Assembly: GCA_002501605.1 (NCBI GenBank)
Contig: DANW01000026.1
Coordinates: 36,871-100,870, forward strand
Direction of reading: 5' to 3'
Origin: Euryarchaeota archaeon UBA28
GTDB lineage: Archaea; Thermoplasmatota; Poseidoniia; Poseidoniales; Thalassarchaeaceae
DNA: 64,000 bases
The notes under the pieces: model-generated
What the model saw: the letters and a program-made list of their open reading frames with translations, nothing else
What the model was told of the DNA's origin: nothing
The model's database searches: none
Made by a program: the position numbers and the translations under genes
Shown here: one piece after another, positions 1 to 64,000 of the stretch
How the letters are laid out: the number at the start of each line of letters is the position of its first letter
Position numbering within the stretch: position 1 is the first letter of the stretch

Positions 1-151
1 CCATCGCGCCATCCTGTATTCTCCCTGTGATTGTAGCTACCGTCTTGTTCTCAATCTTTATTGAATCGACTTTCTTGTAAAGCATGAATGCGATAAGTAG
101 GCCAAATATTCCTACTCCCATCCCAATTGTTCCTAGTGTATCTCCTTCCAT
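1..151 (-). CDS. hppA: Membrane-bound proton/sodium-translocating pyrophosphatase, N-terminal fragment (gene runs off the window start)
   Basis: Not in the ORF track. The reverse complement from ATG (149-151) reads MEGDTLGTIGMGVGIFGLLIAFMLYKKVDSIKIENKTVATITGRIQDGAM. This is one TM helix followed by ..I.DGAM, resembling the conserved V-PPase N-terminus (..I.EGAMAFL). Only 50 aa are visible. Confidence 0.4.
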   Translation of the reverse strand, partial: MEGDTLGTIGMGVGIFGLLIAFMLYKKVDSIKIENKTVATITGRIQDGAM

Positions 152-229
152 ATGGTATCAACCCGTATCGAACCCGCGACAAAAGTCCTACTTATAATTC
201 AAGCCGTAAAATAACACAATTAGTGACAA

Positions 230-1183
230 CTATGACATATGTCTTTGTACGACATCGGCAAAAGCCTCCAGAACTCCAGCCCCATCGTGTTCTTTCTGGA
301 AGGAGAGCATCTCCGCTTCACTAATATGCCCCCACTCAAATGCTCTCTGAATTCTATGCCTAGCCGCCTCAGGATGGAACTGGACCCCCCATGCAGGCAT
401 CTTGCGTTGGTGTGAATCTACTACTCTTACTGCAGTAACAGGATTATGTTCGGCGGATCCTAGGAGAATACAATTTTCGGGGACTGTAATTACGTGATCC
501 TGATGAGAATACACTACTTCGGGGCCTCTACCACTCTGCCATCTAGACTCAAATAACTCATCTGACATGCCATCCTCGTTCAGTACCATCTCCCAGATAC
601 CACTTGACATTTTTTCTGCTCGAGTGACTTCCGAACCTAATGATTTGCATAGTAGCTGATGCCCAAAACAAATGCCCAGAGTTGGTGATCCAGAGGTTGC
701 TGCCACCCTCATTAGAGAAGATGCACTTTCCATCCACTCCTCCCACATTGTGACATTCCTTCTGGAGCCAGAACAAACTACAGCATCCATACCCAGATTA
801 CTCAACCATTGTGACATTCCTGCGTCATCCAAACCAAAAGGAAGGGCGATTCTGTAAAATGTGGCTATGTTACCTCCCATAGTCACTTTGCAACTCCTCC
901 AAAATTCGTATTCATCGTCCCATTCTGGAACATCGCTACGATCAAGGAAGAATAGTCCTTCATCTGCTGCTTTATCTCCAGATTCAAGTGACTGCATCTG
1001 AGGGGTTAAGAGAAAAACATCCACATTTCCAAACTCCGCGATTGGCTGTATGACTTCTTGATTCCCCCCGTGTCCGAACTCCGATCTTTCGACCAGAAGG
1101 TCCAGTAGTAGGACTCTGATGGTGCGACTCATAGCGCACGGAAGAAGCGATTGTTTGAAAGGCTCCCGCATGTACACAGACAC
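230..1183 (-). CDS. Class I glutamine amidotransferase (GuaA-like GATase1 domain protein)
   Basis: GICFGHQLL nucleophile-elbow motif and C-terminal WGVQFHPE motif. Alternative starts at 1171 or 1132 would leave more room for the divergent promoter. Confidence 0.8.
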   Translation of the reverse strand: MSVYMREPFKQSLLPCAMSRTIRVLLLDLLVERSEFGHGGNQEVIQPIAEFGNVDVFLLTPQMQSLESGDKAADEGLFFLDRSDVPEWDDEYEFWRSCKVTMGGNIATFYRIALPFGLDDAGMSQWLSNLGMDAVVCSGSRRNVTMWEEWMESASSLMRVAATSGSPTLGICFGHQLLCKSLGSEVTRAEKMSSGIWEMVLNEDGMSDELFESRWQSGRGPEVVYSHQDHVITVPENCILLGSAEHNPVTAVRVVDSHQRKMPAWGVQFHPEAARHRIQRAFEWGHISEAEMLSFQKEHDGAGVLEAFADVVQRHMS

Positions 1184-1191
1184 GAGCGGAC

Positions 1192-1470
1192 ATGGTCGAC
1201 AAGCAGATGATCCTTGATTCAGTAGGCCCTGTTCAGGCTGTCCTGGATGCTCATGATGGTGTTGTAAATGTCATTGATACAACAGGAGGGGTGATTTCGA
1301 TATCTCTTGAGGGCGGGTGTACTGGATGTAGTTCCACCCCTATGACTGCAATGCAAATTTATTACTCGTTGATGAAGCTGGAACAAGTAAATGACGTGAT
1401 TTTTGTAAACGGCGAGTTACCAGCCTACATGAGGGCGTTCATAGATGACAAAATTGGCGGGGAGACTTAG
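1192..1470 (+). CDS. NifU C-terminal-domain-like Fe-S cluster assembly protein
   Basis: 92 aa with DGGVVNVID...ISLEGGCTGCSSTPMT, the NifU-like CxxC scaffold motif. Confidence 0.75.
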   Translation: MVDKQMILDSVGPVQAVLDAHDGVVNVIDTTGGVISISLEGGCTGCSSTPMTAMQIYYSLMKLEQVNDVIFVNGELPAYMRAFIDDKIGGET

Positions 1471-1859
1471 TCCCGGTCTTTCCTCATCTTCATTATTTCG
1501 TGAGGGTTGGTTTCTCCTTGAACATCCTTGCCCTTCAGACTCATTGATGCAGATATCGCCACGACGACTGCCACTAATGCCATGGGTAGTGCAACATTTC
1601 CTGACCCCCATAATTCACCTCCCATAAAATTAAACACGACTAATAGTAGGGCGGCAATTACACAGAGTGAAGCTATTGCTCTCTGTGCAAAAATCTCCCC
1701 TCTGACACTCCTCGAGAAGGTTCCTATTGACATCCAAAGGATGACGGATAATCCACACATGGTTAGAGAAATTGTCTCAACGATTCCAACGAACACCTCT
1801 GCCATGTACGTCCTAAAGCGCCAATACTTGTGAGGGTTGGGGGAGTTTGTTTTCTGCAT
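1467..1859 (-). CDS. Hypothetical integral membrane protein
   Basis: 130 aa with 3-4 hydrophobic helices. It is more protein-like than the overlapping + strand ORF 1528-1833. Confidence 0.5.
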   Translation of the reverse strand: MQKTNSPNPHKYWRFRTYMAEVFVGIVETISLTMCGLSVILWMSIGTFSRSVRGEIFAQRAIASLCVIAALLLVVFNFMGGELWGSGNVALPMALVAVVVAISASMSLKGKDVQGETNPHEIMKMRKDRD

Positions 1860-1904
1860 GGAACATAACGAACCTTCAACAAAGGTGAGCTTTTACATCG
1901 CAAC

Positions 1905-2117
1905 ATGGGTGTGATACGCGGACTAACTCTTGCTATGGTCGCTATTCTTCCGGCATTCATACTGGGCTTCATAGCTTATCTTCTGACTGGCGGAGGGACC
2001 TCTGACACGACAGAGTGGAAAACATGGATGTATCTCCCATGTTATGGAGTCCCTCTGTTTTGCCTAGTTGTAGCATTCATATTTGGCATGAAGTCAGGTA
2101 GGGTGGAAGATCAGTGA
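1905..2117 (+). CDS. Small hypothetical membrane protein
   Basis: 70 aa with two predicted TM helices. Its stop overlaps the nth start (4-nt ATGA-type junction). Confidence 0.45.
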   Translation: MGVIRGLTLAMVAILPAFILGFIAYLLTGGGTSDTTEWKTWMYLPCYGVPLFCLVVAFIFGMKSGRVEDQ

Positions 2118-2755
2118 GAAGATTGGATAAGGCCAACAAGATAGGTGAGCTGCTAGACTCCTTCTACCCCGAAACCCCCGTCCCACTCGATCACAAAGAC
2201 CCCTACACCCTACTGGTTGCAGTAATGTTATCTGCTCAGACCACGGATAAGAAGGTAAACGATGTCACACCCTTCCTTTTCAATATCGCAGATAGTCCAC
2301 AAAAAATGGCATTGATGGAGGTTGAAGAGATCCATTCGATAATCAGGGAAATAGGACTAGCTCCCACTAAGGCGAGAAATCTAAAGAAGATGGCACAACA
2401 AATCATCCAGTCCGGAGGAGAAATTCGTCCTGATTGGGAGTTTCTTGAGTCATTGGCAGGAGTTGGCCATAAAACAGCCGGTGTAGTAATGTCCCAAGCA
2501 TTCGGAATCCCCGCATTCCCCGTGGATACTCACATTCACAGACTAGCAGACAGATGGGGTCTTTCAAATGGCAAGAATGTCACCAAAACCGAACATGACC
2601 TAAAGAAGGTCTTCCCAGAAGATACTTGGAATCGGAGGCATCTTCAGATAATTTTCTTTGGAAGGGAGTATTGTCCTGCAAGAGGGCATGATCTGTCCAA
2701 TTGTCCGATATGTTCCTGGGCTTCCACCAAGAAGCGGATAAAAGAAGGTAGGTAG
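2114..2755 (+). CDS. nth: Endonuclease III (DNA glycosylase / AP lyase)
   Basis: HhH-GPD region (LESLAGVGHKTAGVVMSQAFG, PVDTHIHR) and a C-terminal 4Fe-4S loop, CPARGHDLSNCPIC. Confidence 0.9.
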   Translation: MRRLDKANKIGELLDSFYPETPVPLDHKDPYTLLVAVMLSAQTTDKKVNDVTPFLFNIADSPQKMALMEVEEIHSIIREIGLAPTKARNLKKMAQQIIQSGGEIRPDWEFLESLAGVGHKTAGVVMSQAFGIPAFPVDTHIHRLADRWGLSNGKNVTKTEHDLKKVFPEDTWNRRHLQIIFFGREYCPARGHDLSNCPICSWASTKKRIKEGR

Positions 2756-2759
2756 TAAA

Positions 2760-3335
2760 ATGTTGATTTTCAGAGGTAGAATAACATCTGTGGGATTTGA
2801 CAGTGGAAATTCAATTGTGATTGGAGACTGGAAGAAGTCTCCGCTTGGCGATTTTACAAATATCATGTGGTCAAAACCAGACGGTAAAAGGGTGCTACTC
2901 TCGCCATCACAGGAACACGCCGATTTCGTATCATCACTCTATTCGTTCGATGAGGTTTCAATTACCAATTTTGACACAAAACGCGAAAAACGTGGGATTA
3001 AGGTTTACACCGAGCAACTCTCGATTTCTGTATTCTGGGGATTACGATTCTTAATCCCAGTTCCAAGGCCATTGTGGTTTATCTCCAGCGTAGAGAATTT
3101 CTTTGGAAAAATGATTTTTGGTTCTTCTACTTACGGAATAGCTCGTGATGGAAGTAAAGAATGGTATTCGATCAGAGGGGCTTCAAGAGTTATTTCTGCC
3201 GAGGCGAGACTCTCAGGACAGGACTTGGGAATGATGACTCACACAGATTTTCCTAAGAAATTTGGATTCAGCAGTCCTCCGAAGATTCCAAGCAGTATCG
3301 AGGTGCATTCACATATCGATAGAGACAAGGTTTGA
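2760..3335 (+). CDS. Hypothetical protein
   Basis: 191-aa ORF filling the gap between nth and bcp on the same strand. No motif recognised. Confidence 0.5.
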   Translation: MLIFRGRITSVGFDSGNSIVIGDWKKSPLGDFTNIMWSKPDGKRVLLSPSQEHADFVSSLYSFDEVSITNFDTKREKRGIKVYTEQLSISVFWGLRFLIPVPRPLWFISSVENFFGKMIFGSSTYGIARDGSKEWYSIRGASRVISAEARLSGQDLGMMTHTDFPKKFGFSSPPKIPSSIEVHSHIDRDKV

Positions 3336-3360
3336 TGAACCCAATAGTGTAGTCGCGCCC

Positions 3361-3843
3361 ATGACTGAGGATATTACGTTGGCCGTGGGGGAAATTGCAC
3401 CAGAATTTGAGGCATTTTTGACTGATGGTTCCAAATTCGTACTTTCAGAAGCGCTGTCATCTGGGAAGGGAGTGATTCTGTACTTCTATCCTCGGGACAA
3501 TACTCCCGGATGCACCACACAGGCTTGTGATTTCAGGGATAACTTCGGGAGGATTTCTGATAATTCATGGATAGTTGTGGGAGTCTCAACAGATTCAGCA
3601 AAATCACATCAAAATTTCATCTCAAAGCATGAATTACCTTTCGACCTGATAGTGGACGAAGAAGCCGAGTTACATTCTCTTTATGGGACTTGGAGGGAGA
3701 AGAGTATGTACGGAAAAACATACATGGGCACTCTTAGGTCAACATTTGCCATATCCCCGGATGGGACCCTGGCGTGGGTGGGCTACAAGGTCAAAACAAA
3801 GGGGCATGTGGACCAAGTTTTGCAAGGTTTAGGGATAGAGTGA
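3361..3843 (+). CDS. bcp: Thiol peroxidase / peroxiredoxin, Bcp type
   Basis: YFYPRDNTPGCTTQACDFRD peroxiredoxin active site. The start is moved to ATG 3361 (MTEDITL..) because the 3262 extension overlaps the previous ORF. Confidence 0.9.
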   Translation: MTEDITLAVGEIAPEFEAFLTDGSKFVLSEALSSGKGVILYFYPRDNTPGCTTQACDFRDNFGRISDNSWIVVGVSTDSAKSHQNFISKHELPFDLIVDEEAELHSLYGTWREKSMYGKTYMGTLRSTFAISPDGTLAWVGYKVKTKGHVDQVLQGLGIE

Positions 3844-3847
3844 TATC

Positions 3848-4090
3848 TTGGAAGAAAATGACAAAAGGAATCTAGTCGAGCGATTTCTAAGGAGGTGTGT
3901 AACGTACGCCAATGAGTCCATAAGGAGGAAATCGGAAAGGGGCGTTAGTGAAGAAGAAATCGCAAAATGGGTGGTTTACAGGGACTTTACATTACATGCG
4001 GCAGATGAAGTAGCATCAGGCGATTTGGATTCATGGCTCGAGGACGGCCCTGTGGATTTCAAGCCAGGAAATCAAGACTCCGATAGCTGA
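3848..4090 (+). CDS. Hypothetical small acidic protein
   Basis: 80-aa ORF with a TTG start, 4 nt after bcp. No motif recognised. Confidence 0.35.
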   Translation: MEENDKRNLVERFLRRCVTYANESIRRKSERGVSEEEIAKWVVYRDFTLHAADEVASGDLDSWLEDGPVDFKPGNQDSDS

Positions 4091-4542
4091 TCGAAGCCCC
4101 CAATTCCCAATTCGTAATTTTTAGTATCAACTCTCATCATCGCTCCAGGTACCATCAGAAGCGAGTCATCTTCGTTAATTGCGAATGCGTATAGCCCCAA
4201 TCTCTCGGCCATTTCCTGAACCATCCTCTTGCATCTATCTCTTTGTGAGGGCATGTGTATGAGTGGCCCAAGATCTACTATGACCAAGCTACCTCTTGAG
4301 AGGGGAACAGATATCCCCTCCAAGGGAAGTCTATGCATCAAATCCGGTTTGACGTATATCACACTTCTTTCAGCCCCCGGAGTCAGCCTCCTTGTCATTT
4401 CTGACCATTTTTGATCTCCCAAATCTAAGTGTAAATCACCATCTTGGGGACCGGGGTCTGCAGTCGCCCTTTTCCTTCTTGTTTCAGAACTTCTGACCTT
4501 GGCAGGATCGGGAAGACCAAGCAGTCTGAACAGGTTCGCCAC
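4072..4542 (-). CDS. Possible SepF-like (DUF552) cell-division protein
   Basis: The C-terminal roughly 85 aa (IYVKPDLMHRLP..GSLVIVDLGPL..RMVQEMAERLGLYAFAINEDDSLLMVPG) follow the SepF pattern: strand, helix, strand, G-rich turn, then ..ll.P. The N-terminus is basic and disordered. Confidence 0.45.
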   Translation of the reverse strand: MANLFRLLGLPDPAKVRSSETRRKRATADPGPQDGDLHLDLGDQKWSEMTRRLTPGAERSVIYVKPDLMHRLPLEGISVPLSRGSLVIVDLGPLIHMPSQRDRCKRMVQEMAERLGLYAFAINEDDSLLMVPGAMMRVDTKNYELGIGGFDQLSES

Positions 4543-4557
4543 GGGTGGCCCTGGCCC

Positions 4558-7500
4558 CTACTCCTCAAAGAGTGCTTCGATATCTTCCTGACTTAGAGCA
4601 TCATCTACAGACAATGCCACTTCTTCCGAGGACTCGCCTTTTTCCTCAGATAATGTCGGAGCATCCCCCTCATTCATAGTATCCGAATCTTCAATGACAG
4701 ATTCAGATTCATGCTCCTCCGTGTCCATTTGGTTATCTGCATTGGATATATCTTGCGAGTCAACTTTTTCCGAATCTCGGTCGACCTTTTCGGGAACAGG
4801 CTCGAGGGTTTTTGATTTTGGGCCATCTCTCCTACTTTGTGAGTCAAATGGGTCATAATCTGGATCGTCAAAGGCATCATCAACTGAAACTTTCTTCAGA
4901 CTCTTAGTCTGGTCAATTCCTGATACTAATCCACTGTCCACAGGCGTTCTTCTGTTCTTGATCAACATGAAACCTCCTGAAAGTGCGATTAATACTACAA
5001 TAATCAATATCATACCATACGACGAGACGAACTCACTTAGGCTAAATGGCGCAGCTGACACAGTCAAAGTTAGAGTTGCCGAGGAACCTTGGCCTTCGTC
5101 TAACGCTGTCATACTAATCCCTCTGCTTCCAGAGCCAACAAACGACCATTCAATCCACTTTCCTTGAATATCAACATCGTTGGCCGCATCGCCATCACCA
5201 TCACTATCAACGGAGGTGTCCATGTCCCAATTATAGACCATATTCTCCATATCTAGGATGGAGTCACTGGTCCCATTAGCACTGAAGAAAACAATTTCCC
5301 CCTCTACTGGAGTAAATGTGCTCGCTGAAACTTTGGGAAAAGGATTGACATTTCTCACATCGATTGGAATTTCTATCATCGCGGAGCTTCCATCATCATC
5401 AGTGACGTGAAAAACAATCATGCTGGGTGAAGTCGTGGCGTCTGGCCATGCCATCTGGAGTGTTCTGGACTCAATATCACAGTCATCAGCCGCATTTCCA
5501 GAGCCATCAGAGTCAATCATCGGTTGTATGTCATAGCAATTCCGGAGTGTCAGCTGATCACCCGCTGTATCGATGGTATCAATCGTGATGGAAATCTCTG
5601 AATCTTCCGCCACAGGCAATGGGTCAGCAACCGGGCTAATCTGTGGCTCAAGGTTCACGATTTCGATAGGAATAATCAGTGATTCTGTACTTGCCCCGTC
5701 ATTATCTACCACCTGCAAGGTTGCGAGATGTAATCCGGAGGTATGATACGTATGCTGTACTGTACTTTTTCTACCCTCAAATGTAATGACCTGGTCTGGA
5801 TTATTTTCTGCGTCAGGACTCCAGAGATGTAAAAGAGAGGACAAGTCGTTTTCAGAGTCGTCAGCCATGCCTTCAAACATCAGTAAATCGCCTTCATTGG
5901 CAATGTAAACCCCCCTGCTATCAGGGACCATCCTATTTCCCTCCTTCCATACTTCTGCTCTAGGGTTCGTTGGTGCTATATTTCGAACTTCAACAGTTTT
6001 GTTTGAGTACCCAATATCCCCATCATCATCAATAGCTTCGACACTGATTGTGTATTCTCCTTCTTCCTCAGGTGTCACAGTGCAATATACTCCGACTTGC
6101 CCCTCCTGGCATGGGTAATCTGAAATCCACAGTATATCCATCGGCGCTTGTGGGTTTTGAGTATCTACATCGCTTCTTTCCTCGACGTTGAATTGCAATG
6201 GCGAAAGAACGTTAGTCCATTCATATTCGGAACCAATAGCAATCTCAGGAGGCCGGTTGATAATCTCAATAACGCCACCAATGATTGCTAAATCATTTTC
6301 ATTATCTGTGAATTCCATGACGATATCGAATATTCCATCGTCGTCCCACTCAAACTCGACAATACACTCCTCTCCCCCAGATATTTCGACTATCCCATCC
6401 TCATTCCCAACAAAGAAATTACATCCAATAAACTCCCCCCCGTCCGGGTCATATGAAGAACTAGCATCAAGAATCACAGCAGATTTTGTGAGAGATTGTG
6501 TTGGCATATCCAAGGTTGCCACAGGAAGTCTGCCTATCCACAAAGAAAATACTCCGTTATTGTTAGACCTGTCGCCATCGTCAGTTATTGACTCATTAGG
6601 GTCCACCTGGAAAGAAAGTGAAATTTGTCCTATTGGATAGGCATTAGGCACTGTCCAATTGACCTCCACAATGGCCTGCCCTAAGCTCGGAAGTGAGGGA
6701 ACATGGGCAGTCTGTACAGATCCATCAGGAGACTCCACATTCATTGTAGTCGCGGGGGAAGGCAGAAGCCCTCTATTCTGTATCGGCATGTAGAATCGCA
6801 ATGTATCCTGTGGAACAGCATTGAAGCCAGTAGAGGAAGCTAGGGTTGTGGTTGCTCCTCCCCTTGTCCTCTCAACAGTAACTCCCGCAGAAATAGCCAC
6901 TAAGTCAATAGCACTCACATTCGGGTCTATAGTGAGTGTCGATACTCCGACAATCTTCTGGGAGGGAATCCATGCAATTACTCCATGACTTCCTGCCTCG
7001 CTACCCCCTCGCGAGTCATCTACAGAATTTCCGGAGTTGAACTCCACATACGCCGTTCCGTTAGATGAGGTGGTCACAGTTCTAATATCCCCATCAATTC
7101 CATACCGGAACTCGACTTCTTGATTGGCGCCAGATAGTGCCGAACCATCTTGAGTCACAGTGAGTATAGCCGTCGTGTTTAGATCGAGCGGGGAAAGAGG
7201 AAATTCCAAATCAACTGATATTTCCTTGCTTCTCGATGCCTGATAAGTTTGAAGCTCATGAAATGCATTAATTCCGTCTATGATGTCAGTACTGGATGAC
7301 ACGTCACCTCTAACAGCAGGACAGAACCACCTAAATCCGTCAGCTGAACCATTAGCGTCGAAGGTCGTTACATTGTAGGATTGCTGACATTGTGCGTAAG
7401 GCGTTCCAGGAGCCCCCCTTGACATCACCTGCCAGCTCCTCACCTCGCTGGAATCTGAGTCTGCTGGGATGTCCACGAAATCGCTCGATCCTTCATAGTC

Positions 7501-8112
7501 TGTCTCTTGGTAATAGCTAGAGGTCCAATAGTCTCCAACAGTGAGTGGGAAGTCATACCCTTCAGTAGGAGGGGAATAAGTCTGAGTAATTGTCAACTCC
7601 GCGACATCTATGTTTATGGTCCACCAAAAAATCCTGTATCCGAAGTCAATCTCTATTGTCGCCTCCTGTTCGATTACGGCCAAGTCAGACGCACGAATCA
7701 GCTCAATTGTATCCATTTCTATCTCAAGGTCTCCATTATTGCCATCAAGATTGACATTCTGTGCCTCATAACTTCCTTGGGATTGGGCCTCGTACACTAA
7801 CGTTGATCGATTATCAATAGTAGTAGTGTAGATATCGGTAACTGTTCTATCCAATGTACCAGTCAGGTACTGGACATTTGTGGAAACTCCAGATGAACTA
7901 ACAAAGTCTCCGACATCTAGGTATCCATCATAAATCCACCTATCCCCTACTCGCCAGCTGGGTAAGTCAGCTATTACCGTATTCCTGTCCGACGAGCTTG
8001 ATACATTTTCATCAATTCCTACCTCGGCCAAATCTTCTGATGATATCACGAACACACATTGTGATATCAGTATCATTGCCATCAGTATGGCCGACGCGGT
8101 GGCTTTACCCAT
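4558..8112 (-). CDS. Giant envelope protein: signal peptide, multiple PKD/Ig-like repeats, C-terminal TM anchor and acidic cytoplasmic tail
   Basis: N-terminal MGKATASAILMAMILISQCVFV signal. PKD-type segments (VILDASSSYDPDGGEF, VFFSANGTSDS..YNWDMD, DDDGD/DNDG turns). A TM helix (YGMILIIVVLIALSGGFMLI) is followed by a roughly 150-aa D/E/S-rich tail. Start set at ATG 8112. Confidence 0.8.
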   Translation of the reverse strand: MGKATASAILMAMILISQCVFVISSEDLAEVGIDENVSSSSDRNTVIADLPSWRVGDRWIYDGYLDVGDFVSSSGVSTNVQYLTGTLDRTVTDIYTTTIDNRSTLVYEAQSQGSYEAQNVNLDGNNGDLEIEMDTIELIRASDLAVIEQEATIEIDFGYRIFWWTINIDVAELTITQTYSPPTEGYDFPLTVGDYWTSSYYQETDYEGSSDFVDIPADSDSSEVRSWQVMSRGAPGTPYAQCQQSYNVTTFDANGSADGFRWFCPAVRGDVSSSTDIIDGINAFHELQTYQASRSKEISVDLEFPLSPLDLNTTAILTVTQDGSALSGANQEVEFRYGIDGDIRTVTTSSNGTAYVEFNSGNSVDDSRGGSEAGSHGVIAWIPSQKIVGVSTLTIDPNVSAIDLVAISAGVTVERTRGGATTTLASSTGFNAVPQDTLRFYMPIQNRGLLPSPATTMNVESPDGSVQTAHVPSLPSLGQAIVEVNWTVPNAYPIGQISLSFQVDPNESITDDGDRSNNNGVFSLWIGRLPVATLDMPTQSLTKSAVILDASSSYDPDGGEFIGCNFFVGNEDGIVEISGGEECIVEFEWDDDGIFDIVMEFTDNENDLAIIGGVIEIINRPPEIAIGSEYEWTNVLSPLQFNVEERSDVDTQNPQAPMDILWISDYPCQEGQVGVYCTVTPEEEGEYTISVEAIDDDGDIGYSNKTVEVRNIAPTNPRAEVWKEGNRMVPDSRGVYIANEGDLLMFEGMADDSENDLSSLLHLWSPDAENNPDQVITFEGRKSTVQHTYHTSGLHLATLQVVDNDGASTESLIIPIEIVNLEPQISPVADPLPVAEDSEISITIDTIDTAGDQLTLRNCYDIQPMIDSDGSGNAADDCDIESRTLQMAWPDATTSPSMIVFHVTDDDGSSAMIEIPIDVRNVNPFPKVSASTFTPVEGEIVFFSANGTSDSILDMENMVYNWDMDTSVDSDGDGDAANDVDIQGKWIEWSFVGSGSRGISMTALDEGQGSSATLTLTVSAAPFSLSEFVSSYGMILIIVVLIALSGGFMLIKNRRTPVDSGLVSGIDQTKSLKKVSVDDAFDDPDYDPFDSQSRRDGPKSKTLEPVPEKVDRDSEKVDSQDISNADNQMDTEEHESESVIEDSDTMNEGDAPTLSEEKGESSEEVALSVDDALSQEDIEALFEE

Positions 8113-8162
8113 ACATCCCCTGTGGAGAAGGGGCAAATCAATGTGACTATCGACCGAGCTGA

Positions 8163-8891
8163 TCACATCGCTCGATAGTCGGGGAGGTCCGCAAGCTCAT
8201 CTTGGATGAATTGGACAGCCTCAAGAATCTGATCCTTTGCCCTTGCTCCCGTTATAACCATCTTACCACTTCCGAATATCAGACAAACTACTTTGGGGTA
8301 GTCCAGTCTGTAGATTAGTCCCGGGAACTGTTCTGGCTCGTACTCGACCTTGTCAAAAGGCAGATGGAATGTGAGATTATTCAGATTGAGTCTTCTCGGA
8401 AGAGCCGCTAATGGCTCTCCTTGTTTGATGCCCCTAATCCTTGGGTCTTCATTTTCAACCTCCTCATCAGTTGCCGCCCTAATCCCATCAGCGTCATCAA
8501 TGACTTTGGTGTTAATATCGTCCATCTTAGCTACTCCAGTGTAGTCTTCAGGGAAGAAAAGTGAGTAGGTAGCAACCATGTTCTGTACTTCTATATCGAC
8601 ATCAGCAACATCCCATGTAGAAATTCCTGCAGCTCTCAGATCCCCAATCATTCTCTCGATCCCCGTCTCGATATTTTGTTGGTTCTTACCTCCAGTGCAA
8701 ACAGCTCTGCCGGACCTGAACATAAGTATCGCCAGTTTTGGATCTACTACCCTGTAAACTACCCCAGGAAATTGTTCAGGCTCGTATTCACAATTTAGTT
8801 GAATTGCAATATCTGGGAGATCTAGCTCCTCGGCAACCCTGGTCGACGCTACAACATTCACTACAGTTAGGCGTTCTTCATCGCTTAGCAT
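8163..8891 (-). CDS. tbp: TATA-box binding protein with an internal insertion
   Basis: Two TBP repeats, each with EYEPEQFPG..YR...PK......SGK/R.V.TG. Start placed at ATG 8891 (MLSDEERL..); the track uses GTG 8903. Confidence 0.9.
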   Translation of the reverse strand: MLSDEERLTVVNVVASTRVAEELDLPDIAIQLNCEYEPEQFPGVVYRVVDPKLAILMFRSGRAVCTGGKNQQNIETGIERMIGDLRAAGISTWDVADVDIEVQNMVATYSLFFPEDYTGVAKMDDINTKVIDDADGIRAATDEEVENEDPRIRGIKQGEPLAALPRRLNLNNLTFHLPFDKVEYEPEQFPGLIYRLDYPKVVCLIFGSGKMVITGARAKDQILEAVQFIQDELADLPDYRAM

Positions 8892-8911
8892 GGGCCTGCG
8901 CACTATACTCG

Positions 8912-8921
8912 TCTTATAAAG
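8912..8921 (-). promoter_or_regulatory. Candidate TATA box of the tbp promoter
   Basis: The minus strand reads CCTTTATAAG, centred about 25 nt upstream of ATG 8891. This fits an archaeal TATA box with a leaderless or short-leader mRNA. Confidence 0.35.
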
Positions 8922-8961
8922 GATATCAGTAAGAAAAATTCATTTGACATCAAAATTACAA

Positions 8962-9930
8962 TCACAAAATCCTTGCTCCTTCGGAACCAAGCTTGGAAAC
9001 CAATGGCTTTCCACCTGCGATTTCTATGCATTCAGCGACCCTCCTGGGATGTCTGGTTAGTGAAACCATGCAACCACCACCACCCGCTCCAGTCAGCTTG
9101 GTACCCAGAGAATGATTTTCTACGGCTGAAATTAGGCTCTCAATTTCAGGACAACTCACACCAATGTTGCGGAGCTTTTCATGACAGGAGTTCATGGCGA
9201 AACCAACACTCTCCATATCTCCTTTAGAGAGCGAAGCTAGGCCTGACGACGTAATTTCACCAATGGCTCTGATGTCGTCCATTTTTTGAGGATCTCTTTC
9301 AATGAGTTCCGCCACTCCTGCAACCATCCTACCGGTGGGTGATCCAATCCCGGTAAACCCAAGCACTATCCAAGTATCGTCAACTTGCGGCAAAGACGCC
9401 CTGCAAATAGACCATGACCTGCTACCTTCTGGCGTTTCCAAAGTAGCATCGAAGACATGTTGAGTCCCCTTTACCCTCTCGCCAGAAACAACAACACACC
9501 CTCCAAGAGCGCTTGTGGCAGTATCAGTTGGGCTAGCCCTCCCTTTCTGGGCATTCGCCTCAGCTGAATGCCCAATCCTGGCGAGTGATATTAGGTCTAG
9601 TGGTTCATCTGGGTTGACAAGGTGATGTAGCGCTGCTCCCATTGAGTTGGACAGTGCGGCGGACGAACCAAGGCCGGCTGCAGAGAAAAGTCCGCTTTTG
9701 ATGTCTATCTTCAGTGGCCTCCCAGTGTAATCGAATATATCATCGATTATGTGAGAAATATGTGGGTGTCTGGACGGTTCAAAGGGCATCCCCTCCAAAA
9801 TCCAGCTGTTCGATTCTCTAATCGTAACTTCAACCCCGGCGTCTATTGAGACTGCAACTGCCGGTTGTCCGTATACAACCGCATGTTCTCCGAAAAGAAT
9901 ACACTTTCCCGGCGCAAACGCGGTCACCAT
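8962..9930 (-). CDS. mvk: Mevalonate kinase
   Basis: N-terminal PGKCILFGEHAVVYG and GHMP-kinase motifs GLGSSAA and KLTGAGGGGC. Confidence 0.9.
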   Translation of the reverse strand: MVTAFAPGKCILFGEHAVVYGQPAVAVSIDAGVEVTIRESNSWILEGMPFEPSRHPHISHIIDDIFDYTGRPLKIDIKSGLFSAAGLGSSAALSNSMGAALHHLVNPDEPLDLISLARIGHSAEANAQKGRASPTDTATSALGGCVVVSGERVKGTQHVFDATLETPEGSRSWSICRASLPQVDDTWIVLGFTGIGSPTGRMVAGVAELIERDPQKMDDIRAIGEITSSGLASLSKGDMESVGFAMNSCHEKLRNIGVSCPEIESLISAVENHSLGTKLTGAGGGGCMVSLTRHPRRVAECIEIAGGKPLVSKLGSEGARIL

Positions 9931-10006
9931 GTACTCCGCCTTCAGTCAAAGGAAATGAGGATTGGGATAACTTCTTTGTGAGAATTGAATAAACTCGGCG
10001 TAAATC

Positions 10007-11164
10007 TCAATTCACACTTAGAACATAATTTTTATTCTCCTCTCTACTTATTATGAGCCTCTGTATCTGACTCGTTCCACCGAATATCTGGTAAATTTTA
10101 GCTCCCCGCATCCTTCTGGCGGCTGGGAACTCCTCGGAATAGCCATATCCCCCAAAAATCTGAACGGCATCTGTAGTTACCTCCATCCCTATGTCTGCAG
10201 CAAACCTCTTTGCATGAGCGGACTCGAGGGTAGCCCTCCCGCCCGCATCCAGCTTCGATGCGGCTTTGTGGGCTAGTAGTCGGGCGCACTCTATCTTTGT
10301 ACTCATATCGGCAAGCATGAATGCGATTGATTGGTGTTCAAAGATGGATTTTCCAAAAGTCTCTCTCTCGTTAGCATAACGCCATGCTTCTTCCATCGCA
10401 CCTCTGGCGTTACCCAGAGCGTGCGCAGCCAACATTGGTCGTGACCGATCGAAGGATATCATAGCCTGCAACCAACCGTCCCCTTCTGTTCCAACGATAT
10501 TCTTCCTTGGAATCCTGACATTTCTAAACACCACTCCTCGGGTATCGGATGATCGTTGCCCCATCTTCTCCTCCTTTTTACCGACCTCTACTCCTTCCAT
10601 AGCCGATTCGACGATGAATCCACTCAGGGAATCGTGACCTTTGCCCTCTCCAGTTCTGGCAAGAACATAGAACCAATCAGCATATCCTGCACCTCCGATC
10701 CACATTTTTGACCCATTGAGTATGTAATTATCGCCGTCCAGGACGGCTGTCGTTTCTATTGATTTTACATCAGACCCACAACCTGGCTCAGTTACGCAAT
10801 AAGCAGAAATTTTTCCTTGACAAACCCTGCCCAGATACTCCTTCTTCTGTTCTTCGCTCCCTCCATATATCAGAGGGTGGCATGCTAACATGGTTACGCC
10901 AGTAATGGTAGCGAAACCAGGATCCCCTCTTCCCAGTTCCTCATTGATTATGGCTTCGTCCAAGAAGCTTAATCCAAGGCCTCCATACTCTACTGGTATG
11001 GTGCAGTTTAACAAACCCAAACTCCGAGCCTCATCAATCGCCTCTTTTGGGAATATCCCTTCGCGGTCCCATTTTTCCGCATTGGGTATAAGCTCCTCGT
11101 TCGCGAATTCTCTGGCTAGTTCCCTCATCATCTCTTGGTCTTCGCTTAGCTCAAACTCTACCAT
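10007..11164 (-). CDS. Acyl-CoA dehydrogenase (MCAD-like) with non-canonical catalytic-base position
   Basis: CVTEPGCGSDV, FGKSIFEHQSIAFMLADM, and a C-terminal AKIYQIFGGTSQIQRLIISRE that closely resembles the MCAD tail IYQIYEGTSQIQRLI. Confidence 0.9.
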   Translation of the reverse strand: MVEFELSEDQEMMRELAREFANEELIPNAEKWDREGIFPKEAIDEARSLGLLNCTIPVEYGGLGLSFLDEAIINEELGRGDPGFATITGVTMLACHPLIYGGSEEQKKEYLGRVCQGKISAYCVTEPGCGSDVKSIETTAVLDGDNYILNGSKMWIGGAGYADWFYVLARTGEGKGHDSLSGFIVESAMEGVEVGKKEEKMGQRSSDTRGVVFRNVRIPRKNIVGTEGDGWLQAMISFDRSRPMLAAHALGNARGAMEEAWRYANERETFGKSIFEHQSIAFMLADMSTKIECARLLAHKAASKLDAGGRATLESAHAKRFAADIGMEVTTDAVQIFGGYGYSEEFPAARRMRGAKIYQIFGGTSQIQRLIISREENKNYVLSVN

Positions 11165-11347
11165 GGGAGGCTACTATCGGATAAGCTATTAATCAATACT
11201 CTCGAACTTTCAGAATAGATAACTTCTCAGCTTCCACCCTAAGTCGACTTTTCCAACCTCTGAGGAACAGATTGGGGGTTTCATTCAAGCGTCCTGACCT
11301 CTTCGGTGACTATGTCTGGGGGTGTGTGCCCAGACGCGTGATTTGTT

Positions 11348-13390
11348 ATGGAGCATCCACTTTTACAGTCGTATGGCCCATTGGAGGGTTGGCACATATT
11401 GCTGGCAATCGGGGTAATCTCTATTGGTTTCTTCACTTATCAGGTTCAGAAGGCAACTAGATTGGTCATGTTGGGTTCCCCCGACAGTAGGTTTGACTCC
11501 TGGAGTGTCAGAATTAGTGAGTTCATCTCAGGATGGCTGTTCCAAAAGAAAGTCCTCAGAGACAAGATTGCAGGGATAATGCATGTTCTGATGTTCTGGG
11601 GGTTCCTTATGCTATCGACGGACATGTTCGATTTAGCAACTGCAAATGCATTTTCCGAGAAGGTTCTTCCAGAAATCCTAGTTGGTCCTTGGAATGGGAT
11701 GGTTGAGCTGGGATACTTTATGGCTCTGATTGGGTGTGTTAGTGCGCTAACTCGTAGAGTAGTCTTCACCCCGGAGAAACTCAAGGGAAAGTCCCAGCTT
11801 GAGGGCAATGCCATACTGTTGCTAATATTCACGATTACCACGACCTCATTCATGGTTGAGTCCGCCGAGTCACCAAGTGCTTTTTGGGAACCAATAGGTT
11901 ATTGGTTTTCGGAACGAGGCCTTTCAGAACAGACAGTAATACTATCATACTGGGCTCATATGCTGGCAATCTCAGTTTTTCTTTTCTTGATCCCACTGTC
12001 AAAACACATGCACCTAGTTATGGCTGTTCCTAACGTCTTCTTTCATGACGCCGGACCAATGGCGAGAATGAGGCCATTAGCACTTGGAGATGATGGCAAG
12101 GCAGTTCCTTTGGAAGATCTAGATATAGACTCCTTCGGCGTTAGTACGTACAATCAGTATTCATGGAGGCAACTAATCGACGGATGGTCATGTACGTCAT
12201 GTGCTAGGTGTCAGGATGTTTGTCCCGCATATGCATCAGGAAAGGGACTCAATCCTATGCAGGTTATTCACGATGTCAGAAACTACGCGAATGAGCACGC
12301 CCCGATCCTCCTTTCAGGAAACCAGCCCGATGAAACAATCCTCGAGAGGATTACGGAAGAAGCTGTATGGGCATGCACAACCTGCAACGCATGCGTGGAC
12401 GTCTGTCCACTGTATATTGAACACGTTCCAAAGCTCACAGATCTTAGGAGAAATGCCATGATGGAAACCATGGAATATCCAGAAGTCCTTAACACTGCCA
12501 TGGGTAATATAGAGTCTGCATCCAACCCATATGGCTTTGGGGCGCATGAGAGGGCAGATTGGGCCTCTGACTTGGGAGTGAAAATTGGCGAGCCAGCAGA
12601 GTATATTTACTTCGTTGGTTGTGCGGCAAGCTTCGACGAAAGGAACCAGAAAGTAGCGAGGTCGACTATATCCCTCCTAAAAGAAGCAGGACTTGATGTG
12701 GGGATTCTTGGTATGCAAGAAGGATGCTCTGGAGATCCAGCTAGAAGAGCTGGCAATGAGTACCTTTTCCAGATGTTGGCGGAGACAAATATGTCGACGT
12801 TTCAAGAATTAGGTGTCAAGAGAATTGTGGCTTCATGCCCCCATTGTTTCCACACGTTAGGGAAGGAGTATGGAGACTTTGGTGGAGATGACTTGGAGGT
12901 ATTTCATCACTCTGAAATCATAGCGAAGTTGCAAAAGGAGGGGAAGCTCCCAGAGGCCGAAAAAAACGGAAGGTCAATCACTTTCCATGATCCATGCTAT
13001 TTGGGAAGAATTGGAGATATCTTGGATGCCCCAAGATCGGTGATTGGCGGGGTCGACAAAGAAACTGAGAGGCATGGCAAGGACTCATTCTGCTGTGGCG
13101 CAGGAGGGGCCCAAATGTGGATGGAGGAAGATGCTGACAAGAGAGTAAACGAGATTCGAGCAGCAGAGATTGCAGAGACTGGTTGCGACACTGTAGCTGT
13201 AGGCTGTCCTTTCTGCTCTGTAATGGTAAAGGATGGCTTAGATGCTGTTGGAGCCGACATGGAGGTCCTTGATGTGGCCGAACTACTCTGGGAGCAGATC
13301 GTGGCTAGGGATTTGGAGATTCACGACAAGACCAAAAACAGAACAGGAAAAGCCAGAATTTGGAAATCATCACTATCAGACCTAGTTTGA
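11348..13390 (+). CDS. Membrane-anchored Fe-S oxidoreductase (NarI/DsrM-like TM domain fused to an HdrD/DsrK/GlcF-like 2x[4Fe-4S] plus 2xCCG module)
   Basis: About 240 aa with 5-6 TM helices. Two ferredoxin motifs (CTSCARCQDVCP and CTTCNACVDVCP), then cysteine-rich CCG-type segments (VGCAASF, SCPHCF, FCCGAGG, GCPFCS). Confidence 0.8.
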   Translation: MEHPLLQSYGPLEGWHILLAIGVISIGFFTYQVQKATRLVMLGSPDSRFDSWSVRISEFISGWLFQKKVLRDKIAGIMHVLMFWGFLMLSTDMFDLATANAFSEKVLPEILVGPWNGMVELGYFMALIGCVSALTRRVVFTPEKLKGKSQLEGNAILLLIFTITTTSFMVESAESPSAFWEPIGYWFSERGLSEQTVILSYWAHMLAISVFLFLIPLSKHMHLVMAVPNVFFHDAGPMARMRPLALGDDGKAVPLEDLDIDSFGVSTYNQYSWRQLIDGWSCTSCARCQDVCPAYASGKGLNPMQVIHDVRNYANEHAPILLSGNQPDETILERITEEAVWACTTCNACVDVCPLYIEHVPKLTDLRRNAMMETMEYPEVLNTAMGNIESASNPYGFGAHERADWASDLGVKIGEPAEYIYFVGCAASFDERNQKVARSTISLLKEAGLDVGILGMQEGCSGDPARRAGNEYLFQMLAETNMSTFQELGVKRIVASCPHCFHTLGKEYGDFGGDDLEVFHHSEIIAKLQKEGKLPEAEKNGRSITFHDPCYLGRIGDILDAPRSVIGGVDKETERHGKDSFCCGAGGAQMWMEEDADKRVNEIRAAEIAETGCDTVAVGCPFCSVMVKDGLDAVGADMEVLDVAELLWEQIVARDLEIHDKTKNRTGKARIWKSSLSDLV

Positions 13391-13455
13391 TTAGACTTCA
13401 TTTTCCCGGGACTGAATACAGAGAACGTCATAAGTAATACCATCTAGCGCTAGTC

Positions 13456-13854
13456 ATGGAAGATGTGTTCTCATTCTTTGGAAGGTCTGTTCCCGATTTG
13501 GCTAAAATGTTCGGCTCCATACTCGCAATCTTTGGTATTATAGTATACATCTTATCAGGTCAATCCTCGATTACTGCTATGATTCCATCGTTCATGGGAG
13601 TTCCCCTTTTGATTCTGGGAATACTATCAGAAAGGATGCCAGACAAGCGTCATCACCTCATGCACGGATCAATGGTTCTGGCACTACTTATGGTTGTCAT
13701 GCCAATCGCAATGGTCGTAGCGATGGGAGCTCCCGACTCCAACCTAACTATCGCCTCATTATTCACTCTAGCAACAATTGGCTCTATTTTCCTGGTTGCT
13801 GGCATCAAATCATTCAGGCATGCCCGTAAGCTAAGGGAATCTTCGGGTGTTTAA
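13456..13854 (+). CDS. Hypothetical integral membrane protein
   Basis: 132 aa with four hydrophobic helices. Directly abuts the next gene. Confidence 0.55.
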   Translation: MEDVFSFFGRSVPDLAKMFGSILAIFGIIVYILSGQSSITAMIPSFMGVPLLILGILSERMPDKRHHLMHGSMVLALLMVVMPIAMVVAMGAPDSNLTIASLFTLATIGSIFLVAGIKSFRHARKLRESSGV

Positions 13855-14544
13855 TTGAAGCCAATAATCGGCGTAACCTGCTTTATGCGTGAAACAGTCT
13901 ACGGTAATTGGCACAGACATGCGGCAATTCTTCCATCAGCATACGTTTCCATGATAGAAATGGCAGGGGGTATTCCCATGATTATCCCTCCAGCTAACGA
14001 TACTACGAGGCTATTGGATATGATTGACGGATTGATTGTTTCCGGTGGGCCCGACATATCTCCAGCTCTTTACAACCAGAAAGCGGGTCCAATGACAGTG
14101 GAATTTTATCCCAAACAAGATGAAACAGAAATAGCCCTAATTTCAGAGGCATTGGAAAGAGATATGCCATTGTTAGGGGTTTGCCGGGGGATGCAAATTC
14201 TCAGCATCGTACATGGAGGCAGTCTCCATCAGCACTTAGATGACACCCCGGGCCATGAGGGGCACGGAGGATATGACGGAATCTCTACGGACCACTCTGT
14301 GATTGCAAAGGAGGGTTCCTTGCTCGAGAAGATAATGGGGGGATCATTTCTCGTAAACTCCACTCATCATCAAGGTGTCGCAGAACCCGGAAAATTGTCA
14401 ATATCAGCCGTCGCACAACATGACGGTTTAATCGAGGCAGTAGAAAGAATCGATAAGAAATTCTGTATTGGTGTTCAATGGCATCCTGAGCGCAACGGGC
14501 ATGAACAACTGTTCTCGGCACTCGTTGAGGCTGCGAGAGGTTGA
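13855..14544 (+). CDS. Gamma-glutamyl hydrolase-type class I glutamine amidotransferase (peptidase C26 family)
   Basis: LLGVCRGMQIL, NSTHHQGV and GVQWHPE motifs. TTG start. Confidence 0.85.
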   Translation: MKPIIGVTCFMRETVYGNWHRHAAILPSAYVSMIEMAGGIPMIIPPANDTTRLLDMIDGLIVSGGPDISPALYNQKAGPMTVEFYPKQDETEIALISEALERDMPLLGVCRGMQILSIVHGGSLHQHLDDTPGHEGHGGYDGISTDHSVIAKEGSLLEKIMGGSFLVNSTHHQGVAEPGKLSISAVAQHDGLIEAVERIDKKFCIGVQWHPERNGHEQLFSALVEAARG

Positions 14545-14570
14545 TGACGGTCGGCCCACTAGAAGGGGTA

Positions 14571-16013
14571 ATGACGCTCAGGGTTTACGATACCAGGTCT
14601 CGTTCGAAGAGGGTTTTCACCCCCTTAGAAGAAGGCAAAATTGGAATCTACGCATGCGGTATTACCCCTTATTCCCCGAGTCACATAGGACATGCTAGGC
14701 AGGCAATAGCATTCGACATAATCGTTAGGTGGCTAAGAAAGAGTGGCTATGATGTAAATTACATCTCGAATTTTACAGATATTGATGACAAGATAATCTC
14801 TGTTTCAGAGAAAGAAGGAGTGGATTTCTTGGTGGTAGCTAACAGAAACATAGAAGATTATTTCACTGTAATGGATAAATTGAATGTGATTAGGGCCGAC
14901 AGCTATCCCCGAGTCACAGAGACCATACCAGAGATAATAGAAATGATTGAGGAATTGATAAGAAAGAATCATGCCTATGTTTCTGTTGATGGGGTCTATT
15001 TTGAGATAGATACCGCTCCAGAAAAATATGGCCAATTAACGGGACAGACTCTTGAAATGGTCAGAAAAGGAGCCGGAGGAAGGGTTGGTAAATCTGGGAC
15101 AGGAAAGAGGGATCATCGAGATTTCGCGTTATGGAAGGCGGCAAAAGAGGGAGAGCCCAGCTGGGATAGTCCATGGGGTTCGGGAAGGCCTGGTTGGCAT
15201 ATAGAGTGCTCTGCGATGTCGTTGAAACACCTCGGGGAGAGATTCGACATACATGGAGGGGGGTCCGATCTGCTATTCCCTCACCATGAAGCGGAGATAT
15301 TCCAATCCGAATGTTGCCTCGGACATGATCCAGTAGTCCAGTATTGGTTGCACAATGGCATGATAAATGTCGATGGAGAAAAGATGAGTAAATCCGATGG
15401 TAATTTCTGGACTGTCAAGGATGCGCTTGTGTCAATCGATCCATTGGTCCTAAGGTATGCATTAATCAATGCCCCGTATAGGCAACCAATAGACTTCAAT
15501 GCTGTGATGATCGAAGACTCAACAACTCACTATGGCCGTCTAATTTCCTCATACTCAAAGGCTCTCCACCTCTCGCATGGAGAGCATAGTAGCTACCATG
15601 ATATTGAGTCCTTATCTCATTCTTCTGAGAGGGTAACTAATGGGATGAATGATGATTTCAATACTAGAACGGCCCTTGTTGAAATCCAGGCTGTTGTCAA
15701 GGAGCTTTCCTCACTTCTTCAGTCTAATTCTAGAGAGTCGGAGGTTATCGGTGGATATGTTTCGTGGTTGGAGGAATTCGCAGGGGAAGTATTGGGGATT
15801 TTGCCCCCAAGGAATGAGGCATTAGAGTCCTATGGACGTAAGCTTTCCAGAAGATCCGAAATTGAACCTGAGGTTAGTAAGCTTCTGGAGATGAGGGATA
15901 ATGCAAGGGCATCAAAGGATTGGTCTGAGTCAGATAGAATCAGAGACGAGCTCAATGAGATGGGGGTAATAGTTGAAGACAGCCCCGAGGGAACAACATG
16001 GCGGATTATCTGA
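14571..16013 (+). CDS. cysS: Cysteine--tRNA ligase
   Basis: HIGHAR (HIGH) and KMSKSDGN (KMSKS) class I motifs, plus the WHIECS zinc-site region. Start placed at ATG 14571 (MTLRVYDT..); 14541/14544 are possible. Confidence 0.92.
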
Positions 16014-16028
16014 GACAGAATGCCCAAA

Positions 16029-18578
16029 TCACTCTTCTTCTCTACTCAACAGATTGAAATTTCCTCGATTCAGGACCGCCAAAAATCCTATGATTAGAAT
16101 AATTCCGATGGTCGCCTGTATTACAAAACCGTCCCCACTTGAATCGCCTTCTCCGACATCTCCATCCTGTCCGGAATCTATGAATGAAGTATACTGAATG
16201 TACTCGACATTGTGTCTACATTCAACTTCTGCAGGATAATCCCCAGCATCTGTACAAATTCTTCCGGGTACTGTGAAGGATTTCGATACTTCAAGCTGAC
16301 AGAACATTGTTAATCCTGAAACAATACAATCTTCTGATTCCTCCATGACTACTAGTATGGAGCCACAAAGGAGCTTCTGCCCTTCTCTTTCCACTAGGGA
16401 CGGATGCTCTGAAAGACATTCTTCGAGATGCACACCTTCCTCTAGAGTTGTAATGTGGGGGACGTATCCGCCTCTAGGGCCATAACTGCCGAAAAAGTCA
16501 GGCAGAGTTGGACGACTGACAACCACGGGCCCGTCACCATCGGAGATATTTGTCGCTATGGGGTCGGCCCCTCCTACTGTACCGCCAATTCTATGACCCT
16601 CTACATCAAGCTCTATATCATAGAATTCAGACCATAAATCAATATTCCTTCCGTTCTGAAAAGAAGGAGTCCTATTCAGAACATCGAAGTATCTATCGTC
16701 CCCCATTGTGAAGAGGTATTCAATAGGAACGTCCTTGCCATCGTTGCAACCACTTAGATAGTCCATCATTTCTGAGTAAGATTGCTGAGCCTCAGGTACG
16801 CCTTCGTAAGTTATGTCAATCGCTTTCGAAAAACCATCTCCATGGATTATCTCTGTCTCATCATCCAAAGCCTGCATTATGTCCACATCTCCAAAAACAG
16901 GGAGTCCGCCGACAACAACCAATCTGACATCAGGGTCCACCGCCTCAATCACATTTCTGTATGGATCCGCCTCAAATGTGTCCAATACGACGAGGTCGGC
17001 AGCGAGGCCCTCTCTAATCCTGCCAGTATATTCCGACCAACCAATTGCATCAACTATGTTAGTAGTAATTGTCTGAACCAACTCAAAATCTGTGAATATG
17101 TCCCCAAGTACGTTCCTGTCCCACCAATCGGCTGTTTTCAGCTCATGCATGGAGCTCTTTGAGCCAGATGGAGACCAATCCGGTCCAATCATGATGTTAA
17201 CTCCCTCCGCCTTTGCAGTTGCTATATCCGTGGTTTCTCCATATAGCAGAAGGTTGGAGGTGGGAGACCATGCAAGGCTTCCCCCGACAGAGCCCAATGC
17301 TGAGAATTCAGTCTGAGTCAATCCCGTCCCATGAATTATCACTATCTCCCCAACGAGAAGGTTATTTTCAACAAGAATATCAAATTCCGCTCTGCTTGAC
17401 TCATCGATTCCCTCGGCGAGATGGATGAACCATGCATTTAGGCTCCCAGATGAATTTCTGTCCTTGATGTGGTTGCCTTCATACTCTGATTCCAACTCTG
17501 TTACCTTTGTCCATATCCCATCTCCACCGAAATTGTAGAGCTCTATGTTTCTCGCAAGCATTGTCTCAAATGTGTCCGTATTTCGATTTGCACTTCCTTG
17601 CAAGGCGGTATTGCCCCCTGCTATAGCTCTTAATTCAGCAAACCTCATCGCAGACGAATCTTCAATAGAGCAACCAATATCTTTGGCATCACTGTATCCT
17701 GAATAAGATTGCCACTGATATCTATTTTCCCACCCATCAGTTCCATGGTCCCAGAGTGGGATCAAATTGTACTTTGCATGATTGTGCGGATCTATAAAAC
17801 CCGGGTAAATAGTCCCACTTGTGGGAATTGATACCACTCCTGCCGCCGATTCTGGATCTGGTTCAGAGGAGCTCCAAATTTCCTGAATCATTCCATCAAC
17901 AATCAGTATCCTTCCATCGTCTATGACGTCATTTTGTGACTCCATGGTCACAATCCTTCCCTCTAAGATGTACTCCCCACTGTGGATATTATCCTCTTCT
18001 GGCTGTTGAGGATAACAGCTCCCCATTAAGTGATTGACACCTACCCATTCTTGATTATTAGGACCTCCTGGGGTTGGACTTTGGTCAGAGAGCTTTGACC
18101 AGCTACCATTAGCAGCGTATCCGTAGGGTATGCCGTAGTCCGAGTCTTCAGCATCGTAGCTTACAGAATCTATTTCAGCACCGTCTTGATTAGTGATTCT
18201 GACTGTATCTCCTTCCCAGTAATTGAATTCGATCTGTGTCTGAGCCCTGTAGAATACCACATATGATCCAGGTTCTATGACAGTCCCCCAGGCAATGCTG
18301 CACATCGGCGAACCGCCATTCTCCAAGTCATCTATCCACCACCCCCCTATGTCTATTGCAGAATCAGTGGGGTTGTGCAATTCTAAGAACTGATTAGAGA
18401 ACCTCCCAATTTCTCCATCTCCATTCCAGTCTATGCCTCCATACTCCTCACTATTTGGGGATACGTATATTTCGTTGATAATGACTGAATCACCAGCTCC
18501 TTGCGCTGAAGTAGTGATAATCGGCGATGATACCACTAGAATCATCAAAGCAGTCACGACAACTGACCCGGCGCGCAT
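16029..18578 (-). CDS. Secreted, C-terminally anchored lamin-tail-domain (LTD) plus metal-dependent amidohydrolase fusion protein
   Basis: Signal MRAGSVVVTALMILVVSSPIITTSAQG. LTD signature VIINEIYVSPNS...FLELHNPTDSAIDIGGW. Amidohydrolase PGFIDPHNHAKYN (HxH) and ..IHLAEG... C-terminal TM IQATIGIILIIGFLAVL. Start set at ATG 18578. Confidence 0.75.
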   Translation of the reverse strand: MRAGSVVVTALMILVVSSPIITTSAQGAGDSVIINEIYVSPNSEEYGGIDWNGDGEIGRFSNQFLELHNPTDSAIDIGGWWIDDLENGGSPMCSIAWGTVIEPGSYVVFYRAQTQIEFNYWEGDTVRITNQDGAEIDSVSYDAEDSDYGIPYGYAANGSWSKLSDQSPTPGGPNNQEWVGVNHLMGSCYPQQPEEDNIHSGEYILEGRIVTMESQNDVIDDGRILIVDGMIQEIWSSSEPDPESAAGVVSIPTSGTIYPGFIDPHNHAKYNLIPLWDHGTDGWENRYQWQSYSGYSDAKDIGCSIEDSSAMRFAELRAIAGGNTALQGSANRNTDTFETMLARNIELYNFGGDGIWTKVTELESEYEGNHIKDRNSSGSLNAWFIHLAEGIDESSRAEFDILVENNLLVGEIVIIHGTGLTQTEFSALGSVGGSLAWSPTSNLLLYGETTDIATAKAEGVNIMIGPDWSPSGSKSSMHELKTADWWDRNVLGDIFTDFELVQTITTNIVDAIGWSEYTGRIREGLAADLVVLDTFEADPYRNVIEAVDPDVRLVVVGGLPVFGDVDIMQALDDETEIIHGDGFSKAIDITYEGVPEAQQSYSEMMDYLSGCNDGKDVPIEYLFTMGDDRYFDVLNRTPSFQNGRNIDLWSEFYDIELDVEGHRIGGTVGGADPIATNISDGDGPVVVSRPTLPDFFGSYGPRGGYVPHITTLEEGVHLEECLSEHPSLVEREGQKLLCGSILVVMEESEDCIVSGLTMFCQLEVSKSFTVPGRICTDAGDYPAEVECRHNVEYIQYTSFIDSGQDGDVGEGDSSGDGFVIQATIGIILIIGFLAVLNRGNFNLLSREEE

Positions 18579-18667
18579 AATATCCCGACATAATGATATG
18601 ACTTCAACCCAACTATGCAAGAGCATTGAGTGCGAAGTGCGAAATAGCACTATTTCTGCCCATACAC

Positions 18668-20143
18668 ATGTCTGGCATCAGGGCAACCTGTGTCGCACTC
18701 GTCACAATCATGCTCTCCTCCGTTTCCCTGTCTGGATGTGTACACGATGCAATTATTGAGAATCTTAGCGTCCCCTATCCAAAATGGTATGGAGAAATGG
18801 AATTTATTGATGATCCGATGAGTCACACAGACTCCTGTTTCAGTACTCCTTGTGTAAGAAATTTCACAATAGGAGAGCCATTCTCAGATGAAATCTGGGA
18901 CGAGAATGGCAACAAATGGGCAGTTTTTGGGAATGTTGAGGGAGGCAATTGCTGTGAGCACTACCTCGCCGCCACCAAGGAGGGTTGGATAATGAATTTT
19001 GGAGGGGAGTACCCCACTTGGTCTGAAGATAGGGGACACACCTGGAAGGAGTACCGCCCCTCGATATTCTCTCAGCTGGGGTGCATGGAACCCAAGCCAA
19101 CAGTACCCGGACAGGAGGGACTTGGAGAGGGAAGTATAGTCCAGGCGACCAATGGGGATATTATTTCCATGGGGTGGTTCCCCTATCCGAGTGCGAGTGG
19201 CGCCGATCAATTCTATGCGTTCTTCTATGACGCCGAAGACGAAGAGTGGAGTTGGTGTTTCAATAGAACTCCAGAGCCTTTTTATGATCGTTCTTGGCAA
19301 GTCGAGGTAATAGGTCCGATTAACGGTGGACTCTACGGTAATGGGCCATGGGCCAGTCTTGTAATTTCCAACTTCTGGCATCAAGTACAGAATGTAGGGG
19401 GTCAGATTTCTACTGACGGATTAAATTACGAATATTTTGGCTTCCCAGATAGAGATGCTGATTTGGATATAATGGAAGTAGACTTGGATCCTCCTGAACT
19501 GGGCATAGAGTGGGATTTCACTAAGCCCCATAAGGAGATGAGGGCTTTCCCGGTTCCCTCAGGAGGTCTGTACTTCCCAGACTACTTCATCGATGGCAGA
19601 GATGCGTTTCTTGATACTTCTCTTAATTGGTGGACAGGTGTTACTTTAGGTGGGAATTCTCTACCATCTCAGTATTGTGCATTTGACTCATCAACAGCTC
19701 TACATTGCGTCACTACGAGTAATTCTAACCTCACCCATTTGCTCTCATGGGATGGCGGGGAGACATGGGAGAATCAATCCTATGATCTTTCAATGGAGGC
19801 CACAGGATTGGAAGAGTGGGAATTTCACTCCAATGGAGAACACGACTTATTCGTTCTCAATGTGAGGTATCAGAGCTCCTCTGGGCCCGATGTCGATATA
19901 GCCTGGCATGTTAGGGACTTCTCCGAGAGTATGGTTCCAGACTCAAGAACATATATCGGGCAGGGCGATCTTGACTCCACATCAGGAGCAGGAAATGACA
20001 TCAGATTTGACTTCGCTAGTATGGGAATCCTTCCTGATGGTGGCTCATTCATAGCGTATCAGGATTCTACCGACCCTGATCCATTGTTCGCTCTGGAGTT
20101 ACTACTTCCACCAGGATACATAGCAAAATCTCAAACGTTCTAG
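18668..20143 (+). CDS. Secreted BNR/Asp-box repeat (sialidase-fold-like) lipoprotein
   Basis: Signal with a lipobox-like LSGC (MSGIRATCVALVTIMLSSVSLSGC). Two Asp-boxes of SxDxGxTW type: SEDRGHTW and SWDGGETW. Start set at ATG 18668. Confidence 0.7.
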   Translation: MSGIRATCVALVTIMLSSVSLSGCVHDAIIENLSVPYPKWYGEMEFIDDPMSHTDSCFSTPCVRNFTIGEPFSDEIWDENGNKWAVFGNVEGGNCCEHYLAATKEGWIMNFGGEYPTWSEDRGHTWKEYRPSIFSQLGCMEPKPTVPGQEGLGEGSIVQATNGDIISMGWFPYPSASGADQFYAFFYDAEDEEWSWCFNRTPEPFYDRSWQVEVIGPINGGLYGNGPWASLVISNFWHQVQNVGGQISTDGLNYEYFGFPDRDADLDIMEVDLDPPELGIEWDFTKPHKEMRAFPVPSGGLYFPDYFIDGRDAFLDTSLNWWTGVTLGGNSLPSQYCAFDSSTALHCVTTSNSNLTHLLSWDGGETWENQSYDLSMEATGLEEWEFHSNGEHDLFVLNVRYQSSSGPDVDIAWHVRDFSESMVPDSRTYIGQGDLDSTSGAGNDIRFDFASMGILPDGGSFIAYQDSTDPDPLFALELLLPPGYIAKSQTF

Positions 20144-20190
20144 TGGAAGAAGCACGATTTCAACCGACTGATTATAGAGATAGACTGGTA

Positions 20191-23100
20191 TCAAGTCTTC
20201 TCGATATGGACCGATATCTTCACTCCATCTACCTCGAATTCTATGGACTTATCAATAGCCACGCCCTCGTTGAGATATGCTTTCTCTGAGCGAGTCTCAG
20301 ATACTACTCGCTCCCAGTCTCGATTGGATAATTTACCGTCTTCGATCCAAACGCTAAGATTTATGGTCGCCTCAATTTCTAGGTCCAAATCCTTCCTTTT
20401 TGCCTGAATCCTCCTGATTATATCTCTTGAAAGGCCTTTGGAGAGGAGATCTTCATCAATTTCCATGTCTAAGACCAGGGAGACATCCCCATAATCTCCG
20501 GAGAGCGTAGCAGCAGCAAAACCTTCCCTTTCAACTCTCTTTATGTCAATATCAACGTCATTTATTTCATATCCTCCGACAGCAGCAATTCCAGCCTCAA
20601 TCTCAAGTAGTAATGACTCTGGATCAATCATTTTTAACTCAGAGAGAACTTTAGGGAGGTCAGCTCTACATTTGGCTCCAAGAGCCTTCCTGTTGGGCAC
20701 GATTTCGATCTTCTGAAAAGTATCCAAGTCGTCTATGACGCTGATTTCCTCAACATTAAGCTCCTCCGAGAGAATTTCATGGAAGCTCGAGAGGTCAGGA
20801 CCGCCTACTATCCATCCAGATCTACATGGAAGCCTTTGCCTCCTCCCAGCATCTACCCTTACTCTCCTGCCCGCTTCAGCAATTGACCTAACTAACTCCA
20901 TTTCCATTTCTACCATGTGATCAACTGGAGGAAGGGAACTCTCGATGATATCAGAACCAACAGGCCAATCCGCCAAGTGAACAGACGACCCAGTCAGCCC
21001 CCTATGTATCGCGTCAGAAACGAAAGGTGAGACTGGAGCCATAAGCCTACAAGCTATCAAGAGGACCTCGTGGAGTGTGTTTTGGCAAGAATGTTTGTCT
21101 ACACTGTCCACTTCATTCCATAGCCTCCTTCGTGACCTTCTAACATACCAGTTTGAAAGATCATTAACTATGAATGCCTCAAGATCTCTTCCAGCTTTAT
21201 GAAAGTCCCATTGAACGAATTTATCATGATATTCCTGCGCCATGGATGAAGCCTTCGATAAAATCCATCTGTCAAGATGACTCCTCTCTTCTAATGGGAT
21301 AAACGTGTCCTCATTACCAGGGTCAAATCCATCGAGGGAGGCGTAATCAGCATGGAACTTGTATACATTCCATAATGTCAAAAACATCTTCGCATAAGAC
21401 TCCCTCACTCCATTCGGATCAAAGTTCGTAGGCGACCAAGGGGCACTCTGAGTTGTCATATACCATCGGATTGAATCAGCGCCTTCCTTGTTGAAGTGGT
21501 CCCAGGGATTCACGACATTTCCCTTCGACTTACTCATCTTCTTCCCGTCCTTATCGAGAATGTGGCCAAGAGATAGGCATCTTCGATATGATATGCTATC
21601 GAAAACCGTAGTGGAAACCGCCATCAAGGAATAGAACCAACCTCTGGTTTGGTCTACTGCTTCACAGATGTAATCGACTGGGAACGAGGCATCAAACTTG
21701 TCCCCATTTTCGAAGGGGTAGTGCCATTGAGCGAATGACGCACAACCAGAGTCAAACCAGCAATCCATTACATAAGGCTCCCTAATCATCTCACCATCGC
21801 ATTTCACTTGCGGGCAAGAGAGGGTAATCTCATCAACATACGGCCTGTGTAATTCTGGAGGCATTTCCGAGGATTCAGTCTTCATTTCCGAGAGCTCTTC
21901 TATACTTCCAACACAATGTTCGCTCCCGCATTCCTTGCAAATCCATACTGGCAAAGGGGTGCCCCAGTACCTTTCCCTGCTGATTGCCCAGTCCTTGATA
22001 TTGGATAGCCATTCCCCCATTCTTTTGGATCCAGTCCACTCAGGTGCCCATTCGACTTCTGAGTTGTACTGCAGTATCTTTTCTTTCACTGCAGTCATTC
22101 TGACGAACCAGCTGTCCATAGCATAGTACAGCAACGGATGGTCGGTCCTCCAACAGTGAGGATAATCGTGTGTATACGAATGCTCTCTGTAAAGGAGCCC
22201 TTCCTTCTCCAGCAAATCAATGATAATATCATCACACTCTTTAACATACTTGCCATCAATGTCGTTGTGGGTTCCTTGGATAAATTTGCCATCCATCCCC
22301 ACGGTATGTTGTGCTGGAAATCCGACTTCCATGCCAAGACTGTAGTCATCCTCACCATACATTACTGCGGTGTGCACGACCCCGGTTCCATCAGTGGTCG
22401 TGACGAAGTCCGCCCCAACTATAGTCCATGCAGATGGGTGCCCCTCTCCATCTATGGCTCCCGGGAAAAGTGGCTTGTATGATTTCCCAATTATTTCTGA
22501 ACCCGGAAACTCATCTAATACCTCCATGTGGTTTCTCATTACATTACCAATCAGATCCTTGGCCAGAATCAACTCTTCGCCAACCTCTGCCCCTCCTCTG
22601 CCTTCCCACGACCCAGACGAACCAGAGGTTATCTTAACTCTGCAATAGGTCAGATCCGGACCAACCGCAAGACCTACATTGCCCGGAAGTGTCCAAGGAG
22701 TAGTAGTCCAGGCCAATACAGAAGCTTCATCCTCCAGAAGCTTGAATTTCACGAATACTGCAGGCTCGGTAACCTCTTTGTATCCTAGGGAAACTTCGTG
22801 GCTGGAGTAGCTTGTTCCCGTTTGAGGGCAATATGGCAGAACCTTATGGCCTCTGAATAGAAGGCCCTTATCGAACATCTGCTTCAATGACCACCATGCC
22901 GACTCTATGTATTGGTCATGCAGTGTTACATAGGGGTCATTAAGGTCAACCCAGAACCCCATCCTCTCTGTCATTTCTCTCCAGGTCTCTTCGTAAGTCC
23001 ACACGCTCTCCTTACATTTCTCGTTGAATTCTTTCATGCCATAAGCTTCAATCTCTTCGTTGGACATTAGGTCTAGTTGTTTCTGGACCTCAATCTCTAC

Positions 23101-23379
23101 AGGTAGGCCGTGAGTGTCCCAGCCTGCCTTTCTTTCAACCACATAACCTTGCATCGTCTTCCATCTGCACACCATGTCTTTGAACAGTCTCGAAATTACA
23201 TGATGTATTCCCGGTTTCCCATTGGCAGTGGGCGGCCCTTCAAGGAAGGTGAAAGGAGTTCCATTGCCCCTTCTAGATTCTATCGACTCGGCGAACGTCC
23301 CCTCGGACCTCCACACTTCCATCAATGAATTCTCCAACGCGACAGGATCGAACTCACCGGCTGGCCTAGGCACCACCAT
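20191..23379 (-). CDS. ileS: Isoleucine--tRNA ligase
   Basis: 1062 aa with PPTANGKPGIHHVISR (HIGH), KMSKSKGN, a CP1 editing region and an archaeal-type C-terminus. Confidence 0.95.
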   Translation of the reverse strand: MVVPRPAGEFDPVALENSLMEVWRSEGTFAESIESRRGNGTPFTFLEGPPTANGKPGIHHVISRLFKDMVCRWKTMQGYVVERKAGWDTHGLPVEIEVQKQLDLMSNEEIEAYGMKEFNEKCKESVWTYEETWREMTERMGFWVDLNDPYVTLHDQYIESAWWSLKQMFDKGLLFRGHKVLPYCPQTGTSYSSHEVSLGYKEVTEPAVFVKFKLLEDEASVLAWTTTPWTLPGNVGLAVGPDLTYCRVKITSGSSGSWEGRGGAEVGEELILAKDLIGNVMRNHMEVLDEFPGSEIIGKSYKPLFPGAIDGEGHPSAWTIVGADFVTTTDGTGVVHTAVMYGEDDYSLGMEVGFPAQHTVGMDGKFIQGTHNDIDGKYVKECDDIIIDLLEKEGLLYREHSYTHDYPHCWRTDHPLLYYAMDSWFVRMTAVKEKILQYNSEVEWAPEWTGSKRMGEWLSNIKDWAISRERYWGTPLPVWICKECGSEHCVGSIEELSEMKTESSEMPPELHRPYVDEITLSCPQVKCDGEMIREPYVMDCWFDSGCASFAQWHYPFENGDKFDASFPVDYICEAVDQTRGWFYSLMAVSTTVFDSISYRRCLSLGHILDKDGKKMSKSKGNVVNPWDHFNKEGADSIRWYMTTQSAPWSPTNFDPNGVRESYAKMFLTLWNVYKFHADYASLDGFDPGNEDTFIPLEERSHLDRWILSKASSMAQEYHDKFVQWDFHKAGRDLEAFIVNDLSNWYVRRSRRRLWNEVDSVDKHSCQNTLHEVLLIACRLMAPVSPFVSDAIHRGLTGSSVHLADWPVGSDIIESSLPPVDHMVEMEMELVRSIAEAGRRVRVDAGRRQRLPCRSGWIVGGPDLSSFHEILSEELNVEEISVIDDLDTFQKIEIVPNRKALGAKCRADLPKVLSELKMIDPESLLLEIEAGIAAVGGYEINDVDIDIKRVEREGFAAATLSGDYGDVSLVLDMEIDEDLLSKGLSRDIIRRIQAKRKDLDLEIEATINLSVWIEDGKLSNRDWERVVSETRSEKAYLNEGVAIDKSIEFEVDGVKISVHIEKT

Positions 23380-23479
23380 GGCTGGGGCGAGTCCAGACTT
23401 CGTATTGAATATGCCTCGTTGTCCCAGAGGGAAGGCCCTCCCTAGCAGGGTTCAAAAACATCCTCTGCAACGACGCTAT

Positions 23480-24130
23480 ATGAGCAGAACTATCACAATT
23501 GATGTTGGGGGTATGACTTGTGATGGCTGTGCGTTGAATGTAACCAAAGCAATCAACTCATTAGAGCAAGTTTCCAAGGTAGATGTGTCTCACGACTCAG
23601 GAAAGGCGATAGTCACTCATAATTCACCAGACGATGAAAATATCAGACTCGCAATCAAGAATGCAGGATATTCCGTAGACGGGGAGTTTGAACCATTCAA
23701 CTGGACAGACGGTCCTGTGTGGAGGCAGTCCGCACACAATACCAAGTGGTGCTTGATTGGCTGTAGTATCGGCGATTTCGGAACAATTGCCGCTTTCCAA
23801 TTTATTCCATATCTTGATGGTCTTGGCTGGTCTGCAATGTCGATTATGATGCTTGCGATGTTCAATGGAATCATGACTTCAATCGCACTTGAGACCTTCA
23901 TCCTGATCAAACAGATGGGAGGAGTTAGAGAAGCATTCAGAGTGGCTATTGGGATGTCTCTTATTTCGATGATAGCAATGGAAACTTCCATGAATGCCAC
24001 TGATCTTCTAATCATGGGAGAGCCTTCTTTGACATGGTGGGTAATTCCGATCATGTTGTTCGTAGGATTTATCACTCCATGGCCATACAACTACTGGAGA
24101 CTCAAGAAGTACGGAATATCTTGTCATTAG
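23480..24130 (+). CDS. Heavy-metal-associated (HMA) domain fused to a DUF4396-type membrane domain
   Basis: ITIDVGGMTCDGCALNVTKAI is the MxCxxC HMA motif. It is followed by a 4-TM domain with WCLIGCSIGDFG. Start moved to ATG 23480 because upstream codons overlap ileS. Confidence 0.7.
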   Translation: MSRTITIDVGGMTCDGCALNVTKAINSLEQVSKVDVSHDSGKAIVTHNSPDDENIRLAIKNAGYSVDGEFEPFNWTDGPVWRQSAHNTKWCLIGCSIGDFGTIAAFQFIPYLDGLGWSAMSIMMLAMFNGIMTSIALETFILIKQMGGVREAFRVAIGMSLISMIAMETSMNATDLLIMGEPSLTWWVIPIMLFVGFITPWPYNYWRLKKYGISCH

Positions 24131-24137
24131 GTGATTC

Positions 24138-24914
24138 ATGATGCAGGTCTGGGAAAGACTAGGTGAACAGATTACTGAATGGATACTGGACTACGCTAAA
24201 AGTAACGGGATAACAACTCTAGTAGTGGGAGTTTCAGGAGGAATAGACTCAGCTGTAACTTCCACCCTGTGTGCCAAAACCGGGTTAAGGACCATCGCCC
24301 TCAGTATGCCTATTCGTCAAATTGAGTCCCAGAATAATCTCTCAATGAAACATTGTGAATGGCTATCTTCAAATTGGAACAATGTAGAATATCATATCGT
24401 AGATTTATCTGAAACATTCGACTCAATTAGTACGGTTCTAACCGAAAAAGGGGCCGATGATCTTTCTTTGGCCAACACCAGGGCTAGATTAAGGATGGCT
24501 ACTCTGTACTCCATGGCCAGCTCCAACAATGGGATAGTTGTAGGTACAGGGAATAAGGTAGAAGACTTTGGAGTTGGGTTCTACACCAAATATGGAGATG
24601 GGGGAGTGGACATATCTCCTATTGCAGATTTGTACAAGTCCGAGGTTTTCTCATTAGCCGACTCTCTTGGGGTCATGCAAGAAATTCAGGAAGCGGCGCC
24701 AACAGATGGACTCTGGGATGACGGTAGGACTGATGAAGATCAGATAGGAGCCACATATCAGGAACTAGAGTGGGCCATGAGAGAGGTGGAGAGGCCCTCG
24801 GGAGCAGAGCTAGACGAGAGGCAAAAGCGGGTCATGGAAAGATACCTGCAACTCAATAAGGCCAATTCACATAAGATGGAACCAATTCCAGTCTTCAAGA
24901 GAAGCGACCGCTGA
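24138..24914 (+). CDS. nadE: Ammonia-dependent NAD+ synthetase
   Basis: PP-loop VVGVSGGIDSAV, GTGNKVEDFGVGFYTKYGDGG, and PTDGLWDDGRTDEDQIG. Confidence 0.9.
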   Translation: MMQVWERLGEQITEWILDYAKSNGITTLVVGVSGGIDSAVTSTLCAKTGLRTIALSMPIRQIESQNNLSMKHCEWLSSNWNNVEYHIVDLSETFDSISTVLTEKGADDLSLANTRARLRMATLYSMASSNNGIVVGTGNKVEDFGVGFYTKYGDGGVDISPIADLYKSEVFSLADSLGVMQEIQEAAPTDGLWDDGRTDEDQIGATYQELEWAMREVERPSGAELDERQKRVMERYLQLNKANSHKMEPIPVFKRSDR

Positions 24915-24945
24915 GTTAAATTACAAATTTGCTCCCGCTTTAATT

Positions 24946-25485
24946 ATGAGCGATGGGGCACAGATACAGACCAGCTATGCCGATAGTAACCAATTAATGG
25001 CCGTGGAATTCGATAGTAAGATCATAATTTACTGGTGGATGACGGCAAATTTTGGACTCCTTATGTCAGTGGTCGGAATAATCCTCATGCCGATTTGGAT
25101 TCCCTTCGGATGGCTTGTTCATAAGAAACAATACGAGCATATGAGTGGAGCTCTAACTGACCGCTCCATCAACATGCGTATGGGATGGTTGTTCAAGAAA
25201 CAGCAGAATATCGCCTTGGATAAGCTGACCGATGTTTCTATTCATGAGGGTCCAATCCTGAGTGCCTTCGGGGTAGTCAGGATGCAGTTCGAGACCGCAG
25301 GTGCAGCACCATTCATACTTACAGGCGTCAGGAATGCGAACCAGTTCCGTGATCTTGTACTCAGACAAAGAGACTCTCTTGCCATAACTCCCCCGACTAC
25401 TTCCTCTCAAGTCGACTCTAACGATGTCTTAGTTGAGATTAGGGACATATTATCTAAGATCGAGTCAAAGCTTTCTGATGAATAA
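24946..25485 (+). CDS. Membrane protein with bacterial-type PH domain (bPH_2 / YdbS-like)
   Basis: Two TM helices followed by ...ALTDRSINMRMGWLFKKQQNIALDKLTDVSIHEGPILSAFGVVRMQFET, the typical bPH_2 pattern. Confidence 0.6.
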   Translation: MSDGAQIQTSYADSNQLMAVEFDSKIIIYWWMTANFGLLMSVVGIILMPIWIPFGWLVHKKQYEHMSGALTDRSINMRMGWLFKKQQNIALDKLTDVSIHEGPILSAFGVVRMQFETAGAAPFILTGVRNANQFRDLVLRQRDSLAITPPTTSSQVDSNDVLVEIRDILSKIESKLSDE

Positions 25486-25486
25486 C

Positions 25487-26251
25487 TCATATGCCAGAAG
25501 AAGCTTTCATCCTCACATACCACGGCCAAACCGAAGTATGTCTCTCCACAATATCGAACCCGTAAAGACCCTCCATCGACCTTAGAATTCCGAAGTTAGC
25601 AAAGTCCGCTCCGTTGGGGGTGTCTCCTCCAAAAAAGTCACCCTTTATGCCACCCGACATATGGTCAAGTTGGAATTTAAGGTTCTCCCGTGGAGGTAGG
25701 TCGAACATTTTCGCTCTGGACTTGCCAACCATCCTCATTATTATCCCTCCTACCCACTTATTCACTAAACGGGTGCCGAAAGAGAAATTATCGATTCTAG
25801 TGACGTAATCCAGTGCCTGGAGTGAGGTTCTGTATGATTTGTAAATCACGGCGACAATCGATTTTCCAAGAATCAAATTGGAAAAATCCATCCACTCGTC
25901 CTGCTCGGAATCCTCTCCCATCCTTGGAAACTCATTAGTTCCGTTTTCATCGATATAATGTAGGATATAATTCGAGTCGTTTACTTGGGTCCCGTCCTTA
26001 TCCACGAAAACTGGCACAGCACTCCAATCAGACCACTTCAGTTGTGTCTTGAATGTTGGATCGACCTCAACTTTAGAGTATTCAACCCCCCTGCTCCCCA
26101 ATAGGGCTTTGACTTTGAAGCAGAATGGGCAGGTTTCAAAACAATACATTGTGGGAAGGCCATCAACAACTCTCTCTGGGACGAGCTTTTCTTGGACCCC
26201 CGAGGTTGGTTCCAAATCAATTTCAACATGTTGCATATCGTTATTTTCCAT
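25487..26251 (-). CDS. Glutaredoxin/GST-fold protein (PGES2-like)
   Basis: MYCFETCPFCFKVKALL (CPFC glutaredoxin motif), ..VPVFVDKDG..NDSNYI, and a helical GST-like C-terminal half. Confidence 0.7.
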   Translation of the reverse strand: MENNDMQHVEIDLEPTSGVQEKLVPERVVDGLPTMYCFETCPFCFKVKALLGSRGVEYSKVEVDPTFKTQLKWSDWSAVPVFVDKDGTQVNDSNYILHYIDENGTNEFPRMGEDSEQDEWMDFSNLILGKSIVAVIYKSYRTSLQALDYVTRIDNFSFGTRLVNKWVGGIIMRMVGKSRAKMFDLPPRENLKFQLDHMSGGIKGDFFGGDTPNGADFANFGILRSMEGLYGFDIVERHTSVWPWYVRMKASSGI

Positions 26252-26268
26252 ATCAATCGACTCTCTAC

Positions 26269-26694
26269 CTATGAATCTAATGCGGACTCCAATGTCTTTC
26301 TAAATGAGTCGACTGATTTTCCGCATCCCTCCAGCTGTATGGCATCCACAATAATCTCTATTTCACCATCACGCTCTACGGCTATGCATGGAGTTTTACC
26401 AAAAGTAATTTCCGCTAACTCAGGAAACTGCTCATTTAGGTGCAGAAGTTCGATTTCGAAATCCAAGCCGGATGTCATTTCCCTCCATTCTTTCTTAGTA
26501 GATACTCCTCTGTGAGTGATGTCACATAAGGCGCAATGGGCAGTACCCCTTATTTTGCCCCAAACATAGGAAAGCTCCCCTATTATCCCCCCATCTGCAT
26601 GATACACGCCATAGGCTTTCTTGACTTCCATTACTCCACCGCTCCTACGGTTGCGGGGGCGACTGTAGGTTGATAATATGGAGTTCCCCTCCAT
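26269..26694 (-). CDS. Hypothetical CxxC protein
   Basis: YHADGGIIGELSYVWGKIRGTAHCALCDITH motif, family not recognised. An alternative start at 26631 (MEVKKAYGVY) seems likelier. Confidence 0.55.
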   Translation of the reverse strand: MEGNSILSTYSRPRNRRSGGVMEVKKAYGVYHADGGIIGELSYVWGKIRGTAHCALCDITHRGVSTKKEWREMTSGLDFEIELLHLNEQFPELAEITFGKTPCIAVERDGEIEIIVDAIQLEGCGKSVDSFRKTLESALDS

Positions 26695-26770
26695 ACATCA
26701 CATCAGTTTACCACAAACAGGGCCACATTCCTACACCAATCTTGAAGTGACTCCTAGCTAGTCCGAATGC

Positions 26771-28516
26771 ATGGAGGTCCCTGAAGAATTGGCTTCGATG
26801 CTTGACGGCGATCACGGCCCCACCAAGCAGAAAGCAGCCAGCTTGGTCGTTGATCTAGCATCAACTGCTGGCGCAAGGGAATTCATCAGAGTATCCCATG
26901 CTCATGTTTCGGGGGTTAGCGTGATTACCGGGGGGCACGGTCTAAGACGATTCTTGGCTGACCTATCAGGCGATAAAAACGGCAAGGTTACTATACCAAC
27001 TACTCTAAATTCTGCTGGATGCGACCATGAAAAAATGGAGGAAATGGACATAGACTATCCAGATTTTCTAGAACAACAGTTCGAAATCGTTCATTCATAT
27101 TCTGAGCTAGGTATTGATGCCACCCTCTCTTGCACCCCTTATGATAGGGGCATTGAAGAGGAGAAAGGAATAGGATCATGGGCAGAGTCTAATGCGGTTT
27201 GCTTCTCAAATTCATACACATCTCTGGTGACAAACAGGGAGTCAGGCCTATCAGCATTGGCGACTGCATTGACTGGATGGGCTCCAAGATGGGGACTTCA
27301 TTTAGAAAAAAATAGAGTTCCAAACATATTGGTTCATGTCGATTGTGCAATGGAGGATATGACAGATTGGAGTATTCTGGGGGACTGGATAGGAAAGCAG
27401 ATTCAGCCAGAATGGAAACTCCCATGGGGTCCCATGCCAAGAATCATGGGGCTTCCAAATGCTACATTCGAGATGAAGAAGGCATTGACGGCAGCGGCCG
27501 CAAATTACGGCTGTCCAATGCTTTGGGCTGACGGAATCACGGATGATGCCCCAGGAGTAGAAAATTATCAAGGAACTCTTCATTTCAATCAGTCAGAATT
27601 GTCCGAGAGGTATCGTGAGTTGTCACCGAAGGGAATAGTCGATCTTGTCGTGATAGGATGCCCTCAAGCCAGTGTAGGTGAGGCTCGGTCAACAGCGGCA
27701 TTTATGCGCTCAAGGATGGAACTCGGAGAGAAGATTCAAAATCATAGGCTCTGGGTCTTCATGAGTTCCCATAATTACGATCTAATTGAAGCGGATGGGA
27801 CTCTCGATATCTTGGAGGAGGGGGGTGCATTAGTCTTGAAGGACACATGCCCAGAAGTTACTCCCTACAACAGAGAGAACTACAACCATCTGCTAACTAA
27901 TTCTCTCAAAGCTGAGCATTACCTCACTAGCGGTTTGAATAAAATGCCAACAAGCGTTGCAACCATAGAAGATTGCGTCGCTCACGCATTTGACCCTAGT
28001 CTATTGTCCTCCCCCAGGCCAACACTGAAGTCGGGGATTACCAAAACGATTCCCAGTTCAAAGGTCAATGTATCTGGAGATTTTCAGGCCAATGGCCTTG
28101 GGATACCTAGCCAGAAAAAATGGTCAATTAAAGGGAGGGCGCTTGTAACAGACGTACCGATAACTTACCTCGGCTACGTAAACAGGGAGTCTGGAGTGAT
28201 CGAGGAGCCAGGTCACCCATTAGATGGGACGCCAATAAAAGATACAATCCTAATCTACCCGAAGGGATCTGGATCAACTGTTGCTCCCTTCGTCCTCATG
28301 GGGCTAATCTACACTAAGAGAGGGCCAATGGGCATAATCAATAGCGATGTGTGTCCATTGACACTTCCAGCGGCCTCTTTGTTGGGTACTCCCTATGCCC
28401 ATAGCTTCGACGCAGATCCAATTATGAATATTAATTCCGGAGACTTAGTTCAAATGCAACTAAGCGACAAAAAAACTACTATCAAAGTAATCTCAAGAAA
28501 TGGCGAGGAACTATGA
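26771..28516 (+). CDS. Aconitase X, fused catalytic (DUF521) plus swivel (DUF126) domains
   Basis: N-terminal part has HAHVSGVS, LSCTPY and WAESNAVCFSNSYTS (AcnX catalytic domain). C-terminal roughly 130 aa has GRALVTDVPITYLGYVNRESGVI..G..IKDTILIYPKGSGSTVAPFVL (swivel domain). Confidence 0.8.
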   Translation: MEVPEELASMLDGDHGPTKQKAASLVVDLASTAGAREFIRVSHAHVSGVSVITGGHGLRRFLADLSGDKNGKVTIPTTLNSAGCDHEKMEEMDIDYPDFLEQQFEIVHSYSELGIDATLSCTPYDRGIEEEKGIGSWAESNAVCFSNSYTSLVTNRESGLSALATALTGWAPRWGLHLEKNRVPNILVHVDCAMEDMTDWSILGDWIGKQIQPEWKLPWGPMPRIMGLPNATFEMKKALTAAAANYGCPMLWADGITDDAPGVENYQGTLHFNQSELSERYRELSPKGIVDLVVIGCPQASVGEARSTAAFMRSRMELGEKIQNHRLWVFMSSHNYDLIEADGTLDILEEGGALVLKDTCPEVTPYNRENYNHLLTNSLKAEHYLTSGLNKMPTSVATIEDCVAHAFDPSLLSSPRPTLKSGITKTIPSSKVNVSGDFQANGLGIPSQKKWSIKGRALVTDVPITYLGYVNRESGVIEEPGHPLDGTPIKDTILIYPKGSGSTVAPFVLMGLIYTKRGPMGIINSDVCPLTLPAASLLGTPYAHSFDADPIMNINSGDLVQMQLSDKKTTIKVISRNGEEL

Positions 28517-28541
28517 AGTCTGTTTTATGCGATGTGATTTT

Positions 28542-30668
28542 ATGAAGTCAGAACCAGAGTCATGCAGGCCACAAGATTGGGGCAAATTCGAGATAACAAG
28601 TCGAGATGGAGCAGCTAGGATTGGAAAGTTTCACACATTGCATGGGGCAATAACTACCCCTATGCTTCTCCCGGTGGTAAATCCAAATTTACGTACCATT
28701 GAGCCCAGAGAAATGTGGGAAAAGTACGGGGTCGAGGCACTGATAACCAATTCATACGTAATTTGGAAACACGAAAAACTTAGCATCCCAGCTAAACAGG
28801 ACGGTATCCACAAACTCTTGGATTTCCCCGGGGCCATAGTCACCGATTCAGGAACATTTCAGTCCTACGTTTATGGAGATGTGGAGGTATCTCCAAAGGA
28901 AATTGTTGAATTTCAGAGAGAAATCGGCGTTGATGTTGGGACAATGCTCGATGTCTTTGGTAGGCCTAATATGAGTAGGGAGGAAGCTGAGAATTCGGTC
29001 AATGAGACCTACAGTAGAGTTCCTCTATCACTATCCGAGGCTGGGGACTCAATATTACTCAATGGACCTATCCAAGGAGGAGTGTATGAGGATTTAAGGG
29101 CAAAATCAGCTGAGCTGATGAGTCGAGCAGATGAATCAGGAGCTACATTTGCCATACATCCGATTGGAGGAATAGTTCCTCTAATGGAGAAACAAAGGTA
29201 CCAAGAATTGTTCTCCATCATTCTGGCCGTGAAATCCCAGATTCCACCAAACAAACCAATTCACATGTTTGGTTGCGGACATCCAATGCTATTCCCCCTT
29301 TCAGTGGCCCTTGGAATTGACTTTTTCGATAGTGCCGCCTATGTCTTGTTCGCTCGTGATGACAGGATACTAACTCCAGAAGGAACTGTGAAGGTCCAAG
29401 GTCTCAAGGAGTGGCCAATATCTTCGGAGGCACTGTTTGGCAGGACTCCCATTGAGGTTCTATCCCTGCCAAAGGAAGAGAGATCCGAGATTCTAGCTAG
29501 GCACAATCTCGAGGTTACCCAGTCCGAGCTTTCCAAATGCAGAGAAGCAATCAGGAATGGTTCTATTTGGAGATTAGCTGAGGTTAGGAGTCATGCGTCC
29601 CCAAGACTCAGAGAGGCATTTGAGTGGGTCATTGATCAGCTAGAAAAACTAGAAGAGACCGAGGTAGGAAGCTCACTATTGGACGTCATGGCCTCAACCA
29701 ATCCAATCAGGAAGGGTGGAGAACCATTATCAGATGATATTGAATTTAGGCCACATATTCTACATTTGATGGCCCTTATTTCTATCCGATGGAGGCCCCC
29801 GGGATCCTGGTGGGATGGCAGCACAGGTCCCGTAGAAAAAGTCCTGATATTGGATAATTCCCCTCCTCCTTGGAGAGAGGGATCTCTGGGCACAATCGTA
29901 AATCATCTACTCGACTGCCCCAGGACCGTAGTCCTAATCTCCACGCCACTCGGTCCCGTCCCTTATTCGTTCGAAGACGTCTCCCCCTTTTGCCATATAG
30001 ATGGTTCAGATAATATCTGGAATGATCAGACCGATTTGAATGACCCTACAGAAGATATCTCGTACCTAGGTTTGGAGAACTCAGATGTGGCCATTTCAAA
30101 GTCATCTGAACCACTTCAATCATCATCTTCAGAAATTGACAAGGTGAGGGCTTGGCTGGATAGATGCTCGATTGTAGACAAGCTCTCTGTCTTTTGTGCG
30201 ACACATCCGTTCAAACTGTGTGAGATTACGAACTCAATGAACTCGAGAAGATCGAATACTGATAGAATGGTAAACGTCAGTTTTGGGGGCGTTCATGCCT
30301 TGTCTCCTAGATTGAAGGATGGAGGGGTTTCGCTGACTGCAGAGGGGGCTAGGATGCTTTATTCTCTCAATGATGGCACACCAGATATTTTCGGGGAAGA
30401 AAATCCTGATGAAGAGAGAGACTTCCCGGGGATCCCTAGGGTAATGATAAGGGATGATGCCATTCCTTTTGTTGGAAAGGGTAGGAATGTAATGCACGGC
30501 TATGTCATAGGCGCTGACTCACATGTCACTCCCGGACAACCTTGTGTGGTAGTTTCTGAAAAAGGAGAATTAGTAGCTCATGGAGCTCCAACTTCGACTT
30601 CTTCTGAGATGGCTTGTTTCACTAAGGGAATTGCCGTAAAGGTCAGACAAGGCGTCCTGAAAGAGTAA
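28542..30668 (+). CDS. tgtA: Archaeosine tRNA-guanine transglycosylase (ArcTGT) with C-terminal PUA domain
   Basis: FEITSRDGAARIGKF..TPMLLPVVNP, VTDSGTFQ, HMFGCGHPMLF and GIDFFDSAAY. C-terminal PUA-like GKGRNVMHGYVIGADSHVTPGQPCVVVSEKGELVAHG. The start could be 28500, 28527 or 28542. Confidence 0.85.
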   Translation: MKSEPESCRPQDWGKFEITSRDGAARIGKFHTLHGAITTPMLLPVVNPNLRTIEPREMWEKYGVEALITNSYVIWKHEKLSIPAKQDGIHKLLDFPGAIVTDSGTFQSYVYGDVEVSPKEIVEFQREIGVDVGTMLDVFGRPNMSREEAENSVNETYSRVPLSLSEAGDSILLNGPIQGGVYEDLRAKSAELMSRADESGATFAIHPIGGIVPLMEKQRYQELFSIILAVKSQIPPNKPIHMFGCGHPMLFPLSVALGIDFFDSAAYVLFARDDRILTPEGTVKVQGLKEWPISSEALFGRTPIEVLSLPKEERSEILARHNLEVTQSELSKCREAIRNGSIWRLAEVRSHASPRLREAFEWVIDQLEKLEETEVGSSLLDVMASTNPIRKGGEPLSDDIEFRPHILHLMALISIRWRPPGSWWDGSTGPVEKVLILDNSPPPWREGSLGTIVNHLLDCPRTVVLISTPLGPVPYSFEDVSPFCHIDGSDNIWNDQTDLNDPTEDISYLGLENSDVAISKSSEPLQSSSSEIDKVRAWLDRCSIVDKLSVFCATHPFKLCEITNSMNSRRSNTDRMVNVSFGGVHALSPRLKDGGVSLTAEGARMLYSLNDGTPDIFGEENPDEERDFPGIPRVMIRDDAIPFVGKGRNVMHGYVIGADSHVTPGQPCVVVSEKGELVAHGAPTSTSSEMACFTKGIAVKVRQGVLKE

Positions 30669-30738
30669 TGCAAAATTGATTTAATTATCATGTTATATTC
30701 GGGGATTAATTCAAGTGATGCCCTCCAGAGGGTCCAGT

Positions 30739-30755
30739 GACTCCCTACGGGAGTC
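30739..30755 (+). promoter_or_regulatory. Perfect 7-bp inverted repeat (GACTCCC-TAC-GGGAGTC) just upstream of the ABC operon
   Basis: Read directly from the sequence. It is followed by GGGTGA (SD-like) and ATG 30767. Confidence 0.4.
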
Positions 30756-30766
30756 GGGTGACTAAC

Positions 30767-31759
30767 ATGGCCTCAGAAACCTCGGAAGGATTGCTAATTA
30801 CTGCAAAATCTCTGAAGAAGATGTATGGCCCACATCTCGCCTTGGATGATATTAATCTCGAAATCCCTCCGGGTGCAATAGGGATTCTAGGGCCCAACGG
30901 TGCGGGTAAGTCGACATTTTTCAAGTGCCTTCTGGGCCTGATAAAGACCACCTCTGGAGAGGGTTCGGTGCTTGGACATGATATCAGGACCGAAGGCGAC
31001 TTGATTAGATCCAAGATAGGATATATGCCCGAATATGACTCATTAGACCCCGGTCTAACCGCGATCGATCAGGTAAGGTATTCAGGCGAGTTACTTGGAA
31101 TGAATCCAGACTCAGCTACTCAACGGGCACATGAGGTACTACAGTACGTTGGGTTGAAAGATCAGAGGTATAGAAAGATTGAGACATTCAGCACCGGAAT
31201 GAAACAAGCCGCTAAACTGGCTTGCGCCCTGATACATGATCCAGACATTCTAATTTGCGACGAGCCAACAAATGGCCTCGATCAAAGGGCTAGAGAGTTC
31301 ATGCTACAGACCCTGAAAAAAACCGTTTCTGAAGGAGGTAGGTCTGTCTTAATGAGCAGTCATGTCATGGATGATGTGGAGAGAGTCTGTGATAGGATTG
31401 TGATGATTCACAAGGGGAAGATAGTCGTCCACAGAAGTATTGACGAAATGGTCAACCAAGTCGAGAAAGAAATCGAGATATCCGTTTGGGGCGGAGCGTC
31501 AAAAATGGAACAAGAATTGACTTCCATTGGTCTTTCGGTGAGGAGAATGGGCAGGAATATGAGAGTGACTAAGGTCGATGAGGGGACATATACGAATATC
31601 CTTTCTTCAGCCGCTAAAGCGAAAGTACAAGTCAGAAAAATGACTGATTACGAGCCCGATTTAGAAGATATTTTTCTTTTAATTATGGATAAGCTAGGCG
31701 AGGATGTAAAGGAGACTGATGATCTCATTACTCCTCGTTACACGGGGGAAGGGTCATGA
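30767..31759 (+). CDS. ABC transporter ATP-binding protein 1
   Basis: Walker A GPNGAGKST, signature FSTGMKQ, Walker B ILICDEPTNGLD, H-loop SSHVM, plus a roughly 100-aa C-terminal extension. Start at ATG 30767. Confidence 0.9.
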   Translation: MASETSEGLLITAKSLKKMYGPHLALDDINLEIPPGAIGILGPNGAGKSTFFKCLLGLIKTTSGEGSVLGHDIRTEGDLIRSKIGYMPEYDSLDPGLTAIDQVRYSGELLGMNPDSATQRAHEVLQYVGLKDQRYRKIETFSTGMKQAAKLACALIHDPDILICDEPTNGLDQRAREFMLQTLKKTVSEGGRSVLMSSHVMDDVERVCDRIVMIHKGKIVVHRSIDEMVNQVEKEIEISVWGGASKMEQELTSIGLSVRRMGRNMRVTKVDEGTYTNILSSAAKAKVQVRKMTDYEPDLEDIFLLIMDKLGEDVKETDDLITPRYTGEGS

Positions 31760-32769
31760 AAAATGAGCTTGATATTTCAGGTGGAACGACTAGGATGGAG
31801 TCGGCCTTCGGTTCTGGGGACGGTGATGATGAGGCAACTGCATCTGTCGCGCAAAAAGCTGAGGTTAAAGCCTCGATTTACGAACAGACCTACCGTCCAT
31901 GGAGAGGCTCTCTAGGGCCCAGATGGGTTAGGAATTACGCGATTTTTAGGCACCATGTCTACGGCATATTCTCTAGTAAGGGCCATAGACACTATCATCC
32001 GTTGGTAAGACTCACAATTTTGATAGTATTTATCTTCTCGATCTCACCAGTTGCAATGCTATTCCTCGCCTCTCTGGGGGGGCAAGGGGGATTTGGTGAA
32101 ATCCTCTCAAGAATGTGGGGCATAAACAGGTACAATTTATGGGGCCAAGTATTAGGATTCTTTCCTCGTAATCTCTGTATGTGGCCACTACTAACCGCGT
32201 TGGTTGTTGGAGGCATGATTTCTGATGATAGGAGAAATGGAACCAGCGCAATTTATTTTTCTAGACCTGTGAATAGGACAGATTACACTGCAATGAAGTA
32301 TCTTAGTAGTGCAGTGGTTCTGGGTTTCGTGATTGTTTTCTCCTACATTGTATACTACACGAGTGCCATTGTTTTGAACGGCGAGGGTTGGGCCTTCCTC
32401 ATCGATACGTTCCCTATCTTCATGGGTGGACTAATTGCTGGAATCCTCCTAGTAATAACATACACTTCGATAGGATTAGCTTTGTCCAGTATTAGCCAAA
32501 GTAGATTCTTCGCTGCCGTAGCCTTCCTCGCAGTAATTTATGGTACGAAAATGGTCGCCTTCCTTATTGAATCAACATTCGATTCTTCGATCCTCTATCT
32601 ACTAAGTCCGTACGATGGGCTCGCTCATATAGGGCAATGGCTAGTCGGCATAGAGTCGAACTATGATCATCCCTTATCATTATCAATTGTATCAATATTA
32701 TTGATTAACTTCCTATCTCTGTTGTTATTGACAAGTAGAGTAAGCTCTTTGGAGGTGACAAGGGAATGA
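31756..32769 (+). CDS. ABC-2 type permease 1
   Basis: 337 aa with 6 predicted TM helices and a 4-nt overlap with both flanking ATPase genes. Confidence 0.7.
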   Translation: MKNELDISGGTTRMESAFGSGDGDDEATASVAQKAEVKASIYEQTYRPWRGSLGPRWVRNYAIFRHHVYGIFSSKGHRHYHPLVRLTILIVFIFSISPVAMLFLASLGGQGGFGEILSRMWGINRYNLWGQVLGFFPRNLCMWPLLTALVVGGMISDDRRNGTSAIYFSRPVNRTDYTAMKYLSSAVVLGFVIVFSYIVYYTSAIVLNGEGWAFLIDTFPIFMGGLIAGILLVITYTSIGLALSSISQSRFFAAVAFLAVIYGTKMVAFLIESTFDSSILYLLSPYDGLAHIGQWLVGIESNYDHPLSLSIVSILLINFLSLLLLTSRVSSLEVTRE

Positions 32770-33698
32770 CTTCAGAACTCCCAGCAGTGATGTTAGAGTC
32801 CGTATCTAAGTGGTACGGTGAAGTAATTGGGATCAATGATGTTTCGCTAGCTATAGATGGCGGTGTTACGGGAGTTTTGGGCCCAAATGGGGCTGGAAAG
32901 TCCACATTGTTCAAGCTATTACTCGGCAGACTTAGGCCAAGTCAGGGGTCGGTAAGGCTCTTCGGAACAGATCCGTGGGAGAGTACATCCCCTTTCAGGA
33001 GAGTGGGCTATGTCAGTGAAACTGAACCACTCTATGAGTGGATGACTGCTCTCGATTTTCTTACTACAATGGCAAGATTGCATGGCATGACCAGAGATGA
33101 GGCCAAGGAAAGAGCAGAGCATGTTTTAGACTTCGTTGGCCTTACTGACGTCAGACATAAGGAAGTCGGTAAGTACAGTAAAGGAATGCGTCAAAGGGTC
33201 AAAATCGCTCATGCTCTAGTTCATGACCCTGACTTAATTATCCTAGATGAGCCACTTCATGGATGTGACCCATTGGCTAGAACTAGCATTATGAGTGTGA
33301 TCAGGGAATTGGGTAACCGAGGGAAGACCGTCATTGTTTCAAGCCATATTCTTGAAGAAATAGAGAGAATAACAGAACAGATTGTCATACTTCACAACGG
33401 TAGACTATTGGCACTGGGTAATTTGCATGCGATAAGGGGCCTTCTTGACAAGCACCCCCACAGAATAATGTTGGAGACAGAATCACCTAGGGAACTAGCG
33501 AAGGAACTCATATCGGAGGATCCAATATATGGAGTGAGATTCCCAGAAGAGGGATGTTTGGAGATCCAAACCGGTGACCTATCAGAAGCACATGCAATTC
33601 TCCCCAATGCAATTGTAAAGTCAGGAATCAAGGTCACTTCGGTTGAAAATCCAGATGATAACTTAGATTCACTTCTCGGATATCTGGTGGGTGGTTAA
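32766..33698 (+). CDS. ABC transporter ATP-binding protein 2
   Basis: Walker A GPNGAGKST, signature YSKGMRQR, Walker B LIILDEPLHGCD, H-loop SSHIL. Confidence 0.9.
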   Translation: MTSELPAVMLESVSKWYGEVIGINDVSLAIDGGVTGVLGPNGAGKSTLFKLLLGRLRPSQGSVRLFGTDPWESTSPFRRVGYVSETEPLYEWMTALDFLTTMARLHGMTRDEAKERAEHVLDFVGLTDVRHKEVGKYSKGMRQRVKIAHALVHDPDLIILDEPLHGCDPLARTSIMSVIRELGNRGKTVIVSSHILEEIERITEQIVILHNGRLLALGNLHAIRGLLDKHPHRIMLETESPRELAKELISEDPIYGVRFPEEGCLEIQTGDLSEAHAILPNAIVKSGIKVTSVENPDDNLDSLLGYLVGG

Positions 33699-33700
33699 AC

Positions 33701-35365
33701 ATGGACGTTCAAGGAAGGGAGCTATCCGAGACTGTTTGGACGAGGATGGATAGGAAGGCTGGAGCGGTGGTAGAACTGACCATAAGGCAACTAAGGCATA
33801 AAATTTCAACTTGGGTCGTTTTGTCTCTTGGAACAGTACTTATGATCATGCTACTAGCATTTTATGTTGATGCTGTCAGAGAGGGATTTGAACCCGTGGA
33901 TAATGATGGCGATAGCGTTGATGCCGATCGAGATGGGTACCCTCTCGGTCAAGAGAGAAAATATGGGACCAGTGACTGGGATGGAGAGCAATTCCCAGGG
34001 TCGGGCACATACATATACGAGGGAGAAATCGATTGGAATGACCAGAATAGAAAAATTTCTGGTAATAAAACATGGGAGGGAATGTCATTCCTAGACCCTA
34101 CATGGATTGATTTTGATTACAAAGGAGGGCAATGGGACTACATCATAGATTGGGATGATGTAACTGATTGCCAAGATACTAGGGGTGAAGTATTTGTTGA
34201 TTGGATCCCCGATTATTCCACGGCCTGTCAATTAGAAAATGGAACATACGCCACAAACGGAAAGTTTACTGCCGATGGCAATCTAACCGTCCCAATAGAC
34301 TACTTTCTGTCATGGGGGTATATTACGGGAATATTTGATGTCCCAAAGGATCCGAAAGAAATGTACATCGATGAAGACGACATCGATTGGGACGGCTCAG
34401 GAGGGACCCAGGGTTTCGATGATGACGGCGATTGTCTCAGAATTGACTGGTACACGCAGGTCGATGGAAATGGGGATATGATGTGGTGGCAAGAGCCACA
34501 CAATCCAGACTCCAATCGAAACGGTATCCCCTGTGATGTGGTTTGGGTAATTGATCCTGAAACCGGAGAAGTAATTTCGATAAATGCCGACTCTTCAGTC
34601 GACGAAGACCCTGTAGATGAGAACTATGTCGGAGAAGCTGGGCATAGGACTTTTGTCATAGCTACAGGAAAGATAGCGTTTGTACTTCTTCTCGGCCTAT
34701 TCCTGCCTCTATTCCTCTCACTGGGACTGGTCCGGGATGAGACTGAGAGAGGGACTTTGCACTATCTACTTTCAAAACCAATTCACAGAGGGGAATTCAT
34801 CCTTTATCGAGTTATGGGATATTTGGCAGTAGTCTCCGTCTTTGTTCTTATCCTATCGCTGGTTATGGCCTTAATTACCGCTGTAATAGGGCCCGGGGAT
34901 AGTTTTGTTAGACTTGGTGACTTCCCTGTTTGGCTAGGAATTGCATTTACCACAATTCTGGTCTTAGCAGCCTATGGTTCTTTATTCAATACAATAGGCC
35001 TACTTCTCCCTAAGTACGGCGTATACCTGTGTATAATCATCGGAGTTTGGGAGTTCGCAATGGGGTTCACGACACTAATTTCTCCAAGTTCGTCAGTCGC
35101 ATCCCTGTCCGTCTCACACTGGGGCTTGCAACTTATTGACTCTGTTGTCTTAGCATCTTGGCCTGATACCATTCAATTTTCCCAGATGTCCTATGCATTT
35201 GGCTTGGAAACTGGCCTGGAGTGGATCTGGTCACCCCCGGTGCATACTTTGGACACAAATAACCCATATCTCGGAATAATAACATCGACAATTGTCTTGA
35301 TAGGAACGTCTGCCGCCATGATTGGAATTGGAAGCGCAGTCTTCAGTAAGAGGGAGATAATGTGA
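33701..35365 (+). CDS. ABC-2 type permease 2 with a roughly 250-aa acidic extracytoplasmic domain
   Basis: One N-terminal TM helix, then a D/W/G-rich ectodomain with DNDGDSVDADRDGYP, DDDGDC and VDGNGD turns. The C-terminal half has 5 TM helices and resembles ABC-2 permeases. Confidence 0.7.
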   Translation: MDVQGRELSETVWTRMDRKAGAVVELTIRQLRHKISTWVVLSLGTVLMIMLLAFYVDAVREGFEPVDNDGDSVDADRDGYPLGQERKYGTSDWDGEQFPGSGTYIYEGEIDWNDQNRKISGNKTWEGMSFLDPTWIDFDYKGGQWDYIIDWDDVTDCQDTRGEVFVDWIPDYSTACQLENGTYATNGKFTADGNLTVPIDYFLSWGYITGIFDVPKDPKEMYIDEDDIDWDGSGGTQGFDDDGDCLRIDWYTQVDGNGDMMWWQEPHNPDSNRNGIPCDVVWVIDPETGEVISINADSSVDEDPVDENYVGEAGHRTFVIATGKIAFVLLLGLFLPLFLSLGLVRDETERGTLHYLLSKPIHRGEFILYRVMGYLAVVSVFVLILSLVMALITAVIGPGDSFVRLGDFPVWLGIAFTTILVLAAYGSLFNTIGLLLPKYGVYLCIIIGVWEFAMGFTTLISPSSSVASLSVSHWGLQLIDSVVLASWPDTIQFSQMSYAFGLETGLEWIWSPPVHTLDTNNPYLGIITSTIVLIGTSAAMIGIGSAVFSKREIM

Positions 35366-35369
35366 TCGC

Positions 35370-36566
35370 ATGAACCAAGAAGATTTACACTTCAAAGGAG
35401 ACTTCTCCTCCCTGTGGAGGCTGGATGTCATGCCTCCTATTCGCAGACTTTCATGGTGGTGGTGGTGGGCACTGATTCTCATTCCCGATATAGAAAATCC
35501 AGGAAGATCAAAACAACTGATGGTTCTATGGTCTACAAAGGAAACTCCTGCAATAAGGGTGAGTGGACATTGGTGGAAGCCGGGGGGAAGGATGTTCGTG
35601 GATGAGGACGGAGGACATGTAATACCAGGTATGGTCTGTGCATGGTGGTTTGACGGAGAGAAGATGTTTGAACCCCTAGTCAAGAGGGAATGTAGGATGG
35701 CTAGTATCTCGGACACTCACCCACTTTGGCCAGGCGAAGGAAAGGGAGAGGGTGCCGGCGCGGTGGTTCCACTCACTAACGAGGACATGTCCATAGGAAT
35801 GGCACCTGGAAACAAATCATTCTGGATAAACCTCTCGAGTGATGAGGAAGCCATATCCGAGGGGGCCCCTGCCAAATTCGAAGCAAAGCTAACTCCTTGG
35901 TGGGGTCCCCCAAGCGAATTAACTTACAGAAACAATGTATATTTTCTGGGAATGGGGTACGATATACTCAGACTTCAAGCCACAAAATGCAAGCTTTTAG
36001 TGGACGGAGAGGTTATGGAGGGAACAGGATATTTCCAGAAGGTATCAGTGCAGGCCCCATCATTCCCTTGGTTTTGGGGAATGCTACATTTCGATGATGG
36101 TTCATATCTGGACTGGTTCATGCCTCATGTAACGCCGATGTGGTCAGCTCGGGATGATGAGCCATGGAGGTTGAGAGATTTCTTCAGAACCCCAAACATA
36201 GGAACGGGAGTTTTCCATGACCGCAAGACAGGAAAGACCCAGAATTTCAATAACTGCACCGTGGAACTCTCCAAGCAAAATTCTCCTGATGCATTGAAGG
36301 ACGAAGAAGGAAAACCTTTGCCGGAATTTTTGGTAAGGGTATGGAACGAAGAGTCAAGTGCTAAGATAAGAGTGAGGGCAGTCAGCAGGGCCAGATGGGT
36401 TTTTGATCAGCCAACTAGGGCCTCATGGGTCAGTCATCTTACGTACAATGAATACCCATTAGAGGTCATCTCGATTAATTACGAGGACTCAGAGGGGTCG
36501 AGGAATGAGAGTGATTATGAGTGGATCCACGGCAATGCAGAGCATGCATGGGGAGTTCTTCATTAG
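35370..36566 (+). CDS. Hypothetical protein, possibly tocopherol-cyclase / AttH-CrtC-like beta-barrel
   Basis: Carries an LSWWWWWALILIPD strand. GTGYFQKVSVQAPSFPWFWGMLHF loosely resembles the G.aY.EKNWG.sFP..W.W..cN.F motif of tocopherol cyclases. This is remote similarity only. Confidence 0.55.
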   Translation: MNQEDLHFKGDFSSLWRLDVMPPIRRLSWWWWWALILIPDIENPGRSKQLMVLWSTKETPAIRVSGHWWKPGGRMFVDEDGGHVIPGMVCAWWFDGEKMFEPLVKRECRMASISDTHPLWPGEGKGEGAGAVVPLTNEDMSIGMAPGNKSFWINLSSDEEAISEGAPAKFEAKLTPWWGPPSELTYRNNVYFLGMGYDILRLQATKCKLLVDGEVMEGTGYFQKVSVQAPSFPWFWGMLHFDDGSYLDWFMPHVTPMWSARDDEPWRLRDFFRTPNIGTGVFHDRKTGKTQNFNNCTVELSKQNSPDALKDEEGKPLPEFLVRVWNEESSAKIRVRAVSRARWVFDQPTRASWVSHLTYNEYPLEVISINYEDSEGSRNESDYEWIHGNAEHAWGVLH

Positions 36567-36574
36567 GTGATAGA

Positions 36575-37468
36575 ATGGAAGATATAATCAATAATTATAG
36601 ATCGCAAATAAATATCCAAGAAGTCAAAAAAAGGTTTCCTGAAATGACAGAATCGGAGACCCCGGTGTGGCATGGGGGGCCAGCAATGATGTCCATGGTT
36701 GGAAAATACGCTCTCTCAATATTGGTGCTACTGGTGCATATGGTTTTCTTTTGGGCGGCTAAATTCGAAGATGTAGAAGGGGAAGGCAATCTAAATTTGG
36801 TGGTTGGACTAGCTAAAGTAATTCTCGATGTGTCAGGTGTTTTCGGATTTGTCATTGTTATGATGCTTATAGCCAAAATCAACCACTTCTTGAATACCTC
36901 AACATCAGGGGGATGGACCACATCTTGGCTTGTCATCAATGGCTTAATCCCCTTTACAATAGTCATATTGGACTGGGGCGGGAAGCTAGTTGGCAATTTT
37001 ACCGATGGCGTTCCGGATACGCCAATGTGGCTAGATTGGTATTACCCTCTTCTAGGAGTACTTTCTGCATCTTTCTCCGTGGCAATCACCACTCACTATA
37101 GAAACTCATTCCAGTACGCAATCACCGACAAGAGAGTCCATCTCAGGAAGAAGTTCTTGTATTTCGATTCAAGCACATTGGGAATACCCTTTGAGAAGGT
37201 TGAGAATCTCAAAGTCGAGCCTTCTGTGATAGGCAGAATCTTTGGCTTTGGTAACATCCACGTCATCACTGATGGCATTCAGTCGGAAGCAAATATCGAA
37301 GACAAATCGAGAGGAACCCCTTCTTTCCCACTATCTTTCCTACTTGGATGGATTTTAATTCAAAGAAAAAAATCTGCTTCTACGGAAGATCCGAGTCAAT
37401 GCCTATTCTGTATTAAGGACCCCATGTCGGTTTACAGCTTAATCAATGAGCTGATTGACAATTCATAG
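36575..37468 (+). CDS. Multi-pass membrane protein with C-terminal bPH_2 (PH) domain
   Basis: 4 TM helices, then FQYAITDKRVHLRKKFLYFDSSTLGIPFEKVENLKVEPSVIGRIFGFGNIHVIT. Start moved to ATG 36575, 8 nt after the previous stop. Confidence 0.6.
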   Translation: MEDIINNYRSQINIQEVKKRFPEMTESETPVWHGGPAMMSMVGKYALSILVLLVHMVFFWAAKFEDVEGEGNLNLVVGLAKVILDVSGVFGFVIVMMLIAKINHFLNTSTSGGWTTSWLVINGLIPFTIVILDWGGKLVGNFTDGVPDTPMWLDWYYPLLGVLSASFSVAITTHYRNSFQYAITDKRVHLRKKFLYFDSSTLGIPFEKVENLKVEPSVIGRIFGFGNIHVITDGIQSEANIEDKSRGTPSFPLSFLLGWILIQRKKSASTEDPSQCLFCIKDPMSVYSLINELIDNS

Positions 37469-37524
37469 TTGCCATCCGCACCGTTCTTAACTGCATGGCG
37501 TCCGATTAAGTCCGAGGGGAGCCA

Positions 37525-38070
37525 ATGACGGACGACCAGATAACACAAGCAGCCCAGTTAATAGCCCAAGGAGATTTCATGGAAGCGATGAGAATATTCG
37601 AGAGTTTCATAGAGTCCAACCCAGATGATCCCGCAGGATACCACGGATGGGCCGAAGCAGCCCTATTCGAGATCCAAGTGAATGGAAACTTTGACGAAAA
37701 AGGAAATGATAGGATAAATGAGGGGCAGGTTGCCGCATACTACAGACGAGCATCATCGATGGATCCAGAAAACCCAGAATATTTGGCGTCCCACGCCAAG
37801 GCGTTACTAGAATTCGACAGAATATCGATGTCTGTGCGTGAATTCAGGAAGCTAAAGGATCTCGGGGATAAACTAGATGACTTGGATGTTTCCTCGCATT
37901 TTTATGAGGCCGCCAAGACCCTAATAGATCTAATAGACCTAAAAACAGAATTTGATAGAAGTAATCCGAATGCAAGACAGTTCATACCAATTGCCCTTGA
38001 ATTTGCTATGCTAGGACTAGGATTTTCATCTGTGGATGAAGCCATGGAGTATCTAGTATCAGAGGATTGA
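37525..38070 (+). CDS. Hypothetical TPR-like helical repeat protein
   Basis: 181 aa, all-helical, with TPR-like repeats (AQGDFMEAMRIFESFIESNPDDPAGYHGWAEA; YYRRASSMDPENPEYLASHAKAL). Confidence 0.55.
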   Translation: MTDDQITQAAQLIAQGDFMEAMRIFESFIESNPDDPAGYHGWAEAALFEIQVNGNFDEKGNDRINEGQVAAYYRRASSMDPENPEYLASHAKALLEFDRISMSVREFRKLKDLGDKLDDLDVSSHFYEAAKTLIDLIDLKTEFDRSNPNARQFIPIALEFAMLGLGFSSVDEAMEYLVSED

Positions 38071-38966
38071 AGGAGGCATTTTCTCTGACTAGCGACTGTT
38101 TCCTAGTCGCGATAGGTTATCATGGGGAAAATTTCCATGGCTCGCAAATTCAGCCCAGTGTCAGGACGGTCCAGGGTGCCCTGATTGATGCCCTCAAAGA
38201 AATCGGTTGGTGGTCCAAGGGTTGTCTTTGGATATTTAGTCGGACCGACTCTGGAGTAAGTGTGAGGATGAATCTGATAAGACTTGATTTACCCGACAGG
38301 ATTACCAACTCAATCAAAGGGTCTTCGGTGATTACAGCCCTTAACGACCGCCTACCGGATGATATTGTGGCTTGGGGAGCAAGAAAGGTCCCTTCAACCA
38401 CATCATCGAGACCAATCATTTCAAGAAAATACTTCTACAGGTGCGAGGTGATGAAGAACTGGCCTCAGGATGTTAATCTTGACATCCTTGAGGAGGCGTG
38501 TAAACTATTTATTGGCACACACAATTTTACCAATCTTTGCAGGCTCGAAGAAGGAAAAAATCCAGTGAGGAGTGTGGTTAATTGTGAACCATGGCTGAAT
38601 CACGACGGAAGGCCAATCGGAATTTCCGTTACAGCAGAATCATTCCTTTGGAATCAAGTTAGAAGAATGGCCTCTGCCATCACAGGGGTAGTTTCTGGAG
38701 AACTTGAACTTGAATTAGTTGCCAATGCTTTGAAAAATCCCCAAACTCCTATCGATATGGGGATGGGGACATCAAGAGGTCTGATACTTTGGGAGATAGA
38801 GCACGTCTCCCTAGGAGGGCTCGGAACGGGGGCGACTCCTGATACCAGAATTTTCTCAAAACCACCACTATCGACCCGGCATCACAAAACTTGGATGAGT
38901 CTGAGCTCCTTGGAAATGTCCACAATGATTAATTCAGAATGGATTAGAGAGATCGGTCTACCCTAA
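38067..38966 (+). CDS. truA: tRNA pseudouridine(38-40) synthase
   Basis: IGYHGENFHGSQIQP and the catalytic SRTDSGVSV motif, with FLWNQVRRM near the C-terminus. TTG start overlaps the previous stop. Confidence 0.8.
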   Translation: MKEAFSLTSDCFLVAIGYHGENFHGSQIQPSVRTVQGALIDALKEIGWWSKGCLWIFSRTDSGVSVRMNLIRLDLPDRITNSIKGSSVITALNDRLPDDIVAWGARKVPSTTSSRPIISRKYFYRCEVMKNWPQDVNLDILEEACKLFIGTHNFTNLCRLEEGKNPVRSVVNCEPWLNHDGRPIGISVTAESFLWNQVRRMASAITGVVSGELELELVANALKNPQTPIDMGMGTSRGLILWEIEHVSLGGLGTGATPDTRIFSKPPLSTRHHKTWMSLSSLEMSTMINSEWIREIGLP

Positions 38967-39387
38967 TCCAGACCTCATCGCCATCAATGCAGGGAAGATC
39001 TTCTCTGAGGAAAGTGTTTGAAATTATTTCTGCCGTTTCGGTGTGCCTGGTTAAGTCTGGTATTAGCAGTGCGCATCTAATCCACGTCTTGGAATCAACG
39101 GAAATATTTGCCAGAAATGCTGTAGCCCCTCCAAACGACTTACCATCTCTTTCAAATCCCTGAATTCTGATTGGATTAAGGCCGACAATTTGCGTTCCTC
39201 GATCCAATCCTGAAGCCACTCTTAGCTTCCTGTAAGGATTCAGACTTTCACTCTCTAGGTTGACATTTAGAGTCCCCGGCCATGCACTTGACCCTAGTAC
39301 CTCTTTGAACTGCTCTTGATAATGTGGTTGTGCCATGAAAACATGTGCCCTACCAAGGCCACTAGATACCGCACCATGCAGTAGCAT
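38944..39387 (-). CDS. ribK: CTP-dependent riboflavin kinase (archaeal type)
   Basis: GLGRAHVFMAQPHYQEQFKEVLGSSAWPGTLNVNLE, the archaeal RibK G.G.....Y..qf...lG..pyPGTLN motif. No N-terminal HTH domain. Confidence 0.75.
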   Translation of the reverse strand: MLLHGAVSSGLGRAHVFMAQPHYQEQFKEVLGSSAWPGTLNVNLESESLNPYRKLRVASGLDRGTQIVGLNPIRIQGFERDGKSFGGATAFLANISVDSKTWIRCALLIPDLTRHTETAEIISNTFLREDLPCIDGDEVWIRVDRSL

Positions 39388-39429
39388 GCCCTTTCCTCAT
39401 GCACATCCCTGATAAGGTTCCGCTTCAAG

Positions 39430-40314
39430 TCATAGATAGAAGACACTGCCCTCTTTGCAAATTTCCCAGCCCATCGATACTAACTTCTCCGATTGTAAAC
39501 TCCGCTCGTCAAATAGAGGGTTGGTATGGTTGAGATGGGTGAAATGTATCTCAGGGTCCTTGTCACCCTTTATTCCTAGTCTTCTCAAAGTCTCGGTTAC
39601 AGTGGGATGAGGAATCTCCGTAACATCTCTATTGGAAATCTCACTGTAGTCCCAAAATGTCCCATCAATCAGTGCAATATCAATATCCATTTGCCTAAGC
39701 CACTGTAATATATCTACGTCTCCAACCAGGGTCTCTGACCAAGAGTCTTGATCTGGCATGAATAGCAGGCTTCTTGTGCCTCCCCTGATTATCAAGGCGT
39801 GGTTATCAGAAAGCTCAGACCTGTGTGGGACGGGGATAGGTGTGATCGTAAATCCACAACCTTCCGATGGTTCAAAGGGCCCCGTGGAATTCCAGATAAC
39901 CAACTCGATTACTCCTTGATCAATCATAATTTCCCACGACGGTGTTTTCTGGATTAGTGCACTCATTGACTCGCTACAATGGACTTTAATTCCGCTGAGT
40001 CCCATCACCTCCCTGCCAAGTAGGCCGAGTCCGTCAATGTGGCCAAGATGAGCATGGGTCAGGGAAAAGCTGGAAGGGGGCCAATCTAGATTTCCCAAAG
40101 AAGACCAGAGACCGAATTGCTCCGACATCATTCTACTGGCTTCAATCATGTGGGTCGACCCATCTGTGCCTTTCAATCCTAATGAGACTGGCATCCTAGA
40201 TAGTGTCGGGTCATCTCTGGCTTTCGCACAGCAGTCCTTCAAGCATCCAACTTGTGGATATCCACCGTCCTGAGCAATCCCAAGTACAGTGACCTCCACG
40301 GATACACCAGTCAT
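39430..40314 (-). CDS. Metallo-beta-lactamase fold hydrolase (PqqB-like)
   Basis: LTHAHLGHIDGL (HxHxDH-type motif) in a PqqB-like arrangement, and a conserved C-terminal HFTHLNHTNP. Confidence 0.75.
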   Translation of the reverse strand: MTGVSVEVTVLGIAQDGGYPQVGCLKDCCAKARDDPTLSRMPVSLGLKGTDGSTHMIEASRMMSEQFGLWSSLGNLDWPPSSFSLTHAHLGHIDGLGLLGREVMGLSGIKVHCSESMSALIQKTPSWEIMIDQGVIELVIWNSTGPFEPSEGCGFTITPIPVPHRSELSDNHALIIRGGTRSLLFMPDQDSWSETLVGDVDILQWLRQMDIDIALIDGTFWDYSEISNRDVTEIPHPTVTETLRRLGIKGDKDPEIHFTHLNHTNPLFDERSLQSEKLVSMGWEICKEGSVFYL

Positions 40315-40388
40315 GACTTCGGATAGAGCACTAGGAAATGAAGAACTCGCTCCGATGGAGCCATGTACCCCCTACCTAATCGGGACCC

Positions 40389-41567
40389 ATGGCGGCCGAC
40401 CTGTCATGGATGTCCGATAGGCTAGATGAATTGAAATCACAGGATTTGGAATGGAGCCCACCGGTATTGGAATCCGCGAGTGGACCTCATTGCAAAGTTG
40501 GTGGAAGAGATATGATCATGCTCTCTGCTAATAACTATCTGAATCTGACTACTCATCCTAAAGTAGTCGAGGCGGCTTTGCAGGCAACAAGGAAATATGG
40601 TGCTGGATCAGGTTCAGTAAGAGCAATAGCTGGGACACTGGATATCCACCTAGAGGCTGAGAGGAAAGCGGCAGAATTCAAGGAAGTAGAGGCCTCCCTG
40701 ATTTATTCAGCGGGTTACACAGCAAATGTTGGCCTTATACCGACACTGGTTAGGGGGAAGCAGGATGTAATAATTTCAGACGAACTCAACCACGGCTCTA
40801 TTATTGATGGAGTCAGGCTCACTAAGGCAAGTAGATCAGTATACCCACACAATGACATTAGTGCCCTTGAAAGTACACTTTCACAAAATAAGGACGCAGA
40901 GAGAATACTAATCATTACTGATGGTGTATTCAGCATGGATGGCGACATAGCACCACTCGATCAGATAACAGACGTAGCAGAGGATTATGGAGCTATGATA
41001 ATGGTCGACGATTGTCATGGTGAGGGAGTTCTAGGAGACGGTAAGGGAATAGTAGCCCATTTCGGACTCCAAGGTCGGGTAGACTTTGAATTGGGCTCAT
41101 ACTCCAAGGCTATGGGGGTCCAAGGAGGAATATTGGCCGGATCAGATTTAGTGAGGAGATACGCACTAAACCACAGTCGTTCATGGCTACTCTCCGGAAG
41201 CCAACCACCAGGAGTAGCGGCATCTCAGAAGGCGGCAGTCGAAGTTCTAATGGATGAACCCGAACATGTCAGGAATCTCTGGAAAAACACGAACTACTTC
41301 AGAACCGAGCTACAATCCATTGGATTCGATACAGGGTTATCGGAAACTCCAATCATACCGGTTATGTGTGGCGAAAGTAAGGTGGCCAAGGATCTCTCTT
41401 CGATGCTATCCAGAAGTGGAATTTTGGTTGGGGCGATAGTCTTCCCAATGGTGTCTAGGGATAAGGCTAGGGTGAGAACACAAATGTCATCCGGACTCAC
41501 AAGGGATGACTTGGACAAAGTCCTATCTGAGTTTGAGAGATGTGGTAAAGAATTGGGTTTGATTTGA
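40389..41567 (+). CDS. PLP-dependent alpha-oxoamine synthase (2-amino-3-ketobutyrate CoA ligase / 8-amino-7-oxononanoate synthase family)
   Basis: NNYLNL, SDELNHGSIIDG, DDCHGEGVLG, and the lysine motif GSYSKAMG. Confidence 0.85.
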   Translation: MAADLSWMSDRLDELKSQDLEWSPPVLESASGPHCKVGGRDMIMLSANNYLNLTTHPKVVEAALQATRKYGAGSGSVRAIAGTLDIHLEAERKAAEFKEVEASLIYSAGYTANVGLIPTLVRGKQDVIISDELNHGSIIDGVRLTKASRSVYPHNDISALESTLSQNKDAERILIITDGVFSMDGDIAPLDQITDVAEDYGAMIMVDDCHGEGVLGDGKGIVAHFGLQGRVDFELGSYSKAMGVQGGILAGSDLVRRYALNHSRSWLLSGSQPPGVAASQKAAVEVLMDEPEHVRNLWKNTNYFRTELQSIGFDTGLSETPIIPVMCGESKVAKDLSSMLSRSGILVGAIVFPMVSRDKARVRTQMSSGLTRDDLDKVLSEFERCGKELGLI

Positions 41568-41577
41568 GGTAGAAAGA

Positions 41578-42021
41578 ATGGCGGCAATAGAATCAGATAT
41601 TGGAGAATTGGATTGGGCAGTATCCACTGATATAACGGTAAACTGGGGAGATATGGATTCTTTGGGACATGTAAACCATTCTGTTTTCGCGAAATGGATG
41701 GAAACCGCTAGAATGAGATTTTTCTCCAAAATAGGCATGATGGATCTCTATGAAAGTTCTAACATCGGCCCGATATTAGCGAGAATACAGGTAGATTACA
41801 AGGCTCCAGTACTCTTCCCCGACGTCGTCAACTGTAAGACATTGGTTTCTAAAATTGGTAGGAGCTCTTTCGATATGAGGTACGTTATCCATAGTTCAAA
41901 TCAAAAAAATGATATTGTAGCCGTCGGAAAGGTCGTATGCGTTTTGATAGATTATAAATCTGGAAAGCCTGTTGAGATTCCCGATACATTAAGGAGATCG
42001 ATGCTGGGTATCGAGGAATAA
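41578..42021 (+). CDS. Acyl-CoA thioesterase, 4HBT/YbgC hot-dog fold
   Basis: VNWGDMDSLGHVNHSVFAKWMETAR is the typical YbgC-type catalytic Asp/His segment. Confidence 0.75.
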   Translation: MAAIESDIGELDWAVSTDITVNWGDMDSLGHVNHSVFAKWMETARMRFFSKIGMMDLYESSNIGPILARIQVDYKAPVLFPDVVNCKTLVSKIGRSSFDMRYVIHSSNQKNDIVAVGKVVCVLIDYKSGKPVEIPDTLRRSMLGIEE

Positions 42022-42035
42022 AATCGATATTTATC

Positions 42036-42668
42036 CTAGATTATTCCCACGACTTCATCTAATTCTTCGTCTTCTGGATTGCTAAGTCCAGAGTTGCTTC
42101 CATAAATTGTCTTCCCCATTCCCTCGAAAGGATCTAGCCCTCTATCTATTCTTTCTATAATTCTCCATCTTGGAGCATAGGAAAGATGTACCCAAAGTGG
42201 ACCCGGAAGGATATAGAGAAACCATCCAAACTCTAGAAAAAACTGTCCTCCAAATCCATAAATGATGGATACAGAAACCATCGAAAGACCCATGAAAGGA
42301 AATACGAAGAGTATTTTCTTCCAGTTCTGCAGTCTCGCAGGGGGCCTCTTAATCAAGATCGAAGTAATGATTGAGAAAGCTCCTAATATTGATGTTATTG
42401 ATATTATAATAACAGATTGGAGCCCCCAATCTCTCGCAAGCTCGAGAAAACCATTCTGAGTATTATCATGGTATATAGGTAATATCAGTGCTATTGAAAT
42501 CATCAATCCATAACATCCACCAACAAAAACAGGATGACTGAGAGTCAATGATTCTCTCAGAAAGAAATTACTTACAGTTCCACCTCTGAGCATGTGCTCA
42601 TGCTCGTTGTCCATGGATCTGACCACTTCTTGCCATCCATCCATGGGTCGTCGGCCGTGTCGATTCAA
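42036..42668 (-). CDS. Hypothetical integral membrane protein
   Basis: 210 aa with 4-5 TM helices. TTG start; alternative ATG at 42644. Confidence 0.5.
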   Translation of the reverse strand: MNRHGRRPMDGWQEVVRSMDNEHEHMLRGGTVSNFFLRESLTLSHPVFVGGCYGLMISIALILPIYHDNTQNGFLELARDWGLQSVIIISITSILGAFSIITSILIKRPPARLQNWKKILFVFPFMGLSMVSVSIIYGFGGQFFLEFGWFLYILPGPLWVHLSYAPRWRIIERIDRGLDPFEGMGKTIYGSNSGLSNPEDEELDEVVGII

Positions 42669-42803
42669 TTATCATCATTGGGGTCTTTTCTTACAATTTT
42701 CATAATTTAGCCGGAAAATAAGTATTATTCGTTTTCCATATTTTCATGCTAAAAAACGGAGACATTATCATCTCTTCACTCGTCCCCCGTTCCCGGTGCC
42801 TAT

Positions 42804-43976
42804 ATGGAAGAGGATGAGGTATTATTCAGTGTGAGGGAATCAAACCTTGATAGTGGCCTCAGAGGGATGCCAGTAGGAACTTGCGAAACATCCTATGTTG
42901 ACCCACTCAAAGGCGTTCATTACGTTGGATATCCAGTGGAGGATTTGGTTAATCTTGAGGAAGAAGACGTGGTCTTTCTGTTGCTGAATAAAGAACTCCC
43001 GACCCCGGAGCAGTCTGAGAAATTCAGAGCAGAACTCGCTCTTAGAGGGGAAACACTACCAACAGGGGCGTTGAGAGTCTTGGAATCACTCACGCCAGGA
43101 AGTGGGCATCCGATGGACTGGCTCGCCATTGGGATTATGGCTCTCGGGACAGCTGAGCAAACAGGAGATCCAAAGTCAGATTCGATGAACTTAATTGCAA
43201 GAATGCCGGAACTAATGGCCCGTGTATTCTTACTTAGAGGTGGCAAGAAGGAACAGCTTAGACCCAGAAAACCAGAGCTTGGACTTGTCGAGAACTTTGT
43301 CCATATGCTCGGAATTGATGGTGAAGAAGCTGAAAGGATGTGTAGAGTGCTGAGATTCTTTTTCATATTGCACATGGATCATGGGGGAGGCAATCTTTCC
43401 ACGTTCACTGGGAAAGCTGTTGCTTCAGGAAGGGCGTCTGTGTATGCCTCAATGGCCAGTGCGATGAATGCCCTGTCCGGGCCATTACATGGTAGGGCAA
43501 ATCAGGCTGTTTTGGAATTTATACAACGTATAGGGACATCCGATAGAGATGAAATAGAATCATTCGTAAATGCAGAGATAGATTCTAGAAGGCCAATTTA
43601 TGGATTTGGACATGGCGTTCTAAGGGCGGAAGATCCACGAGCGAGGCTCCTGATAGGCCTCGGAGATGAGATTTGTCCTGATAGTGAACTATACAAGATT
43701 GTCAAAGTCTTACGTGAAATCACTCCTGATATTCTAAAGGAAAGACTTCCGAAGATAAGAAATCCATATCCAAATGTAGATCTAGGAAGTGGAATGCTAC
43801 TTCATTCCGTAGGTTTCAGGAAGCCAGATTACTACACCACATTCTTCGGATGGGCAAGAGTGGCTGGAATATGCGCACAGATATTGGATGAGAGAAACTC
43901 AAGAGATGGCAGGGGGACCCCTATTTACAGGCCTAAGTACGTTCCAAAGAACCAGCCATTTAGGAGATTAGACTAG
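42804..43976 (+). CDS. gltA: Citrate synthase
   Basis: LHMDHGGGNLST and GFGHGVLRAEDPRA citrate-synthase signatures. Confidence 0.9.
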   Translation: MEEDEVLFSVRESNLDSGLRGMPVGTCETSYVDPLKGVHYVGYPVEDLVNLEEEDVVFLLLNKELPTPEQSEKFRAELALRGETLPTGALRVLESLTPGSGHPMDWLAIGIMALGTAEQTGDPKSDSMNLIARMPELMARVFLLRGGKKEQLRPRKPELGLVENFVHMLGIDGEEAERMCRVLRFFFILHMDHGGGNLSTFTGKAVASGRASVYASMASAMNALSGPLHGRANQAVLEFIQRIGTSDRDEIESFVNAEIDSRRPIYGFGHGVLRAEDPRARLLIGLGDEICPDSELYKIVKVLREITPDILKERLPKIRNPYPNVDLGSGMLLHSVGFRKPDYYTTFFGWARVAGICAQILDERNSRDGRGTPIYRPKYVPKNQPFRRLD

Positions 43977-45310
43977 TCACCTCTTACAGAAGCCAGAGCA
44001 TCTTCAACAGCTGCCATGGTTATCCTGTCCCCACTTTCCCTCACAATCTTTGCGACCTCCTCTACCTCACTACCCTCGGCTCCTGCGGCTGCAACCATAT
44101 TCATGAGATGCAATTTCATGTGTCCAGCTTGGATACCTACAGTCGCCAAGGCCCTTAGAGCTCCAAGATTTTGAGCCAAACCAGCCGCTGCCATGACTTT
44201 TGCAAGATCGTCAGCAGTCCTCAGTCCCAATAGGGCCACGTTAGCTTGGGCACCTGGGTGTATCCTAACTGCGCCCCCAACTAGTCCAACTGCCATTGGT
44301 ATTTCTATTGAGCCGACCAAGTTCCCCTCACTGTCCTTTTCCCAATGAGTCATTGATCCATATTCTCTTCTATAAGATGCGTATGAATGAGCACCAGACT
44401 CTATTGCTCGCCAATCTTGTCCACATGCTATTGCTATTGGGGAGATTGCATTCATTATTCCCTTATTGTGTGTTGTTGCCCTGAATGGATCTGCAGCCGC
44501 GAAGTGATACGCTTGAACAACTCCATCGATGACATTCAATCCGCCTTCCCTATCTAAACCATTATCGGACATTTCTTCTGGAGTGAATACTGCACTTACT
44601 TTTGCTAATCGATGAACAGCTAAGTTACTTATTATTCTCAGAATCACAGTCCCTGTGCTCAGCTCTTGTATCCTTGGAGCTATGGTTTCTGCCATTGTAT
44701 TGACCGCATTTGCCCCCATCGCATCTCTGCAATCAACCAAAATATGTACGATAACCATGGGCCCAGAGCCCGTCTCAATAATCCGGGCCTCGACGCCTTT
44801 GCATCCACCTCCAAATTTAACGAGTATGGGATCTACTTCATTGCATGCCTCAATCAGTTCACTCTCAGCTGAAAGTATAGCCATCTTGGCGGCCTCTGGA
44901 TCTTCACAACCCACAACTTGAATCTGTCCTATCATAACCGGCTCATCATTGTCAGAAACAAAACCTCCCTTGGAATGACACCTTTTCGCCATGTTAGAGG
45001 CCGCGGCCACAACACTCGCCTCTTCGACTACAAATGGAATTAGGTAATGCTCACCATCAATAATGAAATTTGTTGCAACTCCAATAGGGAGAGAATAAGT
45101 TCCGATCACATTTTCAATCATCCTGTCAGCAACTTCCTCTGAGAGCTCACCAACCGAGGCCCATGCACCCACCATCTCATCATCTAGTCCCGCTATATCT
45201 GCTAGCAAGCTCCTCCTCTCTGGGACAGATAGTTTGTAAAATCCTTTCAATCGACTGCTATCAACTGGCATGTTATCATGTCTCTTAGGCAGAAACACCC
45301 TTCTGTACAT
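43973..45310 (-). CDS. hmgA: Hydroxymethylglutaryl-CoA reductase, class II
   Basis: Near-collinear with my recollection of Pseudomonas mevalonii HMGR: SRLKGFYKLS, IENVIGTYSLP, VVEEASVVAAAS, DAMGANAVNTMAE, ATHNKGIMN, GLVGGA, and ALATVGIQAGHMKLH. Alternative start at 45271. Confidence 0.92.
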   Translation of the reverse strand: MYRRVFLPKRHDNMPVDSSRLKGFYKLSVPERRSLLADIAGLDDEMVGAWASVGELSEEVADRMIENVIGTYSLPIGVATNFIIDGEHYLIPFVVEEASVVAAASNMAKRCHSKGGFVSDNDEPVMIGQIQVVGCEDPEAAKMAILSAESELIEACNEVDPILVKFGGGCKGVEARIIETGSGPMVIVHILVDCRDAMGANAVNTMAETIAPRIQELSTGTVILRIISNLAVHRLAKVSAVFTPEEMSDNGLDREGGLNVIDGVVQAYHFAAADPFRATTHNKGIMNAISPIAIACGQDWRAIESGAHSYASYRREYGSMTHWEKDSEGNLVGSIEIPMAVGLVGGAVRIHPGAQANVALLGLRTADDLAKVMAAAGLAQNLGALRALATVGIQAGHMKLHLMNMVAAAGAEGSEVEEVAKIVRESGDRITMAAVEDALASVRGD

Positions 45311-45386
45311 TTCGCTTCATTTTCTCATTTAATATCATTTGATCGACATCTAGTATGTCCTCGAAATGAATCACCATCCTTAATTT

Positions 45387-45567
45387 AAAGCGTTAATATC
45401 TCCGTTAACGCTTCGTTAACGCATCATTTAAGCGTTAGAAAAGCGTTAATAATTATAGTACAAAATCGTACTACTAGTCTTATATCGAAAAAAATAATTA
45501 TCTGAAAAGCGTAAATATATGTTAATTTACATACTATTTTCCGTAAATAAACGTTAATATTATTTAC
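45387..45567. repeat. Array of GCGTTAA/TTAACGC heptamers and AT-rich dyads in the hmgA / orc-like intergenic gap
   Basis: GCGTTAA at 45390-96 and 45443-49. GCGTTAg at 45432-38, GCGTaAA at 45509-15, aCGTTAA at 45551-57. CGTTAACGC at 45403-11 and 45414-22. Dyads GTAAAT-N8-ATTTAC (45511-30) and GTAAATAA-N9-TTATTTAC (45543-67). Confidence 0.8.
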
Positions 45568-45582
45568 TCCTTCATTCGCATT

Positions 45583-47430
45583 GTGTCTGTGAAGAGTAGT
45601 ATGCCAGAGGAACTTGGGCTACCATTGCTCAGAGGCAATCCATTCGATCTCAGGCCAATCGAAAGTGGAAGGGCGGAATACTTGGTTGGAAGGGACCGAC
45701 TTATTTCATCATGGAGGGAACACATAGTTTCACAATCCCCGAGAATGATGTTGCTAGTCGGAGAGACGGGCTCCGGGAGGTCATCAATTGTCAGGACTTT
45801 GGCATCCCAAACCAAAAGGAGTTTCGTTGGGCAATTTTGGCCAATGAAAGATCCTGTTAATTCCATAATACATGAGCTCTCCATTCACTTCTGTGGTTTC
45901 GAATCCTCGGGATCCAACCAGAAGATGATAGATGACCTGGTCACTAATTTGGAGGAGTCTTCAGGTAACCTTCCAGTAGTTTCTCTAGACTACCCCTCTA
46001 ATGTAGACTTAGCCCCAGTCCTTTGCTCATTGTCGCCAATACTTCAAAGACTCAGAGCTTTGGTGATTGTAGTACTTACTCCTTCTCAGCTATCTACATT
46101 GGACGAAGAAACTACTGAGTTATATGATGTTCCTGAATACATCCCAAACCTGACAAAAAGTCAGATACAGGATCTTTCAAACAGACTCGTATCTAGGAAG
46201 GCTAGGGAGAAATGGATTATTGATGATGCCCTTCTTTCAAGAATCCACGAATCAACCTCCGGCAATCCTAGAGATGTAATAAGGCTACTCAGGGACCTTA
46301 CTGATGAGAGGAGAGACGTAGGCGCCAAGGGCACTTTAGAGAGGCTAATGCGTTGGCAAAAATCTACTATTGGGATCGGAGATGCCTCAGATGCCATAGG
46401 GGCATCGCAAAAAATTGTGGCTGAGGATGAAGAAAAAACTCGTCATGATAGTATTGGCGAAGAGAGTGAATATATCTCATCTCCACAACATCTACAGGAA
46501 AGACCCAGTCCGGTAGATGAAGCTGACGAAAAATCGGATGTAGATGATTTCTCTAATGAATCGGACATCTTAGACGTCACAAATAAACAATATGATTTAT
46601 TTAAAGAACCAAGTGATTTATGGATTCAGGATACAGAAGAATCTGAAAATAACGAAAAAAGCAGGAATGAGATGGGTAGAGAAACTGTATTTGAACAAGG
46701 TACCTTAGATGATTTTGTTTACATGGAGCCGGGTAGTGAACCTCCAATGTTTAATTCCGGTAACGGTTTCAAAGGACTGGCCAGTAGGTCTAGAGTGGCC
46801 CAAAATTCACAGCCCAATTCAGAGGAAGGTGCCCCATTTATTGAATCAATATCGGAGGTCCCGTCTCTATGGCCAGATAAGGAAACAGAATATCCTGAGA
46901 ACGTTGAAGCTCAAGATGGTATTTTTTTGGATGACAGTTACGATGGCGATAATGTAATCAAAAATCCGAAATCTATCCCTTCCAGTGTTATGTCCACGGA
47001 TTCTGCTCATTGGTCGGTGGAGCCTTCTATGAAATATTCATTACCTAGATTAGAAGATAAAAAGCCAGAAGCTTCACTTTTCGGTATCGATGATTCGCCG
47101 ACCGGTGAAATTTCCAATCTCCCTGTTCCTAAAATCGATATGAGTATGGACGCATATGAGGGAATCAATGCTTGGGAACCCGATCAGCCTCTAGATGAGA
47201 TTCGAAAAACTCTTCTCAACGAAGCCGAACTCTTAGTAATCTCAGTCGCGGCAAAGAGGGAGATATCTCCCTCCGATGCTGAACTACAAGCTAGATTAGA
47301 AGTTGGAAGGCCCAGACTTTCTCAGATATACAATGGCCTGCATAAATCAGGATTCCTGTCTGTAAGAAAACAAGGAAGAAAAAGACTATTCAAAATTACG
47401 GAAGCGGCTAAAAAACTGGTGGAGGCATAG
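45583..47430 (+). CDS. Orc1/Cdc6-like AAA+ protein with degenerate Walker motifs, long acidic linker and C-terminal winged-helix domain
   Basis: GNPFDLRPI...YLVGRD lead-in, P-loop-like LLVGETGSGRSS (Arg in place of Lys), Walker-B-like VVSLDYP, and a sensor-2-like SGNPRDVIRLLRDL. About 300 aa of D/E/S-rich linker follows. C-terminal wHTH-like LEVGRPRLSQIYNGLHKSGFLSVRKQGRKRLFKIT. GTG start; alternative ATG at 45601. Confidence 0.65.
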   Translation: MSVKSSMPEELGLPLLRGNPFDLRPIESGRAEYLVGRDRLISSWREHIVSQSPRMMLLVGETGSGRSSIVRTLASQTKRSFVGQFWPMKDPVNSIIHELSIHFCGFESSGSNQKMIDDLVTNLEESSGNLPVVSLDYPSNVDLAPVLCSLSPILQRLRALVIVVLTPSQLSTLDEETTELYDVPEYIPNLTKSQIQDLSNRLVSRKAREKWIIDDALLSRIHESTSGNPRDVIRLLRDLTDERRDVGAKGTLERLMRWQKSTIGIGDASDAIGASQKIVAEDEEKTRHDSIGEESEYISSPQHLQERPSPVDEADEKSDVDDFSNESDILDVTNKQYDLFKEPSDLWIQDTEESENNEKSRNEMGRETVFEQGTLDDFVYMEPGSEPPMFNSGNGFKGLASRSRVAQNSQPNSEEGAPFIESISEVPSLWPDKETEYPENVEAQDGIFLDDSYDGDNVIKNPKSIPSSVMSTDSAHWSVEPSMKYSLPRLEDKKPEASLFGIDDSPTGEISNLPVPKIDMSMDAYEGINAWEPDQPLDEIRKTLLNEAELLVISVAAKREISPSDAELQARLEVGRPRLSQIYNGLHKSGFLSVRKQGRKRLFKITEAAKKLVEA

Positions 47431-47432
47431 AT

Positions 47433-47726
47433 TTGAGTGACAATGTGGTTGTTACGCATGATCTGGTCAAGAAATATATTGCACTGACAGAGGCCGCTAG
47501 GGAAAAGGCAACTCCTGCCAAATTAAGTGAAGAAAACTCAGAAAAGCTATCATCAATGATTAGAATGTGTGATGATTATCTCTCTGATGCCAAGTACTTC
47601 ATGCAAAAGGGAGATATGGTCAGAGCTTTCGGTGCGATAAACTATGCCCATGCTTGGATAGATGCAGCTGTGAGAATAGGTTTCATGGACGGGAAAGGAG
47701 ATGACAACCTCTTCACACTCCCTTAG
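47433..47726 (+). CDS. DUF357-family archaeal protein
   Basis: 97 aa. DDYLSDAKYFMQKGDMVRAFGAINYAHAWIDAAVRIG matches the DUF357 helical-hairpin pattern. TTG start 2 nt after the previous stop. Confidence 0.55.
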   Translation: MSDNVVVTHDLVKKYIALTEAAREKATPAKLSEENSEKLSSMIRMCDDYLSDAKYFMQKGDMVRAFGAINYAHAWIDAAVRIGFMDGKGDDNLFTLP

Positions 47727-48088
47727 CCAATCAATCTTAACATCCTATCCGATACGACCTCGATATACTGACATCCAGATTTTGATAGCTTCTCTTTAAG
47801 CCGGGTATCAACTGTTAAAACCGGCCATTTATTTTCTCTAGAAAGCTCAACCAGCATCCTATCTGTATGATTTTGCCCCTTTGGGTCTTCGATTAATTTA
47901 CATCTTGATTTCAGTAACTCTAAGAGAAGACCACGCTTATTTTTAGCCAGATCTTCCAGCTCTTCCCAGACACTATTTATGACAATTAGCTCCGGTTTCC
48001 CTATTACTTTGGACATCTCTGAATCTAGATTTAGTCCAGATTTTACCAAGGCAACCCATCCACACGTGTCGACGAGAATCCCCGTCAT
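47723..48088 (-). CDS. PIN-domain protein (archaeal Fcf1/COG1412-like, conserved neighbour of aIF2-gamma)
   Basis: N-terminal ILVDTCGWVAL (first acidic residue) and TVDTRLKEKL near the C-terminus. 121 aa, directly downstream of aIF2-gamma. Confidence 0.65.
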   Translation of the reverse strand: MTGILVDTCGWVALVKSGLNLDSEMSKVIGKPELIVINSVWEELEDLAKNKRGLLLELLKSRCKLIEDPKGQNHTDRMLVELSRENKWPVLTVDTRLKEKLSKSGCQYIEVVSDRMLRLIG

Positions 48089-48092
48089 ACAA

Positions 48093-49331
48093 TCACCCTT
48101 TGATGGTACCGTGTCCGATCAGTCTCCAGCGTGCGCCGACCCTTCTTGATAATGTAATCCTGCTTCCCTTTTTAGCACAAATTGGCAACCTCAATGCTAA
48201 TTTCGCCTCCCCCTTCTTGGCGGAAGAAACAGTCCCCACGCTTGTCGCAGTGGCAGAATTTACCATCAACATCTCATTGGTCTGTAAGGGCTTAACTAAT
48301 CCCTCGTCGCCATCCCCTCCCGATACCATCTTCTCAAGAAGCTCAAGCTTCAAATCGAGAGACTCCCATACTGGGGGAAGCTCACCATCCCTTGCCATCA
48401 CTTGTCCAGAGAGATCGTCCGCCTTTGTAGACATTGGGTCCAGAGGAGTTGCTATCCCACAAAGTCCTCCTGCATGAGCAGTTTCTAGATCTAGTCCTCC
48501 AGCTTGAATGTTCTCTATGACCGTCTTCAATGGTTCCCATCTTGTCTTACTGCCTTCCACAATCCTTCTTCCTGGGGCTATCAGTATGGAATCTCCCACA
48601 CTGAATGAACCTTCGACTATACTACCTCCGACAATTCCCCCTTTGAGCTTGCTTGGCCTCAATCCTGGCCTATTGACATCGAAAGACCTAGCAACATACA
48701 TCAGTCCCTTCTCATCAGAATCGATAACCGGACTCGGAATGGTATCCTCTATCGCTCTAATTAGCATATCTAGATTGACATCATGATGAGCTGAGACTGG
48801 AACAATTGGGGAGCCTTCGGCAATCGTGCCATCAATGAATGACAATATCTCATTGTATGATTCTACAGCCCTTTCTCTAGTTACAAGATCAACTTTATTC
48901 TGAACCACAACTATATTCTTTATGCCAGCTATTTGGAGTGCGGCAAGGTGCTCTCTGGTTTGTGCCTGTGGACAGGTCTCATTAGCTGCAACCAATAGTA
49001 AGGCCCCATCCATGATTGCCGCCCCGGAAATCATTACGGCCATCAGAGTCTCGTGTCCGGGAGCATCAACGAAGGAAATCACTCTAAGGAGGTCATTTTC
49101 AGAATCATCCCCTCCCTTCGGATTTTTGCCTCTGGCATAGTACTCGCCATCCTTGTTCTTGTAGAAAGCGGTGTCCGCATATCCTAGCTTAATGCTGATT
49201 CCACGCTTCCTCTCTTCGGAGTGGGTATCAGTCCACGTTCCCGAAAGTGCCTTTGTCAGCGTGGTCTTCCCGTGATCTACGTGTCCGACCATCCCAATAT
49301 TTACTTCAGGCTGACTTGGTAAATCGTTCAC
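48093..49331 (-). CDS. eif2g: Translation initiation factor aIF2 gamma subunit
   Basis: GTPase motifs GHVDHGKTT, DAPGHE and NKVD. Domain II/III are conserved. 412 aa. Confidence 0.95.
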   Translation of the reverse strand: MNDLPSQPEVNIGMVGHVDHGKTTLTKALSGTWTDTHSEERKRGISIKLGYADTAFYKNKDGEYYARGKNPKGGDDSENDLLRVISFVDAPGHETLMAVMISGAAIMDGALLLVAANETCPQAQTREHLAALQIAGIKNIVVVQNKVDLVTRERAVESYNEILSFIDGTIAEGSPIVPVSAHHDVNLDMLIRAIEDTIPSPVIDSDEKGLMYVARSFDVNRPGLRPSKLKGGIVGGSIVEGSFSVGDSILIAPGRRIVEGSKTRWEPLKTVIENIQAGGLDLETAHAGGLCGIATPLDPMSTKADDLSGQVMARDGELPPVWESLDLKLELLEKMVSGGDGDEGLVKPLQTNEMLMVNSATATSVGTVSSAKKGEAKLALRLPICAKKGSRITLSRRVGARWRLIGHGTIKG

Positions 49332-49353
49332 CAGTTACACCATCTCCCAATAT

Positions 49354-49848
49354 TCATTCCTCTTCACCGGAGGACTGATTGTCAGGAGCTTCCTCTTCCA
49401 CACCAAAAATCACACCCAGAGGCCTCTTCCCAGCCTCAACTATTTTCAGATTGATTTGCCTAGTCTCTTGACTTATGACATTTCCACGGAGATTCCTCCT
49501 TTTCCTTAGCCCGTCATACTTGTACCTGTATGTCTTGCCCTTTTTGTTGACCTTCTTATCGCCTTTGTACCCTATTCCGGCAGTAATCAGTACCGATTTA
49601 ACTCCACTGCCATCTAAATCCGGCCTCATTGGTCTTCCTGTAAGATCCGAACCTCCTGTGATTTCTAATCGGTATCCGGTTAGTGATTGGTCACCCTCTC
49701 CGACGAACATTCCATCTACTGAGTCTCCTATCTTCTTACCGAGGAAATGGTTGTAATTTGAACCAGTAATTTCCATGGAGAAAGCACGGCCCCCATACTT
49801 CGGATTAGTGTCGTTAACGACTGCCTTGAATGACTGCTCGCCTGCCAT
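49354..49848 (-). CDS. rps6e: 30S ribosomal protein S6e
   Basis: The segment with ..ITGGSDLTGRPMRPDL.G.....LL..G.G... is a typical eS6 core. Acidic C-terminus. Confidence 0.88.
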   Translation of the reverse strand: MAGEQSFKAVVNDTNPKYGGRAFSMEITGSNYNHFLGKKIGDSVDGMFVGEGDQSLTGYRLEITGGSDLTGRPMRPDLDGSGVKSVLITAGIGYKGDKKVNKKGKTYRYKYDGLRKRRNLRGNVISQETRQINLKIVEAGKRPLGVIFGVEEEAPDNQSSGEEE

Positions 49849-49918
49849 ATTTACTCCTCGGACGGCAACCCGACATAAGGCCCCTATAAGAGCGGTTCGG
49901 AAGCCAACCGAATATCAA

Positions 49919-51127
49919 TCAGCGGTTCATGAACTCCTTCTCTATCCTGCTCCCTATTGTGGCAGGTGAGGTATTACTCATTGTAATGTAAGTAGTTCTG
50001 CCCCTTCCAACAGTGGTATTGGTCGACCTCGCTTCCAGTAGCCCTTTGGTTTCTAAAGACTTCAGATGCTTCCAGAAGGTGGTATAACTCCTAGTTTTAA
50101 TTGAAAACTCTTCACACACAAGTTCGTATAGCTTACGAGCATCACCACTGGATATTTCCTCCACCTTACGCAACCTCCTACAAATCCCTAGGAGAATCAG
50201 TTTTTGATGAGTGCCAAGGGAATCAACTTGACTCGGCTCCACTGAAGCTGTCCTAAGGGTACTGGGCATAACATCACCAATATTCACCTCTCCCCTGCCG
50301 TCCATCTCCGCTCTTCGTACAGCAGCCTCAAGGAGCTCAATAGCTAGGCGCGCATCACCGGTCTCAGAAGCAAATCTGCCGATCTTTTCCAATACTTCTT
50401 CACTCACCGAACCGGGCTTACATGAAGCCTCGTAACGCTGTCTGGATATCCCTACAAGTCCCTCGAAGTCATAAGGCTCTAGTCCCAAAACATTACTCTC
50501 CCCCAATCTAGAGATTATCGCCGGTTCTAACATGCTCATCAAGGAAGGGTCCTGACTCACCAGAATCAGTGAAACCGTCCCCTGATTACCCTGCCCCTCG
50601 TCTATTCGAAGAAGTTTGTATATCAAATCACTACTGTCTCTCCTAACAAGCACGTCCACCTCATCCAAAACAAGTATCATGTGGAGCCCTCTCGATCGAA
50701 TGTTTCTCCGTATTGACTGAATAATCTCTCCAGAGCTGAAGCCTCTCTCGGGATGCCTCGAGTCAAGAGACAGAGCAATCTGTTGCAATACTTGGGAAGT
50801 GGAGGGGTGATTCCTACAGTTTACGTGCGAAAGAACAATCTTTCTGATGCCATCCATTTCCCTTACTACATCCTCCCCAAATCTCCTAGTCAGAACCGTC
50901 TTTCCGGTGCCTACATGGCCAACAACTACTGCCCGACCACTGACATTTTCGTTCCCGATACCCATGAACATCGAGGCTAGTGATTCCAGCTCTCTTTCCC
51001 TGCCAACCAATAGAGGAGGGGTCCAATCGAATGATAGGGGCCCTCTGTCTAGAAGGACTTTGCCCGCTCCTATCCTGTCTAAGTACCCCGCCATCAGAGT
51101 ATAATTACCAACATCGTTCTTAGACAT
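49919..51127 (-). CDS. cdc6: Orc1/Cdc6 replication initiator
   Basis: LVGRERELESL, Walker A GHVGTGKTV, Walker B LVLDEVD, sensor-2 GDARLAIELL, and a C-terminal winged helix (..GRGRTTYI..). Confidence 0.92.
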   Translation of the reverse strand: MSKNDVGNYTLMAGYLDRIGAGKVLLDRGPLSFDWTPPLLVGRERELESLASMFMGIGNENVSGRAVVVGHVGTGKTVLTRRFGEDVVREMDGIRKIVLSHVNCRNHPSTSQVLQQIALSLDSRHPERGFSSGEIIQSIRRNIRSRGLHMILVLDEVDVLVRRDSSDLIYKLLRIDEGQGNQGTVSLILVSQDPSLMSMLEPAIISRLGESNVLGLEPYDFEGLVGISRQRYEASCKPGSVSEEVLEKIGRFASETGDARLAIELLEAAVRRAEMDGRGEVNIGDVMPSTLRTASVEPSQVDSLGTHQKLILLGICRRLRKVEEISSGDARKLYELVCEEFSIKTRSYTTFWKHLKSLETKGLLEARSTNTTVGRGRTTYITMSNTSPATIGSRIEKEFMNR

Positions 51128-51182
51128 ATTCTTGCTCAGCTTTCAAACAAGTATCGATTATCGCGTTGAGCACTTCTATGGA

Positions 51183-52298
51183 TCAATGTATTTGATCAAA
51201 CCGATACCCATTTTCCCACTTTTTCTCACCCAAAGCGACTTCCAGCTCGTAAGGCGTAATCATTGGTTTATCGTACTTTACTGCGTCATCTATAGCAATT
51301 CTTGGACATGCAGTGTTCACGAAGACGTCAACAGGATAGAAGTCAATTAATTCAGGCCCCACGTGTTCAATCGCCAGCAGAAAACCCTTTTTTCCATGCT
51401 TTTCCAGTTTTCTTTTCATTCTTAAGGCAAGGTTCCTCCTCATTTGTCCTGGCTTAGATCCTATAATGATGCCAAATCTATCTTTATCCATTGAAGCCAT
51501 AATCAAACCTGAGCGCTGTCTAAGTATCCTCTCTATTCTTTCTCGCCCCATCTCCCGAGCTTCGCCAGTGTACGGATCTAACATTGCAAGTGGCTTCCCT
51601 GTATGGAGAACCAGTCCTATTGGATGAAAATCTCCACTTCCGAGGAAGATATAGTGTCCAACAGTAGGATCGTCACCAGAATAATTACACCCGAGGACTT
51701 GTCCAGGAAAAGTCAGTCTTTCTCCGCCAATTGGTATCGTAACATCAAATCCAGCTTCTTCGAAATGCTTCTTGAATGTCGGCAATAGGTGGAGGTGTTG
51801 AATGCTTCCAACGAGTCCGAGCTTAGTATCTGTCAGCGGGGCGACCCTGCCTACCATATCTTCGAATCTATCAAGAGCCTCTAACTCAGATAAAACCGGC
51901 CCAGATCCTTCATTTAGCCTGTTAATGGCAATCTCACGATGAGCATTAAGATATGGCATCACCGGCGCTATCTCAGGATTTCCATCGTAGGTTACTGCAA
52001 TAAACTGCGTCGGCAAGCCGGAATCAATATTCATCTGTGAATGCCCCATATGGGCCACCAAATCAATCCCAAAATTTTGCATCTTATCATGAACTAAGTC
52101 ACAGGCCCCGTAACAGGGGTCGGCAGAAAGAATAACTCTAGCGGATGTCTCAGTCTCTATTGTGTCCATCATTTCGAGGGCTTGCATCTTTAGTCCCTCT
52201 GGAACTTGTAGAGCGATCAATCTGTGGTCATTTAGCTTGATCCTGTTAACCAGTTCATCCAGTTGGAAGTCATGTCTATCAAGATCCATAATAATCAC
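51183..52298 (-). CDS. dph2: 2-(3-amino-3-carboxypropyl)histidine synthase (diphthamide synthesis, Dph2)
   Basis: LQVPEGLK, DPCYGACD and VNTACPRIAIDD, the radical-SAM-like Dph2 three-domain signature. Confidence 0.85.
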   Translation of the reverse strand: MIIMDLDRHDFQLDELVNRIKLNDHRLIALQVPEGLKMQALEMMDTIETETSARVILSADPCYGACDLVHDKMQNFGIDLVAHMGHSQMNIDSGLPTQFIAVTYDGNPEIAPVMPYLNAHREIAINRLNEGSGPVLSELEALDRFEDMVGRVAPLTDTKLGLVGSIQHLHLLPTFKKHFEEAGFDVTIPIGGERLTFPGQVLGCNYSGDDPTVGHYIFLGSGDFHPIGLVLHTGKPLAMLDPYTGEAREMGRERIERILRQRSGLIMASMDKDRFGIIIGSKPGQMRRNLALRMKRKLEKHGKKGFLLAIEHVGPELIDFYPVDVFVNTACPRIAIDDAVKYDKPMITPYELEVALGEKKWENGYRFDQIH

Positions 52299-52873
52299 TC
52301 AAGTATTTTCACTCGCCCTTCCACTATCTCAATCCTTGCTAGTGTTCTTATTGGCCACTCGGGCCTCTCTATTGAAAGCCTTTCACGTCCATTACCCTTT
52401 TCAATTGCTATGATTATGTCTTGGAGAGTTGCTCCAATTCCCTCAATGGCTTCCAGAATTGGCTCTAGAGTCCCACCAGTTGAAATAACATCATCAACTA
52501 TCAATATCCTTTCTCCCGGCTTAATGTCATTTATGTAGGTCGTAGATTCAGAATAACCTGTTGAAACTTCAACTTTAACTTCACCTTCCATTCCATATGA
52601 GCGCTTTCTGATCACCACTGTCGGCTTTCCTGTAGCCTCTCCGACAGAAGCCAGTAGAGGTAGGCCCATAGCCTCGACACTTACAATTAGATCAATCTTG
52701 GACCAGTCGACCATTGATACTATCAGGTCCCTAGCGGCTCTCAACACACTTGGATCCATCCTAGGTATCCCATCGGAGATTGGATGAATGAAGTATGGAT
52801 AATCTCCCTTCCAGATAATTGGTGCGCCTCTGAGGGAGTCCTGAAGGATAGCTAGGGGGTCACCGGGCTCCAT
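52295..52873 (-). CDS. Purine phosphoribosyltransferase (archaeal Hpt/Apt-like)
   Basis: PRPP-binding motif ILIVDDVISTGGT. Start moved to ATG 52873 to avoid overlapping the L10e gene. Confidence 0.8.
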   Translation of the reverse strand: MEPGDPLAILQDSLRGAPIIWKGDYPYFIHPISDGIPRMDPSVLRAARDLIVSMVDWSKIDLIVSVEAMGLPLLASVGEATGKPTVVIRKRSYGMEGEVKVEVSTGYSESTTYINDIKPGERILIVDDVISTGGTLEPILEAIEGIGATLQDIIIAIEKGNGRERLSIERPEWPIRTLARIEIVEGRVKILE

Positions 52874-52884
52874 GCCCACCAACC

Positions 52885-53424
52885 TCAGACTTTGCCCTTC
52901 AAGTGCTCGGTCCCTTTGACTATTTTCTGGGAGCAAGGAGTAGGGAACTTGCAGCTCGCTTTACGAAGGGCTTCCTTAGCCGCATCATAATTTTCTGGAT
53001 TCATATGGATGGAGACTATCGTTTGGCCTCTCAAAACTCTAGCAGCGGTTCCTACATTCTTTCCAAAGGCCTGCCTCATTCCTTGGGATACACGGTCCGC
53101 ACCAGCACCCGTTGCTTGTTTGTTTTCGCGAAGTATCTGATGTGGATAAACATGAATCCTGAGTGCATAACCATCAGCTCCAGCAGAGTTCCTGATAGTG
53201 GAATTGGCGACCTGTCTAGCGGCCTCTAGCGCAGTATCTCTAATCTGGCATGCGTTGTCGGAGGTTAACTCCATGACTACAGGGAAATCACCAGCTTCAG
53301 CCGCCTTTCTGTTCCCCATGAAGTACCTGAGGATTCTATTGTTAGGGACCCCTCCAGTGTACTCTCTTCGTGTGAAAGATTGCCCCTTTACTTGACGATA
53401 CATCTTCGCCGGCTTGCGTGCCAC
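52885..53424 (-). CDS. rpl10e: 50S ribosomal protein L10e (uL16)
   Basis: ARKPAKMYR...FTRREYTGGVP, and ..RIHVYPHQILRENK...GAGADR..GMR.AFGK. GTG start. Confidence 0.92.
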   Translation of the reverse strand: MARKPAKMYRQVKGQSFTRREYTGGVPNNRILRYFMGNRKAAEAGDFPVVMELTSDNACQIRDTALEAARQVANSTIRNSAGADGYALRIHVYPHQILRENKQATGAGADRVSQGMRQAFGKNVGTAARVLRGQTIVSIHMNPENYDAAKEALRKASCKFPTPCSQKIVKGTEHLKGKV

Positions 53425-53491
53425 ATGCTCACCTCTTTGGCCGGCGACTGACCCCCCATATTTAACCGTGAGGACAGAGACATAATTTTAT

Positions 53492-54436
53492 TCACTCGCC
53501 AGATGCAAGTTTGCTCTGTCTCTGGACCTCCTTAACTCCAAATACTATCAGGAAAAATCCTATCGCCATCGTGATTCCTACACTCTCATTCAGGAACAGC
53601 CAGCCACCGAGTACTCCGAACACAGGGACCAAGAAAACATACGATGATGCTGCCGTAGCCCCAATTTTATCGATACCTCTTGCGAACCACACATAGGTCA
53701 AAACAGTAGAAACTATGCCCAGATATGCTACAGAAATCCACTCAGTGGTACTGGGCATTGGAATTCCAGACTGCCATACCTCGACCAGCATCCAAGGAGT
53801 GAGGAGAAACCATCCCACAATGGAGTACCAGACAACAATCTCCAGAGAGGTCCCTATTGTTCCATCAAGAAGGGCCATTTTTGTCAGATTACTCGTAGCT
53901 GCCCACATCAGAGCAGCAAGACCTATCATAGCTCCTCCAATCAATCGGTGGTTGAATGGGATATCAGTATTGGGGCTCCAGCCAATCACTATGGCTACCC
54001 CAATCAATCCTGCTAATAGGCCAAGAATCATCCTCGGACTGAGTCTCTGGCCAAGAAGTGGAACTGCGAGGAGTACTGTGAATACTGGATTCATTGGGAT
54101 GATCATTGATGCATCACCAGCAGCTGTCCATTTCATACCGTTCATGAATAGGAGTTGATACCCCATTGTGCCCAAGAGAGCCATCAAGAAGGTGTATTTC
54201 CATGCCTTCTTTCCTCTGGGAAGTATGCGTGCCCCCTGTTTATTCCTGTAAATCCAGCACCACACCAAGAATCCCAACACAGCGAAGACATACCTCAACC
54301 AGGCAGAAGTAGCAGGTCCCATACTAGCTCTAGCATCTTCTAAGCCGTAACTCAAGAATCTTCCAACAGCCCAAGTAGATCCCCAGATAGCAGAGACCAG
54401 TAGGAGTAGTAGATGAGTCCTAACTTCTCCCGACAT
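53492..54436 (-). CDS. EamA/DMT-family transporter
   Basis: 314 aa with 10 TM helices in a duplicated EamA arrangement. Confidence 0.8.
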   Translation of the reverse strand: MSGEVRTHLLLLLVSAIWGSTWAVGRFLSYGLEDARASMGPATSAWLRYVFAVLGFLVWCWIYRNKQGARILPRGKKAWKYTFLMALLGTMGYQLLFMNGMKWTAAGDASMIIPMNPVFTVLLAVPLLGQRLSPRMILGLLAGLIGVAIVIGWSPNTDIPFNHRLIGGAMIGLAALMWAATSNLTKMALLDGTIGTSLEIVVWYSIVGWFLLTPWMLVEVWQSGIPMPSTTEWISVAYLGIVSTVLTYVWFARGIDKIGATAASSYVFLVPVFGVLGGWLFLNESVGITMAIGFFLIVFGVKEVQRQSKLASGE

Positions 54437-54461
54437 CGTGTAACCCTACTCAAATTTTAGA

Positions 54462-55649
54462 TCATCCGCAGATTTCTTCCAACTGTTCCACAAATCTAGA
54501 ATCCGTGGCATTGACACATTCTGGGCCCTCTATGGTCCCTCCTACTTTCGAAGCCAAAATCATGGCAGTCATTGCCATTCTATGGTCCGAGTATGTCTCT
54601 ACTGGATTTTCAGGACATCTTATGCCCTGATTTCCGGGTATGATTATGCCGTCATCAGCCTCTTGAGTTTTGAGCCCAAATTCTCCAAGCATCTTCACTG
54701 TCTTTGAAATTCTATCGCTCTCCTTGCCCCTTGCATGCGAGCATCCGGTTATTCTTCCTCCAGACCCTAGCGCCATTATGGCGGCCGATGGGGTGATTAT
54801 ATCTGACGCATCTTTCAGATTCAGAACCTTTTGGCCGGATTCCATCTTCCGAATTGCGAGCCCAAGGCCCCTGATGTCCTCAGTCCTGTTTGTCCTTATG
54901 TCCACATCGTGTAATCTCGAGAACAGGGTCCCCATGGGACTTAGGCTCTGCTCACCATAAACTGAAATTTCTGTTGGGGCGTTGACTTCCCACGGTCTTA
55001 GGCTTAGTATTCCTTTCTCAGTGTTTATTTCAACTCCCGATTTTAAGCAAATTTCTTTTGTCAATTCCCAATATCCCAAACTCACTGGGCTTCCTCTCAA
55101 CGATAGCGAAATATTTGACTCTAGATTTGGCGATGCAAGAACCATTGCCGAAGCCCCTTGGCTTGTTTCCCCCCAATCGAGATTGGCCTTATCGAGACAT
55201 ATCTTGCCAGAAATCCTCCTAGGAATCGAGTAATCACTGACATCGCACCCTAGCTCTATCAAGGCCTCACAAAGTCCTCGGGATTTTCTCCTCCTCAAGG
55301 AATCGTCTCCATCGATAATTGCAGTGCCTTCAAGACATGCAGTCATGGCAGATATCACATTAGCAGTGGTCCCAGAATTCCCGCATTGAAGATCATAGTC
55401 CGGAATAAATAAACTATCCCTTTTTCCACAAATAAACCAATTATTATCATAAAAGTCAATCTCTGAACCCATTGACATTAGGCATCTCGCCATCGAGATT
55501 GAATCTTCTCCCGGAATTCCTGAGAATGAGATCCGAACATCGTTTTGTCCCTGTGAGCAAAGAGCCAACCATCTTATTATGTGGCTCTTCGATGGAGGTA
55601 GAGCCCAATCAAAGGAGCCACTGAGACTCACACCATCGAACTCCCACAT
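54462..55649 (-). CDS. aroA: 3-phosphoshikimate 1-carboxyvinyltransferase (EPSP synthase)
   Basis: LPPSKSHIIRW, CGNSGTTANV, KESDRI and SDHRMAMT motifs. Confidence 0.85.
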   Translation of the reverse strand: MWEFDGVSLSGSFDWALPPSKSHIIRWLALCSQGQNDVRISFSGIPGEDSISMARCLMSMGSEIDFYDNNWFICGKRDSLFIPDYDLQCGNSGTTANVISAMTACLEGTAIIDGDDSLRRRKSRGLCEALIELGCDVSDYSIPRRISGKICLDKANLDWGETSQGASAMVLASPNLESNISLSLRGSPVSLGYWELTKEICLKSGVEINTEKGILSLRPWEVNAPTEISVYGEQSLSPMGTLFSRLHDVDIRTNRTEDIRGLGLAIRKMESGQKVLNLKDASDIITPSAAIMALGSGGRITGCSHARGKESDRISKTVKMLGEFGLKTQEADDGIIIPGNQGIRCPENPVETYSDHRMAMTAMILASKVGGTIEGPECVNATDSRFVEQLEEICG

Positions 55650-55667
55650 GATACCACGTGACGCTCA

Positions 55668-56525
55668 TTAATGTTGAATCCTCGTATCCACACCTCTAAT
55701 CCAATCTCCAAAATCACTGGAATAATCCCATTTTTCAGAAATAGAATCAATCAAGCTCGACTCCATAGTCTCATCAATATTGCCGGACGACTTAACCAAG
55801 TTATTTCTAAGCAACATTTTCGGGCTCAATCCGGGCATCATTATTGCTATTGCCCAAGGTACTCTTCCAGGATATACTTCATTCACATGATTCACTATGT
55901 TTGTTGTGCATGTATTGGTTATTGTGTTGTACCACTCAGGATCTTTTGCCAGCTTATTCGTCCTATGAAGGTATGACTCCAGCATCCTTCTTTCATTTCC
56001 GGGCCCTAGAACTACCCCTTCGAATAAATGAGTTTTCGACTTTCTTCTGCATCTGGATCTGACTCCAATAACGTCACGCTCAGTTCCCCAAACGTAAATC
56101 AATTCATATGATCTAAAAATGCCTTTCAGAGGGTGATAACGTGAACCCTCTTTCCTTCGTACCTCTATTGAGCATGCAAGCCTCCTCCCATCCTCAAATT
56201 CATAGCTCAATATTGTGTGTGCCATTTCCTTCCTTTCAGGACTGAAGTATTCCAAAACAAACCAAATCTTTCTAACCTCACTCAAATCAATTGTTACATC
56301 AATCCATCTTTCATCATAATCTTTGGTTGTTCTCCAGTTGAAGTCCCGCACATTCTTTATGGTCGCTTTATCCCCTTTGATTTCAACTGTAGCAAGTCTT
56401 CGATTGTCATTCACCCAAGACCTATCATTTGACGGAGACATGGCAAAGTGTCTTCTAAGAAGAAAAAACCCAAGGAGGAATAATATGGTGACAGCTACAA
56501 ATGACAGCTCTGTAATCTCTACCAC
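55668..56525 (-). CDS. DUF4105 (Lnb N-terminal-like) domain membrane-anchored protein
   Basis: An N-terminal TM helix, then ATIKNVRDFNW..., AHTILSYEF.DGRRLACSIEVRRKEG..Y.PLKGIFRSYELIYVWGTERD, and NTCTTN. This matches the DUF4105 pattern as I remember it. Confidence 0.6.
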   Translation of the reverse strand: MVEITELSFVAVTILFLLGFFLLRRHFAMSPSNDRSWVNDNRRLATVEIKGDKATIKNVRDFNWRTTKDYDERWIDVTIDLSEVRKIWFVLEYFSPERKEMAHTILSYEFEDGRRLACSIEVRRKEGSRYHPLKGIFRSYELIYVWGTERDVIGVRSRCRRKSKTHLFEGVVLGPGNERRMLESYLHRTNKLAKDPEWYNTITNTCTTNIVNHVNEVYPGRVPWAIAIMMPGLSPKMLLRNNLVKSSGNIDETMESSLIDSISEKWDYSSDFGDWIRGVDTRIQH

Positions 56526-56569
56526 GACTCGTGGAGTTGGTTAGGACGGATAACTGATGCCCAGATTCA

Positions 56570-56656
56570 TGGCGCGGCAGGGGAGATTCGAACTCCCGAG
56601 GTGAAACACCACTGGATTAGCAATCCAGCGCAATGGCCAGGCTATGCGACTGCCGC
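56570..56656 (-). tRNA. tRNA-Ser (anticodon GCU) with genomically encoded CCA
   Basis: The minus strand reads GCGGCAG-TC-GCA..TGC-G-CTGGA-TTGCTAA-TCCAG-(long variable arm TGGTGTTTCACCTC)-GGGAG-TTCGAAT-CTCCC-CTGCCGC-G-CCA. It folds as a full cloverleaf with a class II long variable arm. Confidence 0.9.
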
Positions 56657-56698
56657 AATGAACCAACGACCGAAGGCCCCCGCTTAAGTGGAACGGTG

Positions 56699-61392
<4,694 letters not shown>

Positions 61393-61720
61393 TTATCATG
61401 CTACAACCTAACGGTAGGGGGTTATTCAACTCTGCGAATATATTTAGAAAAATATGTCATTTTTTACTACTTTTTTCTCTTTGTGAAAAGGTAAATTACG
61501 ACTTCCTCAAACATCTCCAAGTATGTACTAGAACACTGCCTTAATCCTGTGATGAGATGCTTGAAAAGGACTAACCAATAGTTTTTCTTTATTCATAATC
61601 TAGAATATTCCACGTCCAACTTTACTAGCTCCTCTTTTTTCAAATCAGGGAAATTGTGAGCTACCTCCGTTCTCTAATCACACGACACGATTAAACAGAA
61701 TCCTAGGGTCGAAGCATCGG

Positions 61721-62518
61721 ATGGAGTTGCCGCTCGTGTGCGTTGTGTTGACCGGTTGCACGGTTGATGAGATGCTCAAGGATGCCTCCCTGGCCACAGC
61801 TGCTGGGGCGGATTTAGTTGAAGTTAGGCTTGACAAGCTTTGGACCAGGGAAATGGAGTTGGAGGAATCTGAAGAGGACGATGATGCAAAGAAATCCCGT
61901 AATGGGGAGGTTGAGTACGAGGTTCAATCGCTCGATTCAGTAGATCTAAAATCAGCACTCTCATCGTTCAAACAAGGGATAGAATTACCGGTAATTCTAA
62001 CATGTAGGCCAGAGAGACAGGGTGGTTACTATCCAGGGGACGAATCCAGCAGGATTGAGGTATTGAGAACAGCAATTGAGAGCGGGGTTAGTTGGGTTGA
62101 CCTTGAAGTAGACATCAGTGCAACGGATAGAAAGTCATTGAGGGAAAAGGCCTCGGGAAAGACCAAGATAATAGCCTCCTATCATTCTGAGGAGCACCCT
62201 CCTCCGGCGAGTGAGATAGTGGCTGAGGTGGAAGATTACTCAACTCAGGGTGACATGGTGAAGATATGCTATCCGATTCAAGGATCTGAGGGAGCATTGA
62301 GGATATTTGAAGCCGCATGGGAATTGAGGAATTCGGAGATTGCGATGTCCCTGATGGGAATCGGTTCGGGAGGTGACTGGGTTAGAATTCACGCCCCCTT
62401 ACTGAGCCAGAATATGGTGTATTCAACAATGCAAGTCGGTTGGCACCTAACCCACTCAGGGAAAATAAACGTTTCAGATTTGACAACTGCATGGAAACTT
62501 CTTGGCTATTCTTCGTAA
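61721..62518 (+). CDS. aroD: 3-dehydroquinate dehydratase, type I
   Basis: DLVEVRLD, LTCRP..QGG, and KIIASYHSEEHPP. An acidic roughly 30-aa insert follows the first strand. Confidence 0.75.
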   Translation: MELPLVCVVLTGCTVDEMLKDASLATAAGADLVEVRLDKLWTREMELEESEEDDDAKKSRNGEVEYEVQSLDSVDLKSALSSFKQGIELPVILTCRPERQGGYYPGDESSRIEVLRTAIESGVSWVDLEVDISATDRKSLREKASGKTKIIASYHSEEHPPPASEIVAEVEDYSTQGDMVKICYPIQGSEGALRIFEAAWELRNSEIAMSLMGIGSGGDWVRIHAPLLSQNMVYSTMQVGWHLTHSGKINVSDLTTAWKLLGYSS

Positions 62519-63396
62519 TCCCGTGTGTCACTCTGCTCATCATCTAGGTAGGGAACTTCGCGACTTCCCTCCACATCATCTCCCTCTTTTCCGTTTGACA
62601 TGTACCTAGAATGAACAATTAATGGTACGATTATGCAGGCCAAAGGCAATGAACCAACTAATAGAGTGGCAGTGAACTTCGGAATATTCAAACGATCCTC
62701 GACATCTATGAGAATTTCGACGTCAACATCTCCGCCCGGTGCGTCAGTATTCGTGTGTCTCCTATTATTCCAGCCATCAATTACAAGATAATAAATCACG
62801 TCACCACCACCAAAGAAACCGGCACCGCTGGAGTCAATTGCAACTGAGAACTCTTGATACGTAACTCCCTCATATGCGTGAACATCTCTGAAAGGAAGCC
62901 AGTCATCCATGTCCCGCCACTCAACCGGAAGCTGGTCGAAGGCTTCGAAGAAGCCGGGGTCATCCCTAATTCGGTAGTACATCTTGTACCTGTCCCAATT
63001 TGGCTCAGTCATCAAATAAATATCTGAATTTGGATTCAGAGGTGGATCATCCTGGTTACTAGCAATACTAATGCAGAAAGTGTACATGTGCCCGGGTACC
63101 AGCCTCATTCCGATGGCAGTTGCTGTGTCATTGTCTACTGTGAAGTCAGTGAATAAGTCGGTGTCTAAGTCAAATCTTGGATCTTCAACGTTATCCCACC
63201 AACTATCTTCGACCGGCTCTACTGAGATTTTGTAACTAGTGGAGGGGTCATTTATTGCAGGAACATCACAAGATCCTGTGCTCTGAGCAGATACTGCGGG
63301 AGAAAGTACCAGCGCAGCAACAAGAAGAAAATTAGGTGCCGCTAATAAGAAGCTAGTGACGAAGGGAAAAAACCCCGCCCTGGTTCGTGCAATCAT
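62506..63396 (-). CDS. Hypothetical secreted protein with C-terminal TM anchor and acidic tail
   Basis: Signal FFPFVTSFLLAAPNFLLVAALVLSPAVSAQS and C-terminal TM LLVGSLPLACIIVPLIV, followed by an acidic tail ending ..RDYEE. Confidence 0.6.
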   Translation of the reverse strand: MIARTRAGFFPFVTSFLLAAPNFLLVAALVLSPAVSAQSTGSCDVPAINDPSTSYKISVEPVEDSWWDNVEDPRFDLDTDLFTDFTVDNDTATAIGMRLVPGHMYTFCISIASNQDDPPLNPNSDIYLMTEPNWDRYKMYYRIRDDPGFFEAFDQLPVEWRDMDDWLPFRDVHAYEGVTYQEFSVAIDSSGAGFFGGGDVIYYLVIDGWNNRRHTNTDAPGGDVDVEILIDVEDRLNIPKFTATLLVGSLPLACIIVPLIVHSRYMSNGKEGDDVEGSREVPYLDDEQSDTRDYEE

Positions 63397-64000
63397 TCAA
63401 CGCCTCCTAGTTCTGATTGGACGTACATAGCCTGAATCAGCGTCTCTCCGCTCTTCCTCTGAAAGGTACTTTGGCTGAGGAGGGGGTTTGTGTTGGTCCA
63501 TTCCTGGCAGACCACCATCAGCTTCGACCTCATCGACATCATATGTTTCCATCATATCCTCAGCTTCAAGCTCCTCTTCATCTTTCTGCCTCATTATAAT
63601 CCAGCCAAGGAGTAGAACTAGCCCAACCAGCGCAAGAAGGCCCCCACTCTCCCTGTTGGGAACTATATCTTCCCAAGTCAGATCCGACAGTGACTTTGGC
63701 ACGTACTCATCTTCAGTAGACAGTACGGTGATCACATAGTCTCTCTCCGTACAGACGTTCAAGGCATCACAGACTTGCATGGTGATTCTAATTTCCCCTT
63801 CTTCACTCCACGTTTCTGGATTCCAATCCCAGTCATTCTTGTAATTCCCATCGCCGTCGGAATCCACGGATGCATCTAGATCCCACCTGACTAGCAGATC
63901 GTCAGATAGGGACTCATCCATATCATTTGTGAAGTCCCCATCTCCATCCGAGTCAATCGATGTATCCAAATCGATCCATGCAACAAGTCCATCTTCTAAC
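63397..64000 (-). CDS. C-terminal part of a large envelope protein (acidic DSDGDG repeats, TM anchor, acidic tail); gene continues beyond the window end
   Basis: The reading frame stays open upstream of the first listed codon (..LEDGLVAWIDLDTSIDSDGDGDF..). Repeats WIDLDTSIDSDGDGD and WDLDASVDSDGDGN, then TM GLLALVGLVLLLGWIIM. The stop abuts the start of the next gene. Confidence 0.65.
   Translation of the reverse strand, partial: LEDGLVAWIDLDTSIDSDGDGDFTNDMDESLSDDLLVRWDLDASVDSDGDGNYKNDWDWNPETWSEEGEIRITMQVCDALNVCTERDYVITVLSTEDEYVPKSLSDLTWEDIVPNRESGGLLALVGLVLLLGWIIMRQKDEEELEAEDMMETYDVDEVEADGGLPGMDQHKPPPQPKYLSEEERRDADSGYVRPIRTRRR

What the first reader, a model, noticed from the sequence alone, without database searches (positions are those of the whole stretch)
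45311..45582. AT-rich 272-bp gap packed with GCGTTAA/TTAACGC heptamers and nested dyads: candidate replication origin or multi-site operator
In a genome where most genes abut, this gap lies between divergent hmgA and an Orc-like gene. It carries at least 7 copies of one heptamer in both orientations. These are GCGTTAA (45390-96, 45443-49), GCGTTAg (45432-38), GCGTaAA (45509-15) and aCGTTAA (45551-57). Two CGTTAACGC units (45403-11, 45414-22) present the motif on both strands around a GTTAAC core. Three copies share the longer form AAAGCGT(T/A)AAT (starting 45387, 45440, 45506). The distal, almost pure A/T part holds two related dyads, GTAAAT-N8-ATTTAC (45511-30) and GTAAATAA-N9-TTATTTAC (45543-67), each with GTTAA at its centre. 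That is far more sites than a simple promoter needs. Archaeal origins show the same grammar of repeated boxes, an easily melted stretch and an adjacent AAA+/winged-helix gene, although this motif is not the classical ORB consensus. The canonical orc1/cdc6 lies 4.3 kb away and has no sizeable gap of its own.
Basis: partly seen in the sequence, partly recalled or inferred. Interest (0 to 1): 0.72.

Follow-up and report, generated by a model that had tools for sequence, protein, structure and literature searches.

The report
Conserved GCGTTAA-box array in marine archaea
The gap holds a real array of about nine short DNA boxes that is kept in every Marine Group II archaeon examined, always in front of an unnamed ATPase-plus-DNA-binding gene; it is most likely that protein's own docking and control site, and a role as the replication origin is neither shown nor excluded.

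Summary
Every coordinate is correct. All four exact GCGTTAA heptamers of the 64-kb window, and 10 of its 61 CGTWAR cores, lie in this 272-bp gap.

The window comes from a Poseidoniales (Marine Group II) archaeon. The array is conserved across the order: boxes are invariant, spacers vary freely, and the five-box core keeps a fixed 14/11/17/11 spacing. A strict core pattern hit 93 stretches among 185,579 species genomes. Every hit lies between hmgA and the same 615-aa gene.

The array keeps a constant distance to that gene, not to hmgA. Its last boxes abut the gene's TATA-like element.

The protein is an unnamed, narrow family. It has an Orc/Cdc6- or STAND-like P-loop domain with degenerate Walker motifs, a 280-residue disordered linker, and a confident ArsR/SmtB-type winged helix.

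Best reading (0.55): a cooperative, autoregulatory multi-site operator for the adjacent protein.

The origin reading (0.25) has only circumstantial support. A canonical Orc1-1-type cdc6 lies 4.3 kb away with no gap of its own, and no canonical ORB occurs in the 64 kb. Against it, there is no skew switch, the neighbouring genes point towards the gap, and the melting stretch is not consistently AT-rich.

The parts
43973..45310 (-). hmgA, class-II HMG-CoA reductase; the divergent left neighbour
   Evidence: Pfam HMG-CoA_red 5.9e-102; NCBIfam TIGR00532 7e-126
45311..45582 (.). Whole intergenic gap, GC 0.28
45328..45337 (-). TATA-like element about 23 nt upstream of the hmgA start codon (inferred hmgA promoter)
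   Evidence: Read from the sequence; partly conserved in alignment A1; promoter role is an inference
45387..45398 (+). Box 1, AAAGCGTTAATA
   Evidence: Invariant core in 12/12 close and 78/89 order-wide loci
45403..45413 (-). Box 2, AAGCGTTAACG on the minus strand; with box 1 it forms the perfect 9-8-9 inverted repeat AAGCGTTAA-N8-TTAACGCTT
   Evidence: (I9)
45414..45424 (-). Box 3, ATGCGTTAACG on the minus strand, 11 bp from box 2
   Evidence: (D6)
45430..45438 (+). Box 4, AAGCGTTAG
45440..45451 (+). Box 5, AAAGCGTTAATA, 11 bp from box 4 (a 7+4 tandem)
45452..45505 (.). AT-rich, poorly conserved spacer. In close relatives CG (45467-68), ACT (45473-75) and CT (45479-80) are invariant; only 'tAct' stays conserved order-wide
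45506..45517 (+). Box 6, AAAGCGTAAATA
45519..45525 (+). Box 7, ATGTTAA; degenerate here, ACGTTAA in most relatives
45541..45547 (+). Box 8, CCGTAAA
45548..45559 (+). Box 9, TAAACGTTAATA; it overlaps the BRE/TATA position of the downstream gene
45553..45566 (+). TATA-like element TTAATATTATTTAC, about 25-30 nt upstream of the start codons at 45583/45589 (inferred promoter of the 615-aa gene, leaderless or short leader)
   Evidence: Sequence; order-wide consensus gCGTgAAtaTTAaGaA about 30 nt before the ATG; promoter role is an inference
45583..47430 (+). 615-aa protein ('ATPwH'). Residues about 37-256: Orc/Cdc6- or STAND-like P-loop domain plus lid. Residues 258-535: acidic disordered linker with conserved islands. 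Residues 536-615: ArsR/SmtB-type winged helix
49919..51127 (-). Canonical Orc1-1-type orc1/cdc6, 4.3 kb to the right; context, not shown to be part of the element
   Evidence: Pfam Cdc6_C, Cdc6_lid and AAA_22; best PDB matches 1fnn, 2qby_A, 2v1u

Best explanation
The gap is a cooperative multi-site binding array, an operator, for the protein encoded immediately downstream.

Proposed mechanism:
- The C-terminal ArsR/SmtB-type winged helix of the 615-aa protein reads the asymmetric box A-x-a-A-w-G-CGTTAA-y.
- The N-terminal Orc/Cdc6- or STAND-like nucleotide-binding domain drives self-association, so tandem boxes 10-11 bp apart (one helical turn) and the inverted pair 9-8-9 fill cooperatively.
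- The five-box core, with fixed 14/11/17/11 spacing, is the nucleation platform.
- Occupancy of the promoter-proximal boxes (8 and 9 here) next to the TATA-like element shuts off the protein's own gene (negative autoregulation), possibly through a loop to the core.
- An effect on the divergent hmgA promoter is possible but secondary.

Shown: enrichment, order-wide conservation, fixed spacing, exclusive linkage to this gene, a box abutting the TATA-like element, and the fold of the two protein domains.

Inferred: that this protein is the binder, that binding is cooperative and nucleotide-dependent, and that the outcome is repression.
For: 1. The boxes are footprints. In 12 loci whose protein is 60-89% identical, the CGTTAA cores are invariant while spacers vary freely. 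The order-wide consensus over 78 loci keeps all core boxes.
2. The core pattern TTAACGCNTNGTTAAC-N12-CGTTA gave 93 stretches among 185,579 species genomes, about 4 expected by chance. Every hit with enough flank carries hmgA and/or the ATPase-wHTH gene beside the array.
3. The distance from the core to the ATPase-wHTH start is about 190-230 bp in most loci (shorter, about 130 bp, in the MGIIa-type loci). The distance to the hmgA start varies from 3 to 207 bp.
4. The last boxes abut a conserved TATA-like element about 30 nt before the ATG.
5. The C-terminal domain is modelled at pLDDT 90. Its top 50 PDB fold matches are all ArsR/SmtB/MarR-type regulators, TM about 0.7 (sequence level).
6. The recognition-helix stretch EVGRPRLSQIYN..L..G.LSVRKQGR.RLF is nearly invariant across the family, matching the invariance of the boxes.
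7. The most divergent family members, including ones with a canonical GKT Walker A, still have CGTTAA/TTAACGC boxes upstream.
8. Clusters are exclusive to this gap: 104 clusters in 107 sources at the locus, none elsewhere in those 907 kb, and none in a further 584 kb of gyrB loci.
9. The geometry has precedents: GCGTTAG-AAAA-GCGTTAA is a 7+4 tandem, and AAGCGTTAA-N8-TTAACGCTT is a 26-bp inverted repeat. Forward-strand box starts are phase-coherent at a 10.7-bp period, resultant 0.88.
Against: - No binding data exist. The link between this protein and the boxes rests on co-occurrence and co-conservation only.
- The five-box core lies 135-195 bp upstream of the inferred transcription start. That is far for an archaeal repressor and needs looping or an activator-type role.
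- Nine boxes is many for simple autoregulation.
- The Walker A lysine is replaced by arginine and the Walker B lacks the catalytic glutamate, so nucleotide-driven switching is uncertain.
- Whether the protein has other targets could not be tested, because no complete genome could be scanned.
- Promoter positions are inferred from sequence, not from transcript data.
Confidence: 0.55

Rival explanations
1. The array is the chromosomal replication origin, or one of several, of Poseidoniales. It would be a non-canonical origin whose boxes replace ORBs. It would be recognised by the adjacent Orc/STAND-like ATPase-wHTH protein acting as or with the initiator, or by the nearby Cdc6, with the AT-rich spacer as the melting region. 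Boxes at the promoter would autoregulate the initiator gene, as at many origins.
For: - The Orc1-1-type cdc6 is always about 4.4-4.7 kb away in the order-wide loci (about 3.8-5.1 kb over all lineages sampled), with conserved synteny.
- The gaps flanking cdc6 are short (54-62 bp upstream in 19 of 21 loci, 70-96 bp downstream). They hold only the S6e promoter and leader and no repeats.
- No canonical ORB occurs anywhere in the 64 kb, although sister Methanomassiliicoccales have ORBs beside orc1/cdc6.1 (PMC4153887).
- The array occurs at one locus in each of the genomes where it was found, with boxes in both orientations, and sits in the most AT-rich gap of the window.
- The best fold matches of the N-terminal domain are Cdc6, Orc1 and Orc4.
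- Archaeal origins can depend on their own adjacent, non-canonical initiator (PMC3607249 and PMC3936714, abstracts).
- A PIP-box-like motif QGTL[DE]DFV lies in the linker of the main clades.
Against: - The boxes bear no resemblance to ORB or mini-ORB.
- The DNA-binding domain is ArsR-type, not the Cdc6 winged helix.
- The Walker A and B motifs are degenerate.
- A third-position skew regression shows a strong transcription effect (t about 7) but no side effect at 45.45 kb (t = -0.1). Power is low in 64 kb.
- The twelve consecutive genes to the right, including aIF2-gamma, S6e and gyrase, are transcribed towards the gap, so they would meet a fork from here head-on.
- Gap GC tracks genome GC (r = 0.87). 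In high-GC lineages the lowest 40-bp window is 0.28-0.43 GC, and in several such loci the spacer itself is not AT-rich.
- No relative of the protein was found on viral contigs.
Confidence: 0.25
2. The boxes are the operator of a different transcription factor encoded elsewhere. That factor would co-regulate the divergent pair, chiefly hmgA, the committed step of isoprenoid-lipid synthesis.
For: hmgA is the left neighbour in every locus. The core lies 80-140 bp upstream of its start in the window. In some lineages the first box lies within a few bp of the hmgA start as placed by tblastn.
Against: The distance to hmgA varies from 3 to 207 bp, while the distance to the other gene is constant. The promoter-proximal boxes overlap the other gene's TATA-like element, not that of hmgA. 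Boxes and the wHTH of the adjacent protein persist together over the full breadth of the family.
Confidence: 0.1
3. The array is a chromosome-organisation or segregation site (centromere-like, or an SMC-loading site) bound by the ATPase-wHTH protein.
For: The array is seen at a single locus in each genome sampled, with phased boxes. In basal lineages smc, a 409-422-aa gene of unknown family, and scpB lie directly left of hmgA. ArsR-type winged helices serve as archaeal centromere binders; this last point is from my own knowledge of the pNOB8 AspA system and was not checked here.
Against: No ParA- or SegA-type partner gene is in the locus. The smc linkage is absent from the window's family. There is no evidence of spreading or of secondary sites.
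Confidence: 0.06
4. The pattern reflects a structured RNA, or chance similarity within AT-rich DNA.
For: Several inverted repeats could fold.
Against: No Rfam family matches in the gap. Conservation falls on the box letters, not on pairing partners. Both inferred promoters lie outside the five-box core, between it and their genes, so the core is probably not transcribed. Chance is excluded by the simulations and by 93 independent genomes.
Confidence: 0.02

Closest known systems
Archaeal oriC: ORB/mini-ORB repeats flanking an AT-rich stretch next to orc1/cdc6 (reviewed in PMC4010727; ORB consensus in PMC4153887, table 2)
   Same: Repeated short boxes in both orientations, an AT-rich stretch between them in this genome, a neighbouring gene for a P-loop-plus-winged-helix protein, canonical cdc6 within 4.3 kb, and boxes reaching into the neighbouring gene's promoter.
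   Different: The box sequence is unrelated to ORB (TTCCAsTGGAAA...GGGG). The adjacent protein has an ArsR-type rather than a Cdc6-type winged helix and degenerate Walker motifs. There is no skew or gene-orientation signature. The AT-rich stretch is not conserved as AT-rich.
Origins specified by their own non-canonical or paralogous initiator (Sulfolobus oriC3/WhiP, PMC3607249; Haloarcula origin-specific Orc paralogues, PMC3936714)
   Same: The concept of a cis array plus a dedicated adjacent DNA-binding protein inherited as one module.
   Different: Those are experimentally mapped origins. Here no replication evidence exists.
Saccharolobus Orc1-2, an Orc1/Cdc6-family protein that acts as a transcription regulator (PMC6061795, PMC9738581)
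   Same: A precedent that an initiator-like AAA+ plus winged-helix protein can be a promoter-binding regulator rather than an initiator.
   Different: Orc1-2 is a bona fide Orc1/Cdc6 member (ISM plus Cdc6 winged helix) with a dispersed regulon of single short motifs. It does not have one dense array at its own gene.
ArsR/SmtB-family repressors and their inverted-repeat operators at their own promoters (fold matches HlyU, SqrR, SmtB, BigR, CzrA)
   Same: The fold of the DNA-binding domain; a 26-bp inverted repeat (9-8-9); boxes overlapping the protein's own promoter.
   Different: ArsR proteins are stand-alone dimers of about 100 aa with one or two operators. Here the domain is the tail of a 615-aa protein with a P-loop domain and a long disordered linker, and there are about nine boxes, mostly in tandem.
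Tandem winged-helix binding to 7+4 direct repeats (OmpR/PhoB pho boxes), and STAND-type oligomerising regulators with arrays of asymmetric boxes (MalT). Both are from my own knowledge and were not checked here.
   Same: An 11-bp period of 7-nt boxes with 4-nt A-rich spacers; mixed direct and inverted arrays read by a nucleotide-dependent oligomer.
   Different: There is no homology to either family. No receiver domain or TPR/WD sensor domain is present in the window's protein.
Iteron replicons and dnaA-oriC modules with initiator autoregulation (from my own knowledge)
   Same: The initiator gene is preceded by repeated binding sites that serve both for assembly and for autorepression.
   Different: Iterons are longer (17-22 bp) uniform direct repeats. 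No extrachromosomal or viral relative of this module was found.

Membership tests
Archaeal ORB-type replication origin | Two or more ORB/mini-ORB elements matching the archaeal consensus (TTCCA-N-TGGAAA dyad with or without a G-string) | tested here: not met
   The full ORB pattern with up to 3 mismatches gave 0 matches in 64 kb. The dyad with up to 1 mismatch gave 8 matches against 8.1 expected, none in the gap or beside cdc6. Consensus taken from PMC4153887.
Archaeal ORB-type replication origin | Inverted repeats flanking an AT-rich unwinding element | tested here: inconclusive
   Boxes occur in both orientations and the 45452-45505 spacer is AT-rich here. In high-GC relatives the lowest 40-bp window of the gap is 0.28-0.43 GC, and gap GC tracks genome GC with r = 0.87. 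Spacer sequences of several such loci are not AT-rich.
Archaeal ORB-type replication origin | Immediately adjacent orc1/cdc6 initiator gene | tested here: not met
   The canonical cdc6 is 4.3 kb away with four genes in between. The adjacent gene is not an Orc1/Cdc6 family member (rows below).
Archaeal ORB-type replication origin | Strand-composition switch or marker-frequency peak at the site | tested here: inconclusive
   The third-position skew regression finds no side effect at 45.45 kb (t = -0.1), but only 64 kb was available. Read-depth analysis is not possible with these tools.
Orc1/Cdc6 protein family (for the 615-aa protein) | Matches the family models (Cdc6_lid, Cdc6_C/WHD_Cdc6, COG1474-type AAA+) | tested here: not met
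   Only sub-threshold AAA_16, AAA_22 and nSTAND1 hits. hhalign against the window's own Cdc6 gave probability 4.7%. No Orc or Cdc6 chain was among the PDB sequence hits.
Orc1/Cdc6 protein family (for the 615-aa protein) | Canonical Walker A GxxGxGK[ST] and Walker B hhhhDE | tested here: not met
   Walker A is GE[TR]GSGR[ST], with K replaced by R, in the window and the main clades; only the basal members P0191 and P0192 keep GKT. Walker B is hhhhD-x-P family-wide.
Orc1/Cdc6 protein family (for the 615-aa protein) | Initiator-clade AAA+ fold | tested here: inconclusive
   Top Foldseek matches are Cdc6/Orc1/Orc4 (7jgr_G at 4.5e-8, 8s0e_A, 2v1u_A, 2qby_B). MuB, NB-ARC (NRC2) and RFC follow within about 1-2 orders of magnitude. 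The model has two helices between strands 2 and 3, compatible with an initiator-specific motif.
Orc1/Cdc6 protein family (for the 615-aa protein) | C-terminal Cdc6-type winged-helix domain directly after the lid | tested here: not met
   The C-terminal domain matches ArsR/SmtB/MarR regulators in all top 50 fold hits, with no Cdc6 winged helix among them. It is separated from the lid by a disordered linker of about 280 residues.
ArsR/SmtB winged-helix regulators | ArsR-type wHTH fold and sequence signature | tested here: met
   pLDDT 90; HlyU, SqrR, SmtB, BigR and CzrA at TM about 0.7. BigR NCBIfam hit 6.7e-6, below its cut-off. PDB phmmer hit to BigR at 0.0016.
ArsR/SmtB winged-helix regulators | Stand-alone dimeric protein of about 100-120 aa | tested here: not met
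   The domain is residues 536-615 of a 615-aa multidomain protein.
STAND NTPase regulators | STAND NTPase core plus a C-terminal repeat sensor (TPR, WD40 or similar) | tested here: inconclusive
   AAA_16 and nSTAND1 hits are sub-threshold and NB-ARC fold matches are near the top. The G-x-P motif (GNPR/GNPG) after the core resembles the STAND GxP motif (the comparison is from my own knowledge). The protein has no sensor repeats. In basal and MGIIa lineages a separate 343-348-aa gene with a repeat-rich, possibly beta-propeller sequence (my reading of the translation; no Pfam hit) overlaps its stop codon.

The most novel reading that the evidence does not exclude
This array is the chromosomal replication origin of Marine Group II archaea. 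It would be specified not by ORB/Orc1-Cdc6 recognition but by GCGTTAA boxes read by a lineage-specific hybrid protein: an Orc/STAND-like P-loop domain, a disordered linker carrying a PCNA-interaction-like motif, and an ArsR-type winged helix. That would be a new kind of archaeal origin and initiator pair in one of the ocean's most abundant archaeal groups.
Probability: 0.2. Interest if true: 0.85.

Novelty: new variant of a known kind. Interest (0 to 1): 0.6.

Why it matters
Poseidoniales (Marine Group II) are among the most abundant planktonic archaea and remain uncultured. My literature searches found nothing on their replication origin. No source in the protein searches gives this family a name.

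The work defines an order-wide cis-element with a clear box consensus and fixed geometry. It also defines its probable partner, an unnamed and narrowly distributed protein family with an unusual architecture.

If the pair is a regulator with its operator, it is a ready-made system for in-vitro study in an uncultured lineage. It would be a second example, after Orc1-2, of an initiator-like ATPase used for transcription control.

If the array is the origin, it would give the anchor needed for peak-to-trough growth-rate estimates of MGII from metagenomes. It would also show a non-ORB archaeal origin. Either outcome can be tested with existing metagenomes and recombinant protein.

Tried and rejected
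1. Canonical ORB search in the window: nothing.
2. The gaps flanking cdc6 as an alternative origin: 54-96 bp in nearly all loci. One holds an ultra-conserved S6e promoter and leader, the other is unconserved, and neither has repeats.
3. The 362-bp gyrB|aroD gap (61359-61720), whose palindrome TTGAGGGTTCC-GTA-GGAACCCTCAA looks ORB-like. In 80 gyrB loci the stem is kept through compensatory changes and the loop flips, so it is a hairpin in the gyrB leader and not an ORB. It is present as a single copy.
4. Skew test: third-position GC skew follows transcription only, with no switch at the gap. This is underpowered.
5. Rfam and tRNA scans: nothing in the gap.
6. Viral and plasmid origin of the module: no protein relative in IMG/VR. 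The heptamer-pair DNA scan returned chance-level hits plus two unrelated iteron arrays.
7. Regulon search: only about 1.5 Mb of Poseidoniales DNA around two loci was available. It contained no second cluster. About 30 of 80 gyrB-locus upstream regions share a single box in one conserved context, probably by common descent.
8. My first collection scan used a mis-counted spacer and found nothing; it was repeated correctly.
9. Sequence-level homology of the protein to Cdc6: hhalign and PDB hmmsearch were negative.
10. Literature searches for an MGII origin or for this motif: nothing found.
Full report
THE OBSERVATION

All four exact GCGTTAA matches on either strand of the 64-kb window fall within 45390-45449. 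With the degenerate core CGT(T/A)A(A/G), 10 of the window's 61 copies are in the gap. That compares with 0.26 expected per 272 bp and a maximum of 2 in any other 272-bp stretch. None of 20,000 composition-matched simulations of the gap reached that number.

The gap is the most AT-rich gap of 80 bp or more in the window (GC 0.28) and the second longest.

Repeat analysis adds three structures:
- the perfect inverted repeat AAGCGTTAA-N8-TTAACGCTT;
- the 11-bp tandem CGTTAACGCTT/CGTTAACGCAT;
- the 7+4 tandem GCGTTAG-AAAA-GCGTTAA.

Forward-strand box starts are phase-coherent at a 10.7-bp period, with a resultant of 0.88 for 8 sites.

CONTEXT

The window is from a Poseidoniales (Marine Group II) archaeon, judged from the record titles of related loci. 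The local gene order is as follows:
- citrate synthase;
- hmgA, a class-II HMG-CoA reductase, on the minus strand;
- the gap;
- a 615-aa gene on the plus strand;
- DUF357;
- then on the minus strand a PIN_9 protein, aIF2-gamma, ribosomal protein S6e, a canonical orc1/cdc6 at 49919-51127, and dph2.

The cdc6 is of the Orc1-1 type; its best PDB matches are 1fnn, 2qby_A and 2v1u.

CONSERVATION

The gap was aligned across 12 loci whose 615-aa protein is 60-89% identical. The CGTTAA cores and a few flanking letters are invariant, while the spacers between them vary freely. This is the classic footprint pattern of protein-binding sites.

They resolve into further boxes, because most relatives have ACGTTAAT where the window has ATGTTAAT, followed by a TATA-like element.

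An exact-pattern scan for the core (TTAACGCNTNGTTAAC-N12-CGTTA) over one genome for each of 185,579 species returned 93 stretches, against about 4 expected by chance. They come from both Poseidoniales families. One contig is binned as 'Acidimicrobiaceae' but carries hmgA and the ATPase-wHTH gene beside the array. In every hit with enough flank, the array lies between hmgA and the homologue of the 615-aa gene. Wherever the stretch reaches that far, the downstream genes through cdc6 and dph2 are syntenic.

In 78 of 89 distinct gaps the five-box core keeps the identical 14/11/17/11 spacing. The gaps hold on average 7.7 boxes, and the extended consensus is A-x-a-A-w-G-CGTTAA-y. Poseidoniaceae-type loci carry a rearranged but equivalent array: TTAACGC-N5-6-TTAACGCGTTAAC-N4-GCGTTAAC-N4-GCGTTAA, then two more boxes, then a TATA-like block.

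Clusters of two or more heptamers within 150 bp occur exactly once per locus at this position. They occur nowhere else in 907 kb of these loci, nor in a further 584 kb around gyrB.

WHICH GENE THE ARRAY BELONGS TO

The distance from the core to the start of the 615-aa gene is about 190-230 bp in most loci, and shorter, about 130 bp, in the MGIIa-type loci. The distance to the hmgA start ranges from 3 to 207 bp.

The order-wide consensus ends with gCGT.A.tAtgCGTgAAtaTTAaGaA about 30 nt before the ATG. In the window this corresponds to boxes 8 and 9 (45541-45559) running into TTAATATTATTTAC (45553-45566), 25-30 nt before the possible starts at 45583 and 45589.

By the usual archaeal promoter geometry (established knowledge; inference here), the last box sits on the BRE/TATA of a leaderless or short-leader transcript. 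The array is therefore tied to the 615-aa gene.

THE PROTEIN

No source in the homologue search gives the family a name. The family is narrow, with 187 representatives at E < 1e-3 among 1.84 billion cluster representatives.

N-terminal domain:
- It is modelled with pLDDT 80-90.
- Its best PDB fold matches are Cdc6, Orc1 and Orc4, followed closely by MuB, NB-ARC proteins and RFC.
- Pfam gives only sub-threshold AAA_16, AAA_22 and nSTAND1 hits.
- A profile comparison with the window's own Cdc6 is insignificant.
- Walker A is GE[TR]GSGR[ST], with arginine in place of lysine; only the most basal members keep GKT.
- Walker B is hhhhD-x-P, without a catalytic glutamate.
- A GNPR/GNPG motif follows the core.

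Linker. Residues 258-535 are acidic and predicted disordered. They carry conserved islands: a family-wide G[FL]xGLxxRx[RK] motif and, in the main clades only, QGTL[DE]DFV, which resembles a PCNA-interaction box. The resemblance is from my own knowledge and is untested.

C-terminal domain. The last 80 residues fold with pLDDT 90 into an ArsR/SmtB-type winged helix. All top 50 fold matches are ArsR/SmtB/MarR-type regulators and none is a Cdc6 winged helix. Its recognition-helix stretch is almost invariant across the family.

Basal members. The most divergent full-length members still sit next to hmgA, or at a contig end. They are followed by DUF357, PIN, aIF2-gamma, S6e, cdc6 and dph2, and they still have CGTTAA/TTAACGC boxes upstream.

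So 'Orc-like' is acceptable as a loose fold description. The protein nevertheless fails the defining tests of the Orc1/Cdc6 family.

MOST LIKELY MECHANISM (confidence 0.55)

The winged helix of the 615-aa protein reads the boxes. The P-loop domain mediates self-association, so that tandem boxes one helical turn apart and the inverted pair fill cooperatively. The fixed-geometry core nucleates the complex. Occupancy of the TATA-proximal boxes represses the gene.

What is shown: the enrichment, conservation, geometry, linkage, promoter overlap by sequence, and domain folds. What is inferred: the identity of the binder, cooperativity, nucleotide dependence, and the sign of regulation.

The 7+4 tandem geometry is that of winged-helix response regulators on pho boxes. 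The mixed direct and inverted arrays recall MalT-type STAND regulators. Both comparisons are from my own knowledge. Saccharolobus Orc1-2 shows that an initiator-like ATPase plus winged helix can be a transcription regulator (PMC6061795).

THE ORIGIN READING (confidence 0.25)

Points in favour:
- The Orc1-1-type cdc6 is always about 4.4-4.7 kb away in the order-wide loci, and about 3.8-5.1 kb over all lineages sampled.
- cdc6 has no intergenic room of its own in any relative.
- No canonical ORB exists in the 64 kb, whereas sister Methanomassiliicoccales have ORBs beside orc1/cdc6.1 (PMC4153887).
- The array is seen at one locus in every genome sampled.
- Dedicated adjacent initiators are known in archaea (PMC3607249; PMC3936714).

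Points against:
- The boxes are unrelated to ORBs.
- The binding domain is of transcription-factor type.
- The Walker motifs are degenerate.
- A regression of third-position skew on gene orientation and side shows only a transcription effect (t about 7) and no switch at the gap (t = -0.1). The test is underpowered.
- Twelve consecutive genes to the right, including S6e, aIF2-gamma and gyrase, are transcribed towards the gap.
- Gap GC simply tracks genome GC (r = 0.87). High-GC relatives have no strongly AT-rich stretch.

Autoregulation and origin function are not mutually exclusive.

OTHER RIVALS

- An operator for a different factor controlling hmgA (0.10). The variable distance to hmgA argues against it.
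- A centromere-like or SMC-loading site (0.06). The hint is that smc and scpB lie left of hmgA in basal lineages.
- A structured RNA or chance (0.02). This is excluded by the Rfam result, by the conservation pattern and by the statistics.

NOVELTY AND VERDICT

The literature searches found no description of a Marine Group II origin. I did not search the literature for the motif or the protein family; no source in the protein search names the family. As a kind, a multi-site autoregulatory operator (or possibly an origin with an adjacent initiator) is known. The specific box, its fixed order-wide architecture, and the hybrid Orc/STAND-like plus ArsR-type protein are new. I therefore rate it 'new variant of a known kind', with interest 0.6.

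The decisive tests use existing metagenomes and recombinant protein: read-depth profiles on closed MGII genomes, whole-genome skew and motif scans, and footprinting.

Noticed in passing
window 61368-61392 (gap 61359-61720, upstream of gyrB 59400-61358 on the minus strand): Perfect hairpin TTGAGGGTTCC-GTA-GGAACCCTCAA about 10 nt before the gyrB ORF. In many of the 80 Poseidoniales gyrB loci, mostly MGIIb-type, the stem is kept through compensatory changes (GAGGGTTCC, GAAGGTTCCC, AAGGGCCCC) and the loop flips (GTA/TAC). This points to a conserved structured element in the gyrase leader, not an ORB.
   Followed up: partly
window 49853-49905 (between rps6e and the 3' end of cdc6): A block of about 50 nt, almost invariant across the order (…CGAACCGCTCTTATAGGGG…GTCGGG…CCGTCC…AGGTG on the minus strand). 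It is probably the S6e promoter plus 5' leader.
   Followed up: partly
L004, L015, L024, L054, L085, L105, L227, L229 (contig ends): About 8 of about 110 contigs carrying this locus end inside the hmgA|ATPase-wHTH gap, roughly four times my rough chance estimate. This may reflect strain-level hypervariability of the spacers or poor coverage of AT-rich DNA.
   Followed up: no
L229 2026-3057; L106 9646-10683; L228 6640-7686; L227 2092-3129; L105 1932-2972; also L030, L055, L093, L048: Basal and MGIIa lineages have an extra gene of 343-348 aa with no Pfam hit and a repeat-rich, possibly beta-propeller sequence. It starts at or just after the stop codon of the ATPase-wHTH gene, overlapping it in most of these loci. 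It is absent from the window (no tblastn match) and was detected only in MGIIa-type loci among those held. It may be a lost sensor partner.
   Followed up: partly
window 46696-46719 (protein residues 372-379): QGTLDDFV, a PCNA-interaction-box-like motif (QxxLxxF+hydrophobic) in the disordered linker. It is conserved in the main MGIIb clades but not in basal members. A second linker island, G[FL]xGLxxRx[RK], is conserved family-wide.
   Followed up: partly
L106 419-6200; L228 1-3041: In basal lineages smc, a 409-422-aa gene (possibly scpA) and scpB lie immediately left of hmgA, so they sit next to the box array.
   Followed up: no
gyrB loci L259-L264 and L309 (about 210 nt upstream of gyrB, next to the aroD start); L235, L237, L238, L239 (about 60 nt upstream of gyrB): About 30 of the 80 gyrB-locus upstream regions carry a single TTAACGC box in the conserved context GAGCGTTAAGAAG. 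Four carry a TTAACGTTA(A/G) element, a full palindrome in two, just before the gyrB hairpin. These could be isolated sites of the same binding protein or simply shared ancestry.
   Followed up: partly
window 49811-49820 (inside rps6e): The palindrome TCGTTAACGA, containing CGTTAACG, lies within the S6e coding sequence. CGTTAACG is found at the matching position in the 11 close-relative loci that reach it. Coding constraint most simply explains this.
   Followed up: partly
L213 1730-1850; L192 2700-2790 (IMG/VR contigs): Two unrelated virus-like contigs carry iteron-style arrays built on the same heptamer (GCGTTAAATATGCGATGCGCTTCTATT repeats; TTTTTAACGCA x3). This is coincidental similarity, not homology.
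   Followed up: partly
window 45000-48000: GC content is 0.41-0.42 against 0.45-0.48 in most of the window. It covers the gap, the ATPase-wHTH gene, DUF357 and the PIN gene.
   Followed up: no

Follow-up and report, generated by a model that had tools for sequence, protein, structure and literature searches.

The locus considered here raises the question of what kind of protein is encoded beside an array of repeated heptamers when its N-terminus is laid out like an AAA+ ATPase, its catalytic motifs are incomplete and its C-terminus resembles a DNA-binding domain. The window, that is, the whole 64,000-nucleotide stretch analysed, belongs to a member of the Poseidoniales (Marine Group II), which are uncultured and among the most abundant archaea of the surface ocean; to our knowledge, almost nothing is known about gene regulation, chromosome organisation or replication in this order. 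The original prediction saw in this gene a non-hydrolysing paralog of the Orc1/Cdc6 initiator or an origin-associated DNA-binding factor. Our analysis leads to a different proposal, held with moderate confidence: the product is a lineage-specific, sequence-specific DNA-binding protein that binds cooperatively to its own array and thereby regulates itself.

The open reading frame (45583..47430, + strand, 615 aa, GTG start) is real, and the motifs GETGSGRSS, VVSLDYP and GNPRDVIRLLRDL are all present as first described. In an upstream alignment of 43 lineages the conserved start codon is the second GTG at 45589, which is probably the true start; ATG 45601, from which some database homologues begin (609 aa), is an alternative. 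In the protein, a disordered acidic linker of 268 aa joins an N-terminal AAA+ core with its lid to a winged helix at the C-terminus. A decaying pseudogene was considered and rejected: 99 species genomes carry the gene at full length, and identity within the order is 75-80% for its domains. The same synteny is found at 79 of 79 Poseidoniales loci.

The N-terminal domain (residues 1-262, 45583..46368, +), comprising the lead-in LGLPLLRGNPFDLRP, the AAA+ core and the lid, has a pLDDT of 70-88 in the AlphaFold model. A Foldseek search with this model gives ORC1, MuB and Cdc6 as the best structural matches, with human ORC1 on top, and thus bears out the predicted core and lid layout. The E-values for NLRs, Vps4, RuvB and RFC lie within about two orders of magnitude of that for ORC1, so the fold match is a generic AAA+ one. 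Helices 91-104 and 112-124 stand between b2 and b3 in the secondary-structure order of the model and resemble an initiator-specific motif (ISM), which in archaeal Orc1/Cdc6 would give the same arrangement. The 'NPF..P' lead-in, which had been taken for an Orc1/Cdc6 feature, aligns instead with the corresponding N-terminal segment of ExeA-like AAA_22 ATPases.

The Walker A motif GETGSGRSS (residues 60-68, 45760..45786, +) carries Arg66 in place of the canonical Lys. Across 46 full-length representatives this position is Arg in 39 and Lys in 7, and the Lys-bearing and Arg-bearing orthologues share identical synteny. The Walker B-like strand VVSLDYP (residues 132-138, 45976..45996, +) retains an invariant Asp136 with no second acid, which is missing in 40 of 41 members; the Arg-finger-equivalent position 180 is Leu, with Arg in only 4 of 27 members. 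In the sensor-2/lid helix GNPRDVIRLLRDL (residues 227-239, 46261..46299, +), Arg230 is conserved only within the Poseidoniales crown group. G60, G63, G65 and D136 are invariant in 29 diverse members, and together with the Arg/Lys interchange at position 66 this indicates that the nucleotide pocket is under selection and points to retained nucleotide binding. The top PDB sequence match of the family profile is 1in6, an engineered hydrolysis-dead K64R mutant of RuvB. The description of the domain as an inactivated-looking ATPase holds for the missing catalytic residues (Arg66, no second acid, Leu180) and is too strong for the pocket as a whole, in which Lys and Arg alternate and neither the P-loop glycines nor the Walker B Asp varies; the motif pattern suggests an AAA+ module that binds nucleotide and does not hydrolyse it.

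With 114 clusters among 1.84 billion proteins the family is a small one, and all retrieved members with a taxon label are from Poseidoniales. No Orc1/Cdc6-named Pfam or NCBIfam model was significant for any member scanned, and the thresholds of TIGR02928, PRK00411, Cdc6_lid and Cdc6_C are not reached: the window protein scores 14.5 bits against TIGR02928 (cut-off 181.3), in the P-loop region only, and none of 29 members matched Cdc6_lid or Cdc6_C. BLASTP of the 615-aa protein against the Orc1/Cdc6 encoded in the same window gives an E-value of 0.08. Among the non-family matches of the 1.84-billion-protein search, both of those checked that span the whole N-domain are ExeA-like, one such protein aligning at HMM positions 6-246 with 43.5 bits. 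The window protein reaches only 14.2 bits against TIGR03015 (ExeA, cut-off 324.5), so the ExeA/GspA-like AAA_22 proteins (TIGR03015 relatives) are the nearest detectable sequence outgroup, sharing the 'L..(N)PF...P' lead-in and aligned over the whole N-domain, and this is not a case of membership. One of them, P0223, a short ExeA-like protein with an ArsR-like wHTH, has the same two-domain order; the ExeA-like proteins keep GKT and DE, have no long linker and occur in unrelated genomic contexts. AAA_16 is matched by 29 of 29 members, with the window protein below the cut-off (27.7 against 32.6 bits). A STAND/AAA_16 regulator was rejected on that score and on the lack of repeat or sensor domains.

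The order AAA+ core, lid and winged helix is common to the family and archaeal Orc1/Cdc6, each class gives best-ranked structural matches to the other, and both have specific DNA repeats near the gene, the reading of which is here a prediction. It could thus be supposed that the protein is a genuine, very divergent Orc1/Cdc6 paralog serving as a second, hydrolysis-dead initiator subunit, since archaeal Orc1/Cdc6 is also listed among the Foldseek matches below human ORC1 and the sensor-2 motif is GNPR-like. We regard this as highly improbable in view of the absent profile membership, the generic nature of the fold match, the ExeA-like affinity of the sequence and a winged helix of ArsR/SmtB rather than Cdc6 type. 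The family further differs from archaeal Orc1/Cdc6 in its acidic linker separating the domains, in having mostly Arg in Walker A with neither Walker B Glu nor Arg finger, and in a DNA motif, GCGTTAA, unrelated to ORB. Profiles and models alike indicate that Orc1/Cdc6 is an architectural analogy only and not a true paralog. A functional precedent is Orc1-2 of Sulfolobales, an AAA+-wH protein that acts as a transcription regulator and not as an initiator and is switched by ATP binding (PMC9738581); loss of hydrolysis is lethal there (PMC9738581), whereas in the present family the hydrolysis-dead form appears to be the natural state. The family appears to be undescribed, in line with the original remark that such a protein was not recognised: databases name its members only 'hypothetical protein' or, automatically, 'ArsR family regulator', and literature searches on the family, on Poseidoniales origins and on ExeA-wHTH proteins returned nothing specific.

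The predicted acidic linker and C-terminal winged helix are both borne out by the model. The linker (residues 263-530, 46369..47172, +) contains 22.8% D+E, with a pI of 4.08 and a net charge of -40, and its pLDDT is below 50 except for a few residues and an island at 371-385. Three stretches in it are conserved, namely QGTLDDFVYMEPG (residues 372-384, 46696-46734, +), GFxGLxxRSR (here GFKGLASRSR, residues 395-404, 46765-46794, +) and SAHWSVEPSM (residues 474-483, 47002-47031, +). The segment QGTLDDFVY invites reading as a PIP-box (Qxx[L]xxF-like), which is no more than a hint, as outside the crown group only xMxPGTxP persists.

The C-terminal domain (residues 531-615, 47173..47430 including the stop codon, +) is an ArsR/SmtB-type winged helix-turn-helix modelled at pLDDT 95, with the a1-a2-a3-aR-b1-b2-a5 fold complete within these 85 residues. 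It superposes on HlyU, SqrR, SmtB, BigR and CzrA with TM 0.64-0.71 and an rmsd of about 2.2 A over 76 residues; its top 50 Foldseek matches are all ArsR/SmtB or MarR repressors, and its sequence profile retrieves only ArsR/SmtB or MarR proteins from the PDB (E 4e-4 to 3e-3). Cut-offs of the ArsR sequence families are not reached (NF033788, 15.4 against 55 bits; BigR, 26 against 155). The recognition helix RPRLSQIYNGL follows the pattern (R/K)xRLSQ(I/L)xN, is nearly invariant across the family, as is the heptamer motif, and is of the LSQ type shared with the ArsR/SmtB repressors. The modelled fold makes DNA binding by this domain probable. Inverted or palindromic sites 5' of the own gene are likewise common to both groups; ArsR proteins, however, stand alone at about 100 aa, sense metals or persulfides and use a single 12-2-12 operator, whereas the domain described here is the tail of a 615-aa protein associated with a phased array of eight sites.

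About eight GCGTTAA-type sites with a phasing of about 11 bp occupy the 272-bp region 5' of the gene. The upstream cluster (45387..45451) contains five heptamer sites in an AAAGCGTTAAY-type unit, at 45390-96 (+), 45405-11 (-), 45416-22 (-), 45432-38 (+, GCGTTAG) and 45443-49 (+), with start-to-start spacings of 15, 11, 16 and 11 bp. Promoter-proximal sites follow at 45506..45567: GCGTAAA (45509-15), TGTTAA (45521-26), CCGTAAA (45541-47) and ACGTTAA (45551-57). The last of these borders on the TATA-like AATATTATTTA (45556-66), which precedes GTG 45589 by about 28 nt; from its position and conservation we infer that this element is the promoter of the 615-aa protein gene. The array noticed in the original prediction is real: all four exact copies of GCGTTAA in the window fall within 45390-45449, with degenerate copies reaching 45557. 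Of the 337 exact sites counted over 80 loci (973 kb), 285 are clustered, and all clusters lie in the intergenic region between this gene and that for HMG-CoA reductase (HMGR). Scans of viral and metagenome contigs with GCGTTAANNNNGCGTTAA gave unrelated contigs among the matches listed, apart from 3 of at least 120 metagenome loci, which were this locus. No other repeat cluster was found in the large intergenic regions of the window, and Rfam and PADLOC searches of the locus gave no match.

The array, present in every lineage examined, keeps its place relative to the gene. The gene start is about 223 bp away in most lineages examined and about 196-213 bp in a few, whereas the gap to HMGR ranges from 28 to 165 bp among lineages. 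A conserved TATA-like box adjoins the last site and precedes the conserved start codon by about 28-30 nt. The array is retained 5' of deep-branching members with 22-30% protein identity and 39-62% GC, and also 5' of a Lys-bearing orthologue; none stands at the P0223 locus, which was checked as the ExeA-like outgroup. In the deep lineages the array has the form RRR|FFF around the perfect palindrome TTAACGCGTTAA, an arrangement typical of dimeric wHTH operators.

A DUF357 gene (47433..47726, +; Pfam E 5e-21) begins 2 nt past the stop codon in the same orientation, as had been noted, and is probably co-transcribed. On the other side lies the divergent HMGR gene (43973..45310, -), which shares the intergenic control region at every locus with enough upstream sequence, the deep-branching ones included. 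A canonical Orc1/Cdc6 gene (TIGR02928, 211 bits) is found 2.5 kb from the 615-aa protein gene in the window and 2.5-4 kb downstream wherever a Poseidoniales locus extends far enough to show it; at deep-branching loci it directly follows DUF357 in one of six (L082), two of these contigs being too short. The opposite flank in four deep lineages is formed by SMC, a candidate kleisin and ScpB. Deep-branching relatives also have a partner gene for a protein of 345-352 aa (protein X), with no counterpart in the window and no Pfam or PDB sequence match.

It is proposed that the winged helix, probably dimeric like its structural relatives, recognises the near-palindromic GCGTTAA/TTAACGC heptamers. The AAA+ module would hold nucleotide and Mg through its glycine-rich loop, the Arg or Lys, the following Ser/Thr and the Walker B Asp, and, having neither Walker B Glu nor a conserved Arg finger, would not hydrolyse it. 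Because the nucleotide-holding parts are kept and those for hydrolysis are absent, the module is best viewed as a putative nucleotide-binding oligomerisation or switch module, through which several winged helices may occupy the phased sites cooperatively. The last site directly precedes the TATA box, at the place expected of a TFB-recognition element, and its occupancy should therefore repress the transcription unit of the gene and DUF357; the divergent HMGR promoter would probably be influenced too. The acidic linker, with its conserved aromatic-acidic motifs, would tether the two domains and may also serve to bind partners or to shield the basic winged helix. This proposal has its difficulties: a flexible tether of about 270 aa between AAA+ module and wHTH sits poorly with an AAA+ oligomerisation imposing the 11-bp phasing, the own promoter as the sole visible target is an incomplete account for a regulator, and a factor other than the 615-aa protein could occupy the array, which counts against the model.

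Such a factor might be the neighbouring Orc1/Cdc6 or a general regulator. Protein and array would then co-occur only through conserved synteny, and the winged helix would have a different target or a role away from DNA. Regional synteny is indeed extremely stable, so that linked features co-occur automatically. We nevertheless find this explanation improbable, as the array register is fixed to the 615-aa protein gene and not to Orc1 or HMGR, the array persists in L082 where the downstream gene order differs, the heptamer is unlike the archaeal ORB consensus, and ArsR-type repressors classically bind inverted repeats 5' of their own genes. The main task of the protein might alternatively be control of the divergent HMGR, with the AAA+ pocket sensing the adenylate/energy state or another ligand. 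HMG-CoA reductase is the first committed step of archaeal isoprenoid lipid synthesis, divergent regulator-target pairs are common, the order HMGR, array and gene is kept at every locus with upstream sequence, and in Thalassarchaeaceae only 28-33 bp separate the HMGR start codon from the first site, which stands beside a T-rich TATA-like tract. That A/T tract, however, belongs to the repeat unit and is thus not independent promoter evidence, the array-HMGR distance varies five-fold while that to the regulator gene is fixed, and ligand sensing is without support; this too we consider improbable.

A further possibility, tentative and in our judgement rather unlikely, is that the array is more than an operator and works in cis for the chromosome, as a centromere close to the origin, as an SMC-loading site or as an accessory site of the origin; a higher-order nucleoprotein complex would form on it, as with ParB/parS, SegB, AspA, DnaA or ORC, autoregulation being a by-product. 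The conserved Orc1/Cdc6 and SMC-ScpB neighbourhood hints at a chromosome-level role, and the sites are iteron-like, helically phased, multi-copy and confined to a single dedicated locus, with an AAA+ fold whose nearest matches are ORC1, Cdc6 and MuB, which forms filaments on DNA, and the two b2-b3 helices pointing the same way. The array is also the sole sizeable AT-rich non-coding stretch near orc1 and the only repeat cluster in the large intergenic regions of the window, and canonical ORB is wanting: TTCCASTGGAAA with up to 2 mismatches gives chance-level matches only in the window, none near orc1, and with up to 1 mismatch 3 scattered matches only in 973 kb of related loci. Yet the array-internal spacer lacks AT-richness in lineages of higher GC and shows no conservation as an unwinding element, and the array stands in a fixed register with the start codon, its last site lying on the TATA box, like an ordinary operator. 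HMGR, aIF2-gamma and S6e separate the array from the SMC and Orc1 genes, and in the window itself SMC is not adjacent. Flanking genes point inward and the GC skew changes from + to - near 42-46 kb of the window, the opposite of a usual origin, although the skew tracks gene orientation and is for that reason unusable as origin evidence. Centromere and iteron binders (ParR/parC, SegB, pNOB8 AspA and plasmid Rep) likewise place a small DNA-binding domain on phased repeats 5' of an operon, with one dedicated locus per replicon and autoregulation via the same sites; the operon described here has no ParA- or ParM-type motor gene and no homology to them, and the likeness is one of analogy only. In its strongest form, which we think unlikely, the protein and its eight-site array would constitute a lineage-specific chromosomal landmark beside orc1, ancestrally also beside smc-scpAB, with a centromere-like, SMC-loading or origin-accessory function; in the complex, an AAA+ oligomer locked by nucleotide would carry ArsR-type DNA readers on its long acidic tethers.

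The locus offers a defined and testable protein-DNA pair, in which gene and array are syntenic, the site positions are mapped and both are conserved across the two Poseidoniales families. Its motifs also point to a natural AAA+ module fixed in a probably nucleotide-binding, non-hydrolysing state, and the Arg/Lys interchange at Walker A is useful for understanding pseudo-ATPases. If the chromosomal landmark were true, it would fill the role of ParB/parS or of accessory initiator factors in Poseidoniales, and an array that proved to mark an origin or a centromere-like site would be the first element of its kind known from this order.

The open reading frame at 45583-47430 (+) encodes a protein of 615 aa, and alignment of the upstream regions of 43 lineages indicates that its conserved start codon is the second GTG, at 45589. 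The motifs named in the original prediction of an Orc1/Cdc6-architecture protein are all found in it: the Walker A sequence GETGSGRSS (residues 60-68), VVSLDYP at the Walker B position (residues 132-138), GNPRDVIRLLRDL (residues 227-239) and a basic C-terminal helix-turn-helix. The co-oriented DUF357 gene (Pfam E 5e-21) does start 2 nt past the stop codon, on the same strand, and the observation as such is confirmed. An antisense ORF of 106 aa (45564-45884, -) overlaps the 5' end of the gene; nothing marks it as a gene, and the coding strand most likely produces it incidentally.

In an AlphaFold2 model built from a 16-sequence alignment, the N-domain is confident at residues ~37-256 (pLDDT 70-88) and arranges its strands and helices as an AAA+ core and lid do, two helices separating b2 from b3; the C-terminal domain is confident too. 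In a Foldseek search of the PDB, human ORC1 (E 3.5e-8), MuB (TM 0.61 relative to target) and Drosophila Cdc6/ORC1 come out on top, supporting the core and lid layout read from the sequence. Because plant NLRs, Vps4, RuvB, RFC and TnsC trail by about two orders of magnitude at most, the modelled fold is best described as AAA+ and not specific to initiators, the initiator/loader group being the best fit in an unspecific match. Sequence profiles return only AAA_16, AAA_22 and nSTAND1, all sub-threshold. Orc1/Cdc6-specific models match none of 29 diverse family members, and BLASTP against the Orc1 of the window gives E 0.08; the label of Orc1/Cdc6 paralog is therefore not supported at the family level, the resemblance being one of analogous architecture. 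The window has its bona fide Orc1/Cdc6 gene elsewhere (49919-51127, -; TIGR02928 211 bits, with Cdc6_lid and Cdc6_C matches). Nor is the NPF lead-in an Orc1 feature, as it was first taken to be: 'L..NPF...P' is covered where an ExeA/TIGR03015-type protein, found by chance, aligns to positions 6-246 of the family HMM (43.5 bits). A few non-family proteins are among the matches of the N-domain profile in the whole protein library; P0220 and P0223, the two that span the entire domain, are ExeA-like proteins that carry GKT together with an acidic Walker B. By sequence comparison, the nearest outgroup of the family is ExeA-like. P0223 (locus L323, 2114-3193) is an archaeal protein of 359 aa in which an ExeA-like AAA_22 ATPase, its GKT and DE both intact, is fused directly to an ArsR-like wHTH; LigT, PCNA and Topo VI A are encoded close by. 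It may be related to the family architecture as a short form that has kept its catalytic residues.

Six residues of the N-domain (P20, F21, G60, G63, G65 and D136) are invariant among the 29 diverse members. Position 66 is Arg in 39 of 46 full-length representatives and Lys in the other 7; one Lys-bearing orthologue, P0127, has identical synteny and the same upstream array. The Walker B Asp is followed by Tyr, Phe, His, Leu or Val and then Pro in most members, and the residue after it is acidic in only 1 of 41. Where RuvB has its Arg finger, the window protein has Leu, and only 4 of 27 members have Arg; the sensor-2 Arg is kept in the crown group only, and the best PDB sequence match of the family profile is the engineered RuvB mutant K64R. 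From the sequences we infer that the pocket is probably maintained to bind nucleotide and Mg, the family having lost hydrolysis already at its base.

The linker (residues 263-530) is acidic, as predicted (22.8% Asp+Glu, pI 4.08, net charge -40), and probably disordered, with pLDDT below 50 except at residues 371-385. Its within-order identity is 40%, versus 75% and 80% for the two domains, with conserved islands (DPDDLW, QGTLDDFVYMEPGTEPP, GFxGLxxRSR, SAHWSVEPS, FGIEDAP and WEPDxPLD); the motifs MxPGTxP and GxFxGLxxR are still present in the most distant members. The predicted C-terminal winged helix is borne out: its 85 residues modelled alone reach pLDDT 95, and all 50 Foldseek matches listed are ArsR/SmtB or MarR repressors, with no Cdc6 winged helix among them. 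TM scores against HlyU, SqrR, SmtB, BigR and CzrA are 0.64-0.71 (rmsd ~2.2 A over 76 residues), and 8 of 11 sequence profile matches are ArsR-family structures, the remaining three being other wHTH repressors. As a whole, the protein joins known parts in a new way: its AAA+ domain is ExeA/AAA_16-like and probably non-hydrolysing, its linker acidic and disordered, and its winged helix of the ArsR type.

Searched against 1.84 billion proteins, the N-domain profile recovers no more than 114 clusters (50% identity), and members, where named at all, are called 'hypothetical protein' or, automatically, 'ArsR family regulator', and come from Poseidoniales, Thalassarchaeaceae or Poseidonia. The family is undescribed and is found so far in Poseidoniales and close relatives only. 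A relative is encoded in 99 genomes (one per species), from which 79 loci were kept, belonging to Poseidoniales or to MAGs deposited merely as Euryarchaeota, Methanobacteriota or Thermoplasmatota. All 79 share, as far as each contig extends, the order HMG-CoA reductase (HMGR, -), intergenic region, family gene (+), DUF357 (+), PIN_9 (-), aIF2-gamma (-), S6e (-) and Orc1/Cdc6 (-). DUF357 is among 76 near-universal archaeal single-copy genes (PMC12680538), so the family gene lies within a housekeeping cluster; it evolves faster than its neighbours (33-89% identity across loci, versus 72-98% for HMGR). Deep-branching members (22-30% identity, GC 39-62%) still have HMGR upstream and DUF357 downstream, and carry after the family gene a translationally coupled gene X of 345-352 aa (L325 9812-10861, L326 9650-10687, L327 9716-10768, L328 11845-12885, L081 3042-4100 and L082 2092-3129), whose start touches or overlaps the family-gene stop at every locus except L082 (five of six). 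X has no Pfam match, no PDB sequence match and no counterpart in the window; Trp and Gly are invariant at many positions and the C-terminus is helical, which suggests a beta-propeller plus helical repeat. At L082, Orc1/Cdc6 directly follows DUF357. Beyond HMGR, four deep lineages have SMC, a ~390-aa unannotated gene, possibly a kleisin, and ScpB (L325 673-6416, L326 888-6492, L327 825-6488, L328 2853-8466), with Orc1/Cdc6 again downstream, so that the array there lies between smc-scpB and orc1. The adjacent SMC is absent from the window, whose lineage has lost this adjacency.

The four exact GCGTTAA/TTAACGC heptamers of the 64-kb window all lie at 45390-45449, beside the gene as originally noted, and across 80 loci (973 kb) 285 of 337 are clustered, every cluster being in the HMGR/family-gene intergenic region. 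Alignment of 43 non-redundant upstream regions resolves five sites whose starts are 15, 11, 16 and 11 bp apart, or, in some lineages, five direct repeats of AAAGCGTTAAC spaced by exactly 11 bp. After them come a variable spacer, in which a small ACT element is conserved, and a sixth site. Further sites, GCGTAA and GCGTGAA/ACGTTAA, follow, the last of them joined to a TATA-like box, ATATTA(A/T)G, ~28-30 nt ahead of the conserved start codon, a spacing that fits a leaderless or near-leaderless transcript; by archaeal promoter geometry, this last site would occupy the position of the TFB-recognition element. For most of the lineages examined, ~223 bp separate the cluster from the family-gene start, a few having ~196-213 bp; its distance from HMGR is 28-165 bp. 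In deep lineages the sites are arranged RRR|FFF about the perfect palindrome TTAACGCGTTAA; the near-palindromic core (C)GTTAA(C) accounts for the change of site orientation from one lineage to another while the 11-bp phasing is kept. This array of eight sites, conserved across both families of the order, accompanies the family, and it is absent at the outgroup locus L323. Both the recognition helix and the heptamer motif vary hardly at all across the family.

The spacer element, CG(N3-5)ACT(A/G) (45467-45475 in the window), is distinct from the heptamer motif and in most lineages is conserved at a fixed position, ~15-25 bp past the fifth heptamer. The whole window contains 14 copies of the hexamer CGTTAA/TTAACG, about half of them inside the array, versus ~36 expected from mononucleotide shuffles; the depletion outside the array may reflect CpG scarcity. 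Between the Orc1/Cdc6 stop (49919) and the S6e start (49848), a ~22-nt element at 49877-49900 (+ strand, GGCCCCTATAAGAGCGGTTCGGAA; gene strand, TTCCGAACCGCTCTTATAGGGGCC) recurs without change in 58-66 of the 79 Poseidoniales loci, among whose 11-mer strings it is one of the most widely shared. The S6e-aIF2gamma-PIN promoter probably has its BRE/TATA here; being single-copy and without dyad, the element is not an ORB pair.

We propose, with the balance tilting modestly in favour, that the family binds the array, with cooperativity made by the AAA+ domain, and represses itself. ArsR-type winged helices would bind the phased heptamers, and nucleotide-holding, non-hydrolysing AAA+ modules would oligomerise to make binding cooperative. 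Occupancy of the TATA-proximal site would repress the family gene-DUF357 unit and might also affect the divergent HMGR promoter, while the acidic linker would tether the domains and possibly bind partners or mask the winged helix. The documented precedent for such an AAA+-wH regulator is Sulfolobales Orc1-2, a transcription regulator switched on by ATP binding (PMC9738581).

The main rival makes the array a landmark of the chromosome, either an origin-accessory or a centromere/SMC-loading site. We regard it as rather unlikely, even though the confinement of phased, iteron-like sites to one locus, an N-domain fold like that of ORC and MuB, the constant proximity of Orc1/Cdc6 and the ancestral one of SMC-ScpB, the lack of any ORB motif nearby and of other repeat clusters in the window all speak for it. 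Against it, the array is locked to the family-gene promoter, its spacer is not AT-rich in GC-rich lineages, the genes to either side run towards the locus, and the shift in GC skew tracks gene orientation. That another factor binds the array is less probable than a landmark, and equally doubtful is a protein dedicated to regulating the divergent HMGR gene. A true divergent Orc1/Cdc6 paralog, with the ORC1 and Cdc6 fold matches on its side and the silent Orc1/Cdc6 models against it, is the most improbable reading. The family offers a concrete experimental handle on an abundant, uncultured lineage; if the array were a chromosomal landmark, it would be considerably more interesting.
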